In this document: one piece after another, positions 1-64,000 of the stretch
Position numbering within the stretch: position 1 is the stretch's first letter
Layout of the letters: each line of letters starts with the position of its first letter
Source of the DNA: Nocardioides sp.
Lineage (GTDB): Bacteria; Actinomycetota; Actinomycetes; Propionibacteriales; Nocardioidaceae
DNA length: 64,000 nucleotides
Reading direction: 5' to 3'
Assembly (NCBI RefSeq): GCF_041913365.1
Contig: NZ_JAYSFM010000004.1
Span: forward strand, 34,348-98,347
Translations under genes and position numbers: made by a program
Notes under the pieces: generated by a model
Told to the model about the DNA's origin: nothing
Seen by the model: only the letters and a program-made list of their open reading frames with translations
Databases searched by the model: none

Positions 1-28
1 GGGACGACCAGCCCCGTGCCTCTGCGGT

Positions 29-78
29 CTGGACCGGGCTGGACCGGGTGGGGCCCGAGTCACGCAGGAGTCACGCAG
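29..78 (+). repeat. Two pairs of tandem direct repeats upstream of the protease gene (CTGGACCGGG x2, period 10; GAGTCACGCAG x2, period 11)
   Basis: Read directly: 29-38/39-48 and 57-67/68-78; regulatory role is inference. Confidence 0.5.
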
Positions 79-143
79 GCGCGCGCACGCTCTGCGCGTG
101 GGCGGGCCCACGCGCGGGCTCGGGACAGAGGGGAGATCGGGCC

Positions 144-2399
144 ATGAGCTGTCACGACCGGGGTGGGGCCTGCGGGTGCCACGGGGAGCAGCCGCTGGTG
201 TTCGACGAGCAGGGCGAGCTGGTGGAGGACCTGCCGGACCTGGCCGGCCCGCCGGGCACGGCCCCACGCCAGCCGCTCCCGATCGCGCTGCGGCGTCCGT
301 GCTCGACCTCGCGGCTCAACGGGTCGTGGTTGCTGCAGATCCGTCCGCTGGTCGCGGCGTTCCCGTTCAGCGAGGTCCGCGGGCCGATGCGGATCGAGGT
401 CGGCCCGTCGTCCCTGCGCATCAGCGGCGACGTGTACGTCCGGCGCAGCGGCCTGGTTGGCCCGGTGGTCACCCAGCCGTTCGTGCCGGTGCGACCGGGC
501 GGTGACGAGGACCTGCCCGACGACGCGGCCGCGGACGACGGCGGCGAGGCGGAGGACCCGGGCGGGATCGTCTCGCCGACGATCCGGTGGTACCCGCAGC
601 TGCCCAAGAACGAGTACAGCTGGTACTTCCGCTCCACGGGGGTCACCTACTCCGGCGGCACTCTGTCCTTCTCCTTCGTCCGGCACCTGTGGGACCGGAC
701 CACCCAGGAGTTCGTCTCCACGGACACCGGCCGGATGACGCTGCGCTGCGAGCAGCCCCTGATCGAGTCGATCTTCCGGCCGGTGACCATGCAGGGCACG
801 GCGACCATCGGCAGCCGCAGGTACGTCCTGACGGCCACGAAGACCTCGACGTTCTACCGCGGCTGCCGGGTCGAGGTGGACGCCATGACCGGGCGGCGGT
901 GGCCGGTCTCGGCCCTCACCGCGGGAGGCGTGACGTCGACGTTCCAGAACGTCTACGCCTCGGCCGGGTGGGACACCCCGACCACGCTCGACGAGGTCGG
1001 CGTCCCGGACGACACCTCGTTGACGAACGCCGAGCTGCAGACGCTGCTCAGCACCCACCGGGGCGCAGCCACGGGCGACCAGTGGCGGCTCTGGCTGCTG
1101 GTCGGGTCCACCCAGGGCACCCTCTTCGGCATCATGTTCGACGAGGACGCGGTGCCCCGCGAGGGTGCGGTCGGCTTCGCCGACGCCACCCTGGGCAGCG
1201 GGTCGAACATCGAGGCGGTCGCGCGCAACCGGCCGCTCGACGAGGTCCCGGCCGCCTTCCTCCGCACCCTGGTGCACGAGGCCGGTCACGCGTTCAACCT
1301 GTTCCACCCCAAGCACGACGTGCACGTGCCCGGCATCGGCACCGAGATCATGAACCAGACCGGTGACGTGATGGGGTTCGCGACGGCGGCCAACCCCTAT
1401 CCCGGCAACGCGACCTTCGGCTTCAGCCAGCACGACCGGATGTCGCTGATCCACTCGCCCGACCCCCAGGTGAGGCCGGGCTGGAAGGGCTTCGGCTGGG
1501 GCCACGGCAGCCTCTCCTCCGGCCTGCCGCAGCCCACCGACGCCGAGGGCCTGGTCAACCAGGACGACGCCACGGGGCTGGCGCTCGAGCTGCGGCTCCC
1601 CGACGAGGTCTACGTCGGCGAGTACGTCGTCGCCGAGCTGGTCCTCACCAACACCGGGGACGAGGCGCGCGAGGTGAGCACGCGGCTCAACCTCGCCGAG
1701 GGCGACCTCCGGCTCCTCCACGCCCTGCCCGGCGGCGACGTCGAGCAGGTGCGTGACGTGGTGCTGGCGTGCGGGCCGCCGCAGACCGCGGTCCTCAACC
1801 CGGGCGAGTCGATCACCTCGCGGCTGCAGGTGTTCTTCACCAGCGAGGGCGTGACGTTCGACGTCCCGGGCCGCCACGTCGTACGTGCCGAGTTCGACGC
1901 GCTCGGCTGGGCGGCCGTGCGGAGCCCACGGGTCGCGGTCCAGGTCCGGATGGCCGGGACGGACGAGGAGAGGGACGTGTCGGTGGCGACCCTGGAGCCC
2001 GGCGTGGGCGTCGCCTTCGCGCTCGGCGACTTCGGTCGCGACGAGGCGGCCAAGGCTCGCCTGGTGACGGTGGCGGAGGCCCAGCCGGAGTCCGACACCG
2101 GCGGTGCCGCTGCGCTGGTGCTCGCCAACGCGCTGGCGCGCGACCACACGGACTACCGGTCGGGCGACACCCGGGAGGCGGATGCCTCGGAGGCCAAGCG
2201 GTTCCTCGACCTGGCCGCCCAGGGCCGCACGGCGGAGGAGCTGCTGGCGCTGGCGACCACGGTGCCGAGCCCGGTCGAGCGCGGCGCCCCGGTGGTGGCG
2301 GACGCGCTCGCGCGGGCCAAGCGGGCCCGCAAGCCCAAGGCGGACCTCGCCCGCGCCGAGGAGCTGGCGGCCGACTTCGTGGCACCATCGGCACGGTGA
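144..2399 (+). CDS. Multidomain zinc metalloprotease, metzincin-like, no signal peptide
   Basis: HEAGHAFNLFH zinc motif (nt 1275-1307) followed by a Met-turn-like EIMNQ; ATG144 follows a GAGGGGAG RBS-like tract. Confidence 0.75.
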   Translation: MSCHDRGGACGCHGEQPLVFDEQGELVEDLPDLAGPPGTAPRQPLPIALRRPCSTSRLNGSWLLQIRPLVAAFPFSEVRGPMRIEVGPSSLRISGDVYVRRSGLVGPVVTQPFVPVRPGGDEDLPDDAAADDGGEAEDPGGIVSPTIRWYPQLPKNEYSWYFRSTGVTYSGGTLSFSFVRHLWDRTTQEFVSTDTGRMTLRCEQPLIESIFRPVTMQGTATIGSRRYVLTATKTSTFYRGCRVEVDAMTGRRWPVSALTAGGVTSTFQNVYASAGWDTPTTLDEVGVPDDTSLTNAELQTLLSTHRGAATGDQWRLWLLVGSTQGTLFGIMFDEDAVPREGAVGFADATLGSGSNIEAVARNRPLDEVPAAFLRTLVHEAGHAFNLFHPKHDVHVPGIGTEIMNQTGDVMGFATAANPYPGNATFGFSQHDRMSLIHSPDPQVRPGWKGFGWGHGSLSSGLPQPTDAEGLVNQDDATGLALELRLPDEVYVGEYVVAELVLTNTGDEAREVSTRLNLAEGDLRLLHALPGGDVEQVRDVVLACGPPQTAVLNPGESITSRLQVFFTSEGVTFDVPGRHVVRAEFDALGWAAVRSPRVAVQVRMAGTDEERDVSVATLEPGVGVAFALGDFGRDEAAKARLVTVAEAQPESDTGGAAALVLANALARDHTDYRSGDTREADASEAKRFLDLAAQGRTAEELLALATTVPSPVERGAPVVADALARAKRARKPKADLARAEELAADFVAPSAR

Positions 2400-3148
2400 C
2401 GGACCTGTCGTTGCACGTCGAGGCCCCCGCCGAGGTCCCGCTCGGCGAGGCCGTCGTCGTGGTGCTCCGGCTGCGCAACGACGGCAGCTCCCCGGCGACG
2501 ACGAGCAGCCGGCTCGACCTCGCGCAGGGGGACCTGTCGGTGTGGGTGGCGCCCGAGGGCGGGGACCGGGTCCGGGTGGAGTGGCCGTGGCAGGTCGACT
2601 CCGGACGTACGGAGGTGGACCTGGCGCCCGGGCAGGAGCTCGTGGGCTCGGCGCTGCTGCTGTCCGCGACCGGCTCGCTCTTCCCCGCGCCCGGTGACTA
2701 CGCGGTCCTGGCCGCGTTCGCGGTCCGGCCGGACCTCGAGGTGACGTCCGCACCGGCCACCGTCCGCCGGGTGGCAGCGACCGACCCCGGCGCCGCCGCA
2801 CGTCAGCGGGCGCTGGAGGACCCCGACGTCGTCCGCAGCCTGGCTTCGGTGAGCACGATCGGTGCGGCCGCCGAGGGCCTCGCCCTGCTGGCCGCCTCCG
2901 ACGCCAGTCCTGTCGCGCAGCTGCTGGCCGCGTGCGTCACCACGGTGACCGCCGACCTCCCGCCGGTCATCGAGCGCGCCGTCGACGCGGCAGGAGCCGT
3001 CATCGCGGCGGCGGCCGTCGCGGCGGTGCTGCCGCCGGGGGTGTTCCCCGGCGACGAGCGGCTTGCGGTGGCCGAGGACGTCGCCGGTCCGGCGGCCGAC
3101 CCGACCGTCACCGCGCTGCTCTCCGGCTCAGCTGCGACCGCGGGCTGA
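2396..3148 (+). CDS. Hypothetical protein paralogous to the C-terminal beta/helical region of the upstream protease
   Basis: GTGA overlap with the protease stop; motifs P.EV..GE.VV..L.L.N.G, RL.LA.GDL, L.PG, F..PG...V.A.F are shared with the protease C-terminus. Confidence 0.75.
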   Translation: MTDLSLHVEAPAEVPLGEAVVVVLRLRNDGSSPATTSSRLDLAQGDLSVWVAPEGGDRVRVEWPWQVDSGRTEVDLAPGQELVGSALLLSATGSLFPAPGDYAVLAAFAVRPDLEVTSAPATVRRVAATDPGAAARQRALEDPDVVRSLASVSTIGAAAEGLALLAASDASPVAQLLAACVTTVTADLPPVIERAVDAAGAVIAAAAVAAVLPPGVFPGDERLAVAEDVAGPAADPTVTALLSGSAATAG

Positions 3149-3153
3149 GCGGG

Positions 3154-4310
3154 TCAGCGGGCGACCCAGGCCCCCGCGCGCATCACCCGCACCACGTCGA
3201 GCCGGTCGTCCAGCACGACCAGGTCGGCGCGGCGTCCGGGCTCGAGGGCCCCGACGTCGGTGAGGCCCCAGGCCCGGGCCGGTGTGGTCGTCGCCGCGCG
3301 TACGACGTCGAGCAGCGGCAGCCCGGCCTCGCCCGCGGCGAAGCGGACGGCGGCGGCCATGGTCAGTGTCGACCCGGCGATGGCTCCGGTGCCGCTGCCG
3401 TCGGCGAGCCGGGCGACGCCCTCGCGGACCTCGATCGCCATCGGCCCGAGGCGGTAGTCACCGTCGGGCGCACCGGCCGCGGCCATCGCGTCGGTGACGA
3501 GGATGCAGCGGTCCGGCTTGGCCGCGAAGACGGTGCGCAGGACGGCCGGGTGCAGGTGCACGCCGTCGGCGATGAGCTCGACGTCGACGGGGGAGTCGAC
3601 CAGCGCGCCGACCGGGCCGGGGTCGCGATGGTGCAGCGGCCGCATCGCGTTGAAGAGGTGGGTGCCGAGCCGCGCACCGGCGTCGAGGGCCGCGCGCGCC
3701 TCGTCGTACGTCGCGTCGGTGTGGCCGATCGCCGCGACGACCCCGCGCTCGGCGAGCAGCCGCACGGCGGCGAGGCCGCCGGCCAGCTCGGGCGCGAGGG
3801 TGACCATCCGAACGGCGCCGCGTCGTCCTGAGCCTGTCGAAGGGTCGGCGGCGTCGAGGAGCGCCTCGACCGAGGAGGGGTCCGGGTCGGAGAGCGAGCC
3901 GGGCTGGTGGGCACCCGAGCGGCGCGGGCTCAGCCACGGCCCCTCGAGGTGTACGCCGGCGAGCCGACCGTCCTGCACGAGCAGGGCGAGCTCGCGGACC
4001 GCGGCCGCCATCCGGTCGTGGGTGTCGGTGACCAGGCTGGCGGCCATCGACGTGGTGCCGTGGGAGAGGTGGGTGTCGGCCACGACCGCGGCGGCGTCCG
4101 CCGTGCCGGTGTCGAAGGAGGCGCCGCCGCCGCCGTGCACGTGGAGGTCGACGAACCCGGGCACGACCGTGGTCGCGCCGAGGTCGAGGTCAGCCGTGCG
4201 GGGCGGTGCACCCTCGCCGACCTCGGTGATGCGGTCGCCGTCCAGGATCAGCCACCCCGGCGCGAGGACCCGCGCCGGGGTGACCACCTGGTCAGCCGTG
4301 AGGAGCACCG

Positions 4311-4314
<4 letters not shown>
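3154..4314 (-). CDS. nagA: N-acetylglucosamine-6-phosphate deacetylase
   Basis: PGFVDLHVHGGGG, GVHLEGP, VTLAPE, THLFNAM, IADGVH, LVTDAM, IAGSTLTM motifs; GlcNAc cluster context. Confidence 0.95.
3825..3844 (-). repeat. REP-like 20-mer (CCCTTCGACAGGCTCAGGAC on minus strand) in frame within nagA
   Basis: Encodes PSTGSG with A/T-ending codons (CCT, ACA, TCA, GGA, then CGA), unlike the GC3-rich gene; resembles a dispersed actinobacterial repeat from memory. Confidence 0.6.
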
Positions 4315-5569
<1,255 letters not shown>

Positions 5570-5573
<4 letters not shown>

Positions 5574-6349
5574 GATGGATCCCTTCTGGTGGTGCGGGTT
5601 GTGCGGGTGGGGGTTGGTGCAGGGGTGGACGTGGGGCCGAGCGTCATGTGGACCTGGTAGCGGTCGCCGCGGTAGCGCGAGACGACGTGCTCGAGCGGCC
5701 GGCCGGCGGCGCTGGAGACGCGGCGGAAGACGAGGAGCGGGGTGTGCACGGGGGCCTCGAGGCGGCGCGCGGTCGTGCCCTCGGCCGCCTCGCCCCACAG
5801 CGTCTGCTCGGCGGCGTCGATGACGAGGTCGTAGCGGACGTCGAAGAGGGTGTAGAGCGAGCCGGAGAGGTCCTCGGCGTCGAGGTCGGGCAGCAACGAG
5901 GTGGGGTACCAGCCCTGCTCGATCGCCATCGGCTGCCCGTCGGCGAGCCGGATCCGGTCGATGCGCCAGGCCGTGCCGCGCGCGCCGAGCCGTAGCGACT
6001 TCGCCACCTCGGCGGGCGGGCGCTCCTCGTCCACCCGGAGCAGGCGCGTGGAGGGAGTGAGCCCGCGCCGCAGCATGTCCTGGGAGAACGACGCCAGGTG
6101 CAGGCGGCTCTCGACCCGCGGCCGGGCCACGAAGGTGCCCTTGCCCTGGATGCGGTGCAGCAGCCCGCCGGCGACGAGGTTGTCGATCGCCTTGCGGACC
6201 GTGGCGCGCGAGACGTCGTACGTCGTCATCAGCTCGCGCTCGGAGGGGATCGCGACGTCAGGACCGAGCTCGCGGACGGCCAGCTCGGCCAGCACGTCGC
6301 TGAGCTGCGCGTGCTTGGGCCTGGGGCCGTCGTCGATCCTGCGGGCCAT
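5570..6349 (-). CDS. dasR: GntR/HutC-family regulator (DasR/NagR-like)
   Basis: wHTH PSERELMTTYDVSRATVRKAI...QGKGTFV plus UTRA domain; within the nag cluster next to a dre-like palindrome. Confidence 0.8.
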
Positions 6350-6386
6350 CTCCACCTCTCGACGTCAGCGGGTTTGATTGGTACGG

Positions 6387-6402
6387 TCTGGTACGTACCA
6401 GT
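6387..6402. promoter_or_regulatory. DasR-responsive-element-like operator TCTGGTACGTACCAGT
   Basis: Perfect 14-bp palindrome CTGGTACGTACCAG (6388-6401) between divergent nag genes; arms match dre consensus ACTGGTCTAGACCAGT. Confidence 0.7.
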
Positions 6403-6446
6403 TGGGAGAGCATGGCCCCAGCGCCCCGAACCTGTCAAGGACCGCG

Positions 6447-7496
6447 ATGAGCACCACCTCCACGACGCAGATGGCGTCCGAGATCGCCGAGCAGCCCGAC
6501 GCCGCCCGCCGCACCCTCGACCACCTGCTGCCCGAGCGCGACCGCCTGCGCGACCTCTTCGCGGACCGTCGCCGCGTCCTGCTGGTCGCCCGCGGGTCGA
6601 GCGACAACGCCGCGATCTACGGTCGCTACCTCCTCGAGGTCACCTCGGGGATCCCGGCCGGCCTGGCCGCGCCGAGCGTGGCGACCCACTACCGGGCGCG
6701 GCTCGACCTGACCGACACGCTGGTCGTCTCGGTCTCGCAGTCCGGGTCCACCGCGGAGATCGTGGAGACCCAGGAGTGGGCCCGGTCGTGCGGCGCCGCC
6801 ACCGTGTCGGTCTCCAACGTCGCCGGCTCGCCGCTGGCGGCCGCTGCCGACCTCGCCCTGACCACCCAGGCCGGGCCCGAGGTCGCGGTGCCCGCCACCA
6901 AGACGTACCTCGCCCAGATGCTCGCGCTGGCCGTGGTCGCCGACGCGCTCGGGCCGTCCTCGTCGCTGGCGGACGACCTCGCTCGCGTCCCGGCGGCCGT
7001 CGAGGGACTGCTCGGCCAGGACGTCGACGCCGCGGCGACCGCGCTCTCGGAGGTCGACCGCGTGGTCGTCTCCGGCCGCGGCTTCCTCCTCGGCACGGCG
7101 CTGGAGACCGCGCTCAAGATGGAGGAGACCTGCCTGCGCCCGGTGCGCGGCTACTCCTACGCCGACCTGCGGCACGGCCCGATCTCGGTGGTCGGCGAGG
7201 GCGTCCTCGCCGTCCTCGTCGCCGCCGCCCACGGGCCGCTCGCCGAGCCGATGGTCGAGCTCGCTGACGACCTCCACCGCCGCGGTGCCCGCGTGCTCGG
7301 CCTCGGCGGCACGCCGGAGTTCGCGGACCGCTGCGACGTCCACCTCGCCGGTCCGGACCTCCCGGAGACGGTGGAGCCTGTTGCGAGCATCGTCCCTGCG
7401 CAGATGATGATCGAGCGGCTCGCGCTCCGGCTCGGGCTCGACCCCGACAACCCGCGCGGCCTCAACAAGGTCACGCAGACCGACATCACCCACTGA
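6447..7496 (+). CDS. Double-SIS (GlmS C-terminal-like) protein, probable glucosamine-6-phosphate deaminase of NagB-II type
   Basis: EIAEQP, ARGSSDNA, SQSGST, AGPEVAVPATKTY, ALKMEET, DLRHGP, LNKVT motifs. Confidence 0.8.
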   Translation: MSTTSTTQMASEIAEQPDAARRTLDHLLPERDRLRDLFADRRRVLLVARGSSDNAAIYGRYLLEVTSGIPAGLAAPSVATHYRARLDLTDTLVVSVSQSGSTAEIVETQEWARSCGAATVSVSNVAGSPLAAAADLALTTQAGPEVAVPATKTYLAQMLALAVVADALGPSSSLADDLARVPAAVEGLLGQDVDAAATALSEVDRVVVSGRGFLLGTALETALKMEETCLRPVRGYSYADLRHGPISVVGEGVLAVLVAAAHGPLAEPMVELADDLHRRGARVLGLGGTPEFADRCDVHLAGPDLPETVEPVASIVPAQMMIERLALRLGLDPDNPRGLNKVTQTDITH

Positions 7497-7533
7497 TCCA
7501 CCCGAGCTGACCCACCACCGAGAGGAACCCACC

Positions 7534-7767
7534 ATGAGCAGCAAGGCCGAGCAGATCCTCGCGGGCCTCGGCGGCGCGGACAACGTCGTCGAGATCGAGG
7601 CCTGCATCACCCGGCTCCGGACGGAGGTCAAGGACGGCTCCCTCGTGGACCAGGCCGCCCTCAAGGCCGCCGGTGCGCACGGCGTGATGGCGAGCGGCAC
7701 GGTCGTCCAGGTCGTCGTCGGGCCGGAGGCGGACAACCTCGCCGACGACATCGAGGACCTGATGTGA
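7534..7767 (+). CDS. nagF: PTS EIIB component
   Basis: CITRLR phospho-Cys motif, QVVVGP. Confidence 0.9.
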   Translation: MSSKAEQILAGLGGADNVVEIEACITRLRTEVKDGSLVDQAALKAAGAHGVMASGTVVQVVVGPEADNLADDIEDLM

Positions 7768-8234
7768 CCCCTTCGCCAGTCAGCGTCCTCTCGCCCTGCC
7801 CGGGCCGTGTCATCGCGATGGCCGACGTGCCCGACCCGGTCTTCGCCGAGGAGATGGTCGGCCCGGGCGTCGCCATCGAGCCCGACGCCGGCCCGACCAC
7901 CGTCGTCTCCCCGATCGCCGGCACCGTCGTGAAGGTGATGCCGCACGCCTTCGTCGTCCTCGGCGACGGCGTGGGCGTGCTGGTGCACCTCGGCATCAAC
8001 ACGGTCCGCCTCGGCGGCGAGGGCTTCGAGGTGCTCGCCACCCAGGGCGCCCAGGTCGCCGCGGGTGACGAGATGGTCCGCTGGGACCCGTCCGGCGTCC
8101 CCACCTCGCACGACGGGCACGAGCTGTCGACCGTCGTCCCGATCGTGCTGATGGACGCGCCGAAGGGCTCGGTCAGCAGCGAGGCGATCGGCGGCACGGT
8201 GGCGACCGGCGACCTGCTCTTCACCACCTCGTGA
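7764..8234 (+). CDS. crr: PTS EIIA component
   Basis: VPDPVFAEEMVGPGVAI, LVHLGINTV motifs; GTGA overlap. Confidence 0.88.
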   Translation: MTPSPVSVLSPCPGRVIAMADVPDPVFAEEMVGPGVAIEPDAGPTTVVSPIAGTVVKVMPHAFVVLGDGVGVLVHLGINTVRLGGEGFEVLATQGAQVAAGDEMVRWDPSGVPTSHDGHELSTVVPIVLMDAPKGSVSSEAIGGTVATGDLLFTTS

Positions 8235-8884
8235 CGGCCGAGCCGACGCCAGCCGCGCTGCTGCTCGACCTCGACGGCACGCTGGTCGACTCCGAGCCCC
8301 TGCACCGGGCGTCGTACGTCGCCTGGTTCGCGCACCGGGGCTGGGAGCTGCCTGACCTCCGGATCTTCACCGGTCGGCGGGCCGAGGACGTCTTCGCCAC
8401 GACGGAAGGGCCGTGGACGGGGGAGGACCCCGACGAGCTCGCGCGCGGGGTCGTCCCGTTCATCCCCGACGAGGCGCCCGAGCCGGTCGCCGGTGCCCGT
8501 GAGCTGCTCGAGTCCGCCCGCGCGACCGGCGTGCCGGTCGCCATCGTGACCTCCGCCGGTCCGGCCTGGGTCGAGCGGTCCGTCGTGGAGGCCTTGGGGC
8601 TCCCGCTCGACGTCGTCGACGTGGTCGTCACCGCCCGCGACGTCGTCGACGGCAAGCCGCACCCGGCGGGCTACGCGCTGGCCTGCGAGCGGATGGGCGC
8701 CGACCCGGCCCTCGCGCTGGCGGTCGAGGACTCACCGGCCGGCGTGCGCGCCGCGCTCGGCGCCGGCGTACGTCGCGTGCACGGCGTGGGCACGACCCAT
8801 CCCTCCGACCTCCTGGTCGCGGCCGGCGCGGTCGACGTGCACGACGACCTGCGCCCGCTGCTGGACCTGCTCCAGGAGATCTAG
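8231..8884 (+). CDS. HAD-family phosphatase
   Basis: DLDGTLVD, VTS, GKPHP, VEDS motifs. Confidence 0.88.
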   Translation: MTAEPTPAALLLDLDGTLVDSEPLHRASYVAWFAHRGWELPDLRIFTGRRAEDVFATTEGPWTGEDPDELARGVVPFIPDEAPEPVAGARELLESARATGVPVAIVTSAGPAWVERSVVEALGLPLDVVDVVVTARDVVDGKPHPAGYALACERMGADPALALAVEDSPAGVRAALGAGVRRVHGVGTTHPSDLLVAAGAVDVHDDLRPLLDLLQEI

Positions 8885-10041
8885 GGGCCAGGCGTCCAGA
8901 CGTCGCTGGTGTCGATGATGCGGTCGATCTCGGCCTTGAGGTGGCGCGCGATGTCGCCGCCGGGGTCGTGGGCGACCTCGATCCCCTCGACCTCGTCGTG
9001 GACCGACCCGACGACGAAGATGTTCTCGTCGTTGTAGTCGTTGGCGGGCGCGGTGTAGTTGAAGCTGCCGGCGACCACGACCTGCTCGTCGATGACCATC
9101 AGCTTGTGGTGCAGTTTGCGCAGGCGCGCGAAGGGTCCGTCGCGGCGCGGCACGTAGAGCTCGATGTTGTCGTGCACCAGCCAGGGCGGCGCGGCCCAGT
9201 CGTGGGCGGCCTGCCCCCGGTCGAGGACGCCCCGGATCTTCATCCCGCCGCGCGCCAACGCCAGCATCGCGTCGTCGATGCCCGAGGAGCCGGCGAAGGT
9301 GAAGATCGCGAACGTGATCTCCTTCGTCCCCTTCAGCATCTGCTTCATGATCTCGAGCTCGGGCGTGTGGTCGGGGGCGAAGAGCACCTTCACCGGGACC
9401 CCGGCCAGGTCGTACGTCTTGGGCACCGGGCCGTGCATCCCGCGCCCGAAGGACCCGCGGCGCAGCTGCTCGACCTCGGTGGCGTACTGCCGGCAGACGA
9501 AGGCGTTGCGGAAGACGAAGACGTGGTTGAGGTTCTGGTGGCAGTCGGTGACGGTGAAGTTGGCCGACCCCGTCAGCAGCGCCGACGTCGGGGCCGCCGT
9601 GCCGTCGTAGTCGCGCAGCACGAACTTCTGGTGGAAGAGCTTCGGGTTGTAGTCGCCGCGGACCTGCACGTCGGAGCGCAGCAGCGCCGCCAGGATGCGG
9701 CGGTTCTCCGCCAGCTCGGTCTCGTCGGTGCCCCACTGCACCCGCAGCAGCGCGTCCGCCTGGCTCTCGCCGGGACGTGGCACCGGGAGGGCCGGTGGGT
9801 TGCCCGCGAGCGGCGAGCGCAGGTAGTCCTGCTCGAGGAACAGCTCGACCCGGACGCCGCGCCAGCTCGCGTCGAGCAGCGCCTGGGCGATCACCGGGTT
9901 GTCCAGCTCCTGCACCGCCACCGCCAGCGAGGTGCGGGCGCCCGCGATGAAGCCGGCGATGACGCCCTCGAGGTCGTCCGCCGCGCCGAGCTCCGTCGGG
10001 CCGACGTACGCCTCGATCTTGCCGCTCGCGAAGACGCTCAT
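8881..10041 (-). CDS. Phospholipase D/Nuc-superfamily protein with two HKD motifs
   Basis: HQKFVLRD...GSANFT and HHKLMVID...GSFNYT. Confidence 0.85.
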   Translation of the reverse strand: MSVFASGKIEAYVGPTELGAADDLEGVIAGFIAGARTSLAVAVQELDNPVIAQALLDASWRGVRVELFLEQDYLRSPLAGNPPALPVPRPGESQADALLRVQWGTDETELAENRRILAALLRSDVQVRGDYNPKLFHQKFVLRDYDGTAAPTSALLTGSANFTVTDCHQNLNHVFVFRNAFVCRQYATEVEQLRRGSFGRGMHGPVPKTYDLAGVPVKVLFAPDHTPELEIMKQMLKGTKEITFAIFTFAGSSGIDDAMLALARGGMKIRGVLDRGQAAHDWAAPPWLVHDNIELYVPRRDGPFARLRKLHHKLMVIDEQVVVAGSFNYTAPANDYNDENIFVVGSVHDEVEGIEVAHDPGGDIARHLKAEIDRIIDTSDVWTPGP

Positions 10042-10126
10042 GGTGGTGACCCCCCGTCCCCTCCACGGTCCTCCCCGGTCAGGGTCGTGGCAACCGCGGC
10101 CGCGTCTCGGTCTGGACCACGCGTCG

Positions 10127-11110
10127 CTACACCTCGTCGCCCACGGTCCGCGCGTGCGGGCGGCCGGGGTCGTCGTAGACCGGCGTCTGCTCGCCCGCGC
10201 GGAGCGCCTCGAGCTGGGCGCACACGGCAGTGCCGTAGAAGAACGCGATCGACGACAGCAGGGCCCACAGCAGAAGCGCGAACACCCCCGCGAGCGGCCC
10301 GTAGACGCTGCCGAACGACCCGCTCAGCGAGACGTACGCCGCCAGCCCGCCCGTCGCGAGGGCGCTGAGCAGCACCGCGATCCCCGAGCCCAGCGCCAGC
10401 CAGGAGAGCGCCGGCTGGCGGCGACGCGGGGCGTGGTCGAGGAGCACGGCGATGGTGAGCACGAGGAGTGCCAGGCCGGCCGGCCAGCGCAGCACGTTCC
10501 ACGTGTCGACGGTCCGGTCGGACCAGCCGTAGCCCTCCGCCATCGCGTCGCCGAAGGCTCCCCCGCCGACGATCATGAGGAAGCCGAGACCCACCGGTGC
10601 CGCCAGGATCGCGGTGAGGACGGCGGCCCGGCCGTACTTGGCGAGCGCCTTGCGGTCGCGCCGGATGCCGTAGATGCGGTTGGCGCCGCGCTCGACCTGC
10701 GCCATCGCGGTCGTCATCGACACCAGCGCGAAGCCGAGGCCGAGCACCAGGGCGACCTCGCCCGCGCGCTCGGACTCGTCGGAGCTCTCGACCGCGGAGG
10801 TCAGCGCGTCGCTGTCGCCGGCGCCGGGCGAGAGGGAGTCCACGACGTGCGCGACGACCGCGGCCGGGCGCTCCTCGTCGAGGTCGGAGGCCAGCCCGGT
10901 CAGCGCGAGCAGGAACGGCACGACGGCCAGGCAGGCCTGCAGCGCCAGCGCGCGGGAGTTGGTGAAGCCGTCGCCGAAGCGGAACCGCACGAACGACTCG
11001 ACCGCGATCGTGCCGAGCCCGTGGCGCCGGGCGAGGTGCCACGCGTCGAGCGCGTCGAGCTCGTCACCGTCCATCTCCGTGGTGACGGGCACGGTCCGGG
11101 CAGTCGTCAT
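10127..11110 (-). CDS. YihY/BrkB-family membrane protein
   Basis: Six hydrophobic helices; VLRWP, YVSLSGSFGSVYGPLAGVFALLLW motifs. Confidence 0.85.
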   Translation of the reverse strand: MTTARTVPVTTEMDGDELDALDAWHLARRHGLGTIAVESFVRFRFGDGFTNSRALALQACLAVVPFLLALTGLASDLDEERPAAVVAHVVDSLSPGAGDSDALTSAVESSDESERAGEVALVLGLGFALVSMTTAMAQVERGANRIYGIRRDRKALAKYGRAAVLTAILAAPVGLGFLMIVGGGAFGDAMAEGYGWSDRTVDTWNVLRWPAGLALLVLTIAVLLDHAPRRRQPALSWLALGSGIAVLLSALATGGLAAYVSLSGSFGSVYGPLAGVFALLLWALLSSIAFFYGTAVCAQLEALRAGEQTPVYDDPGRPHARTVGDEV

Positions 11111-11132
11111 GGCGGCACCCTAGGCTGACGAC

Positions 11133-11753
11133 GTGTCGGAGCCGACGAGGAACCGGGAGACGCTCGACTCCTACGAGGCGATCGCGTCCGACTACGCCGA
11201 GTCGACCCGCGGCACGCCGTCCGGCGTGGGTGCCGAGGCGCTCGGCCGGCTGCTCGACGCACTCCCTGCGGGTGGGTCGGTGCTCGAGCTCGGCTCGGGG
11301 CCGGGGTGGGACGCCGACTTCCTGTCGTCGCAGGGCGTGCGGGTGCGGCGTACGGACGGGGCGGTGTCGTTCTGCGACCTCCAGCGCGGCCGTGGACACC
11401 GGTGCGACCTGCTTGACGTGACGACCGACGCGTTCACCGACGCCACCTGGCCGGCGTACGACGGCGTGCTGGCGCTGTTCGTGCTCCAGCACGTCGAGCG
11501 CGCGGCGACCCCAAGTGTGCTCGCGAAGGCCGCCGGCGCGCTGCGCCCCGGCGGCGTCGCGCTGGTGTCGATGCGCGAGGGCGGCACGGACGCGTGGCAG
11601 GTCGGCGAGTCCGGACGGCGCTACCACGTGACGACGTGGACGCGCGACGACTTCGAGGGCGCGCTGGCCGTGGCGGGGCTGACGCCGACGTGGCACGTGC
11701 GGCTCGCGGACGACGAGGGGGACTGGCTGCTGGTCCTCGCCACCAACGGCTGA
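11133..11753 (+). CDS. Class I SAM-dependent methyltransferase
   Basis: VLELGSGPGWDA motif I; leaderless TAGGCT-6nt-GTG. Confidence 0.85.
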   Translation: MSEPTRNRETLDSYEAIASDYAESTRGTPSGVGAEALGRLLDALPAGGSVLELGSGPGWDADFLSSQGVRVRRTDGAVSFCDLQRGRGHRCDLLDVTTDAFTDATWPAYDGVLALFVLQHVERAATPSVLAKAAGALRPGGVALVSMREGGTDAWQVGESGRRYHVTTWTRDDFEGALAVAGLTPTWHVRLADDEGDWLLVLATNG

Positions 11754-11853
11754 CCGGGCGGTTCCTCCCGGTCCGGGACGCTGACCGGGCACTTCGTTGC
11801 GCTACACGGGGACGAAGTGCCCGGCCGCCGGGCGTGACGGGGAGGAAGCGCCC
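11749..11853 (+). repeat. Nested palindromic REP-like element
   Basis: GCTGACCGGGC at 11749 and 11780 (period 31); 13-bp perfect stem 11785-11797/11812-11824; imperfect outer arms. Confidence 0.75.
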
Positions 11854-11888
11854 GCTCGGTGTCGGTGTGCTTCGCCAGACTGGGGGCC

Positions 11889-12818
11889 ATGCGGACTCGG
11901 GAACGCGGGATGGGTGTTCAGGTGGCGGTGGAGCCACGGCGCTTCCACGACGGTGGCACGTTGCCGCGCGACGGCCGGCCAGGTGAGCCGCCCGATCCCG
12001 GCTCCGACATGCGGATCGTGCTCGAGCGGCACTCCGAGGAGGGCGTCGAGACCTTCGCCCTGGAGCGCCGCCTGGCCTACCGCGACCGCCACCTCGGTGA
12101 GCTGCTCGTGCCGGCCGACCCCGACTTCCGCACCGACCTCACGTCGGTGCCGACTCTGTTCACCTGGCTGGTGCCGAAGACCGGTGCCCACCTGCCGGCG
12201 GCTCTGCTGCACGACGCGCTGGTGGCCGGCCGGGGCGACCCGACGTCGTACGTCTCCACGGAGGGGCACGAAGTCGACCGGGTCACCGCGGACCGCGTCT
12301 TCCGCGACGCCATGGCCGACACCGGCACGGGTGTCGTCCGGCGGTGGATCGTCTGGACGGCTGTCACGGTCGCCACGGTCTTCGTGGGCCGGGCGGTGCC
12401 GTGGTCACGGGCGAAGCACTGGTCCTACCGGGTGGCGGCCGCCGTCACGATCGCGACGATCCTCTACCTCGGCTACAGCTCGACCAGTGACCTCCTCGAC
12501 CGGTCGTGGGTGGGTGCGATCGACGTGCCGTGGATGGGTGACCGACCGTTCTGGGCCGAGGTCGCGGGCGGCTTCTCCGGCGCCGTCGTGCTCCCGCTCG
12601 CCCTCAGCCTGTTGTGGGGCCGGCTCCGGATGGCGGGGGCGATCGCCGGGGTGATGCTGGCCGTGCTGCTGCACGTCACCGTCGGGCTGGCGGTCATCGC
12701 CGCGGGCTACCTCGCCCTCGAGCGGCTCGCCCGGTGGTCCGCCGCGGCCGCATGGGTGCTCGCCGCAGCCGTGGTCGGCGGCTCGCTCGTCACGTTCGGG
12801 GTCGTCAGCCTCGGTTGA
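11889..12818 (+). CDS. DUF1353-domain protein with C-terminal transmembrane helices
   Basis: FRTDLTSVP...AALLHDAL...ADRVFRDAM motif; start uncertain (11889 or 11910). Confidence 0.72.
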   Translation: MRTRERGMGVQVAVEPRRFHDGGTLPRDGRPGEPPDPGSDMRIVLERHSEEGVETFALERRLAYRDRHLGELLVPADPDFRTDLTSVPTLFTWLVPKTGAHLPAALLHDALVAGRGDPTSYVSTEGHEVDRVTADRVFRDAMADTGTGVVRRWIVWTAVTVATVFVGRAVPWSRAKHWSYRVAAAVTIATILYLGYSSTSDLLDRSWVGAIDVPWMGDRPFWAEVAGGFSGAVVLPLALSLLWGRLRMAGAIAGVMLAVLLHVTVGLAVIAAGYLALERLARWSAAAAWVLAAAVVGGSLVTFGVVSLG

Positions 12819-13182
12819 GGCCGATCTGGGCCAGCCAGCGGCCCGCGAAGGTGTCCGACGGCAGGTCCTGGGTGACCAGGTCGATCCCGGCCTGGAAGGC
12901 GAACGCCACCAGCCCGAGCGCTGCGGCGGTGACGACCATGCCGTTCACGTTGCGCGGGAACCGGCTCGGCACGGTGCGGACGCGGTGCCACCCGCCGACG
13001 AGACCCGACGTCACCACGGCGGACACGATGCTGGCGAAGGCGGCACCGAGCACGGTGCCGAGCATGCCCATCCGTCCGATCAGGATGGCCGAGGTGGCGG
13101 CGGCAGTGGCGCCGGCGACGAGCTGGGGGAGGCTGAGGTCGAGGAAGGGCTGGCGGTCGTTCTCGTTCGGTGAGTCAGGCAT
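12805..13182 (-). CDS. Small hypothetical membrane protein (125 aa)
   Basis: MPDSPNENDRQPFLDLSLPQLVAGATAA..., about 3 TM segments, GC3-biased frame. Confidence 0.7.
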   Translation of the reverse strand: MPDSPNENDRQPFLDLSLPQLVAGATAAATSAILIGRMGMLGTVLGAAFASIVSAVVTSGLVGGWHRVRTVPSRFPRNVNGMVVTAAALGLVAFAFQAGIDLVTQDLPSDTFAGRWLAQIGLNRG

Positions 13183-13268
13183 GACGCGATCTGGTCGGGT
13201 ACGGGGGACTTCCCCAGTACGACGAGTGGGAGACACCGATGGTTTCGTGACTCCGCTCACCAGACGGG

Positions 13269-13319
13269 AACGAAGTGCCCGGTCAGCGTCCGGGACGGGG
13301 ATGAAGTGCCCGGTCAGCG
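13269..13319 (-). repeat. Inverted copy of the 11749 repeat
   Basis: Reverse complement matches 11749-11798 at 45/50 nt. Confidence 0.8.
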
Positions 13320-14039
13320 AAGGGAGTACGTGGCGAGGGAGACGCCGACGTAGTGGGCCGCGAAGGCGAGGACCGTGAAGGAGTGGAAGACCTCGTGGAA
13401 GCCGAACCAGCGGGGCGAGGGGTCGGGGCGCTTGAGGCCGTAGACGACGCCGCCGAGGGTGTAGAGGATGCCGCCGACGGCGACGAGCACGAGGGTGGCG
13501 ATGGCGATGCCGGAGCTGAACTTGTCGGCCCCGTCGACGAACTGCGGGATGAAGAAGACCGCGGCCCAGCCGAGCGCGATGTACATCGGCGTGTAGAGCC
13601 AGCGCGGGGCGTCGGTCCAGAACACGCGGAAGAGCATGCCCGCGATCGCCGCGCCCCACACGACCGCCAGCAGCGTCGTACGGGCGCTGCCGTGCAGGAA
13701 GAGCAGGGCGTACGGCGTGTAGGTGCCGGCGATCAGCACGAAGATGTTGGCGTGGTCGAAGCGTCGCAGGAACGCCCACGTGCGGGGCGACCAGGTGCCG
13801 CGGTGGTAGATCGCGGAGACGGTGAAGACCAGGAGCGCCGAGAGCGCGAACGCGGCCGAGCCGACGCGCGTGGACGCGGTGGGGGACAGCGCCACCAGGA
13901 CGATGCCGGCGGCGAGGGCGAGCGGCGCGGTGCCGGCGTGGAGCCAGCCGCGGAGCTTGGGCTTGACCTCCGCCATCTTGTCGGCCATCAGCTCGCCCGC
14001 CCGCTCGACGGCGTGCTCGACGCGGTCGCGGGGGGTCAC
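13314..14039 (-). CDS. Hemolysin III/PAQR-family membrane protein
   Basis: KPKLRGWLH, SAIYH, DHANIFVLIAGTYTP, GFHEVFH motifs. Confidence 0.92.
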   Translation of the reverse strand: MTPRDRVEHAVERAGELMADKMAEVKPKLRGWLHAGTAPLALAAGIVLVALSPTASTRVGSAAFALSALLVFTVSAIYHRGTWSPRTWAFLRRFDHANIFVLIAGTYTPYALLFLHGSARTTLLAVVWGAAIAGMLFRVFWTDAPRWLYTPMYIALGWAAVFFIPQFVDGADKFSSGIAIATLVLVAVGGILYTLGGVVYGLKRPDPSPRWFGFHEVFHSFTVLAFAAHYVGVSLATYSLR

Positions 14040-14145
14040 GAAAGGCTCTCCACGGACTGGACCATGGTCCAAAAGTACCGGTGCTGCGGTGACGCGCGCA
14101 GCCGTTGCCGACGAGTGCCGGGTCACACGGCGTTACGATCGACAG

Positions 14146-14925
14146 GTGGTCAACGTGAAGGACGCCGTGCGACGGGTGCTCTACCCGGCGTACGAGTCCC
14201 GGGTGGTGAAGTTCCTCCCCCAGGACCGCATCCCGCAGCACGTCGGCGTCATGCTCGACGGCAACCGCCGGTGGGCCAAGGCGGTCGGGCTGAACACCGC
14301 CGAGGGCTACCAGGCCGGTGCCGACAACATCCGCCCGCTCCTCGGCTGGTGCGAGGAGGTCGGGGTCAAGGTCGTCACGCTCTGGCTGCTCTCCAGCGAC
14401 AACCTCACCAACCGGCCGCCCGAGCAGCTCACCGGCCTGCTGAAGATCATCGAGGGGGCCGTGGAGTCGCTGGCCGAGGCCCGGCGCTGGCGGATCCACC
14501 CGGTGGGCGCGCTCGACCTGCTCCCGACCGAGACCGCCGAGCGGCTCAAGGCGGCCGAGGAGGCGACCCGCGACATCGACGGGATCCTGGTCAACGTGGC
14601 CGTCGGCTACGGCGGGCGCCGCGAGATCGCCGACGCCGTACGCGCCCTGCTCGCCGACCACGCGACCAAGGGCACCTCGCTGGAGGAGCTTGCCGACCTG
14701 ATCGACGTCGAGCACATCGCCGAGCACCTCTACACCAAGGGCCAGCCCGACCCCGACCTCGTCATCCGCACCTCGGGGGAGCAGCGTCTGGGCGGCTTCC
14801 TGCTGTGGCAGTCGGCCAACTCGGAGTTCTACTTCTGCGAGGCGCTCTGGCCCGACTTCCGCCGGGTCGACTTCCTGCGTGCGATCCGCGCGTACGCCGC
14901 CCGCGAGCGCCGCTTCGGCGGCTAG
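14146..14925 (+). CDS. uppS: cis-isoprenyl diphosphate synthase
   Basis: HVGVMLDGNRRWA, VAVGYGGRREI, PDLVIRTSGEQRLGGFLLWQ; leaderless TACGAT-6nt-GTG. Confidence 0.9.
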   Translation: MVNVKDAVRRVLYPAYESRVVKFLPQDRIPQHVGVMLDGNRRWAKAVGLNTAEGYQAGADNIRPLLGWCEEVGVKVVTLWLLSSDNLTNRPPEQLTGLLKIIEGAVESLAEARRWRIHPVGALDLLPTETAERLKAAEEATRDIDGILVNVAVGYGGRREIADAVRALLADHATKGTSLEELADLIDVEHIAEHLYTKGQPDPDLVIRTSGEQRLGGFLLWQSANSEFYFCEALWPDFRRVDFLRAIRAYAARERRFGG

Positions 14926-15143
14926 CCGGGGTTGACGAATCGTTACCGTCTGCTCACCCCACGTTCGGGCGTGTCGACCGATTTCGTGGAGGCGCCGGGC
15001 GTACGTTCGCGGCATCGGCAGGTGGGGAAGCTTGCCGTACCGGGAGGCAAGCCTTGGGCACTCAGATGGGAGCTCTCCGGTCCGTTGAATGACATCGGGC
15101 CGGGCGAGGAGTGCGCGCGCCGACCCGCAGCAAGGGGTTAGTC

Positions 15144-16472
15144 GTGGCCAGCAGCAAGACCTCATCGCCCAGCTCCGCCCGTCGCACGTACGTCCTGGAC
15201 ACCAGCGTCCTCCTCGCCGATCCGGGGGCGCTGAAGCGCTTCGCGGAGCACGAGGTCGTGCTGCCGGTGGTCGTGATCACCGAGCTGGAGGGCAAACGGC
15301 ACCACCCGGAGCTCGGCTTCTTCGCGCGCTCGGCCCTGCGGTCGCTCGACGAGCTGCGCATCCTGCACGGTCGCCTCGACGAGCCGGTGCCGATCGGCAC
15401 GGAGGGCGGCACGATCCGGGTCGAGCTCAACCACACCGACCCCGAGTCGCTGCCGTCGGGCTTCCGGCTCGGTGACAACGACACCCGCATCCTGGCCGTG
15501 GCCCGCAACCTGGCCAACGAGGGCCACACCGTCACCCTGGTCTCCAAGGACCTCCCGCTGCGGATCAAGGCGTCGGCGGTGGGACTCGACGCCCAGGAGT
15601 ACCGCGCGGAGGCGATCAGCGACTCCGACACCGGCTACACCGGCATGACCGAGCTCGAGGTGCCGGCCGCCGACCTCGACGAGCTCTACGAGGACGGCGT
15701 CATCGACCTCGCCGACGCCCGTGACCTGCCGTGCCACAACGGCCTGGTCCTGCTCTCCGAGCGCGGGACGGCACTCGGCCGGGTGGGTGCCGACAAGCGG
15801 GTCCACCTCGTCCGCGGCGACCGCGACGCCTTCGGCATCCACGGCCGCTCGGCCGAGCAGCGGGTCGCGCTGGAGATGCTGCTCGACCCCGAGGTCGGCA
15901 TCGTCTCCCTCGGCGGCCGCGCAGGCACCGGCAAGTCGGCGATGGCGCTGTGTGCCGGCCTGGAGGCGGTGATGGAGCGCCGCCAGCACAAGAAGGTCGT
16001 CGTCTTCCGGCCGCTGTTCGCGGTCGGCGGCCAGGAGCTCGGCTACCTGCCGGGCTCGGAGGGCGAGAAGATGTCGCCCTGGGCGCAGGCCGTCTTCGAC
16101 ACCCTCGGTGCGCTGACCGGCAAGGACGTGATCGACGAGGTGATGGACCGCGGCATGCTCGAGGTCCTGCCGCTGACCCACATCCGCGGTCGCTCGCTGC
16201 ACGACTCCTTCGTCATCGTCGACGAGGCCCAGTCGCTGGAGCGCAACGTGCTGCTGACGGTGCTCTCCCGGATCGGGGCCAACTCCAAGGTGGTGCTGAC
16301 CCACGACGTCGCCCAGCGCGACAACCTCCGGGTCGGTCGCCACGACGGCATCGTCGCGGTGGTGGAGAAGCTCAAGGGCCACCCGCTCTTCGCCCACGTC
16401 ACGCTGACCCGGTCCGAGCGCTCGCCGATCGCCGCCCTCGTCACCGAGATGCTGGAGAACGTCACCCTCTGA
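15144..16472 (+). CDS. phoH: PIN domain-PhoH ATPase fusion (PhoH2 type)
   Basis: [12 protein letters not shown] start, GRAGTGKS Walker A, IRGRSL, IVDEAQ. Confidence 0.9.
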
Positions 16473-16488
16473 CGGACCCGGAGGACGT

Positions 16489-16520
16489 ACGTCGGCCCGG
16501 CAGCGCTGCCGGGCCGACGT
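16489..16520. terminator. Perfect 32-bp palindrome downstream of phoH
   Basis: ACGTCGGCCCGGCAGC/GCTGCCGGGCCGACGT; terminator role inferred from position. Confidence 0.55.
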
Positions 16521-16782
16521 GTTCTCCGCTACGCCCGAGCCCCGGATCTGTGGCTGGTGTGCTCCCAGCGGTCCATGTGACTGCTGTGACGCAAGGGACA
16601 TGGTCAATTCGGGCGTTCGGTTTGCACGCCCTCGGAGCCTCATGCATGGTGGCTCGTGACCGTTTCGTGATCTTGGTCGTGAGCTGGGTCGGGGGATCCG
16701 GCTCCGTCGCCCCGAAATCGGCCGGTCGACCGTGCGTCCCCCGCGTCGTGCACACCCCTGTCGTCAACCCCCGTGAGCCCCT

Positions 16783-17442
16783 GTGTCGAAGCCTGACAAG
16801 TACGTCCCGAAGCACCGCGCCCCCGGCAAGCACAAGGCCGCGCGCGCGCCCCGCCGAGCCCTCCGCTCCGGCATCGCCCTGACCGGGCTGGCCGCCGCCG
16901 TCACCGGCGTGAGCATCTCCGGCGGCATGCTCTCCAGCGACCCCTCGCTGACCCCGGCGGCCGCCGACGTCGCCGACACCAGCACCTCCACCGGCGACGC
17001 GACGATGAGCGCGGCCGAGCTCGAGCAGCGCGCCGCCAACGCCCCGGTCTCCCGCTCCTCGCGCCGGGTGCGCCAGGCCGCCGAGAAGGTCGCCGCGCTC
17101 AACGTCGCCTCCGGCGCTGCCGTCACGAAGTCCGAGAAGCTCTCCGAGGGTGACCCGCGCGACATCGCCCGCGCGCTGCTGCCGGAGTACGGCTTCTCCT
17201 CCGACCAGTTCTCCTGCCTTGACTCGCTCTACGTGAGCGAGTCGGGCTGGCGGGTCGACGCGGACAACCCCACCTCGTCGGCGTACGGCATCCCGCAGGC
17301 GCTGACGCAGCTCCACGACCTGCCGGCCGACTACATGACGTCGGCCGAGTCGCAGATCCGCTGGGGCCTGGAGTACATCCAGGGGTCCTACGGCACCCCG
17401 TGCAGCGCCTGGAGCTTCAAGTCCAGCCACGGTTGGTACTGA
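16783..17442 (+). CDS. Secreted/anchored lytic transglycosylase-like (SLT/lysozyme fold) protein
   Basis: YVPKHR N-terminus plus TM; CLDSLYVSESGW...NPTSSAYGIPQAL...QIRWGLEYI...YGTPCSAW. Confidence 0.85.
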   Translation: MSKPDKYVPKHRAPGKHKAARAPRRALRSGIALTGLAAAVTGVSISGGMLSSDPSLTPAAADVADTSTSTGDATMSAAELEQRAANAPVSRSSRRVRQAAEKVAALNVASGAAVTKSEKLSEGDPRDIARALLPEYGFSSDQFSCLDSLYVSESGWRVDADNPTSSAYGIPQALTQLHDLPADYMTSAESQIRWGLEYIQGSYGTPCSAWSFKSSHGWY

Positions 17443-17528
17443 GCCGGTCTGACCACGTCCCGGCGCTCCGGCCCGGCCCGTTCTGACCATTTCCCGCCAT
17501 TTCACGCCGTTCGCGCTCCGACGCGGCG

Positions 17529-17654
17529 GCGGCGGGTGCAGTCTCTGCTCACGCCGGTCGGCGCTCTCCAGGGGCCGTCCGACGTACCCGGGATCTCGTG
17601 GGCACCGGTGTGGCCCGTTCGTCCGCAGGGGGATGAGCGGGCTGCACCTGTCGC
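17529..17654. repeat. ~126-nt intergenic element with nested inverted arms
   Basis: GCGGCGGGTGCAG/CTGCACCTGTCGC outer arms, CTGCTCA/TGAGCGG inner arms. Confidence 0.45.
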
Positions 17655-17661
17655 GCGTGGG

Positions 17662-18294
17662 TCAGGGGCGGTGCGCGGGCGCCGAGGCGTGCCCCGTCTC
17701 CCGCTCGGCGCCGAGCTCGTCGGCCGTCGACACGAGCAGCCCGCCCAGCATGAACGCCGTGATCGCCGCGACCAGCGTCGACGTGGCCAGGTCCGGGATG
17801 AACCGGCGGGCACCCGCGGGTGTGGCGCCGTGGAACTCGTGGGTCAGCGCGTGGCCCTTGCCGCGGGCGAGCAGGTAGCGGTTGACCGGCCACGCCGCGA
17901 AGAACGCCACGGTCAGCGCCAGCATCATGGAGAGCCAGAAGACGGGGTTGACCAGACCGGCCTCCATCGCGCCCGGGACCACCGCCATGACGAGGTTGTC
18001 CACCACCTCCATGGTCGCGATCGACAGCGTGTCGGCAGCGAGCACGACGGTCAGGGCCGCACCGACGCCCAGACCGGCCCGCAGCAGGGGCAGCGTCGAG
18101 AGCGCGTAGCCGAACAGGAACGCCAGCGCGACCGCGATCGCGATCGTTGCCACGTTGCCCAGCCCCCAGGCGGTGCCGAGGACCAGACCGAGGATCTCGC
18201 CGATGGCACAGCCGGTGAGGCAGTGCAGGGTCGCCGAGACGGCCATCGCGTTGGTGCTGCCCATCCGGTGGTGCTCGTGGCTGCTGTGGTCCAT
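17662..18294 (-). CDS. DUF4396-family membrane protein, His-rich N-terminus
   Basis: ATLHCLTGCAIGE, ADTLSIATME, AWPVNRYLLARGKGHA motifs. Confidence 0.85.
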   Translation of the reverse strand: MDHSSHEHHRMGSTNAMAVSATLHCLTGCAIGEILGLVLGTAWGLGNVATIAIAVALAFLFGYALSTLPLLRAGLGVGAALTVVLAADTLSIATMEVVDNLVMAVVPGAMEAGLVNPVFWLSMMLALTVAFFAAWPVNRYLLARGKGHALTHEFHGATPAGARRFIPDLATSTLVAAITAFMLGGLLVSTADELGAERETGHASAPAHRP

Positions 18295-18300
18295 ACCGCC

Positions 18301-18329
18301 ACTATACCCCCGGGGGGTATAGGTGTCGA
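18301..18329 (-). promoter_or_regulatory. Leaderless promoter TCGACA-17-TATAGT overlapped by a CsoR-type operator CTATACCCCCGGGGGGTATAG
   Basis: Inverted repeat 18302-18322 fits TATACCCC-N3-GGGGTATA; -10 lies 6 nt before ATG18294. Confidence 0.8.
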
Positions 18330-18335
18330 GGGGTG

Positions 18336-19727
18336 TCAGTCGGCCGAGGACCGTGTCATCGAGGTGACGTCGAGGGCGGCGTCGAGCTGCTCCTCGGTGA
18401 GGTCACCCCGCTCGACGTAGCCCATCGCGATCACGGTCTCGCGGATCGTGGCGCCCTCGGCGAGGGCCTTCTTCGCGACCTTCGCCGCCTCCTCGTAGCC
18501 GATGTGGGCGTTGAGCGGTGTCACCACCGACGGCGAGGACTCGGCGTAGCGACGCATCCGCTCCGCGTCCGCGGTGATGCCGTCCACGCAGCGCTCGGCC
18601 AGCAGCACCGTGGAGGTGGAGAGCACGTGGATCGACTCGAGGAGCGCGTGCGCCATGACCGGCATCTGCACGTTGAGCTCGAACGACCCGGACGCGCCGG
18701 CCCAGGCGATGGTGGCGTCGTTGCCGACGACCCGCGCGCAGACCATCAGCGTCGCCTCGGGGAGCACCGGGTTCACCTTGCCGGGCATGATGCTCGATCC
18801 CGGCTGGAGGTCGGGCAGGTGGATCTCGGCGAGGCCGGTGGTGGGTCCGGAGGACATCCAGCGCAGGTCGTTGCAGATCTTGGTGAGCCCGACGGCGATC
18901 GTGCGGAGCACCCCGGAGAGCTCCACGAGGGAGTCGCGCGTGCCCTGCGCCTCGAAGTGGTCGCGGGCCTCGGTGAACGGCTGGCCGGTCCGCTCGGCGA
19001 GCGCGGCGATCGCCCGCTCGGCGAAGGCCGACGGGGTGTTGATCCCGGTGCCCACGGCGGTCCCGCCCAGCGGGAGCTCGCGGACCCGGGGGAGCACCGC
19101 CTCGAGCCTCTCGACGCCGAGCCGCAGCGTGGTGGCGTACGCCCCCATCTCCTGGCCGAGCGTCACGGGCGTGGCGTCCATCAGGTGGGTGCGCCCCGAC
19201 TTCACCGTGTCAGCGAACTCGGTCGCCTTGCCCTCGAACGACGTGGCGAGGCGCTCGAGCGCCGGGACGAGGTCGTCGACGACCGCGAGCGTCGCGGCGA
19301 CGTGGATGCTCGTCGGGAAGGTGTCGTTGCTGCTCTGCGAGGCGTTGACCTGGTCGTTGGGGTGGACCTCGACGCCCGCCTGCGCGGCGAGGGTGGCGAT
19401 CACCTCGTTGGCGTTCATGTTGGAGCTGGTGCCCGACCCGGTCTGGAAGACGTCGAGCGGGAACTCGCCGTCGTGCTCGCCGGCGACGATCGCGTCGGCG
19501 GCCGCGACGATGGCGTGCGCCTGCTCGTGGGTCAGGACCCCGAGCCCGGCGTTGGCGGTCGCGGCCGCGGCCTTGACGTGCGCCAGGGCCTGGACGTGCC
19601 GCGGCTGCAGGGTCAGCCCGCTGATCGGGAAGTTCTCGATCGCCCGCTGGGTCTGGGCCCGCCAGAGTGCGTCGCGAGGCACCTCGACCTCGCCCATCGA
19701 GTCGTGCTCGGTGCGTGTCTCGGTCAT
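18336..19727 (-). CDS. fumC: Class II fumarate hydratase
   Basis: [45 protein letters not shown]. Confidence 0.95.
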
Positions 19728-19758
19728 CGTGCGACCGTACCCCCGGCAGGATGGGGCC

Positions 19759-21642
19759 ATGCGATCACTGCGTCTCGGGATCGCCGTCGTGCTCGTGGGG
19801 GTCGGGTCCGCCTGCTCCGTGCTCGGTGGCGACGAAGCCGATCCTGCCGCCGACCTCGCCGACGACCTGGCTGCGGCGCTCTCCGAGCACTCCCTCGGCG
19901 AGGTCCCGCTGGTCGACGAGGGTGTGCGGGACGTGTTCGCGGAGGTGGTCACCCCGCTCGACGACGTGCCCGTCACCGTCTCGGTCGCCGACGTGCGGGA
20001 GGTCGACGAGGAGGGCCGGGCCGACGTGACGCTGGCGTGGCGCTGGGACGTCACCGACGCGACCCCGTGGGAGTACGACACCTCCGTGTCCCTGGTGAAC
20101 CAGGACGGGTCGGCCTGGCAGGTCGCCTGGTCGCCGGACGACCTCGCCCCCGACCTCGCCGAGGGCGACACCCTCGGCCTGCGCACCCTCACGCCCGTCC
20201 GCGGCGACATCACCGGCGACGGCGGTCAGGTGCTGGTCACCGAGCGCCCGGTGCTGCGCTACGGCCTCGACAAGACGAAGGTCGAGGGGGCCCAGGTCGC
20301 CCGCAGCGCGCGGAGGATCGCACAGGCCCTCGACGTCGACGTGGCGTCGTTCGTCGAGCGGGCCGAGGCGATGGGCCCGGACGCCTTCGTCGAGGCGGTC
20401 GTGCTGCGCGAGGACGACGCGCTCGAGGTGCTGCCGGCGTTCCGCAAGGTCCGGGGGGCGCTCGCGGTGCGCGACACCCTGCCGCTGGCGCCGACACGCG
20501 AGTTCGCCGCCGCCCTGCTCGGCCGGGTGGGACCCGCCACCGCCGAGCTCGTGGAGGGCTCCGGGGGTCGCATCGCGGCCGGCGACGAGGTCGGCGTGTC
20601 GGGGCTGCAGGCGCGCTACGACGAGCAGCTCACCGGCACCCGCGGCACGGCCGTGGTCGCCCGTGACGCGAAGGACCAGCTGCGCACCCTCTTCGAGGTG
20701 CCGGCCGTCGACGGCGCCGACCTCGTGACCACCCTCGACGCGACCCTGCAGGGCAAGGCCGAGAACGCGCTCGCGACCCTCGGCGACGACGCCCCGCCCG
20801 CCGCGCTCGTCGCGATCCGGCCGTCCGACGGGGCGGTCCTCGCGACCGCCAACGGCGTGGGCGCCGCGGGTGCGGACCTCGCCTCGACGGGCCAGTACGC
20901 CCCGGGCTCGACCTTCAAGGTCGTGAGCTCGCTCGCCCTGCTGCGCAGCGGGCTGGAGCCCGGCTCGCGCGTCTCGTGCCCGGCCACGACCGTCGTGGAC
21001 GGCCGCTCCTTCAAGAACTACGACGACTATCCGTCGTCCGCGCTCGGTGACATCACCCTGGCGCAGGCGGTGGCGCAGTCCTGCAACACCGCCTTCATCG
21101 GCAACGCCGGCAGGCTGGCGCCCGGCGACCTCACCGCCGCGGCGCAGGCCCTCGGCCTCGGCACCGACCACGACCTCGGCTTCCCGGTCTACTTCGGGCA
21201 GGTGCCGCCACCCGAGACCGAGACCGGCGCTGCGGCCGACCTGATCGGCCAGGGCACCGTGCTCGCCAGCCCGTTCGCGATGGCGACCGTCGCCGCGTCG
21301 GTGTCGGCCGGGCGCGCGGTGCTGCCGGTCCTGCTGCCCGAGCACGAGGTGCAGCAGACGCCGCCGGAGCGGCCGCTGACCGCGGCCGAGGCCGGCACGC
21401 TCCGCGGCTTCATGCGGGCGGTGGTGACCACCGGGTCGGGGCGCTTCCTCGTCGACGTACCGGGTGAGGTCGGGGCGAAGACGGGCACGGCGGAGTACGG
21501 CGAGCCCGACGCGGCCGGCGAGCTGCCCACCCACGCGTGGATGATCGCCACGCGCGGCGACCTCGCGGTCGCGGTGTTCGTCGCGACGGGTGTGTCGGGC
21601 TCGCAGACCGCTGGCCCGGTGCTGGAGGCGTTCCTGCGCTGA
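19759..21642 (+). CDS. Class B penicillin-binding protein (NTF2-like N-domain plus transpeptidase), probable lipoprotein
   Basis: SxxK (GSTFK), SxN (SCN), KTG motifs; GSAC lipobox-like. Confidence 0.88.
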
Positions 21643-21649
21643 GGTCCGC

Positions 21650-22072
21650 TCAGACCTTGCGCGCCCGCATGGTCGCCGTGTCGCCGGACTTGGGCTCGCG
21701 CCACACCACGCGCAGCCTCGCGCCGTCGCGGCGGGCCTTCACCGCGACCTTCTTGACGCAGTTGCCGCCAGTGGTGTCGCGGGTGATGACCTCGGTGAAG
21801 CGGTACCAGGTGCCGGAGCGACCCTTGAACCGCCACACGCCGTGGCAGCCGCCGGAGCTGACCTTCCCGTGCAGCTCGCCGGAGCGCTTGGTGATCCGGA
21901 CCTTGGCGCGGTAGCCGGCGGCGGCGCCGTTGTCGCCGAACACCTTGCCCTTCCAGGTTCCGGTGATCCTGGTGCCTGCCTCGGCGGGCGCGGCGGTGGC
22001 CGTGGGCGCCGTGAGCGAGACGGGGACGAGCAGTGCGACTGTGGTCAGCACGGTGGGCACGATCTTGTGCAT
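21650..22072 (-). CDS. Small secreted hypothetical protein
   Basis: Signal peptide MHKIVPTVLTTVALL...ATA; beta-rich, two Cys; GGGGGAACC RBS. Confidence 0.7.
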   Translation of the reverse strand: MHKIVPTVLTTVALLVPVSLTAPTATAAPAEAGTRITGTWKGKVFGDNGAAAGYRAKVRITKRSGELHGKVSSGGCHGVWRFKGRSGTWYRFTEVITRDTTGGNCVKKVAVKARRDGARLRVVWREPKSGDTATMRARKV

Positions 22073-22123
22073 GGTTCCCCCTGGGTGGACGGGCGTCACC
22101 GGGTGCGGCGCCCCTCCAGCACG

Positions 22124-22813
22124 CTAGGTCGACCGTGCGAGGTAGAGGTAGTACCCCTCCGGGCGGTCTTGGAGCAGCACGTCGTGCCGTTGCTCCTCCG
22201 CGGCGCCGAACACCTCGCGCATCACCTCGAGCAGTTCGGGCGCGGGGTTGCCGGACCAGATGACCAGCACGCCGCCGGGGGAGAGCAGGTCGCGGCACTG
22301 CTGCAGGAAGTGCTCCTCGTAGACCGCCTCGTTGGCCTGGTGGACGAGGTAGCCCGGGCCGTTGTCGACGTCGAGCAGGACCAGGTCGTACGTCGAGCGT
22401 GCCTCCGCGATGGCCATCGCGATGTCGGCGTTGACGATCGTCGCGCGCCGGTCGGCCAGGATCGCGGGACCGTGCGGCACCGTCCCCTCGCGCATCCACC
22501 GGATCAGCGGCTCCTCGATCTCCACGACCGCGGCCCGCTCCACCCGCGGGTCGGCGAGGACCCGCTGCAGGGTGAAGCCCAGGCCCAGCCCGCCGATGAG
22601 GACCGACCTCGGGTCGTCGACGAGCTCGAGCGCCTGGGCGGCGAGCTCGATCTCGCTGGTCGTCTCGAGGGTGTCCATCACGAACACGCCGTTGACGCGC
22701 AGCTCGAGCACGTCGGCCCCCGCCTCGGACGGGCGGCGGCGCAGCACGACGTCACCGCGCTCGGTCTCGGCGCGGGCGATCTCGACGATCTCGGTGCTCT
22801 CCACGGCCACCAT
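22124..22813 (-). CDS. Spermidine-synthase-like SAM methyltransferase
   Basis: VLIGGLGLGFT, VVEIE, YDLVLLDVDNGP. Confidence 0.82.
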   Translation of the reverse strand: MVAVESTEIVEIARAETERGDVVLRRRPSEAGADVLELRVNGVFVMDTLETTSEIELAAQALELVDDPRSVLIGGLGLGFTLQRVLADPRVERAAVVEIEEPLIRWMREGTVPHGPAILADRRATIVNADIAMAIAEARSTYDLVLLDVDNGPGYLVHQANEAVYEEHFLQQCRDLLSPGGVLVIWSGNPAPELLEVMREVFGAAEEQRHDVLLQDRPEGYYLYLARST

Positions 22814-22841
22814 CCTGCCGAAGGCCCACTAGGTTGCTGGG

Positions 22842-23654
22842 ATGCGGTGGCGTGCGGCGGACGGCAGGGTGCTGCACGGGTGGGTCGGCGGCGACCCCGA
22901 CGGCCCGCTGGTCGCGGTGCTGCACGGGTGCCCCGACACCCGCCACGTCGCGATGACCGGCGACGTGGCCGCGCGTGGGGCGGGGGTCCGGCTGCTGTGC
23001 GTCAGCCGGCCGGGCTACGGCGCGTCGACGGCGTACGCCTCGACGCACGCCAGCGTCGCCGACGACCTGGCGGGCGTCGTCTCCGAGCTCGGCCACGAAC
23101 GCTTCGCCGTCCTCGGCATGTCCGTCGGAGGTGGGTACGCCGTCGCCTGCGCGGCCCGGCACGCCGACCGGGTGACCGCGCTCGGTCTCGTCTCGGCGCA
23201 GCCGCCCGGCGTCCGCGAGGAGCCGGTGGAGGTGCTCGTGGACGAGTACGCCGCCGAGTTCCTGGCGTGGCGCGCGCAGGTCGCACCCGACGACCCGGAC
23301 GACGCCGCGCTCGCCGCACGCTGGCTGGCCATGCTGCCGCCGGCCGACGCGGCACTCGTCGCGCTCCGGCCGCCGGCCGAGGTCGCCGCGTCGGTCCGCG
23401 AGGCGCTGGCCGACCCGTCGGGCTACCTGCGGGACGCAGCGACCATGTCCCGGCCGTGGACCCACGGCCCGGACGAGGTGCGCTGCCCGGCGCGGGTGTG
23501 GTTCGGCGAGCTCGACGACCGCGCGGAGGCGACGGACTTCGTCCGCCGCTTCGCCGACGTCGAGGTCACGGTCCGGCCGGCGACCACGCACCTCGCCACC
23601 CTGGTCGCGCACTGGCCGGACGTGCTCGGCACCGTGCGGGACCTCTCCGGCTAG
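22842..23654 (+). CDS. Alpha/beta hydrolase
   Basis: LHGCP, GMSVGG nucleophile elbow; leaderless TAGGTT-6nt-ATG. Confidence 0.85.
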   Translation: MRWRAADGRVLHGWVGGDPDGPLVAVLHGCPDTRHVAMTGDVAARGAGVRLLCVSRPGYGASTAYASTHASVADDLAGVVSELGHERFAVLGMSVGGGYAVACAARHADRVTALGLVSAQPPGVREEPVEVLVDEYAAEFLAWRAQVAPDDPDDAALAARWLAMLPPADAALVALRPPAEVAASVREALADPSGYLRDAATMSRPWTHGPDEVRCPARVWFGELDDRAEATDFVRRFADVEVTVRPATTHLATLVAHWPDVLGTVRDLSG

Positions 23655-24325
23655 GAGACGACGGTGACGGTGATCGCCGAGTCGGTGCAGCCGGCGGCGA
23701 CGTCCTGGAGCGCGCCGACCTCGGTCGAGTCGGCCGTGAGGCTCCAGCGGATCTTCGCGGCCACCCACTCCTTGACGTAGCGGCACTGGTTGATCGGCGG
23801 CAGCCACTCGGCGACGTCCTGGTCACCCTTCGAGCGGTTGTAGGAGGCGGTGACGCCGACGAGGCTGCGGGTGTCGCCCATGTCGTTGGCGTACGCCTCG
23901 CGGCGCGCGGCCGTCCAGGTCCGGGCACCCGAGTCCCAGGCCTCGGCGAGCGGGACCAGGTGGTCGATGTCCAGCGCGGAGGCCGAGGTCTGCGACGCGC
24001 CCTCGTAGTAGGAGTACCAGCGGCCGCCGGACAGGCTGCAGCCCGAGCCGATCGTCGGCGCCTCCTCGGCCTCGGAGATGAGCACCTCCTCGCGGGTGTC
24101 GCAGCCGTCGCCGTCGGCGTCGACCCAGTGGTCGAACAGGTCGCGCGAGTAGCCGGTGCGGTCCTCCGTGCCGACCGCGATCGCGGAGATGCCGGTGGTG
24201 AGGGTGCCGCTCCACGTGGAGTCGGCGTGCGCCGACCCCGCGGTGAGGCCGACGAGGGTGCCGGAGAGGAGGAGTGTGCCTGCCGAGGTCGCGAGGACCC
24301 GCCCGAGAGAGATCATGGCGGCCAT
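23651..24325 (-). CDS. Secreted HNH nuclease (DUF1524-like)
   Basis: Signal peptide; CDTREEVL, DIDHLVPLAEAW, NRSKGDQD, WVAAKIRW. Confidence 0.82.
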   Translation of the reverse strand: MAAMISLGRVLATSAGTLLLSGTLVGLTAGSAHADSTWSGTLTTGISAIAVGTEDRTGYSRDLFDHWVDADGDGCDTREEVLISEAEEAPTIGSGCSLSGGRWYSYYEGASQTSASALDIDHLVPLAEAWDSGARTWTAARREAYANDMGDTRSLVGVTASYNRSKGDQDVAEWLPPINQCRYVKEWVAAKIRWSLTADSTEVGALQDVAAGCTDSAITVTVVS

Positions 24326-24399
24326 CCTGTGTTCGCAGGTTCGGCACGGGAACCCTCAAGTTCCTGCACTGCACGGTCCTGCGGGACTACCGTCGATCC

Positions 24400-25257
24400 G
24401 TGTACACGGTCGGTCGTGCCTCACAGCTCACGGGCGTGCCGCGGCAGACGCTCCGCAGCTGGGAGGAGCGCTACGCGCTCGTCGCGCCGCGCCGCTCGCA
24501 GGGCAACTACCGGCTCTACGACGACGAGGCGGTCCGCCGCCTCAGCGTGATGCGAGAGCTGGTCGACGCCGGGTGGGCGCCCCACGAGGCGGCGCGCCGC
24601 ATCGTCGAGGACGTCGCCGCGGCGACCGCGGGGCTGGGCGAGGACGAGGTGACCTTCGACGCGCGGATCGACGACCTCGCCGCCTGCGCGGAGGACTTCG
24701 ACGTGCCGCGGCTGGAGCAGGTGCTGACCGAGGGCTTCGCCCGCCCCGACCTGGCCTCGGTGGTCGACGACTGGCTGCTGCCGTCGCTCGTGCGGCTCGG
24801 CGCGGCGTGGCAGCGCGGCCTGGTGTCCGTGGCCGGTGAGCACTTCGTCACTGCCGCCGCGCACCGCCGTCTCGCGCACGTCTTCCAGACGCTGCCCGCC
24901 GTCCCGCGCGGGGGCCCGCGGGTGGTGACCGGCCTGGCCCGCGGCTCGCGGCACGAGCTCGGCGTGCTGGCGTTCTCGACCGTGCTGCGCTCGCGCGGGG
25001 TCGCGGTGACGTACCTCGGTGGAGACCTGCCGCTGGACGCGTGGGTCGACACCGTGCGCCTGCTGTCGCCGGCCGCCGTCGTCCTCGCCGCCCCGACCTC
25101 CGACGACCTCCCCGCCGTGCGCGACGCCGTGCAGGCGCTGCTGCCGATGACCCGGGTCCTCCTCGGCGGCGCGCACCAGTCCGAGGTCGCCGGCCCCCGC
25201 CACCTCGGGCACCGGGCCGGTGCCGCCGCGGCCGCCCTCGCCGACGAGCTCGCCTGA
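24400..25257 (+). CDS. MerR-family regulator with cobalamin-binding domain (CarH/LitR-like)
   Basis: MerR HTH (LRSWEERY...NYRLY), W-x9-EH (WQRGLVSVAGEH), HELG, TYLG; leaderless TACCGT-6nt-GTG. Confidence 0.85.
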   Translation: MYTVGRASQLTGVPRQTLRSWEERYALVAPRRSQGNYRLYDDEAVRRLSVMRELVDAGWAPHEAARRIVEDVAAATAGLGEDEVTFDARIDDLAACAEDFDVPRLEQVLTEGFARPDLASVVDDWLLPSLVRLGAAWQRGLVSVAGEHFVTAAAHRRLAHVFQTLPAVPRGGPRVVTGLARGSRHELGVLAFSTVLRSRGVAVTYLGGDLPLDAWVDTVRLLSPAAVVLAAPTSDDLPAVRDAVQALLPMTRVLLGGAHQSEVAGPRHLGHRAGAAAAALADELA

Positions 25258-25274
25258 CGACCTCCTTCCCCGGC

Positions 25275-25320
25275 GACGTGTTGCGATCCGTACGCCCCAG
25301 CGACCGCATCGCAACACGTC
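25275..25320. repeat. 46-bp hairpin repeat left of the DUF559-like gene
   Basis: 13-bp perfect stem GACGTGTTGCGAT/ATCGCAACACGTC. Confidence 0.8.
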
Positions 25321-25392
25321 CGCCAGCGAGGCTCTCCACAGATCGCCCAGTCCCTCTGGTGAGCGACCCGACGGTGCACCGACGCTCGGTGG

Positions 25393-26376
25393 ATGGACGA
25401 CCCCGCCGAGCTCCGGAGGCTGCGCGCCCAGCGGATCGCACGCATCGTCGCGACCGCGGGCGAGCAGGGCGGCGTCGTCAGCCTGGCCCAGCTGCACGCG
25501 TTCGGGGTCACCCGTTCGCAGATCCGAGCGCAGGTGTCGGCCCGGCGGTGGCGACGGGTGCACACGCAGGTCGTCGCGGTGCACACCGGACCGTTGTCCG
25601 AGCTCGGGTGCCAATGGGCTGCGGTCCTCGAGGGCGGGCCACAGGCCTACCTCGACGGCGCGTCCGCGCTGATCGCCGAGGGCCTGACCGGGTTCACCTG
25701 TGACGTCATCAGGGTGAGCGTCCCGATGGCCGCGCGGGCGAGGTCTGCGCCAGGGCTGCGGGTGGTCCGCACGCGGCGGTACGCCCCTGCCGCCGTCGTC
25801 CGGTCAGGGGTTCCCCGGGCCCGACCCGACGTCGCTGCGGTGCACGGAGCGCTGTGGGCCACGTCGGACAAGCAGGCGGTCCTGCTGCTGACGATGCCGG
25901 TCCAGCAGGGGCTCACCACCGCACAACGGATCGGGACGTCGCTCCTCCGCGTGCACCGGCACCGCCGGCGTACGTTGCTGCACGCGGCGGTCCTCGACCT
26001 CCTCGACGGCGTCCGCTCGATCAGCGAGGCGGAGTTCGCTGCCGAGTGCCGACGGCGCGGGCTGCCGAAACCGAGCCGGCAGGTGGTCCGCAAGGGCAAG
26101 GACGGCCGCTGCTACCTCGACGTGTACTGGGAGGAGTGGGGCGTCGTCGTGGAGATCGACGGCATCCAGCACTCGTGGGCGGCGAACGTCGTCGCAGACG
26201 CACTGCGCCAGAACGACATCAGCCTGGAGTCCGACGTCGTCCTGCGCCTGCCGCTCCTCGGCCTCCGCGTCGCGGCGGACGACTTCTTCGCCCAGATCAT
26301 CCGCGCGCTCCGCGACCGTGGCTGCCCCCTGGTGGGGACGTGTGACGATCCGGTCGCTGGGACGACCGCCTCGTAA
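25393..26376 (+). CDS. AbiEi-type HTH plus DUF559/Vsr-like PD-(D/E)xK nuclease protein
   Basis: QGGVVSLAQL...RRWRRVH N-terminus; SISEAEF, YLDVYW...VEIDGIQH C-terminus. Confidence 0.72.
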   Translation: MDDPAELRRLRAQRIARIVATAGEQGGVVSLAQLHAFGVTRSQIRAQVSARRWRRVHTQVVAVHTGPLSELGCQWAAVLEGGPQAYLDGASALIAEGLTGFTCDVIRVSVPMAARARSAPGLRVVRTRRYAPAAVVRSGVPRARPDVAAVHGALWATSDKQAVLLLTMPVQQGLTTAQRIGTSLLRVHRHRRRTLLHAAVLDLLDGVRSISEAEFAAECRRRGLPKPSRQVVRKGKDGRCYLDVYWEEWGVVVEIDGIQHSWAANVVADALRQNDISLESDVVLRLPLLGLRVAADDFFAQIIRALRDRGCPLVGTCDDPVAGTTAS

Positions 26377-26382
26377 CACGTC
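26337..26382. repeat. 46-bp hairpin, inverted copy of 25275-25320, containing the DUF559 stop codon
   Basis: Reverse complement matches the left hairpin at 37/46 nt. Confidence 0.8.
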
Positions 26383-26392
26383 GCGGACGGGG

Positions 26393-28087
<1,695 letters not shown>

Positions 28088-28298
28088 GGCTGCCGATCGT
28101 ACGCCGGACCGGTGCCCTCGCCGTCGCCGGTCTCGCGCCGGCCGGCACGGGGGCTTGCCGGGATGTCCGGGCAGTCACCGTTCATCGCCCGTATCGCGAA
28201 CAGCCTCTCGCGAGTAGCCTCCGAGTCGTCGGGACCCATGAGGCTCCGCGCGGCACACCACCGGCCGTCGGCCGGCGACCGAACCATGGGAGGGCACC

Positions 28299-29423
28299 TT
28301 GAACGTCCGTACGTCACTCGTCTCGCTCGCCGCGTTGGCGACCCTCGCAGCCGCAGCCGGCTGCGCGGCCCCTGAGAAGGAGGCCGACACCACCACCGAG
28401 AGCGGCGTCGACGCCGCCACCGCGACGTCCGCCGAGGACTTCGGCAGCATGGACGACCTGGTGAAGGCCGCCCAGGACGAGGGCGAGCTCAACGTCATCG
28501 CGCTGCCGCCCGACTGGGCCAACTACGGCGAGATCATCTCGACCTTCGAGGACAAGTACGACATCAAGGTCAACTCCGACCAGCCCGACGGGGCCTCGCA
28601 GGACGAGATCAACGCCGCCAACGACCTCAAGGGCACCGACAAGGCGCCCGACGTCTTCGACCTCGGTCAGTCGGTGGCGCTGGCCAACACCGACATGTTC
28701 GCGCCCTACCAGGTCGAGACCTGGGACGACATCCCCGACGAGTTCAAGGCGCCCGACGGCGCCTGGGTCAACGACTACGGCGGCTACATGTCCATCGGCT
28801 ACGACTCGGCCAAGGTGCCCGACGTGACGTCGGTGGCCGACCTGCTCAAGCCCGAGTTCAAGGGGGCCGTGGCGCTCAACGGCGACCCGACGCAGGCCGG
28901 CGCCGCGTTCAGCGGCGTGATGATGGCGGCGATCGCCAACGGCGGCTCGGCCGACGACATCGCGCCCGGCGTCGACTTCTTCTCCGACCTCAAGAAGGCC
29001 GGCAACTTCCTGCCCGTCGACCCCGACTCCGGCACGATCGAGTCCGGCGCGACGCCGGTCGTCATCGACTGGGACTACCTCGGCGCGGCCGCCGCGGCCA
29101 ACGTCGACACGTGGAAGACGGTCGTCCCGGAGGAGGCCGTCGTCGCGGGCTACTACTTCCAGGCGATCAACGCCGACGCCCCCCACCCGGCGGCCGCCCG
29201 CCTCTGGCAGGAGTTCCTCTACAGCGACGAGGGGCAGAACCTCTGGCTCAAGGGCGGCGCCCGGCCCGTCCGCGGTGACGCGATGGCCGAGGCCGGCACC
29301 ATCGACGCGGACCTCTGGGGCGCGCTCCCCGAGGTGAGCGGCGAGCCGGTGATCCCGACCGACGAGCAGACCACCAAGGCCGGCGAGTACCTCGCCGACA
29401 ACTGGTCCAAGGTCATCAGCTGA
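28299..29423 (+). CDS. ABC substrate-binding lipoprotein (PotD/AfuA-like)
   Basis: AAGC lipobox; NADAPHPAAARLWQEFLYSDEGQ; TTG start after GGAGGG. Confidence 0.85.
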   Translation: MNVRTSLVSLAALATLAAAAGCAAPEKEADTTTESGVDAATATSAEDFGSMDDLVKAAQDEGELNVIALPPDWANYGEIISTFEDKYDIKVNSDQPDGASQDEINAANDLKGTDKAPDVFDLGQSVALANTDMFAPYQVETWDDIPDEFKAPDGAWVNDYGGYMSIGYDSAKVPDVTSVADLLKPEFKGAVALNGDPTQAGAAFSGVMMAAIANGGSADDIAPGVDFFSDLKKAGNFLPVDPDSGTIESGATPVVIDWDYLGAAAAANVDTWKTVVPEEAVVAGYYFQAINADAPHPAAARLWQEFLYSDEGQNLWLKGGARPVRGDAMAEAGTIDADLWGALPEVSGEPVIPTDEQTTKAGEYLADNWSKVIS

Positions 29424-30307
29424 GCACGGCGGCACCTGCGGAGGCAGGCACCGGCCGGCGGATCCACGTCGGCCGGTACCTGCCCACGCTCCCGTTCTTC
29501 GGGTTCCTCGCGATCTTCCTGCTGGTCCCGACGATCACCGTGGTCATCGGCGCCTTCCAGGACGGCGAGACCGGCGGCTTCACGATGGGCAACATCGAGG
29601 CCCTGACGTCCTCGGCCGCGGTCGACGCGCTGCGCAAGAGCGTGCTGCTCTCAGCGACGACGGCACTGCTGGGCGGGGTGCTCGGCGCCGTGCTGGCCTA
29701 CCTGATCGTGTCCCTGGGCCCGCGCAGCCTGGTCCGTCGTACGACCCTGTCCATCGCGGGGGTGCTCGCCCAGTTCGGCGGCGTCACGCTCGCCTTCGCC
29801 TGGATCTCGCTGCTGGGCTTCTCCGGACTCCTCACCGAGATCCTGCGATCCTGGCCGGGGATCGACATCTACGGCTCCGGCTGGCTCTACGGCCTCAACG
29901 GCCTGATCGTCGTCTACACCTACTTCCAGGTGCCGCTGATGGTCATCGTCTTCACGCCCGCGCTCGAAGGCCTCAAGACCGAGCTGAAGGAGGCGGCGGT
30001 CAACCTCGGCGCGACGAACGTGCAGTACTGGCGGATGGTCGCCATCCCGCTGCTGACTCCGGCCTTCCTCGGCTCGGTGCTGCTGCTCTTCGCCAACGCC
30101 TTCGCGGCCTACGCCACGGCCGCGATCCTGGTCAGCCAGGGCAACCCGATCGTCCCGCTGCTGATCCGCTCCGCGCTGACCAGCGAGGTGCTGCTCGGCC
30201 AGCAGAACCTCGGCTTCGCGCTGGCCGCCCAGATGATCGTCGTCGTGGCGCTCGTGATGGGGCTCTACGCCCTGCTGCTCCGTCGTACGTCGAGGTGGTT
30301 GCGGTGA
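29420..30307 (+). CDS. ABC permease, probable non-canonical CTG start
   Basis: EAAVNLGA loop; first TM helix lies upstream of the first GTG (29540); CTGA overlap with the upstream stop. Confidence 0.8.
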   Translation: MSTAAPAEAGTGRRIHVGRYLPTLPFFGFLAIFLLVPTITVVIGAFQDGETGGFTMGNIEALTSSAAVDALRKSVLLSATTALLGGVLGAVLAYLIVSLGPRSLVRRTTLSIAGVLAQFGGVTLAFAWISLLGFSGLLTEILRSWPGIDIYGSGWLYGLNGLIVVYTYFQVPLMVIVFTPALEGLKTELKEAAVNLGATNVQYWRMVAIPLLTPAFLGSVLLLFANAFAAYATAAILVSQGNPIVPLLIRSALTSEVLLGQQNLGFALAAQMIVVVALVMGLYALLLRRTSRWLR

Positions 30308-31101
30308 GGGCGGGGCGCGGGTTCCGCGTCGTCCGGGTGGTGCTGTTCGTGCTGTTCGCCGCCTACTTCGCCCTGCCCCTGGTCTCGATGGCCAACTTCA
30401 GCGTGCAGGGCAAGGGGCCGCTCGAGGGCACGATCACCTTCCACTACTACGCCGAGCTCGTCCGCAACGAGGACCTGCGCAGCGCCATCGTCTCCTCGCT
30501 GCTCCTCGCGGTGCTCACGGTGGCGTTGATGGTCGTGCTGCTCGTGCCGACGATGATCTGGGTGCGGCTGCGCACCCCCGGGCTGAACCGGCTGGTGGAG
30601 TTCCTCTGCCTGCTGCCGCTGACCGTGCCGCCGCTGGTGATCGTGGTCGGCATCTCCAACGTCTACACCTGGGTCAACTACTTCCTCGGTGACTCGCCGC
30701 AGGTGCTCGTGTTCGCCTACGTCGTGCTGGTGCTGCCGTACTCCTACCGGTCCATCGACTCGGCGCTCTCGGCGATCGACGTCACGACGCTCGCGGAGGC
30801 GGCCCGGTCGCTGGGCGCCGGCTGGCTGACCGTGATCACCCGGGTCGTGATGCCCAACATCGTCAGCGGCGTGCTGGGTGCGGCGTTCATCGCCATCGCG
30901 CTGGTGCTCGGCGAGTACGTCTTCGCCTCGCTGCTCCACTACGACACGATGCCGGTGGAGCTGGCGGCCATCTACAAGTCCGAGACCTCGACGGCCATCG
31001 CGGGCGCCTTCGCCTCGATCGTCCTCATCTCGCTGCTGCTCCTCGGACTCTCGTTCTTCAACCGCAACCAGGTGCCCGACCTCGGAGGACAGAAGGAATG
31101 A
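30304..31101 (+). CDS. ABC permease
   Basis: EAARSLGA EAA loop; GTGA overlap. Confidence 0.88.
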   Translation: MRAGRGFRVVRVVLFVLFAAYFALPLVSMANFSVQGKGPLEGTITFHYYAELVRNEDLRSAIVSSLLLAVLTVALMVVLLVPTMIWVRLRTPGLNRLVEFLCLLPLTVPPLVIVVGISNVYTWVNYFLGDSPQVLVFAYVVLVLPYSYRSIDSALSAIDVTTLAEAARSLGAGWLTVITRVVMPNIVSGVLGAAFIAIALVLGEYVFASLLHYDTMPVELAAIYKSETSTAIAGAFASIVLISLLLLGLSFFNRNQVPDLGGQKE

Positions 31102-32147
31102 CGACCACCCAGACCGAGGCGGGGCTCGCGGTCGAGCTCACCGACCTGACCCGCGTCTACGGCCAGGTGCGTGCTCTCGACGGGCTCACCCTCCACCTCG
31201 CGCCCGGCGAGCTCGTCGCCCTGCTCGGCCCGTCGGGTTGCGGCAAGACCACCGCGCTCCGCATCCTGGCCGGCCTCGACCAGCCCACGTCCGGGCGCGT
31301 CGAGGTCGGTGGCAGGGACCTGACCGACGTCCCGGCCAACAAGCGCGACATGGGGATGGTGTTCCAGGCCTACAGCCTCTTCCCGCACCTGACCGTGCTG
31401 GACAACGTCGCCTTCGGGCTCAAGCTGCGCGGCAAGGACGGCGCCTCGCGCCGCAGGATCGCCCAGGAGAAGCTCGAGCTGGTCGGCCTCGCCGAGCACG
31501 GCAGCCGCTACGCCAGCCAGCTCTCCGGCGGGCAGCAGCAGCGCGTCGCCCTCGCGCGCGCGCTCGCGATCGAGCCGTCCGTACTGCTCCTCGACGAGCC
31601 GCTGTCCGCGCTGGACGCCAAGGTCCGCGTCCAGCTGCGCGACGAGATCCGCCGCGTCCAGCTCGAGGTCGGCACCACCACGCTGTTCGTCACCCACGAC
31701 CAGGAGGAGGCGCTCGCCGTCGCCGACCGCGTGGGCGTGATGAACGCCGGCCGGCTCGAGCAGCTGGCCCCGCCGGCCGAGCTCTACTCCGCGCCCGCGA
31801 CGAGGTTCGTGGGGGAGTTCGTCGGCCTCAGCAACCGGCTCCCGGCGACCGTGCAGGGAGGCGTGGCCGCCGTGCTCGGCCGGAATGTCCCGGCCCTCGA
31901 GGGATCGACCACCGGGGCCGGCGTCGCGCTCGTCCGGCCGGAGGCGGTGTCGGTCGTGGCGGACCCGGCCGGCGACGCGACCGTCACGACGGTGATGTTC
32001 CTCGGGCCGTTGTCGCGGGTGACCTGCCAGCTCGCCGACGGCACGGACGTCGTCGCGCAGCTGGCCAGTGCCGACGCGCTCCGGCTCGAGCCGGGCGCCC
32101 GGGTGCGGCTGGACGTCGAGCCGTCGCCGGTGCTGGTGGTGTCCTGA
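31098..32147 (+). CDS. ABC ATP-binding protein (PotA-like, TOBE domain)
   Basis: GPSGCGKTT, LSGGQQQR, LLLDEP, HDQEEA. Confidence 0.92.
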   Translation: MTTTQTEAGLAVELTDLTRVYGQVRALDGLTLHLAPGELVALLGPSGCGKTTALRILAGLDQPTSGRVEVGGRDLTDVPANKRDMGMVFQAYSLFPHLTVLDNVAFGLKLRGKDGASRRRIAQEKLELVGLAEHGSRYASQLSGGQQQRVALARALAIEPSVLLLDEPLSALDAKVRVQLRDEIRRVQLEVGTTTLFVTHDQEEALAVADRVGVMNAGRLEQLAPPAELYSAPATRFVGEFVGLSNRLPATVQGGVAAVLGRNVPALEGSTTGAGVALVRPEAVSVVADPAGDATVTTVMFLGPLSRVTCQLADGTDVVAQLASADALRLEPGARVRLDVEPSPVLVVS

Positions 32148-32198
32148 CCTCGTTGACGTACGCCGCGCGGGCGGGCGCCGTCTCCCGAGCGCGCCGCG

Positions 32199-32411
32199 AA
32201 GGTGGCGGCAGATCGCATCGGGAAGCCTCGTGGGGGTGTGGTGTGCCGCCACCTTCGGGTGGCGGTCGATGAGGGTGGCGGCAGATCGCATCGGGAAGCC
32301 TCGTGGGGGGTGTGGTGTGCCGCCACCTTCGGGTGGCGGTCGATGAGGGTGGCGGCAGATCGCATCGGAAAGCCCTGTGCGGGTGTCGTGTGCCGCCACC
32401 TTCAGGTGGCG
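32199..32411. repeat. Tandem array of three 73-74-bp palindromic units
   Basis: Units begin at 32201, 32274 and 32348; each has GGTGGCGGCA...TGCCGCCACC arms, and units 1-2 add a CCGCCACC-TTCG-GGTGGCGG hairpin (degenerate in unit 3). Confidence 0.9.
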
Positions 32412-32423
32412 AGCGTCGCCGAT

Positions 32424-32460
32424 TTGCACCATGCGGACCAGAGTGCAAAACTGCACTCTG
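32424..32460 (+). promoter_or_regulatory. Leaderless promoter TTGCAC-17-AAAACT with TetR-type operator CAGAGTGCA-AAAC-TGCACTCTG
   Basis: 9-bp perfect inverted repeat 32439-32460 overlapping the -10 and start codon. Confidence 0.7.
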
Positions 32461-33047
32461 TGACCGATAGTGCAATCCAGAGGCGCGGCCGGCGTGGCAC
32501 CGAGCTCCGCATCGTCGACGCCGCGCAGCGGCTCGCCGACGAGCGCGGCAGCATCGACGGCTTCACCATGGACGAGCTCGCGGACGCGTGCGAGGTCTCG
32601 CGGCGCACGTTGTTCAACTACTTCCCGAGCAAGGTCGACGCCGTCCTCGGTCCCGACATCGTGCTGCCGCCTGCGGCGATGGACGACTTCCGCGCGGGCG
32701 GGCCGTCCGGCGACCTGATCGACGACCTCCAGGCGCTGGTGCTGGCGATCCTGGAGAACGAGGACGTCGACCTGGCGACGATCCAGCGCTTCGACCGCAT
32801 CGTCCACGCCAACCCCGTGCTGCTCATCACGCTCAAGGAGCGGATGCGCCGGCTCGTCGAGCGCCTCGTGGAGGCGGCCGTCCAGCGCCCGGGCGGCGAC
32901 CTGCCCGCCCGCGACGTACAGGTCGCCATCGCCGTGCTCGGCGGTGTGTGCGAGGTCGCCGTCACCGCCTTCGTCGACGACCCCGAGCAGGACTTCGCCG
33001 AGCTCATCGTCGCCGGCATCGCCACGGTCCGCCGCCTCTTCGGCTGA
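32460..33047 (+). CDS. TetR-family regulator
   Basis: FTMDELADACEVSRRTLFNYFPSK HTH. Confidence 0.9.
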   Translation: MTDSAIQRRGRRGTELRIVDAAQRLADERGSIDGFTMDELADACEVSRRTLFNYFPSKVDAVLGPDIVLPPAAMDDFRAGGPSGDLIDDLQALVLAILENEDVDLATIQRFDRIVHANPVLLITLKERMRRLVERLVEAAVQRPGGDLPARDVQVAIAVLGGVCEVAVTAFVDDPEQDFAELIVAGIATVRRLFG

Positions 33048-33094
33048 CCCCCCGACCACCACCCACACCGACACCAACGAGGGACACACCACCC

Positions 33095-35401
33095 ATGGCT
33101 CGACTCCTCCACCGCCTCGGCCGCACGGCCTACCGGCGCTGGTACGCCTTCATCGCCGCCTGGCTCGTCGCGCTGGTCGCGGTCGGCTTCACCGCCACCG
33201 CCATCAGCAAGCCGATGACCGACGCCTTCTCGATCCCGGGCATCCCGTCCGAGAAGGCCGCCGACCTCCAGGAAGAGCTCTTCCCGGACGCCGTCGACGC
33301 CTTCGACCAGGCGAGCGTGACCGTCGTGGTCGCCGCGCCCGAGGGCCACACCCTCGAGGAGGACGCGTACGCCGACCGCGTGGGCGCGCTCGTCGCCGAC
33401 CTGGCCGAGCTGCCCCAGGCGCCCGCCGCCGAGACGATCCTCGATCCGGTGACCGCCGCCGCGGGCCAGGAGCAGCAGATGGTCGACGCGGTCGTCGAGG
33501 CCGGTGGTGACGAGGCGCAGGCGCGCGAGGACTTCGCCGCGCTGTCGCCGCTGTCCGACGACAAGCGGATCGGCACCATCAGCTACACGCTGGACGTCGA
33601 CACGGTCACCGACGTCGAGCCGGAGACGGTCGACGCGATCAAGGACGCGGTGGCCGAGGCGAACGCCGGCGGCCTGACCGCGGAGGTCAACGGCTCCGGC
33701 CTGACGGCCATGCCCGAGGGCGGCTCCGCCGAGCTGATCGGCATCGCGGTCGCCGTCGTCGTGCTGCTCGTCGTCTTCGGCTCGGTCGTCGCGGCCGGCA
33801 TCCCGATCGTCACCGCCCTCATCGGTCTCGGCACCGGCCTGCTCGGTGTCGTGGGCTCCACCGCGTTCTTCGACATCGGGTCGAGCACCCCGATGCTCGC
33901 CAGCATGATCGGCCTCGCGGTCGGCATCGACTACGCGCTCTTCATCCTCGCCCGCTACCGCAGCGAGCTCGACCACACCGATGACCGCGCCGAGGCGATG
34001 GGCATCGCGACGGGCACCGCCGGCTCGGCCGTGGTGTTCGCCGGCCTGACCGTCCTCATCGCGCTCGCCGCGCTGTCCGTGGTCGGCATCCCGTTCCTCA
34101 CCACGATGGGCCTCGCGGCCGCCGGCACCGTGTTCGTCGCCGTCCTCGTCGCCCTCACCCTGCTGCCCGCCGTGCTCGGCATGCTGAAGAGCCGGGCCTT
34201 CGGTGGCCGGATCCGCCGCTACCGCCCGGCGCGCGACGAGCGGGGCCGGGTCCTGAACAACGGTGTCCGCTGGGCCCGCCTCGTCGGTCGCGCGCCCGTG
34301 GCCGCCATCCTGCTTGTCGTCGTCGGCCTCGGTGCGCTCGCCGTACCCGTCAAGGACCTGCACCTGGCCTTCCCGACGGACTCCACCGCGTCGCCGGAGA
34401 CCACGCAGCGCCGCGCCGCCGACCTGGTCGCCGAGGGCTTCGGTCCCGGCCGGCAGGGTCCGCTGATGGTCGTCGTCGACGCCCGTGAGGTCGACGAGGC
34501 CGACCGCGGCGCCGCCTTCGGCGAGGTCGTCGACTGGGCTGCCGGCCTCGAGGGCGTGGTCAACGCGCAGGTCGTGATGACCAACGAGGAGGGGACCGGC
34601 GCCCAGGTGCTCGTCACCCCGAGCACCGGCGCCGACGAGGTCGCCACCGAGGACCTGCTGCACGAGATGCGCGACGGCCAGGCCGGGATCGAGGCCGAGA
34701 CCGGCACGACCACCGGCGTCACCGGCATCACTGCCATCCAGGCCGACGTGTCGGAGAAGCTCGCCGACGCGCTGCCGATCTACCTCGCCGTGGTCATCGG
34801 CCTGGCGTTCCTGCTGCTGATGCTGGTCTTCCGGTCGATCCTCGTCCCGCTGACCGCCACCCTCGGCTTCCTGCTGTCGGTGCTCGCCACCCTGGGCGCG
34901 ACCGTCCTGGTCTTCCAGGAGGGGATGTTCGGGATCGTCGAGGGCGCACCGCTGGTGTCCTTCATGCCGATCTTCCTCATCGGTGTCGTTTTCGGCCTGG
35001 CGATGGACTACCAGGTCTTCCTGGTCACCCGGATCCGCGAGGCGCACGTCCACGGGGCCTCCATGCGCGAGGCCGTCGTCGATGGCTTCCGCAACTCGGC
35101 CCGCGTCGTGTCCGCGGCGGCGGTGATCATGACCTCGGTCTTCGCGGCCTTCATGCTGACCGACGAGCCGATCATCAAGTCGATGGGCTTCGCGCTCGCC
35201 GCCGCGGTGGTGTTCGACGCCTTCGTGGTGCGGATGGTGCTCATCCCGGCGCTGCTCTACCTGCTCGGCGAGAAGGCCTGGTGGCTGCCCCGCTGGCTGG
35301 ACCGCCTGCTGCCGGTCATCGACGTGGAGGGCGAGTCGCTCGAGCGCGACCACGCCACCGCCCAGTGGCGCGACGAGCGGGAGCCCGAGCTGGTCGGCTG
35401 A
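33095..35401 (+). CDS. MMPL/RND-family transporter
   Basis: GLAVGIDYALF, FGLAMDYQVF, two TM bundles. Confidence 0.92.
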   Translation: MARLLHRLGRTAYRRWYAFIAAWLVALVAVGFTATAISKPMTDAFSIPGIPSEKAADLQEELFPDAVDAFDQASVTVVVAAPEGHTLEEDAYADRVGALVADLAELPQAPAAETILDPVTAAAGQEQQMVDAVVEAGGDEAQAREDFAALSPLSDDKRIGTISYTLDVDTVTDVEPETVDAIKDAVAEANAGGLTAEVNGSGLTAMPEGGSAELIGIAVAVVVLLVVFGSVVAAGIPIVTALIGLGTGLLGVVGSTAFFDIGSSTPMLASMIGLAVGIDYALFILARYRSELDHTDDRAEAMGIATGTAGSAVVFAGLTVLIALAALSVVGIPFLTTMGLAAAGTVFVAVLVALTLLPAVLGMLKSRAFGGRIRRYRPARDERGRVLNNGVRWARLVGRAPVAAILLVVVGLGALAVPVKDLHLAFPTDSTASPETTQRRAADLVAEGFGPGRQGPLMVVVDAREVDEADRGAAFGEVVDWAAGLEGVVNAQVVMTNEEGTGAQVLVTPSTGADEVATEDLLHEMRDGQAGIEAETGTTTGVTGITAIQADVSEKLADALPIYLAVVIGLAFLLLMLVFRSILVPLTATLGFLLSVLATLGATVLVFQEGMFGIVEGAPLVSFMPIFLIGVVFGLAMDYQVFLVTRIREAHVHGASMREAVVDGFRNSARVVSAAAVIMTSVFAAFMLTDEPIIKSMGFALAAAVVFDAFVVRMVLIPALLYLLGEKAWWLPRWLDRLLPVIDVEGESLERDHATAQWRDEREPELVG

Positions 35402-35412
35402 GGCTGCGCTAC

Positions 35413-35458
35413 GACGTCATGGCGGGTGGTTGCCTGAGCGACCACCCGCCACGACGTC
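35413..35458. repeat. 46-bp hairpin between convergent genes (probable bidirectional terminator; related to the DUF559-flanking hairpins)
   Basis: 18-bp stem with 1 mismatch; same length, GACGT/ACGTC ends and AGCGACC register as 25275-25320. Confidence 0.7.
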
Positions 35459-36221
35459 ACTGCTTCCAGGGCATGACGAGCGCGGCGAGGTCGGGGGCCA
35501 GCTCCTTCTGCAGCAGGGGCCCGAAGGTGACCCGGTGGACGCCCATGGCCTGCAGGTCCTCCAGCGAGCCGGCAGCCGAGCCCTTGCGCGGGTTGGCGAT
35601 GACGTTCACCGGCCCGGACAGCGCATCGAGCAGTGCCTCGAGGGACGCCGCGTCGGGTACGCCGACGGGGTAGACGCAGCGGGCGCCTGCCTCCTCGCAC
35701 GCCCGGAGCCGCGCGACCGCCTCGCCCACGGGATCGTCGAACTGGCCCTTCTTGATGAACACGTCGGTCCGCGCGTTGACCACCACGTCGACGCCCGCGC
35801 CGTCGGCCGCCTGGCGGATCGCGCCGATGTAGTCGGCGTGCTCGGCCGCCGACCGCATCCGGCCGCCCTCGGAGTGGACGGTGTCCTCGATGTTGAGGCC
35901 GACCGCGCCCGCCTCGAGCATCCGCTCGACCAGCTCGGCGGCCGGGGTGGCGTAGCCGGACTCCAGGTCGGCGGTGACCGGGACGTCCGGCACGGCCCCG
36001 CAGATCCGGCGTACGCCGTCGAGCGCGTCGGCGAGCGTCATGTCCTCGTTGTCGCCCTGGCCGCGCGAGTCGGCGAGCGGGTGGCTGCCGATGCTGAGGG
36101 CCGGGAAGCCGGCATCCGCGACGGTGCGGGCCGACCAGGCGTCCCAGACGTTGGGCAGGACCAGCGTGGTGCCGGTGTGGTGGAGGTCGAGGAGGGTGCG
36201 GGCGCGCTCGGCGATGTCCAT
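35457..36221 (-). CDS. Isocitrate lyase/PEP mutase-family protein
   Basis: LPNVWDAWSA, TADLESGY, GLNIEDT, VVNARTD. Confidence 0.88.
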   Translation of the reverse strand: MDIAERARTLLDLHHTGTTLVLPNVWDAWSARTVADAGFPALSIGSHPLADSRGQGDNEDMTLADALDGVRRICGAVPDVPVTADLESGYATPAAELVERMLEAGAVGLNIEDTVHSEGGRMRSAAEHADYIGAIRQAADGAGVDVVVNARTDVFIKKGQFDDPVGEAVARLRACEEAGARCVYPVGVPDAASLEALLDALSGPVNVIANPRKGSAAGSLEDLQAMGVHRVTFGPLLQKELAPDLAALVMPWKQ

Positions 36222-36284
36222 GCCACGAGGCTGCCATGCCGGGGCGACCGGGCATAGGGGGATCGTGCCGGGCGTTGACCCCAC

Positions 36285-37355
36285 GTGGACGTCCTCGACT
36301 CAGTCGTCATCGGTGCCGGGCAGGCGGGCCTCGCCGCGTCGTACTTCCTGCGCCAGCGGGGCATCGACCACGTGGTGCTGGACGCCAACCCCGAGCCCGG
36401 CGGCGCCTGGCAGCACCGGTGGTCCTCCCTCAGCATGGACGACGTGCACGGCGTCGCCGACCTCCCCGGCTCCGCGGCACCGGCGGGGTCGCGGCACGCG
36501 GCCAACCTCGTGGTGCCGGACTACTTCGGCGACTACGAGCGGAGCCAGGGGCTTCCGGTGGTGCGGCCGGTGCGGGTCGAGCGCGTCGACACCGAGGGCG
36601 ACCTGCTGGTCGTGCGTGCCGGCGAGCACGAGTGGCGTACGCGCACGCTCGTCAACGCCACCGGCACCTGGACGCGGCCGTTCGTGCCGTTCTACCCCGG
36701 CATCGAGACGTTCGCGGGGGAGCAGGTGCACACCGCGCACTACCCGGGCGCCGAGCACTTCCGCGGCACGCGCGTGCTCGTGGTGGGCGGCGGGGCGTCC
36801 GCCGTGCAGTTCCTCGGCGAGCTCGCCCCGATCGCCGACACCCTGTGGGTCACCCGGCGGCCGCCGGTCTGGCGCGAGGAGTTCGACGCGTCGGCCGGGC
36901 TGGCCGCGGTGACCGCCGTCGAGGAGCGCGTACGCCGTGGGCTCCCGCCCGCCAGCGTGGTCAGCGTGACCGGGCTCAAGCTGCGGCCGCAGGAGCAGGA
37001 GGCCGCCCGGCTGGGTGCCTACGAGCGGCTGCCGATGTTCTCCCGGATCGAGCCCGACGGGGTCCGCTGGGCCGACGGCAGGTCCGAGAGCGTCGACGTG
37101 ATCCTGTGGGCGACGGGGTTCCGGCCGGCGGTGGACCACCTGGCGCCACTCGGCCTGCGGAGCCCCGAGGGCGGCATCGCCCTCGTGCCGGTGCCCGGCA
37201 ACGTGCAGGGCGCGACCACCGCCGAGCGCGACCCGCGCGTGCAGCTCGTCGGCTACGGGCCCTCCGCGAGCACGATCGGCGCCTCGCGGGCCGGCCGGCA
37301 GGCGGCGCTCGCGGTGTCCCGCCACCTCGCGGCCGAGCCCGCCATCGCGGGCTGA
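36285..37355 (+). CDS. FAD/NAD(P)-dependent flavoprotein monooxygenase-like oxidoreductase
   Basis: VIGAGQAG, NATGTW, HTAHY, VVGGGASA, WATGF. Confidence 0.88.
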   Translation: MDVLDSVVIGAGQAGLAASYFLRQRGIDHVVLDANPEPGGAWQHRWSSLSMDDVHGVADLPGSAAPAGSRHAANLVVPDYFGDYERSQGLPVVRPVRVERVDTEGDLLVVRAGEHEWRTRTLVNATGTWTRPFVPFYPGIETFAGEQVHTAHYPGAEHFRGTRVLVVGGGASAVQFLGELAPIADTLWVTRRPPVWREEFDASAGLAAVTAVEERVRRGLPPASVVSVTGLKLRPQEQEAARLGAYERLPMFSRIEPDGVRWADGRSESVDVILWATGFRPAVDHLAPLGLRSPEGGIALVPVPGNVQGATTAERDPRVQLVGYGPSASTIGASRAGRQAALAVSRHLAAEPAIAG

Positions 37356-37357
37356 TT

Positions 37358-37406
37358 GTCAACCTTCGTCAACCGGCGTCAACCGCCTCCCGGGCGGCCG
37401 CACGGT
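37358..37406 (+). promoter_or_regulatory. Triple GTCAAC box (10-bp period) plus -10-like CACGGT, upstream of lipoprotein A
   Basis: GTCAAC at 37358, 37368, 37378; 17 nt then CACGGT; same layout at 43673. Confidence 0.8.
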
Positions 37407-37456
37407 GGTCCCAACGCCGCACCCGACCGGGGTCGGCAACCTGAAGGGACACGACC

Positions 37457-37717
37457 ATGAACACCAACGGAAACACCATTCGCAAGGGCTTCGCCGCCGT
37501 CACCGCTGCCACCGCGTTCTTCGCCATCACCGCGTGTGGGACCGAGGCCGCCCCGCCGTCACAGGACATCGGGGGCACGCAGCAGCAGCAGAACGAGCCG
37601 CGGTCGCCCAGGACCACCATCCCGAGGACTGACTTCAACGACGAGTTCGGCGACGCCGAGCCGGAGCAGCCGGGGAAGGATCACGATCCCATCGACCGCA
37701 CGAAGGACTGGCACTGA
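37457..37717 (+). CDS. Small lipoprotein A (86 aa), unknown function
   Basis: Signal peptide RKGFAAVTAATAFFAITA-C, GAAGGGA RBS; paralog at 43769. Confidence 0.82.
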   Translation: MNTNGNTIRKGFAAVTAATAFFAITACGTEAAPPSQDIGGTQQQQNEPRSPRTTIPRTDFNDEFGDAEPEQPGKDHDPIDRTKDWH

Positions 37718-37728
37718 GAGACCGGGGG

Positions 37729-37757
37729 CCGGGCGGCGGACGGGGTACGTCGCCCGG
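37729..37757 (+). terminator. Hairpin after lipoprotein A
   Basis: CCGGGCGGCG/CGTCGCCCGG stem (one G-U). Confidence 0.4.
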
Positions 37758-37801
37758 TCCCGTCCCTGCCGGGCCTTTTCTCGGGCCGCCGCTCGATCTC
37801 C

Positions 37802-40699
37802 TCATCCCGCCGCTGTCCCGGCGATCGCCCGGGACAGCGGCACGTGCTCGCGGGCATCAGCTGCAGCCCGCTTGAGCAGCCTCGCCGCCACCGTGCCCTG
37901 CCGCTCGCGCAGGGCGCACTGCGCGGCCCGCCACCTGGCGTACCCCGCGTTGTGTGGGCGGCCGAGCCCGTCCCAGCCGGCCGCGGCTTGCACCCAGGCG
38001 TCGACGGTCGCCCGGTCCTCGCACCTGGCGAGTTCTGCCTCGAAGGCCGCACGGTGGGCGCCGAGGTTGTGGTCACCGGCATGGTCGCTCAGGAGGCCGG
38101 CCTTGTCGGCCAGGGCGCGTAGTGCCTCGCGGTCCCGACCTGCTCGATCGGCACCGGTCTCCGACCCGGCCTGGTGGGCGACGCAACGGGCCGCGACCAC
38201 CAGGGCCGGCGCGACCACTCGGATCGGCGTACCTCCCGCGACGAGGTCGAGGGCGCGGAGCAGGCGGGTCCTCGCCGGCTCCGGCTCATCGGCCCAGCAG
38301 CCGACGGACCCTGCGGTGACCAGGAGTTCGAGGTCCGTCTCGAGGTTGCCGGCCACCGTCGCCCAGATCGCGGCCAGCCGATCCTGGGCAGCCTGGTGGG
38401 CCCCTCGCGCCGAGTCGACTGCCGCGCGCAACCCGTGCAGGTGGAAGCGACCGACGTCGACTGGCTCGCTGCGGCCGATGCCGATCTCGTCCTCCGCCGC
38501 GTCGATCCGTCCAGCGCGCAGGAGCGCGATGGCCAGGTTGATGTGCAGGATGGCCACTTGCGGGTTGGCGATGCCGTGCTCGTCCGCCACCGCGAAGCCC
38601 CCGTGGGCCAGGTCGGCGACAGCGGCGAGTGGACGGCCGTTGATGAGGAGGACGTCTGTGGCGGCGACCGCCTGGCGGAGGTCGCCCAGCGGGTCGAGCG
38701 ACAGGCCGGCGCGCTGCTTCGACCCGGCGAGCATGCGCACTGCCTCGTCCGTCCTGCCTTCCACACCTGCGTGCCAGGCGGCATCCATCACGCAGTCGCG
38801 CAGCACGATGCGGTCACCCAGCGCTTCCGCCGCCGCGAGCTTGGCCTGAAGGGCGTCGCGCGCCTCGTCGAAGCGCCCGGCGGCCTCGAGGAGGTTGACC
38901 CTCCAGTCCAGTGCGTGCAGCGTCCCGGAGCACAGGGGGACGTGCTCGAAGAGCCGGAGGGACTCGTCGATCAGTGCACGAGCGACCGAAGCCCCCTCGC
39001 GCTGGCCGCGGAACTCGGCCGCACGCCACAGGAGCTCGGCCCGGACCGCGTCATCGACGTCGCCGAGGACGTCACCCGCCTGGTCACTCATCGCCGCCGC
39101 TCGATCCCACTGGAGCGAGAACCTCAGGCCGTCCATCGCCTCCAGGTACGCACCGGCACGGGTGATCGGGGGATCGACGTCGGGCGACGCATCGTCGGGC
39201 CACACCTCCAGCGCGCGCAGCCAGTGCTCCGCCTCCCGGCCGCGGTCGTAGCGCCGGGCGGCGGCCCGGGCGGCCGAGATCCGCCACTGGAGCTCGGGTT
39301 CGGGCAGGCCGGCCCGTTGGAAGTGCTCAGCCACCTCCGCCGGCTCGGCGTCGGGAGTCGCAGCCAGAGCCTGGCCAACGGCCCGGTGCACCGCCTGGTC
39401 CTCCCCGGCCACGAGCCGCTGCTGGACTGCCTCGGCGAGCAACGGGTGCTGGAGCTCGATGGCCTCACCGACGCGCCGGAGCAGGAGTCGCTCCCTCAGC
39501 TCGCGCACGCGGCGGGTGAGGGTGTCGGCGTCGACGCCGACCGCCTCCGCAAGGACCGCGGGACGAACGGGCCTGGCTGCGGCCCCCAGGACGCGGAGCA
39601 CCGACCACGACTCCTCGCTGGTGCCGGCGAGGCGCCGGTCGAGCAGGTCGAGCAGGAGGCTCGGCAGGCCGTCGCCCTCGTCCAGCTGGACGGCCAGCTG
39701 TTCGGTGAACAGCGGCTGGCCACGGCTTCGCGCGTGGATCGTGTCGATCGTCTCGACCTCGACCGTGCCGAGGAGGGCGAGCTGGTCGGCGGTCTCGTCG
39801 CGGCTGAGTGGACCGAGCTCCATCACCGAGGCGGCCGGCAGGCGGCGTCGTACCCGGACCAGCCACTCCTCGCTCGCGACTGGTGTGCCCGGGTCGCCAC
39901 GTCGCCAGGTCCCGACCACGGGGACCGAGACGGAGCGACCAAGGAGGTACTCGACGAGGTCCAACGTCATGGGATCGGCCCAGTGGAGGTCCTCGATCTG
40001 GAGTGCGAGGGGCCGGTCCTCGCATAGCGCCTCGACCACGGCTGCCACCGCGGCGAAGAGGAGGCCCTGGTCACCCGTGCGGCCGGGAAGATCGGACGAG
40101 GACTGGATCTCCGGTAGGAGCGCCGACACCGAAGCCGTGACGTACGGCGCACAACGGCCCAGGGCGTCGCGGAGCCAGGCGCCGTCGCGCGCACCATGGA
40201 CTGCCCGCAGCACGTCCGCGACGGGCAGCAACGGGATCACGGTCGACAGCGGCAGGCACTGCCCACCCGCGACGAAAGCCTCGGTCGACGCGGCCGCGGC
40301 CTCGATCAGGGTGGTCTTGCCGATGCCCGCTTCGCCGGTGACGAGGAGGAGGCCGGTGCCGGTCTCGAGGTGGTGTCGTACGACGTCGAGCTCGGCGCGG
40401 CGGCCGGCGATGCGGGGTGCGGTGGGACGGTCGCCGTTGGTGGGGGTGGTGGCGGCGAGCCAGAGGTCGTGGAAGGTGGTGGTGTCTCCGTCCATGGCCT
40501 CGACGAGGAGCTCGAGGGTGCCCCAGGCGGGGAGCGCCGGGCGGGAGAAGGTCTTGGAGACGGTGGTGTGGGAGACGCCGGTCTCGCGTGCGAGGGTGCG
40601 GAGGGAGGGCCAGCCGGCCTGGTGGTGGAGGTCGTGCAGGGCGTCGTTGAGCGTCCGGACGGGTCCGGGCGCGAGGTCGGGGCGGGGGAGGGCGCCCAT
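37802..40699 (-). CDS. HTH-STAND regulator 2 (965 aa): XRE-like HTH, AAA/LAL-type NTPase, helical sensor region, no LuxR domain
   Basis: LRTLARETGVSHTTVSK HTH; GEAGIGKTT Walker A; IEDLHWAD Walker B; TGATG overlap with the upstream paralog. Confidence 0.88.
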   Translation of the reverse strand: MGALPRPDLAPGPVRTLNDALHDLHHQAGWPSLRTLARETGVSHTTVSKTFSRPALPAWGTLELLVEAMDGDTTTFHDLWLAATTPTNGDRPTAPRIAGRRAELDVVRHHLETGTGLLLVTGEAGIGKTTLIEAAAASTEAFVAGGQCLPLSTVIPLLPVADVLRAVHGARDGAWLRDALGRCAPYVTASVSALLPEIQSSSDLPGRTGDQGLLFAAVAAVVEALCEDRPLALQIEDLHWADPMTLDLVEYLLGRSVSVPVVGTWRRGDPGTPVASEEWLVRVRRRLPAASVMELGPLSRDETADQLALLGTVEVETIDTIHARSRGQPLFTEQLAVQLDEGDGLPSLLLDLLDRRLAGTSEESWSVLRVLGAAARPVRPAVLAEAVGVDADTLTRRVRELRERLLLRRVGEAIELQHPLLAEAVQQRLVAGEDQAVHRAVGQALAATPDAEPAEVAEHFQRAGLPEPELQWRISAARAAARRYDRGREAEHWLRALEVWPDDASPDVDPPITRAGAYLEAMDGLRFSLQWDRAAAMSDQAGDVLGDVDDAVRAELLWRAAEFRGQREGASVARALIDESLRLFEHVPLCSGTLHALDWRVNLLEAAGRFDEARDALQAKLAAAEALGDRIVLRDCVMDAAWHAGVEGRTDEAVRMLAGSKQRAGLSLDPLGDLRQAVAATDVLLINGRPLAAVADLAHGGFAVADEHGIANPQVAILHINLAIALLRAGRIDAAEDEIGIGRSEPVDVGRFHLHGLRAAVDSARGAHQAAQDRLAAIWATVAGNLETDLELLVTAGSVGCWADEPEPARTRLLRALDLVAGGTPIRVVAPALVVAARCVAHQAGSETGADRAGRDREALRALADKAGLLSDHAGDHNLGAHRAAFEAELARCEDRATVDAWVQAAAGWDGLGRPHNAGYARWRAAQCALRERQGTVAARLLKRAAADAREHVPLSRAIAGTAAG

Positions 40700-43593
40700 C
40701 ACGCGCCTGCCGCGGTGCGGGTGATGGCTTGGGTGAGCGGGACGTGCTCGCGCGCGTCTGCTGCGGCTCGCTTGAGCAACCGCGCGGCGACCGTGCCGCG
40801 ACCCTCGCGCAGGGCGCACTGCGCCGCGCGCCATCGGGCGTACGCCGCGTCGTGCGGGCGGTCCAGGGCGTCCCATCGCGCGGCCACGTCCGCCCAGAGG
40901 GCTGCAGTGGCGGTGCCGTCGTGCCGGGCCAGCTCGGCGCTCACGGCGCAGCGGTGCGCTGCCACGCACGGATCGTCCGACGGCCCCGCGGAGCCGATGC
41001 CGCACCGCTCGGCCAGCTCCAGCACGACCTCCCGGTAGGGGGAGCGTCCGCGGGTCGGGTCCGCCCCGCTGGCGATGGAGCGAGCGGCCCCCACGACGGC
41101 GCGGAAGAGCATCCGGGGCGACGCGCCACCGTCGAGGTTCACCTGGATGCAGTGGAGGATCTGGTCGATCAGCCGGGTCGGCGTCCCGGTCCAGTAGTCC
41201 ATGTCCACGAGCTCGCCCAGGAAGTCCGACTGGACCGAGTCGGGGGCGCCCACGACGCGTCGTACCTCCTCGAAGCGCGCCGCACCCTCGATCACCCGCC
41301 CGGAGATAACGTCGATCTCGGCGCGGAGGAAGTGCAGCACCCAGTGGTCGTAGTCCGGCGGGTCGTCGGGGCCGACCCCCAGCAGTGCCGTCGCGCGGGC
41401 GACCTGTCCGGCCCGCAGCATCGCCTCCACGACGTTCCCGCGCAGGAACATCACCATCTCGCTGTCCACCCCGAGCGACGTCGCGGCCTCGAACGCGGGC
41501 CGGGCCACGGCCTCGATCTCGTCAACGGTGGCGCAATTCTTGAGGAGCACGTCCGTAGCCATCACCGCCTGCCGGATGTCGCCCAGCGGGTCCGTGCCGT
41601 CCGGGGTCAGCGCCGCCGCCTGTCGCAACAGCTCGAAGCATCCGGCCACGTCCCCGTCGGTGCCGTGCGGACCGGCCAACGTCGTGCGGTGGTACCTCTG
41701 GAGGCGTGCGTCGCCGATCCGGGCGGAGACCTCCGCCGCCTCGCGGACGTGGACGAGCGCCTCGTCGAACCGTCCCAGGTCCTCCAGCAGCAGCCGCTTC
41801 CGGTTGAGCGCACGGACGAGGCCGGGTCCTTCGGGCAGGAGCCGGTGGATCTCGAGCGCCTGGTCGATCAGGGCCAGGCCGACCGACACGCCCTCCTGCT
41901 CGCCGCGGAACGCCGCCGCGCGCAGGAGCACCTCGACGCGCACCTCCTCCGGCGCGGTGGCGAAGCGGTGCTCCGCCTCGGCGCTCAGGGCCGCGCCCCG
42001 GTCCCACTGGAACGACTCGTCGAGGGCATCGATCGCCGCGAGGTAGGCGTCCGACAACCGGGTGGGTGGCTCACCCACGCTGTCGAGCCCGTCGGGCCAG
42101 ATCTCCAGGACCCGCAGCCACTGCTCGGCTTCCTGGCTCCAGTCGAACCGCCTCGCCGACTCCAGCGCGGCCGCGACGCGCCAGGGCAGCTCCTCCCCGG
42201 GTTCGGTGGCTCGCTGCCAGTGCAGGGCGACCTCGGCCGGCTCGGGTGCGGGGCTGTTCGCAAGGGCCCGGGCCAGGCGACGGTGCACCTCGCGACCCTC
42301 GCCCGGCACGAGCCGGCGCCGCGCGGCTTCGGCCAGCAGGGGGTGGTCGAGCACGGCGTTGTCGGCGTCGTCGCCACGGCCGAGCAGGCGCAGGGCGCGC
42401 AGCGACCGCATCGCCTCCGCCAGCTCGTCCACCTCGAGCCCAGCGATGGTCCCCACCACGGTGGCGGGCAGTGGTCGGTCGGCAACGCCGAGCGCGCGGA
42501 CCACGCGCCACGGCGCCGGGTCGAGGCCCTCGAGCCGCGCGTCGAGCAGGTCGGAGAGGGCGTGGGGCAGCCCGGCCTCGGGCAGGTGGGCGGCGAGGTG
42601 CGTCGTGAACAGCGGGTGCCCGCGGCTCCGCGAGAAGACGGCCTCGACGTCGGCCACGGTGCCGAGCCCGACGAGCTGCGCCTCGGTCTCCTCGCGGGTC
42701 AGCGGGCCGAGGCGCACAGTCGAGCTGGCCGGCGCCCGCTCGACGCGCGCACGCCACTGGGTGCTGACGGCCGGCGTGCCGGGGTCGCCGTCCCGCCAGG
42801 TCCCCACGAAGGCGAGGTCCCCGTCCGCGGCCGACAGCGCCATGTGCTCGAGGAGGTCCAGCGTGACGGTGTCCGCCCAGTGCAGGTCCTCGAGCACCAC
42901 CGCCACGCGACCGTCGCGCGCCAGCGCAGCCAGCGCCGCTCCCACGGCGGTGAACAGGTGCTGGCGCCCCAAGGAGTCGTCCGCCGCGGTGGCGGTCCCG
43001 AGCTCGGGCACGAGCCTCGCCAGCTCCACGGCCACGAACGCCGGGCAGGAGGCGAGGGCTGTGGCCAGCCGGCGCCCGTCGTCCTGCGCCAGCGCATCGC
43101 GCAGCGCGTCGCACACCGGCATCAACGGCACGTCGATCGACAGCGGCAGGCACCGACCAGCCAGCACGAGCGCGTCCGGGGACGCCGTCGCCGCCTGCAC
43201 GAGCGTGGTCTTGCCCATCCCCGCCTCGCCGGTCACGAGCAGCAGGCCCCTGCCGTGTGCCAGGTGGCGGCGTACGACGTCGAGCTCGGCGCGGCGGCCG
43301 GCGATGCCCGGACCGGGTGCCGGGCCGCTGCCGTTGGTCGGGGAGGAGGCGGCGAGCCACAGGTCGTGGAAGGTGCCGACGTCGCCGCCCAGCGCTTCGA
43401 CGAGGAGCTCGAGCGTGCCCCACCCCGGCAGCGCGCCCGAGGAGAAGACCTTCGAGACGGTGGTGTGGGAGACCCCCGTCTCCCTGGCGAGCGTGCGCAG
43501 CGAGGGCCAGCCGGCGCGGTGGTGGAGGTCGTGGAGGGCGTCGTTGAGCGTCCGAGCCGGACCCGCGACGTCGGGTCGGGGAAGTGCGCTCAT
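40699..43593 (-). CDS. HTH-STAND regulator 1 (964 aa), paralog of the downstream gene
   Basis: Same HTH; GEAGMGKTT; LEDLHWAD; GGAGGG RBS before ATG43593. Confidence 0.88.
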   Translation of the reverse strand: MSALPRPDVAGPARTLNDALHDLHHRAGWPSLRTLARETGVSHTTVSKVFSSGALPGWGTLELLVEALGGDVGTFHDLWLAASSPTNGSGPAPGPGIAGRRAELDVVRRHLAHGRGLLLVTGEAGMGKTTLVQAATASPDALVLAGRCLPLSIDVPLMPVCDALRDALAQDDGRRLATALASCPAFVAVELARLVPELGTATAADDSLGRQHLFTAVGAALAALARDGRVAVVLEDLHWADTVTLDLLEHMALSAADGDLAFVGTWRDGDPGTPAVSTQWRARVERAPASSTVRLGPLTREETEAQLVGLGTVADVEAVFSRSRGHPLFTTHLAAHLPEAGLPHALSDLLDARLEGLDPAPWRVVRALGVADRPLPATVVGTIAGLEVDELAEAMRSLRALRLLGRGDDADNAVLDHPLLAEAARRRLVPGEGREVHRRLARALANSPAPEPAEVALHWQRATEPGEELPWRVAAALESARRFDWSQEAEQWLRVLEIWPDGLDSVGEPPTRLSDAYLAAIDALDESFQWDRGAALSAEAEHRFATAPEEVRVEVLLRAAAFRGEQEGVSVGLALIDQALEIHRLLPEGPGLVRALNRKRLLLEDLGRFDEALVHVREAAEVSARIGDARLQRYHRTTLAGPHGTDGDVAGCFELLRQAAALTPDGTDPLGDIRQAVMATDVLLKNCATVDEIEAVARPAFEAATSLGVDSEMVMFLRGNVVEAMLRAGQVARATALLGVGPDDPPDYDHWVLHFLRAEIDVISGRVIEGAARFEEVRRVVGAPDSVQSDFLGELVDMDYWTGTPTRLIDQILHCIQVNLDGGASPRMLFRAVVGAARSIASGADPTRGRSPYREVVLELAERCGIGSAGPSDDPCVAAHRCAVSAELARHDGTATAALWADVAARWDALDRPHDAAYARWRAAQCALREGRGTVAARLLKRAAADAREHVPLTQAITRTAAGA

Positions 43594-43672
43594 GGGGCCC
43601 TCCAACCACCCATTCCTCAGGTCGAGGATCCTCCCGCCGGCGACGCTCCGGCAACCCGATTCCGTCTCTGCT

Positions 43673-43721
43673 GTCAACGATCGTCAACACGCGTCAACCC
43701 GCCTCCGCGCGGATCGAGGGT
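43673..43721 (+). promoter_or_regulatory. Triple GTCAAC box (10-bp period) plus -10-like GAGGGT, upstream of lipoprotein B
   Basis: GTCAAC at 43673, 43683, 43693; 17 nt then GAGGGT. Confidence 0.8.
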
Positions 43722-43768
43722 GGTGCCCATCGCCGGACCCGAACCGGCCCACCCGAAGGAGCACTGCC

Positions 43769-44059
43769 ATGTCCACCACATCCATCACCACCGTGCGGCG
43801 AGGCTTCGCAGCCGCAGCTGCCACCGTCGCCCTCGTGACACTCGCTGCGTGTGGCACCGAGGTCGCACCACCGAAGAACGACATCGGAGGAGCGGGCCCC
43901 AAGGAGCCCCTCCCCACCTTCACGCTGGAGGACTGCCTCAACCCCGGGAAGCAGCCCCCCGTCACCACCTGCCCCTACCCGGTCCAGTCCGGTGACGAGA
44001 TCGCCGGCACCCTCAACCGGCTGCAGTACGACGACGAGTACGGACGCCCCGGCCGCTGA
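43769..44059 (+). CDS. Small lipoprotein B (96 aa), paralog of lipoprotein A
   Basis: RRGFAAAAATVALVTLAA-C-GTEVAPPKNDIGG; GAAGGAG RBS; hidden at the end of the track ORF 42062..44059. Confidence 0.85.
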   Translation: MSTTSITTVRRGFAAAAATVALVTLAACGTEVAPPKNDIGGAGPKEPLPTFTLEDCLNPGKQPPVTTCPYPVQSGDEIAGTLNRLQYDDEYGRPGR

Positions 44060-44075
44060 GACCTCCCTCGGGGGT

Positions 44076-44104
44076 GGGCGCGGCGGCATGGAGCCGTCGC
44101 GCCC
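44076..44104 (+). terminator. Hairpin after lipoprotein B
   Basis: 12-bp stem GGGCGCGGCGGC/GCCGTCGCGCCC (one G-U). Confidence 0.5.
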
Positions 44105-44160
44105 GCCGGTCCTGACGCCCGTCACGGGTCAGGATCGCGGCGGCTCGCTAGGCTGACGCC

Positions 44161-44805
44161 ATGGGGGAGATCGAGAACCGCCCGCACGACCCGTCGCAGA
44201 TGCGCATCTCCGACGCCGACCGCCAGCGCGTGGCCGACGTGCTGCGCGATGCGGCCGGCGAGGGGCGGCTTGACCTCGACGAGCTGGAGGAGCGGCTCGA
44301 GCTGACCTTCCAGGCCAAGACCTACGGCGAGCTGGTGCCGATCACCCTGGACCTCCAGGCGACGGGCCCGGTCACCCCGCCGGCGCACGCGCCCGTGCGT
44401 CGGGCGTCCCACCTCCCCGCGGTCGGACACAACTCCTCGACCGCGATCATGAGCGAGTGCAAGCGCCAGGGCGTCTGGGCCGTCCCGGCGCACCACAGCG
44501 CCTTCGCCCTCATGGGCAGCGTGCTGATCGACCTCCGCCAGGCCCAGCTGTCCGGCCACGAGACCCAGATCAACGCCAGCGCGATCATGGGCGAGGTCAA
44601 GGTCATCGTCCCGGCCGACATGCACGTCGTGGTCGACGGGACGCCGATCATGGGCGAGTACAACCAGGCCAAGGACAAGGTCCCGGCCGAGCTGCGCCCG
44701 GACTCGCCGACCGTGCGGATCCGCGGCATGGCCCTCATGGGATCGGTGACGGTCCAGCGCCAGCCCCCGCCCGGCACGCCGAAGAAGATCATCGGCACCT
44801 ACTGA
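44161..44805 (+). CDS. DUF1707 (SHOCT-like) plus LiaF/DUF2154-like domain protein
   Basis: MRISDADRQRVADVLRDAAGEGRLDLDELEERLE; MGSVLIDLR; leaderless TAGGCT-6nt-ATG. Confidence 0.88.
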   Translation: MGEIENRPHDPSQMRISDADRQRVADVLRDAAGEGRLDLDELEERLELTFQAKTYGELVPITLDLQATGPVTPPAHAPVRRASHLPAVGHNSSTAIMSECKRQGVWAVPAHHSAFALMGSVLIDLRQAQLSGHETQINASAIMGEVKVIVPADMHVVVDGTPIMGEYNQAKDKVPAELRPDSPTVRIRGMALMGSVTVQRQPPPGTPKKIIGTY

Positions 44806-44817
44806 GGGGCGCCGCCC

Positions 44818-46533
44818 TCAGGTCGTACGCCGCAGGACCAGCGCCTGCCACGGCTCGAGCCGGCCGTGCCAGGTCCCGGCGCCGTCCTCCACGTTGTCCA
44901 GCAGCACCTCGGCGTCGGCCCACCGAGCGGCATCGAGCTCGGGGTGCACCGGCTCGCTGCTGAAGTTCGCCAGGACGAGCAGCTCGACGCCGTCCAGCGA
45001 GCGGGTGAAGGCGTAGACGACCTCGTCCTCGGGCAGCAGCATGGTGAAGTCGCCCAGGGCCACGACCGGTTCGTCGTGGCGCAGCTCGATCAGCCGCCGG
45101 TAGTGGTGGAACACCGAGTCCTCGTCGGCGGTCGCGGCCTCCGCGTTGACCTCGGTGTGGTTCGGGTTGACCGGGAGCCACGGGTCGCCCGTCGTGAAAC
45201 CGGCGTGGGGCGAGGCGTCCCACTGCATCGGGGTGCGGGCGTTGTCCCGGCCGCGCGAGCGCAGCGACCTCAGCACGTCCTCGGGGTCGGCGCCCTGGGC
45301 GACGGCCTCGCGGAAGTGGTTCAGCGACTCGATGTCCCGGAAGTCGTCGATGGCGCCGAACGGGTGGTTCGTCATCCCGAGCTCCTCGCCCTGGTAGACG
45401 TACGGCGTGCCGCGGTGCAGGTGCAGGACGGTGCCGAGGAGCTTCGCCGAGCGCACCCGCCAAGCCCCGTCGTCGCCGAACCGGGACACCGCGCGCGGCT
45501 GGTCGTGGTTGTTCCAGTAGAGCGAGTTCCACCCGACGTCGGCCAGACCGACCTGCCAGCGACCGAGGACGGCCTTGAGTGCTGTCAGCCGCAGCGGGAT
45601 GAGGTCCCACTTGGTCTGGGCGTGGTCGACCCCCACGTGCTCGAAGGTGAAGACCATGTCCAGCTCGCGGCGAGCGGCGTCGGTGTAGAGCAGGCCGTCC
45701 TCGACCGTCGCGCCGGGCGTCTCGCCGACCGTGAGGATCTTCCGGTCGCGGCCCTCCATCACCTCCCGGTGCATCTCGGCGAGGAACTCGTGGATGCGGG
45801 GCCCGTTGACGAGGTACGGCGAGCTGTCGCCGAACGTGCCCGCGTGGACGATCCCGTCGGGCAGCGACGGGTCCTTCGAGATCAGGTTGACCACGTCCAT
45901 GCGGAAGCCGTCGACCCCGCGGTCGAGCCACCAGCGCATCATCGCGTAGACCGCCTCGCGGACCTCCGGGTTCTCCCAGTTGAGGTCCGGCTGCTTGCGG
46001 GAGAACACGTGCAGGAAGTACTCGCCGCTCGCCTCGTCGTACTCCCAGGCCGGACCGGAGAAGACGCTGGCCCAGTTGTTCGGCTCGGCGCCGGGCGTGC
46101 CGCCCTCCATGCCCGCGCGGGGCGGGCGCCACCAGTACCAGTCGCGCTTCGGGTTGTCGGTCGACGACCGCGACTCCTCGAACCACGCGTGCTCGTCGCT
46201 GGTGTGGTTGACGACGAGGTCCATCATCAGCCGCATCCCGCGCTCGTGCAGGGCGGCGATCAGGTCATCGACGTCGCCCAGGGTGCCGAAGGTCGGGTCG
46301 ATGTCCTGGTAGTCGCTGATGTCGTAGCCGTTGTCGTCCTGCGGCGAGCGGTAGACCGGGGACAGCCACACCACGTCGACGCCGAGCAGCTCGAGGTGAT
46401 CGAGCCGCTGGATCAGGCCCCTGAGGTCACCGATCCCGTCGCCGTCCGAGTCGGCGAAGCTGCGGGGGTAGACCTGGTAGACGACGGCGGTGCGCCACCA
46501 GTCAGGGTCCGGGTCCAGGACCGGGGACGTCAT
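44818..46533 (-). CDS. GH13 alpha-glucosidase/oligo-1,6-glucosidase
   Basis: WWRTAVVYQVYPRSFADS, DLVVNHTS, GFRMDVVN, TVGETPG, WNNHDQPR. Confidence 0.93.
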   Translation of the reverse strand: MTSPVLDPDPDWWRTAVVYQVYPRSFADSDGDGIGDLRGLIQRLDHLELLGVDVVWLSPVYRSPQDDNGYDISDYQDIDPTFGTLGDVDDLIAALHERGMRLMMDLVVNHTSDEHAWFEESRSSTDNPKRDWYWWRPPRAGMEGGTPGAEPNNWASVFSGPAWEYDEASGEYFLHVFSRKQPDLNWENPEVREAVYAMMRWWLDRGVDGFRMDVVNLISKDPSLPDGIVHAGTFGDSSPYLVNGPRIHEFLAEMHREVMEGRDRKILTVGETPGATVEDGLLYTDAARRELDMVFTFEHVGVDHAQTKWDLIPLRLTALKAVLGRWQVGLADVGWNSLYWNNHDQPRAVSRFGDDGAWRVRSAKLLGTVLHLHRGTPYVYQGEELGMTNHPFGAIDDFRDIESLNHFREAVAQGADPEDVLRSLRSRGRDNARTPMQWDASPHAGFTTGDPWLPVNPNHTEVNAEAATADEDSVFHHYRRLIELRHDEPVVALGDFTMLLPEDEVVYAFTRSLDGVELLVLANFSSEPVHPELDAARWADAEVLLDNVEDGAGTWHGRLEPWQALVLRRTT

Positions 46534-48662
46534 CGGGCCGCGCTGCGATCGGTGAGCGTGAGGTGCACGAGAGTGATCGTCTCCGGTCGGCGACGGGGAA
46601 TCCAGTAGCCGCGGGCGTCGAGCACCGCGCCGCGGACGGCGACGCCGTCGGTCGGGCCCTCCTCGGGCAGCGGCACCGACCGGCTGACCGGACGGTGGAC
46701 GACGGGGCCCGCCCAGCGCAGGTCGTACGACGCCTCCTGCCGCAGGCCGGGCACGCGCACCACGGTGCCGCGGTTGCTCGCGGACTCGTCGAGCTGCACG
46801 TGCGCGACGAGCGCCTCGCTGCCGTCGCGGGCCACGACCCCGTGCAGCATCACGGCCGGGTCCGCGGACTCCGGTCGCACCGTCCGGCCGGAGTGCAGCA
46901 GGTGCCGGAAGTGCTTGTGCAGGCCGACCCACCCGGCCAGCGCGGCCAGCTCGTCGTCGGTCGCGGTGCTGAGGTCCCACTCCACGCCGAAGGCGCCGAA
47001 GAGGGCCGTCGCCGCGCGGAAGTCGAGCGGCAGCGTCCGACCGGTCTGGTGGGCGACCGGTGCGCTGACGTGCGCGCCGAGGTACTCCGGCGCCACCAGC
47101 TGGCCGGTCCAGCGCTGGATGTGCTGGCGCGCGAGCGCGTCGGTCATGTCGGACGTCCACACGCGCTGGGTGCGCTCCAGCACCCCGAGGTCGATGCGGC
47201 CGCCGCCGGAGGCGCAGGTCTCCCAGGCGATCCGCGGGTGCAGCCGGCGCAGCGAGTCCAGCAACCGGTAGAAGGCGAGCGTGTGCTCGCGCACCGCCGA
47301 CGACCCGCCCCGCGCGCCCGAGCCCGCCTCCAGCAGCTCGCGGTTGTGGTCCCACTTGACGTAGTCGATCGGCGCCGAGGAGAGCACCGAGTCGACCCGG
47401 TCGTGGACGTGCTGCCAGACCTCGGGGCGGGACAGGTCGAGCACGAGCTGGTTGCGGTGCAGCTGCGGCACCCGCGCGCCCGCCGAGAGGATCCAGTCCG
47501 GGTGCGCGCGGTAGAGCTCGGAGTCGGGGTTGACCATCTCGGGCTCGAACCACAGCCCGAACTGCATGCCCAGCGAGCGCACGTGGTCGGCGATGGGCGC
47601 CAGACCCTCCGGCCACACGTCGGGGTCGACCCACCAGTCGCCGAGGCCAGCGGTGTCGTCGCGTCGCCCGTGGAACCACCCGTCGTCGAGGACGAAGCGC
47701 TCGATGCCGATGCCCGCCGCGCGGTCGGCGATCTGGTGGAGCCGCGCGAGGTCGTGGTCGAACCAGACGGCCTCCCAGACGTTGAGGACCACCGGCTGGT
47801 GGCCGGGGTGCGCGGTCAGCGAGCGCTCGTAGGTGTGGAACGCCTCGGCCAGGCCGTCGAGACCGCCGTCCGACGCGCCGAAGACCACCCAGGGCGAGGC
47901 GTACTCCTCACCCTGCGCGAGCCGCACCTCGCCGGGCTGCAGCAGCTCGCCGCCGCCCAGGGTCGTGCCGAGGTCGGGAGAGCGCTCCGCCCGCAGGAGG
48001 CTGTTGCCGCTCCACGCGACGTGCACCCCGAGGACCGTGCCGGAGCGGGTGCCGAAGCCCCGCGTGCCGAGGACGGCCATCGTCGCGCCGCCGAGGCCGG
48101 GCCGACCCTCGCGTCCCTCGCGCAGCCACATCCCGTCGGTGACGGTGTGCCGCTGCGGCGTGCGCTCGCCCTCGTGCCGGCCGGTGAAGTCCAGCAGCTC
48201 GACGAGGTCGTCGGCAGCGGGCAGCACCACCTCCAGGCCGGTGAGCACGTAGGTCCCCGCGCCGGTGCTGCGCACCGTGTGCCGACCCCGCAGCAGGCCG
48301 CCAGGGAGCGCCTCGAGCTCGGTGGTGAGCCGCAGCCCCGCCGCGTCGTCGTACGCCGTGAGCGTGAGCGTGTCGTCGGTGGCCGACAGGTCCTCGACGA
48401 GGAAGCGCGTCGACCACGCCGCGTCCGAGTCGGGCGCGTCGACCCGGTGCCCGCGCAGGTGGGGCCGGGTGAACAGCTCGTGCGCGTGCTCGCCCAGCAG
48501 CGGGACGCCCGGCCCGCGGAACGTGGACGGGTAGCCGGCCGCGTGGGCCGTCTCGCCGGAGGCCACGCCCGCCCAGAGGATCCGGGGGAGCAGGTCCTGC
48601 GAGGTGTCCAGCTCGAGGGTGAGCCGGGCGGGGCCGGTCGGGTCGCGGGGAGGGAAGAGCAT
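46530..48662 (-). CDS. GH36 alpha-galactosidase
   Basis: VLNVWEA, FVLDDGWF, FGLWFEPEMVN, YVKWDHNR, TCASGGGRID, WTSDMTD. Confidence 0.93.
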   Translation of the reverse strand: MLFPPRDPTGPARLTLELDTSQDLLPRILWAGVASGETAHAAGYPSTFRGPGVPLLGEHAHELFTRPHLRGHRVDAPDSDAAWSTRFLVEDLSATDDTLTLTAYDDAAGLRLTTELEALPGGLLRGRHTVRSTGAGTYVLTGLEVVLPAADDLVELLDFTGRHEGERTPQRHTVTDGMWLREGREGRPGLGGATMAVLGTRGFGTRSGTVLGVHVAWSGNSLLRAERSPDLGTTLGGGELLQPGEVRLAQGEEYASPWVVFGASDGGLDGLAEAFHTYERSLTAHPGHQPVVLNVWEAVWFDHDLARLHQIADRAAGIGIERFVLDDGWFHGRRDDTAGLGDWWVDPDVWPEGLAPIADHVRSLGMQFGLWFEPEMVNPDSELYRAHPDWILSAGARVPQLHRNQLVLDLSRPEVWQHVHDRVDSVLSSAPIDYVKWDHNRELLEAGSGARGGSSAVREHTLAFYRLLDSLRRLHPRIAWETCASGGGRIDLGVLERTQRVWTSDMTDALARQHIQRWTGQLVAPEYLGAHVSAPVAHQTGRTLPLDFRAATALFGAFGVEWDLSTATDDELAALAGWVGLHKHFRHLLHSGRTVRPESADPAVMLHGVVARDGSEALVAHVQLDESASNRGTVVRVPGLRQEASYDLRWAGPVVHRPVSRSVPLPEEGPTDGVAVRGAVLDARGYWIPRRRPETITLVHLTLTDRSAAR

Positions 48663-48691
48663 GGCTCGCTTCCGAGATCGTCAGGACAGGT

Positions 48692-48728
48692 CGTACGCCG
48701 CCCGGCGGCCGGCGCCGGGCAGCGTACG
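48692..48728. terminator. Intra-operon hairpin between permease and alpha-galactosidase genes
   Basis: 16-bp stem, 1 mismatch (T-G on the minus strand). Confidence 0.45.
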
Positions 48729-48733
48729 TGCCG

Positions 48734-49666
48734 TCACCCCTTGACGGCTCCGGCGGTCAGGCCGCGGACGAAGAACCGCTGCAGCGAGAAGAAGACCATC
48801 ATCGGCAGCACCATCGAGATGAAGGCGCCGGCCGTCAGCAGCTCGGCTCCCTGCCCCTGCGTGCCGAGGAGCTGCTGGAGCTTCACGATGACCGTCGCAT
48901 TGTCGGCGCTGAGGAACAGCTTGGCGATGAGGAGGTCGTTCCACACCCAGATGAACTGCAGGATGGCGAACGCCGCGAGCGCCGGAACCGACATGGGCAC
49001 GATCAGCCTCCAGAAGGTCTGGAAGTGCGTCGCCCCATCGATCTTGGCCGACTCGATCACCGTCTTGGGCAGCGTGGACATGTAGTTGCGCAAGGTGTAG
49101 ATCGCCAGTGGCATGCCGAAGCCGGTGTGCAGGATCCAGACGGCGATGTACTGGCCCGAGATGCCCAGGCCCCGCGGTCCGAGGATGTCGAGCATCGGCG
49201 CGAACGCCACCTGGATCGGCACCACCAGCACGGCGACGATCGAGATGAACAGCACGTCCTTGCCGCGGAAGTCCATGAACGAGAAGGCGTAGGCGGCGAA
49301 CGCCGCGAACATGATCGGGATGATCGTGGCGGGGATGGCCACGACGATGCTGTTGAGGAAGCCGGCGCCCATGTCGCTGGTCCCGCCGAAGACGCCGGAG
49401 TAGTTGGCCGTCGTCCAGTTCGAGGTGATGGGGTTGAGCAGGGCCGACCACCAGCCCGAAGTGGCCGCGTCCTCGCGCGAACGGAACGAGGTGACGAGGA
49501 GGCCGATGGTGGGGATCGACCAGAGCACGGTGAGCACGACCATGGAGACCACGGCGACCCAGCTGCGGGGCCGGCCGTCCTTCATCTTGGTCAGGGTGCC
49601 CCTGGGCTTGATGCCGGCCGCCTGGGCCCTGTCGGTGTCTTCGGGCACCGCGAGCGCGTGCGTCAT
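48734..49666 (-). CDS. Carbohydrate ABC permease (MalG-type)
   Basis: IESAKIDGA loop, FIWVWNDLL; ATGA overlap. Confidence 0.9.
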   Translation of the reverse strand: MTHALAVPEDTDRAQAAGIKPRGTLTKMKDGRPRSWVAVVSMVVLTVLWSIPTIGLLVTSFRSREDAATSGWWSALLNPITSNWTTANYSGVFGGTSDMGAGFLNSIVVAIPATIIPIMFAAFAAYAFSFMDFRGKDVLFISIVAVLVVPIQVAFAPMLDILGPRGLGISGQYIAVWILHTGFGMPLAIYTLRNYMSTLPKTVIESAKIDGATHFQTFWRLIVPMSVPALAAFAILQFIWVWNDLLIAKLFLSADNATVIVKLQQLLGTQGQGAELLTAGAFISMVLPMMVFFSLQRFFVRGLTAGAVKG

Positions 49667-50832
49667 CGGTTCGCCTCCTCTTCCCGGAAGTGCCGCACTT
49701 GCCAGACGAGCACCGGCATCACGGCGATCAACAGGATCACGACGATCGCCGCTGCCTGACCTGCCTGGTCGTCGGCGAAGAGCTTGTTGAAGAACAGGTT
49801 GGCGATGACGTTGGTCTTGAAGTTGCCGTTGGTCGACACGTAGACGATGTCGAAGACCTTCAGGACCAGGATCACCACGGTGATGAAGACGGTGATGATC
49901 GTTCCCTTGATCTGCGGGATCACGACCCGCCAGAAGATCTGCAGCTCCGACGCGCCGTCGATCCGGGCCGCCTCCAGGGTCTCCTCGGGCACCCCTTTGA
50001 TGGCCGAGGAGAGCAGGATCATCGCGAAGCCCACCTGGAGCCAGACGAGGATGACCATCAGCAGCAGCGAGTTGAGCCGCGCGGTCGAGATCTGCAACCA
50101 GGTCTGTGCCTCGCCGCCCAGGCTGGTCACGATCGCGTTGAGGAGGCCGGTCGTGTCGAAGGCGTAGATCAGGCTCCAGATGGCGGTTGCGCCGACGAAC
50201 GAGATCGCCATCGGCAGGAAGATCAGGCTCTTGCTCACCTGCTCGCCGCGGGTGGAGAGCTTGTCGGCGAGCACGGCGACGAGCACTCCGAAGGCGACGG
50301 TCACCGCGGGCACGAGCAGCAGCCACAGCACGTTGTTGAGGATCGAGTCGCGGAACGCCTGCGAGGAGAAGACCTCACGGTAGTTGGCGAACCCGACGTA
50401 CTCGGTCGAGTCGTCGTTGGCGAAGGAGTAGTTGATCGTCTGGATCGTGGGGTAGAGGAGCATCACCGCGATCGCCGCGAAGGCCGGCAGCAGGTAGGCG
50501 TACGGCGTGGCCAGCAACGACAGGCGCTCGGGCAGGCCCTCGACGAACATGTTCAGGAAGAAGAAGAAGAGGTACGCGCCGCCGACCCCCGCGACGAGCG
50601 CGAGGACGCCGATGAGGATCTTGCTGTCGAAGAACCAGTTGGGGTAGTAGCCGAACGCCAGGAACAGGTTGCCGATGGCCCAGGCCACGACCCCCATCCC
50701 GACGAGCCCGATGCCGAGCTTGCGAGCGTCCGCCTTCGCCGAGCCGCTGCCTCCCCCGGACTCGCCCGGTCCGTCGGGCATGCCGGGGGGTGGAGTTCCG
50801 CCCCGCTCCTTGAGGTCGTCGCCGACGGTCAC
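49663..50832 (-). CDS. Carbohydrate ABC permease (MalF-type)
   Basis: EAARIDGASELQIFWRV, LKVFDIV. Confidence 0.9.
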   Translation of the reverse strand: MTVGDDLKERGGTPPPGMPDGPGESGGGSGSAKADARKLGIGLVGMGVVAWAIGNLFLAFGYYPNWFFDSKILIGVLALVAGVGGAYLFFFFLNMFVEGLPERLSLLATPYAYLLPAFAAIAVMLLYPTIQTINYSFANDDSTEYVGFANYREVFSSQAFRDSILNNVLWLLLVPAVTVAFGVLVAVLADKLSTRGEQVSKSLIFLPMAISFVGATAIWSLIYAFDTTGLLNAIVTSLGGEAQTWLQISTARLNSLLLMVILVWLQVGFAMILLSSAIKGVPEETLEAARIDGASELQIFWRVVIPQIKGTIITVFITVVILVLKVFDIVYVSTNGNFKTNVIANLFFNKLFADDQAGQAAAIVVILLIAVMPVLVWQVRHFREEEANR

Positions 50833-52196
50833 TGCTCCGACTCCTCACCACTGGCCGGCCAGCTGTCCTCCAGCGCATCCGTCGTGGCCTGCGTCGAGGC
50901 GCCGTCGATCCACTTGACCATCTCGGTCCAGAACGTGCCCGACCCGACGGTCTTCGGCATGAGGTCGGACGCGTCGTAGCTGGTCGCCGACGCCTCGTAG
51001 GCCATCGCAGCGATCTGGCGCGTCGTCTCGTTGGGGTAGTTGGAGACGTCGAAGGTGGTGTGCGGGGACAGCCAGCCACCTGCCTGGGCCCACTCGGCCC
51101 CGAAGGCGTCGGAGGTCAGGAACCTCATGAACTCCGCCGCGTCCTCGTCGTTGCCGTTGAACACGGCGGCGTAGTCGCCACCGACCAGGGTCGGGTCGCC
51201 GTCGTAGCCGCCCTCGTAGCGCGGGAACTTGAAGACGCCCACGCGATTGTCGAGGTCTTCTTGCACCTCGGCCGGGAAGAACCCGATGCCGAAGTTGCCC
51301 TGGCGCTCCATCCAGCACTCGGGCTTGGCCTCGAACATCGGGAACGCCGCCTCGGCGAACGGCGTGTTGAGGATGCGCTGGCTGCCGCCGAGGACCATCC
51401 CGTCCGCCTTGGCGATCTCGCCGAACACGTCGAAGGCCTTGACGACCTGCGGGTCGTTGAACGGGATCTCGTGGCTCACCCAGTCGTCGTAGACGTCGGG
51501 ACCAGCCGTCACCAGGAGCATCTGCTCGATCCAGTCGGTGCCGACCCAGCCGGTGGCCTGGTCGGACTCCCAGCCCATGCACCAGGGGGTCTCGCCGTCG
51601 GCGATCAGCTGGTCGCTGAACTCCATCAGGTCCTGGTAGGTGTCGAACTCCTTCGGGTAACCGGCCGCCTCCCACTCGGGCTTGGGGTAGTAGACGACGC
51701 TCTTGACCGCCATCCGCATCGGAGCGGCGTACACGCGTCCGTCGAAGCGCGCGAAGTCGAGGAAGCCCGGCACCAGCGTCCGGTCGAGGTTGTCGTAGTC
51801 GAGGAAGGTGTCGATCGGCTGCACCGCACCGTCCTCGACGAACTCTGCGATGCCACCCGGCTGGGGGAACAGCCCGATGTCGGGGCTGTCGCCACTTCCC
51901 ACGCGGGTCTTGATGGTGGTGGTGAAGTCCTGGTCGGCCGTGTACTTGACGTCGATGCCGGACTCGTCCTCGAACGCCTTGATGGACGCCTCGAACGCTT
52001 CCTGCTCCGTGCCGCCGAAGGCACCCAGCACGGTGACCTCGCCGTCCCCGTCGGCCTGCGCGTTGTCGACGTAGCCCTCGAGCCCGGCACCGGCGCCGGC
52101 TCCACCGTTGGACGGCTGCAGGCACCCGGTGGCCCCCACTGCCAGCGTCAAACCGATTCCCAGCGCCGCTAGCCGACGCGTCTTCCGTGAGCGCAT
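50829..52196 (-). CDS. Carbohydrate ABC substrate-binding lipoprotein (AglE-like)
   Basis: ATGC lipobox; WCMGWES..ATGWVGTDWIE, DASDLMP. Confidence 0.88.
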   Translation of the reverse strand: MRSRKTRRLAALGIGLTLAVGATGCLQPSNGGAGAGAGLEGYVDNAQADGDGEVTVLGAFGGTEQEAFEASIKAFEDESGIDVKYTADQDFTTTIKTRVGSGDSPDIGLFPQPGGIAEFVEDGAVQPIDTFLDYDNLDRTLVPGFLDFARFDGRVYAAPMRMAVKSVVYYPKPEWEAAGYPKEFDTYQDLMEFSDQLIADGETPWCMGWESDQATGWVGTDWIEQMLLVTAGPDVYDDWVSHEIPFNDPQVVKAFDVFGEIAKADGMVLGGSQRILNTPFAEAAFPMFEAKPECWMERQGNFGIGFFPAEVQEDLDNRVGVFKFPRYEGGYDGDPTLVGGDYAAVFNGNDEDAAEFMRFLTSDAFGAEWAQAGGWLSPHTTFDVSNYPNETTRQIAAMAYEASATSYDASDLMPKTVGSGTFWTEMVKWIDGASTQATTDALEDSWPASGEESEQ

Positions 52197-52253
52197 GCGA
52201 TGAGCCTCTTCTCCTGGTTGACGGGCCTACCCGCGCCAATCGGGGTGTCGTAC

Positions 52254-52285
52254 TGTGACGTACGCCACTGCTGAATCGAATCAGC
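52254..52285. promoter_or_regulatory. CRP-like site TGTGA-CGTACG-CCACT abutting a LacI-type operator GCTGAATCGAATCAGC
   Basis: Operator 52270-52285 is one base from a perfect palindrome with central CG; lies between the divergent SBP and LacI genes. Confidence 0.6.
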
Positions 52286-52398
52286 CGCATCATGTTCGGC
52301 TCGCGGGTCAGGTGTCAAGCAACGGTTCGAGCACGAGGTCCCGCGAGGCAGGCGAGTGCTGCGGCAGGATCTGGCACGCCTTGGACGAGGGGAGAGGC

Positions 52399-53409
52399 AT
52401 GGTGAAGAGGCGACGCGTCGTGCTGTCCGACGTCGCTGCGGAGGCGGGTGTGTCGACGACGACCGCGTCGTACATCCTCAACGGCCGGGCCGACGAGATG
52501 CGGATCGCGACCGAGACCGAGGAGCGGGTGCGGGCAGCCGTCGCCCGCCTGGGCTACCGGCCGAATCGCAGTGCCCGCAGCCTGCGCACGCGGCGTACGG
52601 CGACGGTCGGGCTGATCTCCGACCAGATCGCCGGCGAGCAGTACGGCAGCAGCATGCTCACTGGCGCGAGCCTCGCGGCGCGCGAGCTCGACCACGTCGT
52701 GGTGATGGGTGAGAGCGGCGGCGACCGGGAGCTCGAGCGGCTGCTGATCGAGGAGATGGTCGAGCGCGAGGTGGACGGGGTGGTCTATGCCACCCGCACG
52801 GCTCGGACCGTCCACCTCCCCGAGGAGCTGCAGGGCACCCGGTGCGTCCTGCTCAACTGCGAGGATCCCGACCGGACCCTGCCCGCGGTGGTGCCCGACG
52901 ACGAGGGCGGTGGTCGGCAGGCCGCCGCGGTGCTGCTCGAGGCCGGCGTCGAGGACGTGTGGGTCGTGGGCGAGGACCCGACCCCCGAGGCGACCGCCGG
53001 ACCGCGGCGCATGTGGGGCGTGCGGGCGGAGCTCGCGGCGAGCGGTGTGGCCCTGGCCGGGATCGTCCCGTGCGACTGGTCCGTCACCGCGGGGTTCGAC
53101 GCAGCGTCGCGGTGGCTGGCCGCAGGTGGGCGGGCCGGCGGTCTGGTGTGCATGAACGACCGGGTCGCGATGGGCGTCTACCAGGCGCTGGCCGAGGCCG
53201 GGCTGCGGGTGCCCGACGACGTCAGCGTGGTCTCCTTCGACGGCTCGGCGCTCGCCGGCTGGTTGCGTCCCGTGCTGACCTCCGTCGAGCTGCCGTTCAC
53301 CGAGCTCGGCGCACTCGCCGTACGTCGCCTGCTCGACGCCACCGACACGGGCGGGACGGTCTCGGTGCCGATGGTCGTACGACACGGAGGATCGGTCCGC
53401 TCCCGCTGA
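52399..53409 (+). CDS. LacI-family regulator
   Basis: LSDVAAEAGVSTTTASYILNG...LGYRPN. Confidence 0.93.
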   Translation: MVKRRRVVLSDVAAEAGVSTTTASYILNGRADEMRIATETEERVRAAVARLGYRPNRSARSLRTRRTATVGLISDQIAGEQYGSSMLTGASLAARELDHVVVMGESGGDRELERLLIEEMVEREVDGVVYATRTARTVHLPEELQGTRCVLLNCEDPDRTLPAVVPDDEGGGRQAAAVLLEAGVEDVWVVGEDPTPEATAGPRRMWGVRAELAASGVALAGIVPCDWSVTAGFDAASRWLAAGGRAGGLVCMNDRVAMGVYQALAEAGLRVPDDVSVVSFDGSALAGWLRPVLTSVELPFTELGALAVRRLLDATDTGGTVSVPMVVRHGGSVRSR

Positions 53410-53452
53410 GCGGTGGACGGCGGCGTTGCCACCGCAGGTCGCGCGGACCTAC

Positions 53453-53468
53453 TGTGACCCGCGTCACT
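53453..53468. promoter_or_regulatory. CRP/GlxR-like site TGTGA-CCCGCG-TCACT
   Basis: One mismatch to TGTGA-N6-TCACA, 50 nt upstream of the sugar ATPase gene. Confidence 0.55.
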
Positions 53469-53517
53469 TCACTACGGATCGTCCGGCACGTACCTGCCGG
53501 TGAAGGAGAGCAGAACA

Positions 53518-54603
<1,086 letters not shown>

Positions 54604-54619
54604 GAGCACCCGTTCCACA

Positions 54620-54782
54620 GGTGGTCGAGTAGCCGAGCGAGGACCGCACTGCAGGTGGTCGAGTAGTCGAGCGCCAGCGAGCGGCGTATCGAGACCCACT
54701 CGCGATGAGGGGGTCTCGATACGCCGCTCGCTGCGCTCGCGTGCTACTCGACCAACTGCACCGCTGGCGCTACTCGACCACC
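54620..54782. repeat. REP cluster (GGTCGAGTAG / GTATCGAGACC type) forming a large imperfect palindrome
   Basis: 21-bp perfect inverted repeat 54677-54697/54711-54731; GTGGTCGAGTAG x2 on the left, CTACTCGACCA x2 on the right. Confidence 0.9.
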
Positions 54783-56137
54783 GAAAGAGTGTGGATGCGC
54801 GCGGTGCCGCCCTCGGCGAAGACCGAGATGCCGGTGCTCGCCGGGTCGGGGAAGACCTGCTCGGTGAGCACGACCTCACCGCCACCGACGAAGACCTCCA
54901 CCGAGGTCATGTCGACGACCACCTCGAGGCGTACGACGTCCGCGTCCGGCAGCGGCGCGGCGTGGAGCGCGGCGAACGCGGGGTGCGTGGCCTCGCCCGC
55001 GGCCGTGCGGTCGACCGACACCGTGAGAGCGTCCGGGTCGACGGCAACGGTGGTCCGCTCGCCGTCGCCGACGCGCAGGTGGAGCCCGAACCGCTGCGCC
55101 GTGCCGGCCTCGAGGTCCGCCACGACCCGGCACGAGCGCGCGACGACCGGGAGCGGTCGCTCGCCGGCGACGTCGACCTCCTCGAGCGAGCAGCGCACCT
55201 CACCTGGGCGCACGACCGGCCGCTGCACGAGGACCAGGTCGCTGCCTCGCCGGCGCAGGGTCAGTCGTCGGGCGACCGTCATCGACCCGCGGAAGTCCGT
55301 CGCGGGCACCGTGTCGGCGTACAGCCAGTTGCTCATCCAGCCCTGGATGACCGGCTCCTCGCCGGGCGCGTCCGTGTAGGAGACCGCGGCGTAGCAGTCG
55401 GGGCCGTGGTCGAGCCAGCGTGCCGGCTGCGTGGAGCGGAAGCCGGCCTCCGTCAGCTCGCCCACGAAGTACTGCATGCCGGAGCCCCCCGCGGGGGCGC
55501 CGGCCGAGACGCTCACCAGCAGCACGTCCGCGGTGTCCCCGGTGCTCTCCACGGGCACGGTGACGACGTCAGGGCACTCCCACACGCCCTCGACGGAGCC
55601 CTCGGGCCCGAAGATCGAGTGGTGGGTCCACGCGAGCAGGTCGGGGGAGCGGTAGAGGTCGACGGTGCGGTCGTCCGCGCGCACCACGACCATCGCCCAG
55701 CCGTCGCCGTGACGGAAGACCTTCGGGTCGCGGAACGACGTGGAGCCCACGTCGAGCACCGGGTTGCCGGGGTGGGGCACCCACGTCCGGCCGCGGTCGG
55801 TGCTGAAGGCCAGCGACTGCGCCTGGCGCCCGGTGGCGGGGTCGAAGGCTGTGTAGGCCGCGACGAGTCGATCGTGGCTGGCGTCGTGGACGACGCTGCC
55901 CGACCACACGTGCTCCTCGTCGGTCGCGAGCAGCGCCGTGGGGAGCTCGGTCCAGTCGACGAGGTCGGCGCTGACCGCGTGACCCCACGAGATCGGCCCG
56001 TGCACGAGGGCGTGGGGGTGGTGCTGGAAGAACAGGTGGAACTCGCCGTCGTGGTGGATCAGCCCGTTGGGGTCGTTGAGCCAGCCGCGTCGCGGCGTGA
56101 AGTGGTCACGTGGGCGCAGGGTCGGGTCGTTGCTCAC
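54770..56137 (-). CDS. GH32 beta-fructofuranosidase/levanase
   Basis: WLNDPNG, FRDPK, WECPD catalytic motifs. Confidence 0.93.
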   Translation of the reverse strand: MSNDPTLRPRDHFTPRRGWLNDPNGLIHHDGEFHLFFQHHPHALVHGPISWGHAVSADLVDWTELPTALLATDEEHVWSGSVVHDASHDRLVAAYTAFDPATGRQAQSLAFSTDRGRTWVPHPGNPVLDVGSTSFRDPKVFRHGDGWAMVVVRADDRTVDLYRSPDLLAWTHHSIFGPEGSVEGVWECPDVVTVPVESTGDTADVLLVSVSAGAPAGGSGMQYFVGELTEAGFRSTQPARWLDHGPDCYAAVSYTDAPGEEPVIQGWMSNWLYADTVPATDFRGSMTVARRLTLRRRGSDLVLVQRPVVRPGEVRCSLEEVDVAGERPLPVVARSCRVVADLEAGTAQRFGLHLRVGDGERTTVAVDPDALTVSVDRTAAGEATHPAFAALHAAPLPDADVVRLEVVVDMTSVEVFVGGGEVVLTEQVFPDPASTGISVFAEGGTARIHTLSVVE

Positions 56138-56200
56138 GACCCGTCAGCGTAGGGCGCTCGGCCGGTGACCGGGAGGCGTTGTGTCGCCATACTGAGTGCC

Positions 56201-58051
56201 GTGCCAGACGTTGCAGCAGAGGAAGCGTTCGAGGCCCGGCTGCACGCCCTCGTACCGGACCTGCGCGACACCCTCGAGCGGGTCTACGGCGCCGACTCGG
56301 CGGCCGACGTGACCGACCGGCTGGTCGCGATCGCCCGAGCCGCCCACGACGCCAGGCCCGTCGAGCTGCGCGCCCTCGACGAGGAGCGGCTGCGCACGCC
56401 TGACTGGTTCCAGCGGCCCGGGATGGTGGGCTACGCCGCCTACGCCGACCGCTTCGCCGGCACGCTGGCCGGCGTCGGGGAGCGCGCGGCGTACCTCCGC
56501 GACCTGGGTGTCGGCTACCTGCACCTGATGCCGCTGCTGACGCCGCGCCCGGCACCCAACGACGGCGGCTACGCGGTGATGGACTACCGCTCGGTGCGGC
56601 CCGACCTGGGCACCGTCGACGACCTGCGCGACCTGGCCACCACGCTGCGGGGCGAGGGGATCAGCCTGTGCCTCGACCTCGTCCTCAACCACGTCGCGCG
56701 CGAGCACGAGTGGGCCGTCGCCGCCCGCGCCGGCGACCCCGACAAGCGCGCCTACTTCCACGTGTACGACGACCGGTCGGCGCCCGACGCCTACGAGGCC
56801 ACGCTGCCGGAGGTCTTCCCCGACTTCGCGCCGGGCAACTTCACCTGGGACGACGAGCTCGCCGGCTGGGTCTGGACGACCTTCAACGACTACCAGTGGG
56901 ACGTGGACTGGTCGAACCCCGCCGTCCTCTGCGAGTACGCCGACATCATCCTCAGCCTCGCCAACGCCGGGGTCGAGGTCTTCCGGCTCGACGCGATCGC
57001 CTTCATCTGGAAGCGACTGGGCACCGCCTGCCAGAACCAGCCCGAGGTGCACGAGCTCACCCGCGCGCTGCGCACGGTGGCGCGGATCGCCGCGCCGGCC
57101 GTGCTGTTCAAGGCGGAGGCGATCGTCGGCCCGGCCGACCTGCCCGCCTACCTCGGCGTCGGTCGCCACCGCGGCCGGGTCAGCGACCTGGCCTACCACA
57201 ACGGGCTGATGGTCCAGGTCTGGTCGATGCTCGCCTCGGGCGAGGTGGCGCTGACCGCACACGCCCTCCAGCAGCTGCCACAACCGCCCTCCACCACCGC
57301 CTGGGTCACCTACGCCCGGTGCCACGACGACATCGGCTGGGCCGTCTCCGACGAGGACGCGCGCGCCGTCGGCCTCGACCCGGTGGCGCACCGCCGCTTC
57401 CTCTCCGACTGGTACTCCGGCGCCTTCCCCGGCTCGTGGGCCCGCGGGCTGGTCTTCCAGCAGAACGAGGCCACGGGGGACCGCCGGATCTCCGGGTCGC
57501 TCGCGTCGCTGGCCGGGCTCGAGGCCGGCGACCCGGGCGCCACCGCACGCATCCTGCTGGCGCACGCCGTGGTCCTCGCCTTCGGGGGCCTCCCGGTGAT
57601 CTGGATGGGTGACGAGCTCGGGCTGCTCAACGACGCCGGCTGGGCCGACGACCCGGCGCACGCCGCGGACAACCGCTGGGTGCACCGGCCCCGGATGCCG
57701 TGGCCGGAGGTGGAGGCGGGTCGCGACCAGCACGGCATCACGGTCGGCCTGCGGCACCTGATCGACGTACGCCGCTCGCTGCCGCACCTGCACGCTGCCT
57801 CGCCCACCGAGGTGTGGGACCCGCGGGATCCGCGCGTGCTGCTGGTGGTCCGCCGGCACCCGACCGGCCCCCTGCTCGCCGCGTTCAACGTGAGCGGCGA
57901 GGAGGCACGCGTGGAGGCGGACGTGCTGCACTGGCTCGGGCTGCACACCCCGGGCCTCCGCGACGCGATCAGCGGGACCGCCCCCTCGCTGGTCGAGGGT
58001 GCGGTCCCGCTGGAGCCGTACGCCGCCGTGTGGCTCCACGACGGCGACTAG
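56201..58051 (+). CDS. Amylosucrase-like GH13_4 enzyme
   Basis: [36 protein letters not shown]; leaderless CATACT-7nt-GTG. Confidence 0.88.
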
Positions 58052-58058
58052 TGCGGTC

Positions 58059-59324
58059 TCAGGTGGTCGCCTGGTCGGAGCCGGGCTGGACCTCGTCCTG
58101 CTCCTTGCCGACCTCCTCCGCCTTCGCCATCGCGTTGCCGCCGGGGACGATGCCGGCGTTGTTGGCGTCCATGGTGAGGTTGTCGCCGGTCGCCGGGTCG
58201 AAGAGGTGGATCTTGCGGGCGTCGACCCAGATCGTGGCGTCGTCACCCTCCGCGATCCGGCTCGCACCGTCCAGCGAGATCACCAGCTGGGTCCGCAGCG
58301 ACTCGCCGTCGAGGTCGCGCTCGAGCTGCTGGAGCTGCTTCTCCACCTCGGGCGGCGCCTCGAACGGGATGTAGGCGTAGGCCTCGTTGCCGAGCCACTC
58401 CACGACGTCGACGGTGGCGTGGAAGGTCGCCTCGTCGGTGACCTTGTCGCTGTCGACCACGCTGGCGTCCTCGAAGTGCTCGGGCCGGATGCCCGCGATG
58501 AGCAGGTCCTTGCCCTGCGCCTTGGCGGCCTTGTCCTCCGGGATCGTCACCGTGCCGAAGGGCAGTTCGACCTGGTTGCCCTTCACCGTCGCCGGCAGGA
58601 AGTTCATCGGCGGGGAGCCGATGAAGCCGGCGACGAAGAGGTTGGCCGGGTTCTCGTAGAGCTCGCGCGGCGTCGCGTGCTGCTGGAGCACACCACGCTT
58701 CATGACCGCGACCCGGTCGCCGAGGGTCATCGCCTCGGTCTGGTCGTGGGTGACGTAGACGGTGGTGATGCCCAGCCGCTTCTGCAGCCGCGAGATCTCG
58801 GTGCGCATCTGCCCACGCAGCTTGGCGTCGAGGTTGGACAGCGGCTCGTCGAAGAGGAAGGCCTCGGCGTCGCGGACGATCGCGCGCCCCATCGCGACGC
58901 GCTGGCGCTGACCTCCCGACAGGTTGCCGGGCTTGCGCTCGAGGTGCTCGTCGAGCTCGAGCGTCTTCGACGCCTCCCGGACCTTCTCGTCCACCTCGGA
59001 GTCCGGCTTGTTGGCCAGCCGTAGCGGGAACGCGATGTTCTCGTAGACGGTGAGGTGGGGGTAGAGGGCGTAGTTCTGGAACACCATCGACAGGTTGCGG
59101 TCGCGCGGGGCCAGGTCGTTGACCCGCTTCCCGCCGATGACCATGTCGCCGTCGGTGATGTCCTCGAGGCCGACGATCATCCGCAGGAGCGTGGACTTCC
59201 CGCACCCGGACGGTCCGACGAGGATCAGGAACTCGCCGTCCTCCACGTCGATGCTCACGTCGTTGACGGCGGGGAAGCCGTCGCCGTACTGCTTGACGAT
59301 GTTCTTCATCTCGATGGCAGCCAT
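58059..59324 (-). CDS. Sugar ABC ATP-binding protein (SugC-like)
   Basis: GPSGCGKST, LSGGQRQR, FDEPLSNLDAK. Confidence 0.92.
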   Translation of the reverse strand: MAAIEMKNIVKQYGDGFPAVNDVSIDVEDGEFLILVGPSGCGKSTLLRMIVGLEDITDGDMVIGGKRVNDLAPRDRNLSMVFQNYALYPHLTVYENIAFPLRLANKPDSEVDEKVREASKTLELDEHLERKPGNLSGGQRQRVAMGRAIVRDAEAFLFDEPLSNLDAKLRGQMRTEISRLQKRLGITTVYVTHDQTEAMTLGDRVAVMKRGVLQQHATPRELYENPANLFVAGFIGSPPMNFLPATVKGNQVELPFGTVTIPEDKAAKAQGKDLLIAGIRPEHFEDASVVDSDKVTDEATFHATVDVVEWLGNEAYAYIPFEAPPEVEKQLQQLERDLDGESLRTQLVISLDGASRIAEGDDATIWVDARKIHLFDPATGDNLTMDANNAGIVPGGNAMAKAEEVGKEQDEVQPGSDQATT

Positions 59325-59331
59325 GAGCTGA

Positions 59332-60162
59332 TCACCCCTTCACTGCGCCGGAGGTCAGGCCGGCGACGATCTTGCGCTGGAACAGCAGGACGATGACGAT
59401 CACCGGCAACGTGACGATGACCGACGCCGTCGCGAGCTGCGCGTACGGCGGGTTGAACGGGTCGGGTCCGACGAAGAACGACATCTGCGCCGGCACCGTC
59501 CGGGAGGCGGTGGTGGAGGTCAGCGAGATCGCGAGCACGAACTCGTTCCACGCGAAGAAGAAGGTCAGGATCGCCGCGGTGAAGACGCCGGGTGCGGCGA
59601 GCGGGACGATGACCTTCCGGAAGGCCTGCCACGACGTGGCGCCGTCGACCTGGGCCGCCTGCTCCATCTCCCACGGGATCTCGCGGAAGAAGGCGGAGAG
59701 CGTCCAGATCGCCAGCGGCAGCGTGAACGACATGTAGGGGATGATCAGGCCCGGCCAGGTGTTGAACAGGCCGAACGTGGTCCACATGTCGAAGAGCGGG
59801 CCGACCAGCGACACCACCGGGAACATCGCGATCGCCAGCGCGAGCGAGAGCACGAGCCGCTTGCCCTTGAACTCGAGCCGGGCGATGGCGTACGCCGCCA
59901 GGGTGGCGAAGATGACCGACAGGATCGTGGCGATCAGCGAGATGCCGAACGAGTTGATCAGCGCCCGGGTGAAGTCGGGGTTGTCGAGGATGTCCTTGTA
60001 GTTCTGGAGCGTCGGCTCCTTGGGCAGGAACTGCGGGCTGCCCGCACCGGTTTCACCCACCGACTTGAAGGACAGCGAGATGATCCACGCCACCGGGAAC
60101 AGGCACCACAGCATGATCAGGACGAACCCGATCCAGGTGCCGACTGCGTTCTTCCCCTTCAT
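59332..60162 (-). CDS. Sugar ABC permease (SugB-like)
   Basis: EQAAQVDGAT, FFFAWNEF. Confidence 0.9.
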   Translation of the reverse strand: MKGKNAVGTWIGFVLIMLWCLFPVAWIISLSFKSVGETGAGSPQFLPKEPTLQNYKDILDNPDFTRALINSFGISLIATILSVIFATLAAYAIARLEFKGKRLVLSLALAIAMFPVVSLVGPLFDMWTTFGLFNTWPGLIIPYMSFTLPLAIWTLSAFFREIPWEMEQAAQVDGATSWQAFRKVIVPLAAPGVFTAAILTFFFAWNEFVLAISLTSTTASRTVPAQMSFFVGPDPFNPPYAQLATASVIVTLPVIVIVLLFQRKIVAGLTSGAVKG

Positions 60163-61118
60163 CAGCCCTCACCCCTCGCCTGCGCCAGGTCGACGCGGAA
60201 CAGCTTGACGATCAGCCATGCCAGCAGCAGGACCGACAGGAACAGCAGCACGGACATCGCGGAGCCGAGGCCGAGCTGCATCTGCTCGATCACCTGCCGG
60301 TAGGTCAGGAACGAGATCGACTGCGTCCCCTCGGCGCCCTTGGTCATCACGAAGATGTTGTCGAAGATGCGGTAGGCGTCGAGGGCGCGGAAGAGGACCG
60401 CCACCATGATCGCGGCCCGCATGTTGGGCAGGATCACCTTGGTCAGCCGCTGCGTCCACGTGGCTCCGTCGACCTTGGCGGCCTCGAGCATGTCCTCGCT
60501 CACCTGGGCCAGCCCGGCCAGCAGCAGCAGGGCCATGAACGGCGTGGTCTTCCAGATCTCCGAGACCATGATCGCGAACATCGCGTGCGGGTAGTCACCG
60601 AACCAGTTGGTGTCGTCGGCGATCCACGGCAGCCAGTTGAACCAGGCGTTGACGAACCCGTTGTTGAGCGAGAACGCGAACTGCCAGGCGAAGGCCGAGA
60701 CCACGGTGATGATGCCGTAGGGGATCAGGATCGAGGTGCGCATCAGGCCGCGGGCGAAGACGATGCGGTGCATCACCATCGCGAACGCGAAGCCGATGAC
60801 CAGCTCGACCGCCACCGTCACGACCATGATCAGGAGCGTGGTCAGCGTGCTCTTCCAGAACTGGTCGTCGCTGAGGATCGTCAGGTAGTTGTCGACGCCG
60901 ACGAACGACCGGTCGTCGGGTGCGGTGAGGCGATAGCGGAACAGCGAGAGGTAGAGCGCCTGGATCATCGGCCAGGCCGTGACCAGCAGCATCAGCACGA
61001 CGGCCGGGGCGACGAGCTTGAGCCCCAGTGAGTTCTCCGCCGCGCTGCGGTCGCTGGCTGCCTTCTTCGCCGCGCGGCGTACGTCCTTCTCGGAGTCGGG
61101 TGCGACAGTCGTGCTCAC
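60162..61118 (-). CDS. Sugar ABC permease (SugA-like)
   Basis: WKTTPFMALLLLAGL, EAAKVDGA, LDAYRIFD. Confidence 0.9.
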   Translation of the reverse strand: MSTTVAPDSEKDVRRAAKKAASDRSAAENSLGLKLVAPAVVLMLLVTAWPMIQALYLSLFRYRLTAPDDRSFVGVDNYLTILSDDQFWKSTLTTLLIMVVTVAVELVIGFAFAMVMHRIVFARGLMRTSILIPYGIITVVSAFAWQFAFSLNNGFVNAWFNWLPWIADDTNWFGDYPHAMFAIMVSEIWKTTPFMALLLLAGLAQVSEDMLEAAKVDGATWTQRLTKVILPNMRAAIMVAVLFRALDAYRIFDNIFVMTKGAEGTQSISFLTYRQVIEQMQLGLGSAMSVLLFLSVLLLAWLIVKLFRVDLAQARGEG

Positions 61119-62416
61119 AGCAGGTCACCACCCTTCAGTACGTCCTCGATGAACGTCGTCGAACGCCCCGGGGTGTCGCTGTCGACCGACCGCGGGGGGT
61201 GCCAGATGTTCTGGATGGAGCCGGACACGTCACTCCAGTACGGCGTCACGGTGCGCGGTGCGGCGGCGTCGACGCTGTCCTGGAAGAGCTGCAGCAGGTC
61301 GGCCGGGAAGCTCTCCTGGAGCGCGGGGTACTCGTAGCCCTGGGTGCTGGCCGGCATGTTGCCGGTCATGTCGGCGTTGATGCCCTGCATCTCCGGGCTG
61401 ACGAGGCAGGCCGCCGCCTCGAGCGCGAGGTCCTTCTCGTCGGAGTAGGCGCTGACGCCGATCCCGATGCCGCCGTAGGGCGGACGCGAGTCCTCGCCCT
61501 CGACGGTCTGCGGGTAGCGGGCGTAGCCGATGTCGTCGGCCACGTCGGGGGCCGTCTCGTCGTAGTTGTGCCAGATGTAGGTCCAGTTCACCAGGAACGA
61601 GCCCTGGTCCGAGCCGAACGTCGAGCCGGCGGTGCCCTCGTTGGAGACGCTGAGGTCGGCCGGGGCCGCCTCCGAGGACGCGAGCTTCTCGATGATCCCC
61701 GCGGCCTTCTCGCCGGCGTCGTCGCCGAGGGTGATCGTGGCGTCCACACCCTCGCCGGCGTCCTCGAGGATGTGGCCGCCGGCGCCCTCGACGAGGGCGT
61801 TGATCCACACCACGTAGCCCTCGTACTTGTTGGCCTGGACGCCGATCTTCGCGTCGTTCTCGCTGGCCACGTCGATGATCTGGTCCCACGTCACCGGCTG
61901 GCTCATGTCGATGCCGGCCTTCTCGACGAAGGACTTGCGATACCAGAGGACCTGCGTGTTGGACCAGAACGGGAAGACGACGAGCTTCTCCTTCCACGTG
62001 GCCGCGTCGAGCGCGCCCTGGAAGGTGCCCTGCTCCTCGAGCTGGGCCCTGGCGTCCTGCGGCACCTCGGCGAGGAAGCCGGCGTCGGCGAACTCCGCGG
62101 TGAACGGCGGGTCGAGGGACATCAGGTCGATCTCGGGGTCCTTCGCGGCGAGGCGGCGGGCCAGCTGGATGCGCTGCTGGCCGGCGTCCTGGGGGAGGAC
62201 CTGCGTGGTGATCGTGTAGTCGTCGGTCGAGCACTCCTCGGCGATCGCGGCCTGGCCGCCGGAGTCGGGGTTGATGTACCAGACCAGCTCGGGAGTGCCT
62301 CCCGAGCTGCCGCACGCGGTGAGGAGGCCGCTGGCGAGGGCGAGGGCTGCGAGTGGTGCCACTGCCCGTCTTCCCCTCGGCCGGCCCCGTTGCCGGATCG
62401 ACGGTTCCCGTGACAT
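61115..62416 (-). CDS. Sugar ABC substrate-binding lipoprotein (LpqY/trehalose-like)
   Basis: LTAC lipobox; QRIQLARRLAAKDPEIDLMSLD, NTQVLWYRK. Confidence 0.85.
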   Translation of the reverse strand: MSREPSIRQRGRPRGRRAVAPLAALALASGLLTACGSSGGTPELVWYINPDSGGQAAIAEECSTDDYTITTQVLPQDAGQQRIQLARRLAAKDPEIDLMSLDPPFTAEFADAGFLAEVPQDARAQLEEQGTFQGALDAATWKEKLVVFPFWSNTQVLWYRKSFVEKAGIDMSQPVTWDQIIDVASENDAKIGVQANKYEGYVVWINALVEGAGGHILEDAGEGVDATITLGDDAGEKAAGIIEKLASSEAAPADLSVSNEGTAGSTFGSDQGSFLVNWTYIWHNYDETAPDVADDIGYARYPQTVEGEDSRPPYGGIGIGVSAYSDEKDLALEAAACLVSPEMQGINADMTGNMPASTQGYEYPALQESFPADLLQLFQDSVDAAAPRTVTPYWSDVSGSIQNIWHPPRSVDSDTPGRSTTFIEDVLKGGDLL

Positions 62417-62522
62417 CCGCACCCTCCCTCGTCTCGACTTGTGACCTCTGGTCTAGTGGTCCTTGACACGATTTGGCAACATGCACCCACACGATCGGGT
62501 GCCTTCCTACGAGCGAGGTCTG

Positions 62523-63611
<1,089 letters not shown>

Positions 63612-63612
63612 G

Positions 63613-63999
63613 TCAGTCGGACGCCCGGTCGGCGGTGCGCGCGATGGCCTCGACGAAGGTCGGGAAGAGGGCGGGCGGGAGGTCGTGGCCCATGCCGTCG
63701 ATCAGCACGAGCTCGGCACCGGGGATGGCCGCGGCGGTGGACCGGCCGCCGCTGACGTGGACCATCTTGTCCGCCATCCCGTGCACCACCAGGGCGGGCA
63801 CGCGCAGGCTGCGCAGACGCTGGGTGCGGTCGGGCTGGGTGAGGATCGCGAGCATCTGCCGCATCATGCCGCTGGCGCTGTAGCCGCGGTCGAAGGTCTC
63901 GCCGGCCCGGTCGGCCAGCTTGTCGCGGTCGCCCGGCCACCCCGGCGAGCCGATGACGTCCCAGAACGCCACGCTGGTCTCGACGTACGACTCCCGGCC
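63613..63999 (-). CDS. Alpha/beta hydrolase, C-terminal part (5' end outside window)
   Basis: PALVVHGMADKMV...GMGHDLP. Confidence 0.8.
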   Translation of the reverse strand, partial: GRESYVETSVAFWDVIGSPGWPGDRDKLADRAGETFDRGYSASGMMRQMLAILTQPDRTQRLRSLRVPALVVHGMADKMVHVSGGRSTAAAIPGAELVLIDGMGHDLPPALFPTFVEAIARTADRASD

Positions 64000-64000
64000 C

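What the first reader, a model, noticed from the sequence alone, without database searches (positions are those of the whole stretch)
25275..26382. DUF559/AbiEi-like nuclease gene enclosed by an inverted pair of 46-bp hairpins: candidate REP-associated mobile unit
The left hairpin (25275-25320) and the reverse complement of the right hairpin (26337-26382) are both 46 bp and match at 37/46. The gene's stop lies in the right hairpin. The 1.1-kb unit sits between unrelated genes, with no DDE/HUH transposase and no visible target duplication. The layout parallels RAYT genes flanked by REPs, but with a Vsr-like PD-(D/E)xK protein. Inference: this very common actinobacterial gene type may spread, or be spread with, its own hairpin family.
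Basis: partly seen in the sequence, partly recalled or inferred. Interest (0 to 1): 0.62.

Follow-up and report, generated by a model that had tools for sequence, protein, structure and literature searches.

The report
Nuclease gene framed by own palindromes
A Nocardioides gene for a DNA-binding nuclease lies between two copies of a 46-base palindrome whose few scattered copies occur almost only in genomes that keep this gene, much like the REP/RAYT repeat-and-enzyme partnerships but with an unrelated enzyme.

Summary
Two 46-nt hairpins (25275-25320, 26337-26382; 37/46 matches in inverted register, 35/46 in direct register) bracket a 327-aa gene whose stop codon lies in the right hairpin.

The protein is a complete AbiEi-type DNA-binding module (residues about 13-191) fused to a DUF559/Vsr-like nuclease with conserved D243/E254/D256/H260. 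The palindrome has the geometry of a published AbiEi operator: two arms of about 22 bp.

The layout is general:
- At least 20 of 28 homologue loci carry a cognate palindrome on both sides.
- Six of the 7 family genes in this genome are each bracketed by their own palindrome family.
- Arm sequence follows the protein clades.

In 151 Nocardioides genomes two palindrome families each track their own gene. The window's family has 6-10 copies in the four genomes with a protein of at least 75% identity, and 0-4 elsewhere. One orphan exception occurs in the second family.

Scattered copies lie about 27 nt after stop codons. Between close relatives they are gained, lost, or replaced in place by another family.

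The gene itself is single-copy and fixed beside the fumarase 3' end across its clade, and it has been lost repeatedly. It is therefore REPtron-like, not a hopping cassette. Binding and cutting remain untested. I found no published description.

The parts
25275..25320 (.). Left 46-nt palindrome (A family, GACGTGTTGCGAT...ATCGCAACACGTC). It starts 17 nt after the LitR-like stop and ends 72 nt before the gene's start codon. Likely binding site (operator) of the gene's AbiEi module and insulator/terminator for the upstream gene.
   Evidence: dG -23.3, z -6.9. It is 87-89% conserved in three orthologous units, while the adjacent spacers are 31-47% conserved. Across 72 units the upstream hairpin ends a median of 72 nt before the start codon.
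25335..25344 (+). Conserved box TCCACAGATC between the left palindrome and the start codon. Candidate promoter element (-35-like TCCACA).
   Evidence: Columns are invariant in the alignment of six orthologous upstream regions. The sigma-70 consensus scan found nothing, so the function is inferred only.
25393..26376 (+). 327-aa AbiEi-DUF559 fusion gene (the A lineage).
   Evidence: (AF2 pLDDT 89, pTM 0.82).
25429..25965 (+). AbiEi-like DNA-binding module (winged helix plus second domain), residues about 13-191.
   Evidence: PADLOC AbiEi models match residues 15-191 at E 3e-13. Foldseek matches AbiEi 6Y8Q at E 3.6e-6 and Rv2827c 1ZEL at E 5.9e-5.
26005..26322 (+). DUF559/Vsr-like PD-(D/E)xK nuclease domain, residues about 205-310, with D243, E254, D256, G257, H260 and R285.
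   Evidence: The profile of 61 homologues matches PDB 3HRL at E 9e-7 over residues 230-308. The invariant and near-invariant columns are listed.
26337..26382 (.). Right 46-nt palindrome (A family). It encodes the last 13 residues and the stop codon of the gene and ends 10 nt before the fumarase stop. Likely second binding site and bidirectional terminator.
   Evidence: It is 85-93% conserved in orthologues. Across 72 units the downstream hairpin starts a median of 1 nt after the stop codon.
24274..25257 (+). Left neighbour: a MerR-HTH plus B12-binding (LitR/CarH-like) regulator. Not part of the unit.
   Evidence: Pfam MerR_1, B12-binding_2 and B12-binding. In G068 and G023 its stop lies 3-6 nt from the fumarase stop, with nothing between them.
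26393..28087 (-). Right neighbour: class I fumarate hydratase. It is the conserved anchor of the unit's position.
   Evidence: Pfam Fumerase and Fumerase_C. A-lineage and sister-clade genes in 9 other genomes are all convergent to its 3' end.

Best explanation
This is a REPtron-like partnership built on a different enzyme. The gene encodes an AbiEi-type sequence reader fused to a Vsr/DUF559-type nuclease. The 46-bp palindrome consists of two arms of about 21 bp, the same geometry as the known AbiEi operator, and is the protein's cognate site.

At its own locus, the upstream copy lies just before the putative promoter and would serve as an autoregulatory operator and an insulator against read-through from the LitR-like gene. 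The downstream copy overlaps the stop codon and would close transcription of both convergent genes.

Elsewhere in the genome, the same palindrome sits a few bases after the stop codons of host genes, as a small REP-like population (4 solos here). That population persists, turns over and changes sequence only in lineages that keep the gene. I infer that the nuclease domain, tethered at a bound palindrome, nicks or cuts there. Repair would then copy, symmetrise or replace palindromes in these 3'-end slots.

The gene itself does not move. It is single-copy, vertically inherited beside fumarase, and repeatedly lost.

Shown: the anatomy, the domain identities, the generality of the bracket, the clade-specific arms, the gene-repeat co-occurrence, the 3'-end placement, and the gain, loss and swap of solos.

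Inferred: binding, cleavage, and the link between cleavage and palindrome propagation.
For: 1. The bracket is far beyond chance and general. The random-position null reaches at most 36. Twenty of 28 homologue loci from five families of the order score at least 45. Strong hairpins lie on both sides in 53 of 72 units. Six of the 7 family genes in this genome are each bracketed by a different palindrome family.

2. The protein is an AbiEi module plus a DUF559 nuclease with conserved catalytic residues. The published AbiEi operator is two 23-bp inverted repeats 3 nt apart at the -35 element (PMC3985639).

3. Arm sequence is specific to protein clades. In orthologous units the palindromes are 85-93% conserved while the abutting spacers are 31-60% conserved.

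4. Repeat and gene go together.
- A-type palindromes: 6, 6, 10 and 6-7 copies in the only four of 151 genomes with a protein of at least 75% identity; 4 copies where the gene is a pseudogene; 0-3 copies in the other 146; reversed-pattern control 0-1.
- F5 family: 27, 15, 15, 9 and 5 copies in the five genomes with a protein of at least 72% identity, all five genes bracketed by F5 palindromes; 140 genomes have none.
- Cross-specificity: G056 has the F5 gene with 9 F5 and 0 A copies. G158 has the A gene with 10 A and 3 F5 copies.
- On the EttA tree, gene-bearing and gene-less genomes interleave. All 5 independent contrasts (3 for A, 2 for F5) go the expected way.

5. Solos behave like REPs. They lie a median of 27 nt from a stop codon. 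Convergent spacers are enriched and divergent spacers depleted. They are present or absent at orthologous sites. They are swapped in place for another family between close relatives, and their arms change symmetrically on both sides.

6. The gene is single-copy, sits in the same extragenic site, and is lost repeatedly. These are the hallmarks described for RAYTs (bioRxiv 10.1101/2021.07.10.451892).
Against: - There is no experimental or read-level evidence of binding, cutting or movement.
- Copy numbers are small (4 solos for this family), far below REP/REPIN populations.
- One clear exception: G156 holds 14 F5 palindromes without a cognate gene. G053, G128 and G164 keep 1-2 A-type copies without the gene.
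- The phylogenetic contrasts are too few for significance (3 and 2 pairs), and the species tree rests on one gene.
- An earlier check of the same claim on another genome of this scan came out against the repeat going with the gene.
- In the A lineage the left and right palindromes are each closer to their orthologues than to one another, so there is no ongoing homogenisation between them.
- Conservation, co-evolution and loss of solos after gene loss would also follow from a pure binding-site (regulatory) role.
Confidence: 0.5

Rival explanations
1. Pure regulation. The palindromes are only operators of an autoregulated AbiEi-like protein. The two flanking copies loop or insulate a potentially toxic nuclease gene and double as terminators. 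The scattered copies are extra binding sites or decoys kept by selection while the protein exists. The nuclease acts on something else, such as repair or foreign DNA, and plays no part in spreading the palindromes.
For: AbiEi and Rv2827c are autorepressors that bind inverted repeats of just this geometry (PMC3985639; PMC7319586, listed). The upstream copy abuts the putative promoter. The model explains palindrome conservation, clade-specific arms, and decay of solos after gene loss without any mobility.
Against: A 46-bp palindrome cannot arise at new sites by point mutation. Yet solos appear, disappear and are swapped for another family at orthologous sites between close relatives. Solos lie just after stop codons and are depleted in divergent (promoter) spacers, which is REP-like rather than operator-like. 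The nuclease catalytic residues are invariant across the family, so cutting is under selection.
Confidence: 0.22
2. Selfish mobile or homing cassette. The whole unit (palindrome, gene, palindrome) moves or is copied into empty alleles. The nuclease cuts the empty site or the unit's ends, as free-standing Vsr-like (EDxHD) homing endonucleases do.
For: Empty alleles have the two flanking stop codons 3-6 nt apart and no remnant (G068, G023). Three states occur at one site among close relatives: A lineage, a 53%-identical B lineage with another palindrome, and empty. Members of several protein clades sit at the fumarase 3' end in 12 of 50 genomes. The Vsr/DUF559 group includes a group I intron homing endonuclease (PMC3424549; weak 3R3P match).
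Against: There are no near-identical second copies within a genome; the nearest paralogue is 59% identical. There is no target duplication. The A lineage and its sister clade occupy the same site and orientation in 9 other genomes, with protein divergence (93% down to about 63% identity) ordered roughly as the hosts' fumarase divergence. This fits descent plus loss. The left neighbour varies while the unit stays put.
Confidence: 0.13
3. Defence or toxin-antitoxin-like module. A single-chain AbiEi (antitoxin/regulator) plus nuclease (toxin or restriction-like effector) acts against phage or plasmid DNA. The palindromes are its regulatory or self-marking sites.
For: The N-terminal two-thirds matches AbiEi models of the PADLOC defence library (E 3e-13). 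The C-terminus weakly matches a methyl-directed restriction enzyme model (E 3e-4) and PvuRts1I (E 0.03).
Against: There is no AbiEii/DUF1814 partner and no neighbouring defence gene. The gene sits between housekeeping genes, not in a defence island. The model explains neither the scattered cognate palindromes at 3' ends of host genes nor their in-place swaps.
Confidence: 0.08
4. Programmed inversion. The flanking inverted repeats let the gene flip, as suggested by the enrichment of 'DUF559 domain-containing protein' among predicted inversion targets.
For: PMC9881135 lists DUF559 proteins with an odds ratio of 14 among predicted programmed-inversion targets. The two arms do form a 49-nt inverted repeat.
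Against: The gene is convergent to fumarase in all ten loci of the A and sister clades, this window included. No recombinase gene is adjacent. Because each arm is itself a palindrome, any bracketed gene would be flagged by an inverted-repeat screen. Family-wide, the direct orientation is at least as common.
Confidence: 0.03
5. Coincidence of independent REP-like terminators. The palindromes spread on their own, or by some other enzyme, into 3'-end spacers. The spacers on either side of this gene simply collected one each.
For: This genome holds at least 10 long palindrome families, mostly just after stop codons.
Against: Both sides carry the same family in 6 of 7 paralogues, each with a different family, and in at least 20 of 28 loci in relatives. 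Arm type follows the protein tree. Each family's presence follows its own gene.
Confidence: 0.03

Closest known systems
REP/REPIN-RAYT systems ('REPtrons') of Proteobacteria
   Same: A single-copy, vertically inherited gene sits in a fixed extragenic site and is bracketed by copies of a palindromic repeat. The same repeat is scattered in extragenic DNA near 3' ends of genes. There is one repeat family per gene, and several families can coexist in one genome. The repeats dwindle where the gene is lost, and recent losers still hold many (10.1101/2021.07.10.451892; PMC3116915; this work).
   Different: The enzyme is unrelated: an AbiEi winged-helix module plus a Vsr/DUF559 PD-(D/E)xK nuclease instead of an HUH-Y1 transposase. 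The repeat is a long (46 bp) two-arm palindrome of operator geometry without a GTAG tag. Copy numbers are in the units to tens, not hundreds. The orientation of the flanking copies is not fixed. No biochemical link between the enzyme and the repeat has been shown.
AbiEi / Rv2827c antitoxin-repressors of type IV AbiE (MenAT) toxin-antitoxin systems
   Same: The N-terminal 190 residues are a full AbiEi homologue. The cognate DNA is a pair of inverted repeats of about 22 bp next to the promoter, as in S. agalactiae abiE.
   Different: There is no AbiEii/DUF1814 toxin gene. The module is fused to a nuclease. The site is present on both sides of the gene and at other loci.
DUF559 / Vsr very-short-patch-repair endonuclease group, including the EDxHD homing endonuclease I-Bth0305I
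   Same: The C-terminal domain matches the DUF559 structure 3HRL by profile (E 9e-7) and keeps the D...ExDG..H motif. The group contains a mobile-intron homing enzyme.
   Different: There is no partner cytosine methyltransferase and no intron or intein context. The long AbiEi reader and the flanking palindromes are absent from those enzymes.
CGTC-tagged REPs (Di Nocera et al. 2013, PMC3733652)
   Same: These are palindromic repeats ending in ...CGTC, lying downstream of genes and reported to lack a dedicated transposase. The palindromes here end in ...ACGTC.
   Different: CGTC REPs have 8-9-bp stems and were described in Proteobacteria and four other phyla, none of them Actinobacteria. No gene association is known for them. 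The resemblance of the termini may be fortuitous, and I did not test it.

Membership tests
DUF559 / Vsr-like PD-(D/E)xK nuclease | Sequence match to the family profile | tested here: met
   The single sequence against Pfam DUF559 gives only E 0.099, below the cut-off. The profile of 61 homologues matches the DUF559 structure 3HRL at E 9.3e-7 over residues 230-308.
DUF559 / Vsr-like PD-(D/E)xK nuclease | Conserved catalytic acidic residues and His (D...E-x-D-G-x-x-H) | tested here: met
   D243, E254 and G257 are invariant. D256, H260 and R285 are at least 90% conserved in 61 sequences of 26-93% identity.
DUF559 / Vsr-like PD-(D/E)xK nuclease | Restriction-endonuclease-like alpha/beta fold | tested here: inconclusive
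   The AF2 model is confident (pLDDT 89) with a beta-beta-beta-alpha core at residues 229-308. Whole-chain Foldseek ranks 3HRL at only E 1.7, TM 0.51 on the target. The domain was not searched alone.
DUF559 / Vsr-like PD-(D/E)xK nuclease | Metal-dependent DNA nicking or cleavage | not testable with these tools
   Needs a biochemical assay.
AbiEi (type IV TA antitoxin/repressor) | Winged-helix N-domain plus AbiEi C-domain | tested here: met
   PADLOC AbiEi matches residues 15-191 at E 3.3e-13. Foldseek matches 6Y8Q at E 3.6e-6 and 1ZEL at E 5.9e-5.
AbiEi (type IV TA antitoxin/repressor) | Operon partner AbiEii (DUF1814 nucleotidyltransferase toxin) | tested here: not met
   The gene is monocistronic between a LitR-like gene and fumarase. 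It is therefore not an AbiE system.
AbiEi (type IV TA antitoxin/repressor) | Binds paired inverted repeats at its own promoter | not testable with these tools
   A 46-bp two-arm palindrome lies 72 nt upstream of the start codon, with geometry like the 49-bp abiE operator. Binding was not assayed.
REPtron (REP/REPIN-RAYT) | HUH-Y1 (IS200-like) transposase | tested here: not met
   There is no such domain. The protein is AbiEi plus DUF559. It is therefore not a member, only an analogue.
REPtron (REP/REPIN-RAYT) | Gene bracketed by its cognate repeat | tested here: met
REPtron (REP/REPIN-RAYT) | Repeat scattered in extragenic space, near 3' ends | tested here: met
   This family has four solos and F5 has 13. 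The median distance from a stop codon is 27 nt. Copy numbers are low.
REPtron (REP/REPIN-RAYT) | Single copy, same extragenic site, vertical descent | tested here: met
   There is one A-lineage gene per genome. It is always at the fumarase 3' end. The protein tree is broadly in line with the EttA tree, though not rigorously tested.
REPtron (REP/REPIN-RAYT) | Repeat population depends on the gene | tested here: inconclusive
   The association is strong in two families across 151 genomes, and all 5 independent contrasts agree. There is one orphan population (G156, F5), too few contrasts for significance, and only a one-gene species tree.
Insertion sequence / transposon | Transposase, target-site duplication, multiple near-identical copies | tested here: not met
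   There is no transposase domain. No direct repeat lies outside the hairpins. The nearest paralogue is 59% identical.
Free-standing homing endonuclease gene | Presence/absence polymorphism at one conserved site, with cleavage of the empty allele | tested here: inconclusive
   The polymorphism and the fixed site are shown. Cleavage is untestable here, and the pattern fits loss as well as gain.
Inverton (programmed inversion) | Both orientations occur; a recombinase is nearby | tested here: not met
   The orientation is the same in all ten loci, this window included. No recombinase ORF is adjacent.

The most novel reading that the evidence does not exclude
AbiEi-Vsr fusion nucleases and their palindromes would form a second, enzymatically unrelated class of REPIN/RAYT-like intragenomic replicators in Actinobacteria. 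Each genome would host several co-resident families, each with its own single-copy nuclease. The nuclease would read about 22-bp half-sites on duplex DNA and cut there. Repair would then copy its palindrome into, or over, the palindromes that occupy terminator 'slots' behind host genes. Families would thus compete for slots, which would explain the in-place swaps seen between close relatives.
Probability: 0.3. Interest if true: 0.85.

Novelty: new variant of a known kind. Interest (0 to 1): 0.64.

Why it matters
REP-like palindromes are widespread, but only the GTAG type has a known maker (RAYT). Other types, and those of high-GC Gram-positives, are orphans. AbiEi-DUF559 proteins are among the commonest uncharacterised gene types in Actinobacteria, and I found nothing in print that explains them: only 25 papers in the library mention DUF559, and none describes this layout.

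A protein-repeat partnership would give this gene family a function. It would explain the origin of actinobacterial palindromic repeats that sit behind genes and probably act as terminators. It would also offer a second, independent test case for the idea of vertically inherited replicators nested in bacterial genomes.

The partnership is directly testable: a 46-bp site, a 327-aa protein and four catalytic residues. The readers might be re-usable as programmable binders of long palindromes.

Tried and rejected
- Rfam scan of the region: only a chance miRNA match (E 0.42).
- NCBIfam: no hit.
- Sigma-70 promoter and intrinsic-terminator scans: nothing. The hairpins lack T-tracts.
The single protein was used instead.
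I could therefore make no read-level test for excision, inversion or heterogeneity.
- A brute-force palindrome scan timed out and was replaced by an indexed scan.
- My first palindrome finder was too strict for bulged stems and was replaced by left/right local alignment and folding.
- The loci returned by the genome search are not flipped to the gene's strand. This gave truncated proteins and was corrected.
- Two ORFs enclosed by pairs of F2 and F6 palindromes could not be assigned. Pfam and PADLOC found nothing. hhalign against the family profile gave E 2e-4 and 0.68. The single-sequence AF2 model of the F2 ORF was useless (pLDDT 36).
- Insertion into a pre-existing hairpin with duplication of the target was considered and rejected for this site, because the empty alleles carry no hairpin.
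- Ongoing homogenisation between the left and right copies was also rejected for the A lineage: each side is closer to its orthologues than to its partner.
Full report
**1. The observation**

The window lies in a Nocardioides genome. The closest named relatives of the gene are in Nocardioides sp. BE266 (93% protein identity) and sp. Root122 (86%).

- The sequence at 25275-25320 and 26337-26382 is as described.
- The repeat finder reports inverted arms 25273-25321 and 26336-26384, 49 nt long and 82% complementary. Each arm is also reported as a palindrome in itself.
- As single-stranded DNA the arms fold at -23.3 kcal/mol (z -6.9) and -19.9 kcal/mol (z -3.5).
The orientation call therefore rests on the loop and two stem positions.
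- The ORF 25393-26376 (327 aa) ends with a TAA inside the right hairpin. Its last 13 residues are encoded by that hairpin.
- The neighbours are a MerR/B12-binding regulator gene and a class I fumarase gene.
- At 400 random genome positions with the same geometry, the best match between an upstream stretch and the reverse complement of a downstream stretch never exceeded 36. The score here is 53.

**2. The protein**

Pfam gives only sub-threshold hits: AbiEi_4 at E 0.056 and DUF559 at E 0.099. Stronger evidence comes from other searches.

- PADLOC AbiEi models match residues 15-191 at E 3e-13.
- A profile of 61 homologues matches the DUF559 crystal structure 3HRL at E 9e-7 over residues 230-308.
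- The AF2 model is confident (pLDDT 89, pTM 0.82). It matches AbiEi of S. agalactiae (6Y8Q, E 3.6e-6) and Rv2827c (1ZEL, E 5.9e-5).
- D243, E254 and G257 are invariant, and D256, H260 and R285 nearly so, across 26-93% identity.

The protein is thus a complete AbiEi-type DNA reader fused to a Vsr/DUF559 nuclease that is under purifying selection. There is no AbiEii partner.

The published AbiEi operator is two 23-bp inverted repeats separated by 3 nt (49 bp in all) at the -35 element (PMC3985639). The 46-bp palindrome here has the same architecture. This makes it the natural candidate site for the protein, read as duplex DNA with one reader per arm. This step is an inference.

**3. Generality of the bracket**

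- Homologues (28-63% identity) occur in 27 of 41 related genomes of five families of the order.
- In 20 of 28 independent loci, the upstream 500 nt and the downstream 450 nt share a 40-100-nt palindromic repeat scoring at least 45, above every null value. Two further loci have clear but more diverged pairs.
- By folding, 53 of 72 units have a strong hairpin on both sides. The upstream hairpin ends a median of 72 nt before the start codon (IQR 59-105). The downstream hairpin starts a median of 1 nt after the stop codon (IQR -26 to +22).
- Orientation is mixed: direct scores better at 15 loci and inverted at 12, with one tie. The rule is 'the same palindrome on both sides', not 'an inverted pair'.
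- The arm sequence differs between loci and follows the protein tree:
  - GACGTGTKRCGAT in the window's clade.
  - GACGTCCGACG in its sister clade.
  - GACGTCATGG and GACGTCATACGG in further Nocardioides clades.
  - CCGACTTGTCAGA, GGGGAGACTTACGGG and others in other genera.
- Within this genome an HMM of the family finds 7 genes. Six are bracketed by a palindrome family of their own, all six different.

**4. History at this locus**

I anchored on the fumarase gene in 50 genomes of the genus and found three states.

- A family member sits at the fumarase 3' end in 12 genomes.
- The site is empty in G068 and G023, with the LitR and fumarase stop codons 3 and 6 nt apart and no hairpin.
- The site holds other short sequence in G054 and G056.

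All A-lineage genes (G156/Root122, G158, G070, BE266, one MAG) and the sister clade (G015, G076, one MAG) lie at this same site, convergent to fumarase.

On an EttA gene tree, gene-bearing genomes fall in all three subclades of a 13-genome clade, next to gene-less sisters. That requires 4 changes of state. With the site fixed and protein divergence ordered roughly as host divergence, descent with repeated loss is the simplest reading. Re-gain by homologous exchange cannot be excluded. G053 carries a 53%-identical gene with another palindrome at the same site, which shows that some exchange occurs.

In orthologous units the two palindromes are 85-93% identical while the spacers that abut them are 31-60% identical. 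The edges of conservation coincide with the outer ends of the palindromes.

There is no second near-identical copy in the genome; the nearest paralogue is 59% identical. So the gene is not a hopping element.

**5. Whether the repeat goes with the gene**

It is also the point on which an earlier check elsewhere in this scan came out negative.

I searched 151 Nocardioides genomes with a full-length two-arm pattern, at most 2 mismatches, and a reversed-pattern control (0-1 hits per genome).

*A family*
- 6, 6, 10 and 6-7 copies in G000, G156, G158 and G070. These are the only genomes with a protein of at least 75% identity.
- 4 copies in G059, whose gene is frameshifted.
- 3 copies in a fragmented sister assembly.
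- 0-2 copies in all other genomes, including the gene-less close relatives G068, G023, G054 and G056, which have 0 each.

*F5 family, a replicate with a second family of this genome (ACACGTGTCCG-N35-41-CGGACACGTGT; its gene at C1:224714-225637 is bracketed by two copies)*
- 27, 15, 15, 9 and 5 copies in the five genomes with a protein of at least 72% identity. All five genes are bracketed by F5 palindromes.
- 140 genomes have none.
- G156 has 14 copies although its nearest protein (62%) is bracketed by a different palindrome. This is an orphan population.

The two families are distributed differently over the same genomes:
- G056: F5 gene, 9 F5 copies, 0 A copies.
- G158: A gene, 10 A copies, 3 F5 copies.
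- G077: F5 gene, 15 F5 copies, 0 A copies.

The signal is therefore not simply that some genomes are repeat-rich.

Phylogenetically independent contrasts all agree (3 of 3 for A, 2 of 2 for F5), but they are too few for significance. The naive rank tests give p 0.0015 and 0.006.

**6. The solo copies**

- The four solos of the A family and the members of nine other long-palindrome families of this genome (115 elements) lie a median of 27 nt from a stop codon, and 57% lie within 30 nt. This uses rough GC3-based gene calls.
- There are 32 elements in convergent, 58 in tandem and 11 in divergent spacers. The background is 302, 1046 and 378. This is REP-like, terminator-side placement, not promoter placement.
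- Solos are present or absent at orthologous sites:
  - SSB-like|EttA spacer: present in G000, G053 and G158; absent in six relatives.
  - Transporter|tRNA spacer: present in five genomes; replaced by an ordinary hairpin in G023.
- I traced the solos of BE266 and G156 back to G000 using flanks of 85-95% identity. At two slots the relative carries an A-type palindrome where G000 carries, at the same position, a palindrome of another family: F10 at C9:85889 and F7 at C9:124810.
- At the transporter slot the core is identical, but three outer-arm positions differ on both arms in a compensatory way.

Such changes within so little flank divergence point to an active process at the palindromes. That the nuclease drives this process is inferred, not shown.

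**7. Comparison with what is known**

The closest analogue is the REP/REPIN-RAYT system:
- a single-copy, vertically inherited gene in a fixed extragenic site;
- a bracket of its own repeat, with one family per gene;
- repeat decay after gene loss, with recent losers still rich in repeats.

Membership fails on the defining enzyme: there is no HUH-Y1 domain. The DNA-reading half is a true AbiEi homologue, but the AbiE toxin partner is absent. The cutting half belongs to the DUF559/Vsr group, which includes a homing endonuclease.

The only printed link I found between DUF559 genes and flanking inverted repeats is one table row on predicted inversions (PMC9881135). The constant orientation seen here argues against inversion.

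Full-text searches for DUF559 with palindrome, hairpin, repeat or mobile terms found no description of this layout.

Earlier notes of this scan report the same layout in at least 93 other genomes. They are unchecked AI notes. They agree with the anatomy, and one later check kept the observation but priced the 'nuclease propagates the repeat' reading low.

**8. Verdict**

This is a gene-palindrome partnership of REPtron type with an unrelated enzyme, not a mobile 1.1-kb unit.
  - the operator-geometry argument;
  - two family-specific co-occurrence tests with cross-specificity;
  - the fixed fumarase-side position with repeated loss;
  - the 3'-end placement statistics;
  - the in-place swaps of palindrome family.
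- Binding, cutting and any causal role of the nuclease remain untested.

Noticed in passing
G000 contig C9:85875-85970 and C9:124799-124870 (outside the window); loci L191, L195, L198: In-place swap of palindrome family at orthologous 3'-end slots. BE266 and G156 carry an A-type 46-nt palindrome where this genome carries, at the same position, an F10-type (AACGTCATACGG...) palindrome, and at the second slot (G156 only) an F7-type (GATCCGTCATCCGG...) palindrome. The flanks are 85-95% identical.
   Followed up: partly
window 32201-32253 and 32273-32300: A copy of the genome's most abundant long palindrome family, F2 (GGTGGCGGC...GCCGCCACC, 26 copies), followed by the start of a second copy. Elsewhere (C5:143606/144895) a pair of F2 copies encloses a 324-aa ORF with an 'ES..E ... 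EYDG..H' nuclease-like motif. That ORF has no Pfam or PADLOC hit; hhalign against the family profile gives E 2e-4.
   Followed up: partly
whole genome G000: There are at least 10 distinct families of 40-66-nt palindromes with 6-26 copies each. Examples: TCCAGTGGCAGATGGTCGTC (19 copies), CGGTGGTCCACCTACATTC (14), ACACGTGTCCGAGA (13), GGGTAGTTAGGGACG (12). Two families start with GGTAG. A pair of the GGGTAGTTAGGG family (C10:115751/117027) encloses a 355-aa ORF of unknown family.
   Followed up: partly
G000 C4:301363-301408 (outside the window); loci L167-L178, L199: A solo A-type palindrome sits between a transporter stop codon and the promoter of a tRNA gene. It is conserved at this site in five genomes. 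Between G000 and BE266 the core is identical, but three outer-arm positions differ on both arms in a compensatory way.
   Followed up: partly
G000 C1:840125-840250 (outside the window): Two palindromes of different families (GGACGTCATACGG... and GACGTGTGACGAA...) lie 33 nt apart in an 820-nt spacer. They are clustered like REP arrays.
   Followed up: no
window 26337-26376: The last 13 residues of the A-lineage protein (GTCDDPVAGTTAS) are encoded by the right palindrome. Other lineages end earlier, so the reading frame has run into the repeat.
   Followed up: partly
window 24274-24400: The listed start of the LitR-like ORF is probably too far upstream, because the MerR helix-turn-helix begins at residue 44 of the 327-aa ORF.
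   Followed up: no
loci L054 (G059), L077/L025/L037 (G019), L049 (G067): At the same fumarase-side site, some species carry frameshifted or truncated remnants of the gene. G059 still has 4 A-type palindromes elsewhere in its genome.
   Followed up: partly

Follow-up and report, generated by a model that had tools for sequence, protein, structure and literature searches.

Our analysis of a 64,000-nucleotide stretch of DNA from a Nocardioides species (hereafter the window, whose numbering is used throughout) has identified a compact 6.7-kb cassette in which two genes for large STAND proteins are flanked on either side by genes for small lipoproteins (Table 1). The two STAND genes are coupled at the junction GTGATGG, where the TGA of STAND1 overlaps the ATG of STAND2 (TGATG at 40701-40697), and their products are paralogs that share 48% identity over their full length. 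The products of the flanking genes, lipoA and lipoB, are also related to each other, with 48% identity across the first 46 residues (E = 4e-9). The layout, coordinates, translational coupling and lipoprotein paralogy that were proposed in the first-pass annotation of this region are thus all present in the DNA, and the same holds for the promoter box upstream of both lipoprotein genes and for the hairpin after each of them, no clear T-tract being seen after either hairpin. An ORF at 43851-44156 was considered as a candidate for lipoB and rejected as an off-frame artefact of mechanical calling; the real gene is the one listed in Table 1.

Table 1. Features of the STAND-lipoprotein cassette, in positions of the window
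Feature	Position	Strand	Description
Box A	37358..37383	+	Three GTCAAC hexamers in 10-bp phase, at ~-55/-45/-35 of the lipoA promoter
Predicted lipoA -10 element, CACGGT	37401..37406	+	17 nt past the last box; inferred TSS ~37413
lipoA	37457..37717	+	86-aa type-A lipoprotein; lipobox ITAC; tether CGTEAAPPSQDIGG; motif RTDFNDEFG
Hairpin 3' of lipoA	~37725..37761	+	14-bp stem in the gap where lipoA and STAND2 converge; z = -0.9 (73% GC), not statistically exceptional
STAND2	37802..40699	-	965 aa; XRE-like HTH, AAA_16 NOD and helical-repeat sensor, without LuxR domain
STAND1	40699..43593	-	964 aa; architecture as in STAND2
Box B	43673..43698	+	Three GTCAAC hexamers in 10-bp phase, between the divergent STAND1 and lipoB; 80 nt from the STAND1 start codon
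Predicted lipoB -10 element, GAGGGT	43716..43721	+	17 nt past the last box; predicted TSS ~43728
lipoB	43769..44059	+	96-aa type-B lipoprotein; lipobox LAAC; tether CGTEVAPPKNDIGG; Cys loop DCL..TCPYPVQSGD; C-terminal NRLQYDDEYGRPGR
Hairpin 3' of lipoB	44073..44107	+	15-bp perfect stem; z = -3.2

Pfam searches with the STAND proteins recovered the AAA_16 domain (E = 1e-20) together with weak N-terminal matches to HTH_3, HTH_36 and HTH_50 (HTH_31 in relatives) and gave no match to a LuxR/GerE domain, in agreement with the earlier description of these proteins as an XRE-like HTH joined to AAA_16 without a LuxR domain. The Walker A and Walker B motifs are intact (viz. GEAGxGKTT and EDLHWAD) and the AF2 model of STAND1 has a pLDDT of 92.5; the P-loop with both Walker motifs, the AAA_16 match and the high-confidence fold together identify these proteins as STAND NTPases, a class defined by such a P-loop ahead of helical and winged-helix domains and a repeat sensor. 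The best Foldseek matches of the STAND1 model are a STAND-TPR protein (6mfv), Avs3, CED-4, MalT and Apaf-1, and Avs5 was also matched; by sequence, no relative with a solved structure was found. Conservation is highest in the HTH, whose recognition helix has a near-invariant SHTTV core (SHTTVS in most members), and the sensor domain is the variable part. Outside the Nocardioidaceae, the nearest relatives are LuxR-tailed LAL proteins, to which tblastn alignments extend from residues ~95 to ~950 at 26-35% identity. The STAND protein ends at ...EHVPLTQAITRTAAGA and the Streptomyces relatives run on into LTPRERDVLRLV...SPKTASVHVSNIL. Judging from their sequences, the STANDs have descended from LAL regulators, with the C-terminal LuxR HTH absent and an N-terminal XRE-like HTH present.

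The fold matches to Avs3 and Avs5, the variable sensor, the tandem paralogs and the patchy accessory distribution of the cassette would also suit an antiviral, Avs-like defence whose effectors, once a phage protein is sensed, would be the HTH or the small proteins. We give this explanation almost no credence. Avs systems are recognized by an effector domain and a defence-island setting, whereas Pfam detects no effector domain here (nuclease, protease, SIR2/TIR), no PADLOC model is matched, and the flanking genes of the cassettes are metabolic or envelope genes with no consistent defence-gene neighbourhood. The STANDs also cluster with LAL transcription factors, and their conserved promoter architecture, described below, points to gene regulation.

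The small exported proteins are mosaics with a common motif, R-x-x-[FY]-x-D-E-Y-G, which is usually found near the C-terminus, recurs in modules, with Sec or lipoprotein signal peptides, that are unrelated in other respects, and is duplicated within one precursor in some cases. The form of the motif in lipoA and lipoB (R-x-x-[FY]-x-D-E-[YF]-G) occurs in only these two ORFs in a six-frame translation of the genome, and in lipoA it is internal and not C-terminal. Judged by their signal peptides and lipoboxes, their conserved modules and the confinement of the motif to these two ORFs, the small genes are real genes. Their products match no known family in Pfam, NCBIfam or PADLOC, and their homologs are few, viz. 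8 close ones in a set of 5.8 billion proteins and 13 cluster representatives in one of 1.84 billion. These proteins may be either signals or effectors.

Box A and box B have the same sequence pattern, GTCAAC-N4-GTCAAC-N4-GTCAAC, and are its sole two matches in the 4.64-Mb genome. Among 401 genomes of the same genus, 35 contain the pattern, with 44 occurrences in all, compared with 2 control matches, and shuffling of the window produced 0 matches; a chance repeat was rejected on the basis of these counts. All 40 promoters have a -10 hexamer of the form nAnnnT located exactly 17 nt past the last box, the proximal GTCAAC having been required by the box scan in every promoter counted. These -10 elements are weak, with only the A at position 2 and the T at position 6 being kept, both without exception, and the lipoB hexamer GAGGGT is also found in the orthologous promoters of two relatives (G554 and G555). 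In the promoters examined, no -35-like hexamer besides the box is present, and the ATG of the small exported protein, preceded by a Shine-Dalgarno sequence, lies 70-83 nt downstream of the box. The form of the distal box (GTCC.. or GTCA..) covaries with the amino acid, Cys or Val, that immediately precedes the recognition helix (Fisher p = 0.007, uncorrected for phylogeny).

The first-pass annotation had presented the module as self-contained and had set its linkage in other genomes beforehand as a refutation test. The module is indeed self-contained and conserved, and it withstands this test, the STAND genes, the boxes and the genes for small exported proteins being closely linked in other genomes: 27 of the 29 box loci of 3 kb hold a STAND of the cassette family and, in loci of 14 kb, 39 of the 40 promoter-type boxes with small exported-protein genes adjoin one. 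One locus (L156) carries a box and a small lipoprotein gene with no STAND within 7 kb, and several family members have no recognizable box or small gene nearby (viz. G015, G375, G394, one G409 locus and one MAG, L034). The composition of the related cassettes varies, 1, 2 or 3 STANDs being combined with 1 or 2 small genes and with a single box type common to all, and in G554 and G555 orthologs of both lipoA and lipoB flank a single STAND from a different clade (~40% identity). The suggestion of a fixed two-receptor, two-output circuit is not upheld by this variation. Nor do the STAND clades show a strict 1:1 co-phylogeny with the types of small protein, these types being mixed and the backbone of the tree unresolved. 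No family member was found in PLSDB that would indicate plasmid carriage, and no conserved accessory genes (protease, Opp or modification enzymes) were found in the cassettes. The genes that flank the cassette, for an FAD oxidoreductase and a DUF1707 protein, are not adjacent in cassette-free relatives, so that no clean empty site or insertion boundary was found. The cassette is a conserved, portable accessory unit of some Nocardioides soil bacteria, with a patchy distribution.

The STANDs are likely to be ATP- and ligand-gated class-II activators of the small exported-protein genes, in the manner of AfsR on afsS. If MalT, GutR and AfsR are a guide, the sensing of a cue by the variable helical-repeat domain would permit ATP binding and oligomerization, and the STAND oligomer would then set its HTHs on the three GTCAAC boxes, which are aligned along the same face of the helix at ~-55/-45/-35. 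The weak -10 elements (CACGGT and GAGGGT) and the lack of a usable -35 imply that RNA polymerase would have to be recruited, as in class-II activation, and the output would be the small exported lipoproteins lipoA and lipoB. Because the HTHs of STAND1 and STAND2 are near-identical, the SHTTV core is common to all STANDs and the same box is present at all promoters, both STANDs probably act on both promoters; the two sensors would then probably converge, possibly through STAND1/STAND2 hetero-oligomers, and not form two insulated channels. The short distance between box B and the STAND1 start codon makes feedback on the STAND operon possible. Of this model, the anatomy and conservation of the cassette, its linkage, the geometry of its promoters and the fold are shown; that the STANDs bind DNA, that they activate and do not repress, what cue they sense and what the small proteins do are inferred.

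A protein bound at -35 could also repress. The STANDs might be pictured as repressors or as purely autoregulatory proteins, with the boxes as operators that occlude the -35 and the small genes coming on when the STANDs leave, and both the exact placement of the proximal box at the -35 position and the location of box B in a short divergent region common to the STAND operon would fit such a role. We nevertheless consider repression highly unlikely, since promoters with a weak -10 and no -35-like hexamer besides the box are typical of activator dependence, as at afsS (PMC10936776), and the characterized STAND transcription factors MalT, GutR and AfsR are, as far as is known, all activators (PMC10936776).

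The activator model could be extended to peptide autoinduction, in which the small exported proteins would be pro-peptides and a released fragment with the motif (R-x-D-F-x-D-E-Y-G, often C-terminal) would re-enter the cell and bind the STAND sensor, giving a quorum-sensing or alarm loop that is RRNPP-like with an NLR-type receptor. The adjacency of the receptor gene to a small secreted-protein gene under its apparent control is consistent with this extension, as are the C-terminal or near-C-terminal position of the motif in most types, its recurrence across unrelated modules with Sec or lipoprotein signals and its occasional duplication within a precursor. Sensor distance also tracks small-protein distance when NOD distance is controlled (partial Mantel r = 0.21, p = 0.001; reverse r = -0.06), a confounded comparison that ignores shared ancestry and may only reflect a faster evolutionary clock of the sensor. 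However, the cassette has neither a conserved protease for processing nor a conserved peptide importer, the lipoA motif is internal, literature searches gave no such peptide quorum-sensing system for Actinobacteria, and the presence of lipoA and lipoB orthologs beside a STAND of another clade in G554 and G555 argues against tight receptor-ligand pairing. Autoinduction is in our judgement unlikely, with some chance of being correct. Rather improbable as well is a broader proposal, by which the cassette would be without precedent both as a peptide-based system of cell-cell signalling (or alarm) whose intracellular receptor is of the NLR/STAND type and as an RRNPP-like system of Actinobacteria. 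Several sensor paralogs that share one DNA specificity would in that case either integrate cues from inside the cell or detect the R-x-D-F-x-D-E-Y-G peptide upon its re-import, and would then switch on the exported precursors of that peptide.

The cassette seems to be a regulatory, and perhaps a signalling, module that has not been described before. The earlier statement that it could not be matched to a named system still stands, as no named family, defence model (PADLOC) or paper was found for it, and the literature searched yielded nothing specific on an XRE-STAND or on RRNPP-like systems of Actinobacteria. To our knowledge, only three kinds of STAND transcription factors have been characterized (viz. 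MalT/LAL, GutR and AfsR), and the XRE-like HTH on a LAL body that is seen in the cassette makes a fourth architecture. Its regulon is unusually clear, with a sharp cis-element and 1-2 dedicated targets inside a 6.7-kb unit, and hence questions such as how an oligomer reads helically phased boxes, whether paralogs form hetero-oligomers as in paired NLRs, and which cues are perceived by fast-evolving sensors become directly testable. If the exported proteins are signals, they would constitute a new class of bacterial communication, in a phylum (Actinobacteria) where peptide signalling is, as far as we know, barely known.

Among known systems, AfsR-afsS of Streptomyces coelicolor resembles the cassette in having a ~1000-aa protein with an N-terminal DNA-binding domain, a NOD and a helical-repeat sensor, direct repeats that overlap the -35, a weak -10 (CACTGT at afsS; CACGGT and, more generally, CAC(G/C/T)GT here), and, as target, an adjacent gene for a small protein with internal repeats (PMC10936776). 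AfsR differs in its OmpR-type SARP and BTAD domains, in place of which the STANDs have an XRE-like HTH and no Trans_reg_C or BTAD match, and the NTPase here is of the AAA_16/LAL type; the afsS promoter has two 11-bp repeats, the last 8 bp from the -10, whereas here there are three with a 10-bp period, the last 17 bp away, and the product of afsS is cytoplasmic whereas the targets here are exported. The LAL/MalT proteins are the closest relatives in sequence, sharing the AAA_16 NTPase and the helical sensor up to the last C-terminal helices (~95 to ~950), and MalT is among the best fold matches. MalT binds arrays of repeated boxes after binding inducer and ATP. Unlike these proteins, the STANDs lack the C-terminal LuxR/GerE HTH, stopping where that domain would begin in a LAL protein, and have gained a ~90-aa HTH at the N-terminus. 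GutR of Bacillus subtilis, cited as being activated by inducer and then ATP (PMC10936776), has the same domain order (N-terminal HTH, STAND NTPase and TPR-like sensor); it comes from Firmicutes, its target is a sugar (glucitol) catabolic operon and not small exported proteins, and it has no known triple-box promoter. The RRNPP regulators (Rap/Rgg/NprR/PlcR/PrgX and AimR; PMC10075063) are proteins of ~300-450 aa from Firmicutes hosts in which the HTH is joined directly to a TPR-type sensor with no NTPase, whereas STAND1, from an actinobacterial host, is about three times larger (964 aa) with a ~400-aa STAND ATPase between HTH and sensor, and the candidate precursors here, of 80-100 aa, are lipoproteins or else Sec proteins that carry Cys-loop modules. 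The likeness between the two lies in the combination of an XRE-type HTH and a helical-repeat sensor beside a small secreted-protein gene that the receptor regulates, or here would regulate, via a promoter box (PMC10075063), an adjacency seen here at 39 of the 40 boxes with small exported-protein genes.

The small lipoprotein genes lipoA and lipoB, which flank two paralogous genes for large putative ATPase regulators (STAND1 and STAND2), are each preceded by the same element of three GTCAAC hexamers in a 10-bp phase (boxes A and B), as expected from the promoter box that the first-pass annotation had described as common to both. This triple element has no match in shuffled versions of the window, and in the complete genome (73% GC, 4.64 Mb, 25 contigs) it matches at box A and box B only. 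By its protein matches, the genome belongs to Nocardioides. Across 401 same-genus genomes, the relaxed pattern GTCMRB-N4-GTCARS-N4-GTCAAC produced 44 hits, distributed over 35 of the genomes, versus 2 for a reversed control pattern. For 27 of the 29 boxes examined in 3-kb loci, the N- or C-terminal part of a family STAND is found no more than 1.5 kb away, and one of the two loci lacking a STAND is an obvious chance match. When loci of 14 kb are considered, 39 of the 40 boxes with full promoter context adjoin at least one STAND gene, and the linkage of STANDs and lipoproteins in other genomes, whose absence would have refuted the proposal of the first-pass annotation, is thus present.

Coordinates of the cassette and its neighboring features in the window
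Feature	Position	Strand	Characteristics
Oxidoreductase gene	36285-37355	+	FAD/pyridine-nucleotide oxidoreductase; just upstream of box A
Box A	37358-37383		GTCAAC-N4-GTCAAC-N4-GTCAAC; upstream of lipoA
Predicted -10 of lipoA	37401-37406		predicted transcription start ~37413
Predicted 5' UTR of lipoA	37407-37456
lipoA	37457..37717	+	86 aa, lipobox ITAC, type A
STAND2	37802..40699	-	965 aa
STAND1	40699..43593	-	964 aa
Box B	43673-43698		GTCAAC-N4-GTCAAC-N4-GTCAAC; upstream of lipoB
Predicted -10 of lipoB	43716-43721		predicted transcription start ~43728
Predicted 5' UTR of lipoB	43722-43768
lipoB	43769..44059	+	96 aa, lipobox LAAC, type B
DUF1707 gene	44161-44805	+	DUF1707 (SHOCT-like) and LiaF-like C-terminal domains; directly downstream of lipoB

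The cassettes contain 1, 2, or 3 STAND genes in tandem (three in Nocardioides ganghwensis), whose stop and start codons often overlap, and 1–2 small genes that are either divergent from the STAND 5' end, with 64–95 nt from box to STAND start, or convergent on the STAND 3' end. The layout seen in the window, in which boxed small genes stand on both sides of the STANDs, is also found in the genome G278, around three STANDs, and in G554 and G555, around only one. The earlier proposal of a self-contained module is upheld, while its fixed arrangement of two receptors and two outputs gives way to these variable numbers. The cassette family is accessory and patchy: approximately 9% of the same-genus genomes are positive by box, and a protein search of 401 genomes drawn evenly from the Nocardioidaceae was positive in 10. 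No family member was found among the plasmids of PLSDB, the flanking genes differ among genomes, and no regulator gene besides the STANDs is conserved in the cassette. In G015, at a locus lacking lipoB and the box, an ortholog of the DUF1707 gene (54% identity) likewise adjoins a STAND ortholog; the oxidoreductase gene neighbors the cassette in G002 as well, and the two genes are not adjacent in cassette-less genomes. In this G002 locus (L005, C16:27000-41000; genome estimated 71% complete), the unit of divergent small lipoprotein and STAND genes around a box is duplicated in tandem. Frameshifts or TGA stops interrupt each STAND copy as well as one of the two lipoproteins, reflecting either assembly errors or a decaying cassette. 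Two further loci, L156 (G589:C7) and L159 (G010:C19), have a good box, -10, and small exported-protein gene with no family STAND within the fetched region, and these may be orphan targets under regulation in trans.

STAND1 and STAND2 exhibit 48% identity end to end, which rises to approximately 85–90% in the first 90 and last 60 residues and is much lower at residues 540–900. The TGATG overlap of the two genes noted at 40701-40697 is real, the TGA of STAND1 overlapping the ATG of STAND2 in the junction GTGATGG. In Pfam searches, AAA_16 is found in both proteins (E = 1e-18 and 1e-20), the N-terminal HTH_3, HTH_36, and HTH_50 matches are sub-threshold, and no LuxR/GerE domain was found in either; a precomputed HTH_31 match is present in some homologs. 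An AlphaFold2 model of STAND1, for which an 82-sequence family alignment was the input, is confident (pLDDT 92.5, pTM 0.78) and predicts a five-helix N-terminal HTH domain (residues 12–83), a disordered linker, an alpha/beta NTPase, helical and winged-helix parts, and an all-helical repeat solenoid (residues ~430 to 963). The best Foldseek matches to this model are 6mfv (a crystallised STAND-TPR protein), Avs3, CED-4, MalT, Apaf-1, and the plant NLR RPP1; at the sequence level, no match to the STANDs was found in the PDB, and no NCBIfam family scored above its own cut-off. No PADLOC defence model matched the STANDs, and the reading of the cassette as an antiviral system, to which the Avs3 match might be taken to point, is a less likely one.

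The nearest relatives of these proteins outside the Nocardioidaceae, from Streptomyces, Actinoplanes, Nonomuraea, and others, align at STAND residues ~95 to ~950 and then run on into a classical LuxR HTH, and they are therefore LAL regulators. The Nocardioides family ends just short of the LuxR domain and carries a ~90-aa HTH at the opposite end. The alignments thus indicate that this family is a LAL derivative in which the DNA-binding domain has been relocated and replaced.

Comparison of 40 promoters aligned on their boxes revealed that the hexamer located exactly 17 nt past the last GTCAAC carries an A as its second base and a T as its sixth in all 40, a pair expected at roughly 2% of sites at 73% GC. 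This hexamer is of the form CACGGT/CACCGT/CACTGT in type A genes, GAGGGT in type B, and AACTCT/GACTCT in type C, and a start codon preceded by a Shine-Dalgarno sequence follows 70–83 nt past the box. The proximal box would therefore occupy the -35 position of a promoter whose -10 is weak and which lacks a -35 consensus, and the other two boxes lie one and two helical turns upstream of it. Such geometry is the signature of an activator-dependent (class-II) promoter; that the STANDs act as repressors is a less likely reading. In the predicted 5' UTRs, the Shine-Dalgarno is immediately preceded by a short inverted repeat (e.g., ccgacc-gg-ggtcgg for lipoA and ccgatccg-aga-gcggatcgg in locus L162), which recurs at the same position across types with differing sequences; the folding of those in the window does not surpass that of shuffled sequence (z ~-1.1). 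On the opposite strand, the boxes read as the -35-like GTTGAC; a consensus scan flagged TTGACG-16-GACAAT at 37355-37382 (-), directed away from lipoA into sequence without a gene to transcribe, and the distal box of box B is TTGACA towards STAND1, with no -10 at 16–19 nt.

Binding of the STANDs to these boxes is suggested by their linkage, the constant recognition helix, and covariation. Within the STAND family, conservation is highest in the HTH, lowest in the sensor, and high again in the last 65 residues; the SHTTV at the core of the HTH recognition helix hardly varies, extending to SHTTVS in most of the proteins. This near-constancy is paralleled by the constant proximal GTCAAC, which was required by the scan and whose presence in every counted promoter is thus not independent evidence. 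Additionally, a Cys or Val just before the recognition helix is associated with a distal box GTCC.. or GTCA.. (5/10 vs. 2/29; Fisher p = 0.007, kinship being ignored).

The signal peptides, Shine-Dalgarno sequences, and conserved amino acid motifs show that small ORFs of the lipoA/lipoB type are coding genes rather than mere promoter-proximal transcripts. The ORF called mechanically at 43851-44156 was rejected as lipoB because it is off-frame. The two lipoproteins are paralogs, as had been proposed, with 48% identity (E = 4e-9) over the first 46 residues, which take in the signal peptide plus the tether CGTE.APP..DIGG, and they share a later motif (RTDFNDEFG in lipoA, RLQYDDEYG in lipoB). The general form of this motif, [NS]R.[DEQ][FY].[DE][DEN][YF][GA], occurs exactly twice in the six-frame translation of the genome, in lipoA and lipoB. 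A GC-rich hairpin does follow each small gene, and only that of lipoB clearly surpasses shuffled sequence. The small proteins are lineage-restricted: close homologs of lipoA number only 8 among 5.8 billion clustered proteins, lipoB matches only 13 cluster representatives among 1.84 billion, and no named protein was found among these homologs. They are mosaics of a few modules, viz. a lipoprotein signal with a CG[TAD]E.APP.[QN]D[IV] tether or else a Sec signal peptide, the Cys loop [DE]RPCF...W N..GP.PTC, a second Cys loop DC[LIM]D...TCPYP[VI].SGD, and 1–2 copies of the motif, usually a few residues from the C-terminus, where many type C proteins instead have R..D[FY]MP. lipoA is composed of tether and motif, and lipoB of tether, second Cys loop, and C-terminal motif. 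In the metagenomic lipoB relatives P0137 and P0138, the type C loop (RPCFIVQPRWN..GPAPTC) and the type B loop (DCLD..TCPYPIKSGD) are combined in one secreted protein of 129–144 aa, and the small proteins therefore appear to evolve by module shuffling.

In the best-supported model, which we consider likely, the STANDs would activate the small-protein promoters, gated by a cue and by ATP. They would oligomerise on the three in-phase boxes and recruit RNA polymerase, and activation by oligomerising STANDs is established for MalT, GutR, and AfsR (PMC10936776). The variable sensors of STAND1 and STAND2 would supply different inputs. The two separate channels envisaged in the first-pass annotation are not supported, because the HTH and the boxes are alike for all paralogs in a genome; each STAND probably acts on both promoters, perhaps in hetero-oligomers. 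The small proteins themselves may be envelope or extracellular effectors. Alternatively, they may be signal precursors, in keeping with the conservation of the motif, its usual position close to the C-terminus, and its occasional duplication, and with sensor-domain distances that track small-protein distances when the distance of the nucleotide-binding oligomerisation domain (NOD) is controlled (partial Mantel r 0.21, p = 0.001; reverse r = -0.06), although a faster-running sensor clock may be all that lies behind this correlation. Against a signal role, the lipoA and lipoB orthologs of G554 and G555 stand on either side of a STAND from another clade (~40% identical), and no protease or importer belongs to the cassette. 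That the cassette represents a new class of peptide signalling has a minority chance.

The first-pass annotation could not match the cassette to a named system, and neither could we in Pfam, NCBIfam, PADLOC, or the literature, where no description of the STAND family or its small-protein targets was found. LAL regulators are the ancestors of the cassette STANDs, yet the LuxR domain that defines them is absent, as are the OmpR/BTAD domain that defines SARPs and the effector domain that defines Avs proteins. The cassette STANDs depart from RRNPP regulators at the defining test, in that they have an inserted NTPase, and their domain order is the one seen in GutR. In its proposed working the cassette most resembles AfsR-afsS, in which the AfsR-dependent afsS promoter combines direct repeats overlapping the -35 with a poor -35 sequence and a suboptimal -10, CACTGT (PMC10936776).

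Follow-up and report, generated by a model that had tools for sequence, protein, structure and literature searches.

The best-known role of STAND ATPases is that of immune receptors. To our knowledge, MalT, GutR and AfsR are the only bacterial STAND transcription factors that have been studied mechanistically. MalT of E. coli forms multimers and occupies arrays of asymmetric, directly oriented boxes, and both MalT and GutR of B. subtilis are signal- and ATP-dependent activators. AfsR, a SARP regulator of Streptomyces, combines an N-terminal DNA-binding domain with a NOD (STAND ATPase) and TPRs, and ATP binding relieves its autoinhibition (PMC10936776, PMC11301090). In the AfsR-dependent afsS promoter, the -10 reads CACTGT, and the -35 is poor and covered by direct repeats (PMC10936776). 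A related layout, i.e., phased direct repeats that replace the -35 on one helix face upstream of a weak -10, is found for the pho boxes of PhoB/PhoP and for class II sites. In the RRNPP systems of Bacillota (PlcR-PapR, NprR-NprX, Rap-Phr), an N-terminal XRE-type HTH is joined to a C-terminal TPR sensor, and an adjacent gene for a small secreted pro-protein carries the receptor's box in its promoter (PMC10075063).

Here, we analysed 64,000 nt of a Nocardioides sp. contig (the window), in which triple GTCAAC boxes precede two small lipoprotein genes next to two STAND genes (Table 1). The locus resembles AfsR/SARP in the order of DNA-binding domain, NOD and TPR, in tandem direct repeats that overlap a poor -35 and in a CACnGT-type -10. 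It differs in that AfsR carries an OmpR-type winged helix and a BTAD instead of a 5-helix XRE-type HTH, binds two 11-bp units centred at -29.5 instead of three 10-bp units at about -55 to -30, and targets afsS or antibiotic clusters instead of small secreted proteins. In GutR, too, an N-terminal HTH precedes NTPase and TPR, whereas the HTH of MalT is C-terminal and of LuxR type; neither is linked to genes for small secreted proteins. PhoB/PhoP use 11-bp units and are winged-helix response regulators, while no response regulator is found in the clusters studied here. The RRNPP likeness extends to paralogous pairs with a highly variable small protein. However, a full NOD ATPase module lies between HTH and TPR in our case, the small proteins have 70-110 aa (some being lipoproteins) compared to 10-65 aa, and the host belongs to the Actinomycetota, where such peptide quorum sensing is essentially undescribed. 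Searching the literature for the motif, the STAND architecture and small secreted partners in Actinomycetota, we found nothing specific.

Table 1. Features of the locus (positions refer to the window).
Feature	Position	Strand	Description
Triple box A	37358..37383	+	GTCAAC-cttc-GTCAAC-cggc-GTCAAC; box starts 37358/37368/37378
-10-like hexamer A	37401..37406	+	CACGGT, 17 nt after box 3 of A; inferred start ~37413
Leader stem-loop A	37416..37437	+	GCCG.ACCC / GGGGTCGGC; predicted 5' UTR, upstream of SD GAAGGGA (37443-37449)
lipoA	37457..37717	+	86-aa small lipoprotein; lipobox ITAC, then GTEAAPPSQDIGG ... RTDFNDEFGD ... DWH
STAND2	37802..40702	-	966 aa; XRE-type HTH, AAA_16 NOD, winged helix, TPR-like solenoid
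STAND1	40699..43593	-	964 aa; architecture as STAND2
Putative STAND1 promoter	43625..43654	-	-35-like TTGCCG (43654..43649), 18 nt, -10-like GATCCT (43630..43625)
Triple box B	43673..43698	+	GTCAAC-gatc-GTCAAC-acgc-GTCAAC; box starts 43673/43683/43693
-10-like hexamer B	43716..43721	+	GAGGGT, 17 nt after box 3 of B; inferred start ~43728
Leader stem-loop B	43732..43748	+	GCCGG / CCGGC; upstream of SD GAAGGAG (43755-43761)
lipoB	43769..44059	+	96-aa small lipoprotein; lipobox LAAC, then GTEVAPPKNDIGG ... LEDCL..GKQPPVTTCPYP ... NRLQYDDEYGRPGR

Results

Both triple boxes and their -10-like hexamers are located where an initial annotation of the sequence had placed them. Box A begins 2 nt past the TGA stop of an upstream FAD-oxidoreductase gene; box B is divergent from STAND1, with 79 nt to its start codon. 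Within the whole genome (4.64 Mb, 72% GC), the pattern GTCAAC-N4-GTCAAC-N4-GTCAAC is found at these two sites only, which also holds for the two-box pattern GTCAAC-N4-GTCAAC. When allowing for up to 2 mismatches, the window shows 2 triple-box matches vs. 0.00 expected (100 shuffles), and even up to 3 mismatches add nothing genome-wide besides a register-shifted self-overlap of site B. A box-guided genome scan had been suggested to define a regulon. We ran it both with regular expressions and with an nhmmer profile (34 promoters); it recovered sites A and B and no wider regulon. Respective scans for GTCAAC-N17-nACnnTGG promoters found none elsewhere in the genome.

Comparing both sites, the hexamer positions are identical (18/18), as are 4/8 of the spacer positions. 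From box 1 to the ATG, the identity is 73%; shuffles give 49 +/- 3%, and the 60 nt upstream 54%. That is, the leader is conserved besides the boxes, in agreement with the annotation. We rejected a simple 10-bp tandem (micro- or minisatellite) repeat, since the spacers differ within as well as between the sites (cttc/cggc; gatc/acgc).

Next to the boxes, the promoters share further signals. A hexamer nACnnT is observed exactly 17 nt past box 3 with invariant A2 and T6 in 31/31 promoters, where neither the distance nor A2/T6 played a part in the search pattern. The last box thus occupies the -35 position as proposed, and the geometry of a class II activator promoter is present at the sequence level. 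Position 1 of the hexamer is never T, and a conserved GG trails it. Also conserved among the 31 promoters are a CGG 11-13 nt past box 3 (a column outside the search pattern), a C directly after box 3 (28/31) and a T directly before box 1 (27/31). Hexamers and 10-bp phase had been considered conserved and the 4-nt spacers divergent. The former stands; as for the latter, spacer 1 is not free across relatives, where it reads nTTC/TTCT and 25/31 promoters have T as its second letter. We also considered an inverted repeat in the 17-nt spacer (CCGCC-N5-GGCGG at A), which is modestly enriched (mean stem 3.71 vs. 3.30 +/- 0.12 for shuffles). Since the conserved CCG...CGG largely accounts for this enrichment, we do not regard it as a separate element.

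Leaders tend to fold: 39 long leaders show a mean folding z of -2.7 vs. shuffles, with differing stem sequences. An Rfam scan of 37000-44300 (E <= 1) gave no match at the leaders and a sub-threshold ASdes match inside STAND2 only.

Throughout the STAND-linked promoters, the gene downstream of the box encodes a predicted secreted protein of 70-110 aa, and signal peptides are found for all 47 predicted small proteins. The assignment of the boxes to lipoprotein genes therefore holds for both sites of the window, but is too narrow for the relatives, whose small secreted targets are not always lipoproteins. No family was found for the small proteins in Pfam or NCBIfam. They have a conserved C-terminal segment (R-x-x-[FYW]-x-D-[EN]-[YG], ...DFMP, ...DWH).

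STAND1 and STAND2 are 49% identical, and the ATG of STAND2 overlaps the STAND1 stop (ATGA). Both match the AAA_16 profile (E = 9.9e-21 and 2.9e-18). STAND1 shows the Walker A motif GEAGMGKTT and the recognition helix SHTTVSKVF (residues 42-50); the putative recognition helix is indeed identical in both proteins (GVSHTTVSK), as the annotation had reported. Among 44 homologues, GEAGMGKTT is present, E235-D236 is invariant and the S-H-T-T-V-S helix nearly so. For the AlphaFold2 model of STAND1 (pLDDT 90.7), the best Foldseek matches in the PDB are 6mfv (STAND-TPR), Avs3, MalT (8bob), CED-4 and Apaf-1, while a PDB sequence search with full-length STAND1 gave no match. The modelled all-helical solenoid (about 430-964) matches APC/C TPR subunits and the OGT TPR, and some STAND homologues have TPR Pfam matches. 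Profiles and model together identify both proteins as bona fide STAND NTPases with a predicted TPR sensor.

The modelled N-terminal domain (residues 1-92, pLDDT 85.4) comprises helices 12-26, 32-39, 43-52, 58-67 and 72-83. Almost all of its listed Foldseek matches are XRE-family HTHs (C.Esp1396I, ClgR, SinR, DdrO; HipB), mostly with a target-normalised TM of 0.6-0.75 (rmsd 2-3.5 A, E 0.02-0.1); sequence-profile matches are weak (HTH_3 E = 0.005, TyrR HTH E = 0.1). We therefore class the domain, as modelled, as a five-helix XRE (Cro/C1-type) HTH. Membership in the SARP family (AfsR-like) was rejected given this fold and no Trans_reg_C or BTAD match. The LAL/MalT family was rejected as well, given that no GerE/LuxR match was found, the HTH is N-terminal and the C-terminus belongs to the helical solenoid. 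Pfam, NCBIfam and PADLOC provided no defence-system assignment for the STANDs; a partial TOMM kinase/cyclase match to the NOD region is far below cut-off. The XRE-HTH, NOD and TPR combination has at least 700 members in public data, all of which carry just an ATP-binding or TPR annotation.

Searching 401 genomes of the genus with a relaxed pattern, we obtained 35 sites in 29 genomes, while a reversed control pattern gave 0 matches in the same genomes. A STAND homologue adjoins 33 of the 35 sites. It is the only conserved DNA-binding candidate and co-occurs with the box by genome (both 27, box only 2, STAND only 26, neither 346; Fisher p = 4.8e-25), which supports the annotated link between box and STAND. 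The two remaining matches are not triple-box elements: one has neither STAND nor small gene (L035), the other is an inverted-repeat GTCAAC/GTTGAC array (L055). At the STAND-linked sites, the STAND gene is either divergent, its ATG lying 65-115 nt away from box 1, or follows the small gene in convergent orientation. Within STAND-positive genomes without a strict box, 17/19 fetched loci have a degenerate box in the same register, with box 3 being exactly GTCAAC in 15/17. In total, the 10-bp phase is kept in 49 distinct promoters of about 45 genomes, and the conserved phase and position corroborate the proposed selection on the boxes. The element is thus conserved in geometry and linked exclusively to STAND clusters, which are themselves patchily distributed (53/401 genomes). 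Some clusters have 2-3 STANDs and a single recognisable box.

A metagenome scan for the exact triple box returned at least 120 matches, nearly all of them unrelated 10-mer tandem repeats; most of those listed have identical spacers and lie on unrelated low- or mid-GC contigs. Among the matches listed, the STAND-linked family comprises only L125, which adjoins a STAND C-terminus, and probably L094. Outside the genus and its GC context, the pattern is therefore not diagnostic.

Box 3 is nearly invariant, while distant clades show drift in boxes 1 and 2, which are degenerate in the orthologous B-type boxes of L002, L045 and L049. This drift is roughly in step with the predicted recognition-helix residues: H43/K48 goes with GTCAAC, P43/A48 with GTCCAG, R43/R48 with GTCCCG/T, and H43 with A or T48 with GTCAGG. 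Respective counts for boxes 1-2, which ignore phylogeny, are 18 for K with GTCAAC, 5 for K with other boxes, 2 for non-K with GTCAAC and 10 for non-K with others. Box 3 stays GTCAAC even in clades with a different recognition helix, such that a simple one-helix-one-box code is insufficient. It may be constrained by RNA polymerase too, or be bound by something else. It also speaks against the STAND as binder that XRE-type HTH proteins usually act as dimers on inverted repeats, not on direct repeats.

The putative STAND1 promoter lies 18 bp from box 1 of B and overlaps the palindrome GAGGATCCTC (43624-43633). Other divergent loci show comparable TGGACC/TTGCCG and GATCCT/CATGCT motifs at matching places. 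The annotation had pointed to the divergent position of box B, and this placement beside the STAND start codon recurs in relatives. Given this recurrence and the short distance to the probable -35, feedback on the STAND1-STAND2 operon via box B is possible.

Discussion

We consider the triple box to be most likely the operator of a dedicated activator-dependent promoter, with the adjacent STAND as its probable binder and activator. Here, we infer the STAND as binder, the position of the start, the sign of regulation and the sensing of a signal. Three (T/C)GTCAAC units, 10 bp apart, would cover about -55 to -30 of the predicted start, with box 3 replacing the -35 at 17 nt upstream of a weak -10 (nACnnT, position 1 never T). 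The XRE-HTH/NOD/TPR STANDs would bind the boxes when ATP-bound and oligomerised, such that each box holds one HTH and the HTHs lie head to tail on a single DNA face. Much like AfsR/SARP, MalT or PhoB, bound STAND would then recruit RNA polymerase to the gene of the small secreted (lipo)protein, the mRNA of which would open with a leader that folds into a stem-loop. At site B, the boxes could in addition exert feedback on the regulators.

A site that overlaps the -35 could equally serve repression, i.e., the STAND would silence the small-protein promoter until a signal frees the protein. XRE-family HTHs are in fact mostly repressors; the folds nearest to the domain are those of C-proteins, SinR, DdrO and HipB. 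We nevertheless find this unlikely. The promoters have no good -35 and none of the 31 has a T at position 1 of the -10, which fits activator dependence better than a strong promoter in need of silencing. Furthermore, PhoB-, SARP- and MalT-type activators have this layout of phased direct repeats that extend from the -35 in the upstream direction (PMC10936776), and the STAND regulators of known function (MalT, GutR, AfsR) are activators.

Still less probable in our view is that the STAND is a mere neighbour, such that the boxes are bound by a factor encoded elsewhere (e.g., of OmpR/PhoB type) or that box 3 and nACnnTGG form an alternative-sigma promoter. Winged-helix response regulators classically use direct repeats with a period of 10-11 bp, the conservation of C3 and the trailing GG in the -10-like motif exceeds that of a typical housekeeping -10, and box 3 is independent of the recognition-helix variants. 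Such a factor would, however, need perfect co-occurrence with a patchy cluster. The motif is confined to STAND clusters, with two sites in this genome; STAND-negative genomes lack it save for the two unrelated chance matches, and the clusters examined have neither a sigma factor nor a response regulator among their conserved members. We therefore rejected the ECF/alternative-sigma reading in its own right, also given no other such promoters, and keep it within this minor alternative. Finally, the opposite strand reads GTTGAC(A), which is close to the -35 consensus TTGACA and might serve divergent or antisense transcription, e.g., of the STAND operon. Box 1 with its preceding T gives GTTGACA in reverse complement, and on the minus strand of site A, TTGACG-16-GACAAT is picked up by a consensus scan. 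Yet, at site B and the other divergent loci no nAnnnT is found 16-18 nt beyond any reversed box, site A and all convergent-only loci have no divergent gene, and the distance is fixed to the small gene's -10 while it varies to the STAND start codon (65-115 nt). We thus deem this reading highly improbable.

Beyond STAND-dependent activation of the promoter, it is conceivable, if rather doubtful, that these genes form a peptide-signalling (quorum-sensing-like) module of actinobacteria, i.e., an RRNPP-like circuit with a STAND switch at its core. As pro-signals, the small secreted proteins would release their conserved C-terminal segment, which the TPR sensor would detect either directly or after import. 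Having detected it, the receptor would form oligomers on the triple box, so that the pro-signal gene induces its own expression, and paralogous receptor/signal sets would provide different specificities.

For a further uncharacterised STAND family (XRE-HTH, NOD and TPR), our analysis provides a computed operator, promoter geometry and target genes. The triplet of regulator, operator and target is compact and unusually clean, with two sites per genome, a 10-bp phase that does not vary and a constant distance to the -10. If the small secreted proteins are signals, this would be genetically encoded peptide signalling in Actinomycetota, where it is essentially undescribed.

Triple boxes in the window and the host genome

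A sequence check confirmed both triple GTCAAC boxes, i.e., site A before lipoA and site B before lipoB, at the coordinates claimed by the initial annotation. Scanning the window for the triple-box pattern with up to 2 mismatches yields only A and B (shuffles expect 0.00). In the whole host genome (4.64 Mb, 25 contigs, 72% GC; up to 3 mismatches) they are again the sole sites besides a register-shifted self-overlap of site B, and the two-box pattern GTCAAC-N4-GTCAAC is likewise found only there. A wider regulon in the host genome, which the same annotation proposed to define by a genome-wide box scan, is thus unsupported: mismatch scan, promoter profile and pattern scans returned nothing beyond these two sites.

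Between A and B, 18/18 hexamer positions are identical vs. 4/8 spacer positions. From box 1 to the ATG, identity is 73% (shuffles 49 +/- 3%; 60 nt upstream 54%). STAND1 and STAND2, the adjacent ATPase paralogues (XRE-type HTH, NOD and TPR) proposed to bind the boxes, are 49% identical and thus old, such that neutral intergenic DNA is expected to be no longer alignable. Both are nearly identical in their first ~130 and last ~60 residues and diverge in between. They probably form one operon given their overlapping stop and start codons (ATGA), which also suggests translational coupling. Box B lies divergent from STAND1, 79 nt from its start codon. The identity of lipoA and lipoB (48%) is confined to the N-terminal 46 residues.

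Coordinates of features around the two triple-box sites
Feature	Position	Strand	Remark
FAD-type oxidoreductase gene	ends 37355		2 nt before box A
Triple box A, GTCAAC-cttc-GTCAAC-cggc-GTCAAC	37358-37383		then 17 nt, then CACGGT
17-nt spacer A	37384-37400		CCGCC-N5-GGCGG
Leader stem-loop A	37416-37437		predicted 5' UTR
lipoA	37457-37717	+	86-aa lipoprotein
STAND2	37802-40702	-	
ATGA overlap	40699-40702	-	STAND1 stop / STAND2 start
STAND1	40699-43593	-	
Perfect 10-bp palindrome GAGGATCCTC	43624-43633		overlaps putative -10 of STAND1 promoter
Triple box B, GTCAAC-gatc-GTCAAC-acgc-GTCAAC	43673-43698		then 17 nt, then GAGGGT
17-nt spacer B	43699-43715		
Leader stem-loop B	43732-43748		predicted 5' UTR
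lipoB	43769-44059	+	96-aa lipoprotein
DUF1707 (SHOCT-like) + LiaF-like_C protein gene	44161-44805	+	~100 nt downstream of lipoB

The palindrome GAGGATCCTC recurs, same or near-identical, at the equivalent place in L002, L037 and L056 (loci in other genomes or metagenome contigs) and may represent a second operator.

Promoter anatomy and leader

The anatomy was drawn from 31-49 distinct promoters, and the 10-bp box phase is unbroken in all promoters compared. The columns described in the following lay outside the search pattern, i.e., their conservation is independent of the scan. T precedes box 1 (27/31 promoters), spacer 1 reads nTTC/TTCT across relatives, C directly follows box 3 (28/31) and a CGG is conserved 11-13 nt after box 3. 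That is, hexamers and spacing are conserved as initially noted, while the 4-nt spacers, given spacer 1, are not entirely free to diverge. Exactly 17 nt after box 3 we find the hexamer nACnnT (A2 and T6 in 31/31, C3 in 30/31), followed by GG. An A2 and a T6 typify sigma70-type -10 elements. Since the hexamer never starts with T and box 3, in the 17-nt register, agrees with TTGACA at only 2/6 positions, the promoter looks intrinsically weak. Setting the -10 at -12 to -7 of the inferred start places the boxes at about -55 to -50, -45 to -40 and -35 to -30. The same kind of -10 has been described in Streptomyces coelicolor, where the afsS promoter, which depends on AfsR, combines CACTGT with direct repeats across a poor -35 (PMC10936776). 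The triple box is very probably a conserved functional promoter/operator. The 17-nt spacer tends to hold a short GC inverted repeat, with modest enrichment (3.71 vs. 3.30 pairs in shuffles).

The leader conservation noted earlier is real and largely corresponds to a stem-loop of the predicted 5' UTR. It begins 5-10 nt past the inferred start, leaves about 10 nt to the ribosome-binding site and has the same position in 39 related promoters. These 39 long leaders fold with a mean z of -2.7 vs. shuffles (36/39 below -1.5). Stem sequences vary widely yet remain complementary, i.e., structure is kept and not a motif. Distant clades show short leaders without stem-loop. The stem-loop may serve mRNA stability or regulation.

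Small secreted proteins

Downstream of each box lies a gene encoding a protein of 70-110 aa with signal peptide. The mature parts form several unrelated-looking types: lipoA-type lipoproteins (AACG[TA]E.APP.QDI plus C-terminal GNRxDFGDEYG / NRMDFRD), lipoB-type lipoproteins (two-Cys core LEDCL...QPPVTTCPYP plus NRxxYDDEYGRPGR), a Sec type (RPCFMxxxxWN..GPQPTCP plus DFMP tail) and a distant-clade type (D.VA.RKA.MA.Y). No Pfam or NCBIfam family matched. Otherwise unrelated types (lipoA, lipoB and homologues from L001-L076) share a C-terminal R-x-x-[FYW]-x-D-[EN]-[YG], often duplicated, or end in ...DFMP / ...DWH, and a two-Cys core recurs in several types (PCF...GPQPTCP; DCL...QPPVTTCP).

Conservation across Nocardioides

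A STAND-alignment search identified loci in Nocardioides terrigena and two metagenome-assembled genomes. For an unbiased scan, we applied the relaxed pattern GTCMRC-N4-GTCARC-N4-GTCAAC to 401 same-genus genomes, with the reversed pattern as control. It yields 35 sites, spread over 29 genomes; the control matches in none of the 401. A STAND homologue directly adjoins the box at 33/35 sites, either divergent (65-115 nt between its start codon and box 1) or convergent behind the small gene. Of the other two, site L035 is a chance match without adjoining STAND. L055 (genome:contig G188:C18, ~76400-76500) is another element, i.e., an intergenic inverted-repeat array (GTCAAC-tgtc-GTTGAC ... GTCAAC-cctt-GTTGAC) with no STAND nearby; an unrelated regulator that acts as a dimer probably uses it as operator.

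STAND homologues (E <= 1e-80) are present in 53/401 genomes; 27 genomes hold both box and STAND, 2 the box only, 26 the STAND only and 346 neither (Fisher p = 4.8e-25). The STAND-positive genomes without strict box are not true negatives, since an indel-tolerant nhmmer profile recovers a same-register promoter in 17/19 fetched loci. In these 17, boxes 1 and 2 are degenerate (GTCCAG / GGCCAG-TTCT-GTCAGG and similar), with box 3 an exact GTCAAC in 15. Clusters comprise 1-3 tandem STANDs with one or two box and small-gene units beside them; in L002, a single STAND sits between a lipoA-type and a lipoB-type gene.

The STAND family

Both STANDs match AAA_16 (E = 1e-20 and 3e-18) and show weak sequence-level HTH matches at residues about 28-72. 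The AlphaFold2 model (44 homologues) is confident (pLDDT 90.7). It opens with an N-terminal domain of 5 helices, residues 84-100 form a disordered linker, and then come the P-loop NOD, a winged helix and an extended helical solenoid. Best Foldseek PDB matches are 6mfv (a STAND-TPR protein), Avs3, MalT, CED-4 and Apaf-1, plus TPR scaffolds. Modelled alone (pLDDT 85.4), the N-terminal domain resembles almost exclusively XRE-type HTH domains (among them C.Esp1396I, ClgR, SinR, DdrO, HipB; target-normalised TM mostly 0.6-0.75, rmsd 2-3.5 A). At E <= 1e-20 the family counts at least 700 members; every named one belongs to Nocardioides and is annotated only as an ATP-binding, AAA or TPR protein. PADLOC placed the STANDs in no defence system.

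Within the predicted recognition helix, S42, T44, V46 and S47 are invariant in the 44 homologues, and variants at residues 43/48 track those of boxes 1/2: SHTTVSK goes with GTCAAC, SPTTVSA with GTCCAG, SRTTVSR with GTCCCG/T and SHTTVS[AT] with GTCAGG. Ignoring kinship, K48 is paired with GTCAAC as box 2 in 18 cases and with other boxes in 5 (non-K: 2 and 10, respectively). This covariation is suggestive of a link between STAND and boxes beyond adjacency and co-occurrence. Box 3 does not vary with the helix; something further seems to constrain it, most simply RNA polymerase.

Proposed mechanism and alternatives

We consider it fairly probable, based on sequence, genome comparison and structure models, that the STAND binds the boxes and activates. 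An ATP-bound oligomer would set three HTH domains head to tail as one array on the three boxes and would recruit RNA polymerase to the weak small-gene promoter. The working mode is likened to AfsR/SARP, MalT and PhoB sites, except that the HTH here is of XRE type and the unit measures 10 bp. Repression by the same STAND via the boxes is unlikely, and their use by a different trans-factor or sigma somewhat less likely still. Highly improbable is a reading on the opposite strand, with the boxes as -35 elements (GTTGACA): a promoter scan reports a single candidate of this kind, at A, but the element's distance is fixed to the small gene's -10 and not to the STAND, and convergent loci have no divergent gene.

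At B-type sites, a putative minus-strand STAND-operon promoter (TTGCCG-18-GATCCT) has the boxes ~18 bp upstream of it. Since similar motifs (TGGACC/TTGCCG and GATCCT/CATGCT) recur at other divergent loci, positive feedback is possible; however, many clusters lack a divergent box.

Exact triple GTCAAC is common in metagenomes elsewhere as a trivial 10-mer tandem repeat and is thus diagnostic only together with its context. One triple box, GTCAAC-[GC][CT]TT-GTCAAC-GTTT-GTCAAC-GC, recurs in near-identical copies in unrelated mid-GC metagenome contigs (GC 0.43-0.47, some gut; L113, L143, L154, L162, L178, L197) and may represent a further conserved element, either regulatory or a repeat. The highly conserved GGGTCAACCCGGGTCAACTCGGGTCAACCCGGATTAACCCGGAAAAATTAAAA, scattered in contigs of GC ~0.3 (L078, L079, L110, L123, L132 and many others), resembles repetitive sequence from a eukaryotic or organellar genome.

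Our literature search found no description of the STAND family, operator or small secreted partners. We class the system, as predicted here, as a STAND transcription activator with direct-repeat operator. More tentatively, and with the balance against it, it might constitute an RRNPP-like peptide-signalling circuit on a STAND switch in Actinomycetota.

What the first reader, a model, noticed from the sequence alone, without database searches (positions are those of the whole stretch)
37802..43593. Inverted LAL architecture and mosaic conservation of the two STAND paralogs
Both proteins end (...AAADAREHVPL.....TAAG) where, from memory, LAL/LuxR-type actinobacterial regulators continue into a LuxR HTH. 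They carry an N-terminal XRE-like HTH instead. The HTH region is 60/69 identical and a C-terminal stretch 33/35 identical, whereas the helical middle is by eye about half identical or less. This fits conserved DNA binding and oligomerisation with diversified ligand sensing, possibly as hetero-oligomers (inference).
Basis: partly seen in the sequence, partly recalled or inferred. Interest (0 to 1): 0.65.

Follow-up and report, generated by a model that had tools for sequence, protein, structure and literature searches.

The report
LuxR-less LAL regulators with N-terminal HTH
Two adjacent genes encode large ATP-switch regulators that are close relatives of LuxR-type "LAL" regulators but carry their DNA-binding domain at the opposite end. 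They most likely switch on two neighbouring genes for small secreted proteins through a triple GTCAAC repeat found nowhere else in the genome.

Summary
Two translationally coupled genes on the minus strand (B 40699-43593, A 37802-40699) encode 964 and 965 aa paralogs that are 47% identical. Identity is 60/69 in the N-terminal HTH, 33/35 near the C-terminus and 41% in the middle. Neither has a LuxR domain, hidden or frameshifted.

The N-domain folds as an XRE/Cro-type five-helix HTH. Residues 97-959 are homologous (34% identity, E 2e-78) to classical LALs of other actinobacterial families. Those LALs share the ...GYARWR...EHVPL..AI motif and then continue into a GerE/LuxR domain. The "inverted LAL" description is therefore correct.

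The mosaic is not specific to this pair. It follows the conservation profile of the whole family (r = 0.88). Synonymous sites rule out recent gene conversion.

The nearly invariant HTH has a plausible operator: GTCAAC-N4-GTCAAC-N4-GTCAAC. It occurs only twice in the 4.64-Mb genome, both times beside this operon, 17 nt upstream of a -10-like hexamer of a small secreted-protein gene. It recurs beside family members in other genomes.

The C-terminal stretch is a cap shared with the LuxR-bearing relatives, so nothing marks it as an oligomerisation element. Hetero-oligomers remain untested. N-terminal DNA-binding STAND regulators (AfsR, GutR) are already known, so this is a new variant of a known kind.

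The parts
40699..43593 (-). Gene B, the upstream paralog (964 aa): XRE-like HTH, AAA_16 STAND NOD, helical/TPR solenoid, no LuxR domain
   Evidence: ORF and translation. AAA_16 at E 1e-20, no GerE. 48% identical to A.
37802..40699 (-). Gene A, the downstream paralog (965 aa), same architecture. Its ATG overlaps B's TGA (TGATG), which indicates translational coupling.
   Evidence: The AF2 model has mean pLDDT 91.3. The best Foldseek hits are the STAND-TPR protein 6mfv and Avs3 (8dgc).
43342..43593 (-). N-terminal HTH domain of B (residues 1-84). The recognition helix SHTTVSK is identical to that of A.
40445..40699 (-). N-terminal five-helix HTH domain of A (residues 1-85), followed by a low-confidence linker (residues 86-97)
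   Evidence: AF2 places helices at 13-27, 33-40, 44-52, 59-68 and 73-84. The top 50 Foldseek hits are all XRE/Cro-C1 proteins such as C.Esp1396I, HipB, SinR, ClgR and DdrO, with TM-scores on the target of 0.65-0.73.
39410..40408 (-). NOD of A (residues 98-430): P-loop NTPase, helical domain and winged helix. It carries Walker A GEAGIGKT, Walker B IEDLHWAD, sensor Arg266, GxP (G327/P329) and the winged-helix His418-Pro-Leu. All of these are invariant in the family.
   Evidence: hhalign of the family profile against this genome's own LAL gives probability 99.9 and E 5e-35.
38015..39409 (-). Variable helical/TPR solenoid of A (residues 431-895), the presumed sensor. A-B identity here is 26-50%.
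   Evidence: Between the paralogs dN is about equal to dS in residues 666-895. Between close orthologues dN/dS is 0.11-0.40.
37805..38014 (-). Conserved C-terminal cap of A (residues 896-965; W..L.RPH.AGYARWRAAQCALRE..GTVAARLLKRAAADAREHVPL..AI). B has the equivalent at 40702-40911.
   Evidence: 74% A-B identity. Present in all 23 family members taken from genomes and in a LuxR-bearing LAL relative.
43673..43698 (+). Triple direct repeat GTCAACgatcGTCAACacgcGTCAAC. It lies 80 bp upstream of B's start on the opposite strand and 17 nt upstream of the -10-like hexamer GAGGGT (43716-43721). Candidate operator.
   Evidence: One of only two matches in the 4.64-Mb genome, allowing up to 2 mismatches. 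Conserved beside family genes in other genomes.
37358..37383 (+). Second triple repeat GTCAACcttcGTCAACcggcGTCAAC, 17 nt upstream of the -10-like hexamer CACGGT (37401-37406)
43769..44059 (+). Small lipoprotein gene (96 aa) with lipobox LAAC, a Cys...TCPYPVQSGD motif and the C-terminal sequence RLQYDDEYGRPGR. It is divergent from B and starts 70 nt after the box.
   Evidence: No Pfam family matches.
37457..37717 (+). Small lipoprotein gene (86 aa) with lipobox ITAC and the motif RTDFNDEFG. It is convergent with A and starts 73 nt after the box.
   Evidence: No Pfam family matches.

Best explanation
A and B are signal-sensing STAND (NOD) transcription regulators that derive from the LAL lineage by a swap of the DNA-binding domain. 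The C-terminal LuxR HTH is absent and an XRE/Cro-type HTH sits at the N-terminus, tied to the NOD by a flexible linker of about 12 residues.

Proposed mechanism. The first part is inferred by analogy with MalT, GutR and AfsR. In the resting state the solenoid sensor and the NOD hold the protein inactive. Binding of an unknown cue to the variable solenoid allows ATP binding and NOD-driven oligomerisation.

The remaining steps are inferred from sequence. Oligomerisation lines up several HTH domains head-to-tail on three GTCAAC hexamers spaced one helical turn (10 bp) apart. The last hexamer lies at the -35 position of a promoter that has only a minimal NANNNT -10 element. Binding there switches on the small secreted-protein genes that flank the operon. 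Box 1 lies 80 bp upstream of B, so it may also feed back on the B-A operon.

The mosaic conservation is the family-wide constraint pattern. The HTH is nearly invariant, consistent with one shared operator. The nucleotide-switch motifs are conserved. The C-terminal cap is conserved and inherited from the LuxR-type ancestor. The mid and late solenoid diverged after each duplication and is then maintained within each orthologous line. On this reading the two paralogs deliver two different inputs to the same two promoters.
For: Shown here:
- Architecture and fold.
- End-to-end homology with LuxR-bearing LALs, including the C-terminal motif.
- No LuxR domain in any frame or in any of 50 members.
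- Walker A/B, sensor Arg, GxP and winged-helix His are invariant, and both paralogs carry them intact.
- The A-B identity profile correlates with family conservation at r = 0.88.
- Synonymous divergence at the conserved ends (pS 0.37 and 0.57) is similar to the rest of the gene (0.46-0.56), so the conservation reflects selection on the protein and not recent gene conversion.
- The triple box occurs exactly twice in the genome, against an expectation of 1e-4, and both copies flank this operon.
- In a scan of 121 genomes of the genus there were 14 hits and none for the reversed control pattern. Twelve of the 14 lie beside family genes. Eight of 18 family-positive genomes have the box, against 2 of 103 family-negative genomes (Fisher p = 2e-6).
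- In all 13 promoters inspected the box ends 17 nt before a NANNNT hexamer, and a small secreted-protein ORF starts 70-79 nt after the box in 11 of the 13 inspected downstream; the L013 class II gene starts at +29 and the weak L021 box was not examined.

Precedent: AfsR has the order N-terminal DNA-binding domain, NOD, TPR. It binds direct repeats that overlap the -35 element, and its NOD and TPR inhibit it until ATP binds (PMC10936776).
Against:
- The link between the HTH and the box rests only on co-occurrence and position. Another factor could bind the box.
- XRE-type HTH domains usually bind inverted repeats as dimers, so binding to direct repeats would be unusual for this fold.
- Pfam HTH matches for A and B are below threshold, and a profile search of PDB sequences gave only E >= 0.08.
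- Four of the 15 related loci that were fetched (L017, L020, L025, L026) have no box within 700-1500 bp. Three of them are second-locus copies in genomes that carry a box elsewhere.
- The sensed signal is unknown.
Confidence: 0.65

Rival explanations
1. Receptor-signal circuit. The small secreted proteins are pro-signals. A processed, re-imported fragment, for example the conserved C-terminal peptide, is the ligand of the solenoid sensor, and the regulator activates its own signal gene. This is the logic of RRNPP quorum sensing, with a STAND switch inserted between the HTH and the TPR. It refines the main model rather than contradicting it.
For: The small genes are the only conserved targets and always sit beside the receptor genes. 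All classes have export signals, and most keep a conserved acidic-aromatic motif at the extreme C-terminus: RLNFGDNGL, RLDFGDNGL, ARITDFMP, RTGFDDFMP, RLQYDDEYGRPGR. The window's lipo2 carries the motif internally, and the L013 class II protein ends differently. Paralogous receptors have diverged sensors, and paralogous small proteins also differ.
Against: No oligopeptide permease or processing protease is linked to the locus. STAND clades do not track small-protein classes in the tree. The products are lipoproteins or proteins of 55-70 residues after signal-peptide cleavage, not obviously peptides. They could simply be outputs of the circuit.
Confidence: 0.2
2. Obligate hetero-oligomer. A and B work only together as a mixed NOD oligomer, like paired sensor and helper NLRs.
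For: The stop and start codons overlap (TGATG), which implies coupled and roughly equimolar synthesis. The same coupling (ATGA) is seen in the G037 pair, and a 5-nt gap separates adjacent genes of the G507 tandem array. The two proteins have identical recognition helices and a shared operator.
Against: Several genomes have a single copy: the syntenic G043 locus has one intact gene (G043 has a second copy elsewhere), and G060 and G069 have one in the whole genome. Others have three in a row. Both A and B keep every NTPase and switch motif, so neither looks like a degenerate helper. Tandem pairs in different genomes are not orthologous pair by pair.
Confidence: 0.12
3. Conflict or defence sensor. 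The proteins are Avs-like pattern-recognition STANDs that detect an invader protein and respond by transcription of a small envelope protein.
For: The family is patchy (18 of 121 genomes), with 1-5 copies per genome, tandem arrays and gene remnants. Between paralogs dN is about equal to dS in the late solenoid. Avs3 is among the best structural matches.
Against: No PADLOC defence model matches. The N-terminal domain is a DNA-binding HTH and not a nuclease, protease or other toxic effector. The genes sit in a syntenic chromosomal slot among housekeeping genes. Orthologues are under purifying selection.
Confidence: 0.08
4. The mosaic is an artefact of recent gene conversion that homogenised the two ends of the tandem copies.
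For: The genes are adjacent and in the same orientation. pS in the HTH segment (0.37) is slightly lower than the gene average (0.50).
Against: pS at the C-terminal block is 0.57, as high as anywhere in the gene. Only 51-68% of conserved degenerate codons are identical at the two ends. The same two blocks are conserved in all family members from other species.
Confidence: 0.03

Closest known systems
[quoted passage not shown]
   Same: The AAA_16 NOD, winged helix and helical sensor are homologous end to end: 34% identity over A residues 97-959 with a 1001-aa LAL, and hhalign probability 99.9 with this genome's own LAL. The C-terminal ...YARWR...EHVPL..AI cap is the same.
   Different: There is no C-terminal GerE/LuxR HTH, and an extra N-terminal XRE-like HTH is present. 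The proteins therefore fail the defining LuxR feature.
AfsR and other large SARP / SARP-LAL regulators (Streptomyces)
   Same: The domain order is N-terminal DNA-binding domain, NOD, TPR. The targets are direct repeats phased by one helical turn that overlap the -35 element of a weak promoter. The NOD and TPR gate the DNA-binding domain through ATP (PMC10936776). AfsR's target afsS also encodes a small protein (my own knowledge).
   Different: The DNA-binding domain here is a five-helix Cro/C1-type HTH, not an OmpR-type winged helix plus BTAD; there are no Trans_reg_C or BTAD hits. There are three 6-bp boxes at 10-bp spacing, not two 11-bp repeats.
GutR of Bacillus subtilis
   Same: It is cited as a prototypical STAND activator that binds inducer and then ATP (PMC10936776). 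From my own knowledge it has an N-terminal HTH, a central NTPase and a C-terminal TPR, which is the same domain order.
   Different: The relationship was not tested here because no sequence was at hand. GutR senses glucitol and regulates a catabolic operon. As far as I recall its NTPase is NB-ARC-like rather than AAA_16/LAL-like.
RRNPP peptide-sensing regulators (PlcR, Rgg, NprR, PrgX)
   Same: They have an N-terminal XRE-type HTH and a C-terminal TPR-like sensor. A gene for a small exported pro-peptide lies adjacent and is under their control, and the active part of the pro-peptide is at its C-terminus (established knowledge).
   Different: RRNPP proteins have no NTPase switch, are about 300 aa long, and bind inverted repeats as dimers. 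The family here has a 330-aa NOD inserted and direct-repeat boxes. Ligand identity has not been tested.
Avs (antiviral STAND) proteins and the STAND-TPR protein PH0952 (6mfv)
   Same: These are the best structural neighbours of the whole model: a NOD followed by a long TPR sensor.
   Different: Avs proteins carry enzymatic N-terminal effectors and defend against phage. Here the N-terminal domain is an HTH, and no PADLOC model matches.

Membership tests
STAND NTPase superfamily | P-loop NOD with Walker A GxxxxGK[ST] and Walker B hhhhD/E | tested here: met
   GEAGIGKT in A and GEAGMGKT in B; IEDLHWAD and LEDLHWAD. G122-K128 and D237 are invariant in 50 members. AAA_16 matches at E 3e-18 and 1e-20.
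STAND NTPase superfamily | Helical domain with a GxP motif, a winged helix with a conserved His, and a C-terminal repeat sensor | tested here: met
   G327/P329 and H418-P419-L420 are invariant. AF2 shows a winged helix at 380-416 and a solenoid at 433-964. The top Foldseek hits are 6mfv and 8dgc.
LAL (LuxR-family large ATP-binding regulators) | N-terminal AAA/NOD module homologous to MalT-type LALs | tested here: met
   hhalign E 5e-35 against this genome's own LAL. BLASTP E 2e-78 over residues 97-959 against the LAL at L031.
LAL (LuxR-family large ATP-binding regulators) | C-terminal LuxR/GerE-type HTH | tested here: not met
   No GerE hit in A or B at E<=1 or in 50 members at E<=0.01. tblastn with this genome's own LuxR domains gave noise only, and there is no open continuation after the stop. 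The positive control, the L031 LAL, gives GerE at E 7e-19.
XRE / Cro-C1 HTH | Five-helix lambda-repressor-like fold with the HTH formed by helices 2 and 3 | tested here: met
   AF2 of residues 1-95 has pLDDT 85 and five helices. All of the top 50 PDB neighbours are Cro/C1-type proteins, with target TM-scores of 0.65-0.73 and E about 0.01.
XRE / Cro-C1 HTH | Sequence match above the Pfam gathering score (HTH_3 or HTH_31) | tested here: inconclusive
   A and B fall below the cut-off: HTH_3 scores 17.4 bits against a cut-off of 23. Eight of 50 members reach HTH_3 at E<=0.01, and one matches HTH_31 at E 7.7e-7. A protein found with the N-domain profile (P0230) passes HTH_31 with 32.1 bits against a cut-off of 27.
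Large SARP (AfsR-type) | N-terminal OmpR-type winged helix plus BTAD | tested here: not met
   A and B have no Trans_reg_C or BTAD hits. This genome's own SARP-type paralog on contig C2 is a different protein.
Large SARP (AfsR-type) | Direct repeats phased by one helical turn that overlap the -35 of the target promoter | tested here: met
   This holds at sequence level only. Three GTCAAC hexamers are spaced 10 bp apart, and the last one ends 17 nt before a NANNNT hexamer in 13 of 13 promoters. Binding has not been shown.
Antiphage STAND (Avs and related) | Match to defence-system models, or an enzymatic N-terminal effector | tested here: not met
   PADLOC gives no defence STAND model, only weak CasR winged-helix noise. 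The N-terminal domain is an HTH.
RRNPP | HTH fused directly to a TPR domain that binds a re-imported peptide | not testable with these tools
   The architecture differs because a NOD is inserted. Peptide binding needs experiment. Only the gene-neighbourhood logic is similar.
GutR-type STAND activators | Sequence homology to B. subtilis GutR | not tested
The architecture comparison comes from memory and from PMC10936776.

The most novel reading that the evidence does not exclude
The locus may be an actinobacterial cell-cell signalling circuit of a new type. Each HTH-NOD-solenoid protein would be the cytoplasmic receptor for a processed fragment of the small exported (lipo)protein encoded beside it. 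The receptor would activate that gene through the triple GTCAAC box, giving positive feedback. Tandem receptor and pro-signal duplications would create several private channels that converge on one shared operator. This would be an ATP-gated analogue of RRNPP quorum sensing.
Probability: 0.18. Interest if true: 0.8.

Novelty: new variant of a known kind. Interest (0 to 1): 0.5.

Why it matters
This is a clean natural example of a DNA-binding domain swap on an otherwise conserved LAL chassis. LuxR-bearing sister proteins are available for direct comparison. It therefore offers a test of how a STAND switch transmits activation to a DNA-binding domain placed at either end.

The family also comes with a compact and specific predicted regulon: one 26-bp operator type and one or two small target genes. 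That makes the input-output function of an orphan STAND regulator unusually easy to test.

If the small exported proteins turn out to be the signals, this would be a peptide-type communication system in Actinobacteria, where such systems are poorly known.

Tried and rejected
- Hidden or frameshifted LuxR domain: tblastn and three-frame reading found none.
- Gene conversion as the cause of the mosaic: rejected because synonymous divergence is no lower at the conserved ends.
- Positive selection on the sensor between orthologues: not seen. Domain-wide dN/dS is 0.11-0.40 in three close orthologue pairs. The ratio approaches 1 only between old paralogs, where dS is near saturation.
- Defence-system models: PADLOC gave nothing.
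- Sequence search of the PDB with the whole protein gave no hit. The N-domain profile gave only generic HTH hits with E >= 0.08.
- NCBIfam gave only sub-threshold partial hits to TOMM_kin_cyc.
- The sigma-70 consensus scan did not pick up the box promoters, as expected for activator-dependent promoters.
- Co-phylogeny of STAND clades with small-protein classes: no tidy pattern, and the deep nodes are unresolved.
- The literature searches found no paper that describes this family or the GTCAAC box.
Full report
**What is there**

The region holds two minus-strand genes in a DNA segment of about 73% G+C. B runs 40699-43593 and encodes 964 aa. A runs 37802-40699 and encodes 965 aa. A's ATG overlaps B's TGA (gcgTGATGggc), a classic sign of translational coupling.

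The neighbours are ordinary chromosomal genes: an MMPL transporter, a PEP-mutase-like enzyme, an FAD oxidoreductase, a DUF1707/LiaF-like protein, an alpha-amylase-family enzyme and a melibiase.

**Checking the observation**

- BLASTP gives 48% identity over the full length.
Overall identity is 456/975 and the middle is 327/800. Such windows are far beyond chance for the mean identity (3.5e-12 and 2.3e-9).
- By domain, A-B identity is 81% (HTH), 51% (NBD), 41% (winged helix), 26-50% (solenoid) and 74% (last 70 residues).
- No LuxR/GerE domain is present in A or B at E<=1 or in any of 50 family members at E<=0.01. A tblastn of the LuxR domains of this genome's own LALs against 37000-44200 gave only noise, and no frame continues past the stops.

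**Domains**

- Only AAA_16 passes the Pfam cut-off.
- AlphaFold2 with a 50-sequence alignment gives a confident model with mean pLDDT 91.3. It has a five-helix N-domain (residues 13-84), a disordered linker (86-97), a P-loop NOD with helical and winged-helix subdomains (98-430), and an all-helical solenoid that runs to the C-terminus.
- The best PDB neighbours of the whole model are the STAND-TPR protein 6mfv and Avs3, followed by generic TPR proteins.
- The N-domain modelled alone has pLDDT 85. All of its top 50 structural neighbours are Cro/C1 (XRE) HTH proteins, including C.Esp1396I, HipB, SinR, ClgR and DdrO, with target TM-scores of 0.65-0.73.
- Sequence-level HTH matches for A and B are sub-threshold. 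One family member matches HTH_31 at E 7.7e-7, and P0230, a protein outside this family found with the N-domain profile, passes HTH_31.
- Walker A, Walker B, the sensor Arg, GxP and the winged-helix His-Pro-Leu are invariant across the family, and both paralogs carry them intact.

**Is it an "inverted LAL"?**

Yes, in the evolutionary sense.

- The family profile aligns with this genome's own classical LAL with probability 99.9 and E 5e-35.
- In a scan of 401 genomes of the class, hits covering residues 1-965 were found only in the window's own genus. Homologues in other actinobacterial families match from about residue 97 to residue 961.
- One of these, L031:1483-4485, is a 1001-aa protein with AAA_16 at 7-173 and GerE at 931-985. 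It aligns with A residues 97-959 at 34% identity (E 2e-78). It shares the C-terminal motif (...GYARWR.A..L...AA..L..AA..A.EHVPL..AI) and then continues through a 30-aa linker into the LuxR HTH.
- The same comparison shows that the conserved C-terminal stretch is an inherited cap of the sensor solenoid. It is not an element peculiar to the inverted form, and nothing points to it as the oligomerisation surface.

**The mosaic is a family property**

- More than 100 clusters of proteins of about 955-990 aa share the architecture. Those that carry a name are labelled Nocardioides.
- In a 50-sequence alignment the N-terminal 85 residues and the last 50 or so are nearly invariant.
- The A-B identity profile correlates with the family conservation profile at r = 0.88.
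- Synonymous divergence between A and B is pS 0.37 in the HTH and 0.57 in the C-terminal block, against 0.46-0.56 elsewhere. The conservation is therefore purifying selection on the protein and not recent gene conversion.
- Between the paralogs, dN is about equal to dS in solenoid residues 666-895.
- Three pairs of close orthologues from two other genomes show dN/dS of 0.05-0.40 in every domain.
- Sensors thus diverged after duplication and are then maintained.

**Distribution and dynamics**

- In the window's own genome only A and B belong to the family. The other AAA_16 regulators are two LuxR-type LALs and one SARP-type protein.
- In the genus, 18 of 121 genomes have the family, with 1-5 copies. 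Arrays of three occur in G037, G052, G115 and G507. Remnants of decayed copies occur in G043.
- Many copies occupy the same chromosomal slot, between the DUF1707/LiaF gene and the FAD oxidoreductase.
- In the tree, A is sister to the single copy at the syntenic G043 locus, and B is sister to that pair. The duplication therefore predates the split between these species. Deep nodes are unresolved.

**A candidate operator**

Earlier first-stage notes pointed to small lipoprotein genes and GTCAAC boxes. I checked these leads independently.

- Two small genes flank the operon: 43769-44059 (96 aa, lipobox LAAC) and 37457-37717 (86 aa, lipobox ITAC).
- Each is preceded by GTCAAC-N4-GTCAAC-N4-GTCAAC, at 43673-43698 and 37358-37383.
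- With up to two mismatches allowed, these are the only two matches in the 4.64-Mb genome. Even the exact double box occurs nowhere else. The expected number of exact triples is 1e-4.
- The same box lies beside family genes in 11 of 15 related loci that were fetched, counting a degenerate copy beside the L027 gene, and beside the G507 array.
- In a scan of 121 genomes of the genus there were 14 hits and none for the reversed control. Twelve of the 14 are adjacent to family genes. Eight of 18 family-positive genomes have the box, against 2 of 103 family-negative genomes (p = 2e-6).
- In 13 of 13 promoters the last hexamer ends 17 nt before a NANNNT hexamer.
- In 11 of the 13 promoters inspected downstream, an ORF for a small exported protein starts 70-79 nt after the box; the L013 class II gene starts at +29 and the weak L021 box was not examined.
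- The small proteins fall into three classes. Two are lipoproteins and one has a Sec-type signal. They share an RR-containing signal region, and most keep a conserved acidic-aromatic C-terminal motif. No Pfam family matches them.

**Mechanism**

The best-supported reading is an ATP-gated STAND activator. Its tethered HTH domains, brought together by NOD oligomerisation, would occupy three hexamers phased by one helical turn at the -35 position of an otherwise weak promoter.

This resembles two known cases. MalT binds arrays of direct MalT boxes (established knowledge). AfsR has an N-terminal DNA-binding domain followed by a NOD and TPR. It binds direct repeats that overlap the -35 element, and its NOD and TPR inhibit it until ATP binds (PMC10936776).

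Because A and B have identical recognition helices and the two boxes are identical in their hexamers, both proteins should act on both promoters. Their diverged sensors would supply different inputs.

DNA binding, the signal and the oligomeric state are all inferred.

**Rivals**

- A receptor-signal (RRNPP-like) circuit is compatible with the data and is the most novel option (about 0.2).
- An obligate A-B hetero-oligomer is possible, but it is not required by the family, since single-copy genomes exist and both proteins have intact motifs.
- A defence role has weak support: the family is patchy and expands in tandem, but there is no PADLOC hit and the N-terminal domain is an HTH.
- Gene conversion is rejected.

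**Comparison and novelty**

The proteins are STANDs and LAL relatives but fail the LuxR criterion, so they are not LALs in the strict sense. They are not SARPs.

STAND regulators with an N-terminal DNA-binding domain are already known: AfsR and SARP-LALs, and GutR from my own knowledge. The N-domain profile also finds an HTH_31 plus NB-ARC protein (P0230) and a SARP-HTH-AAA_16-TPR fusion (P0157).

The architecture in itself is therefore a new variant of a known kind and not a new category.

What I found described nowhere in the searchable literature is this particular family together with its triple-box operator and its small exported-protein targets.

Noticed in passing
window 44161-44805 (+): A DUF1707 (SHOCT-like) plus LiaF-C-like gene lies 101 nt downstream of the box-driven lipoprotein gene on the same strand, and the scan found no terminator between them. 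The same order (box, small gene, DUF1707 gene) is seen in G037, with a 25-nt gap, and in G073. The gene may therefore belong to the same transcription unit, which would suggest a link to envelope stress.
   Followed up: partly
P0157 (1233 aa): One representative protein carries Trans_reg_C and BTAD (a SARP module) in front of this family's HTH (residues 275-364), followed by AAA_16 and TPR. That would be two different DNA-binding domains on one STAND, unless it is a gene-call fusion.
   Followed up: no
L014:14900-17812 versus L015:15112-18027: Between these orthologues dS is 0.11 in the HTH segment but 0.58-0.81 in the rest of the gene. This suggests recombination or conversion of the HTH-coding segment alone in that lineage.
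   Followed up: no
L016:12340-12888 and L016:13793-14419 (G043): Short ORFs similar to internal parts of the family protein (48% identity to A residues 264-409) lie a few kb from the intact gene. They look like remnants of decayed tandem copies.
   Followed up: no
L033:5255-5280 (G112:C8): A good triple box (GTCAGC/GTCAAC/GTCAAC), followed after 17 nt by AACGCT, sits in a genome with no family gene at E<=1e-50 and none within 5 kb. It may be an orphan promoter left after gene loss.
   Followed up: partly
L013:14785-17742, L014:10176-13181, L015:10364-13381: These belong to a divergent subfamily. The N-terminus reads MGLLHQPELEPGPH, the recognition helix is SHTTV[FY]H, and a 30-50 residue Pro/Ser/Ala-rich tail follows the GHVPL motif. 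This subfamily is the middle or last gene of the three-gene arrays.
   Followed up: no
window 43769-44059 and 37457-37717; small ORFs in L013-L024 and L035: Most of the small exported proteins have an RR or RK pair before the hydrophobic segment (for example TVRRGFAAAA), which resembles a twin-arginine signal. Classes II and III share a Cys...TCP pair that could form a disulfide.
   Followed up: no
genome contigs C4 (about 187-190 kb on the reverse strand), C7:95304-98477, C2: The same genome has two classical AAA_16-TPR-LuxR LALs and one BTAD-AAA_16-TPR (AfsR-like) protein. All three placements of a DNA-binding domain on an AAA_16 STAND therefore coexist in one organism.
   Followed up: partly
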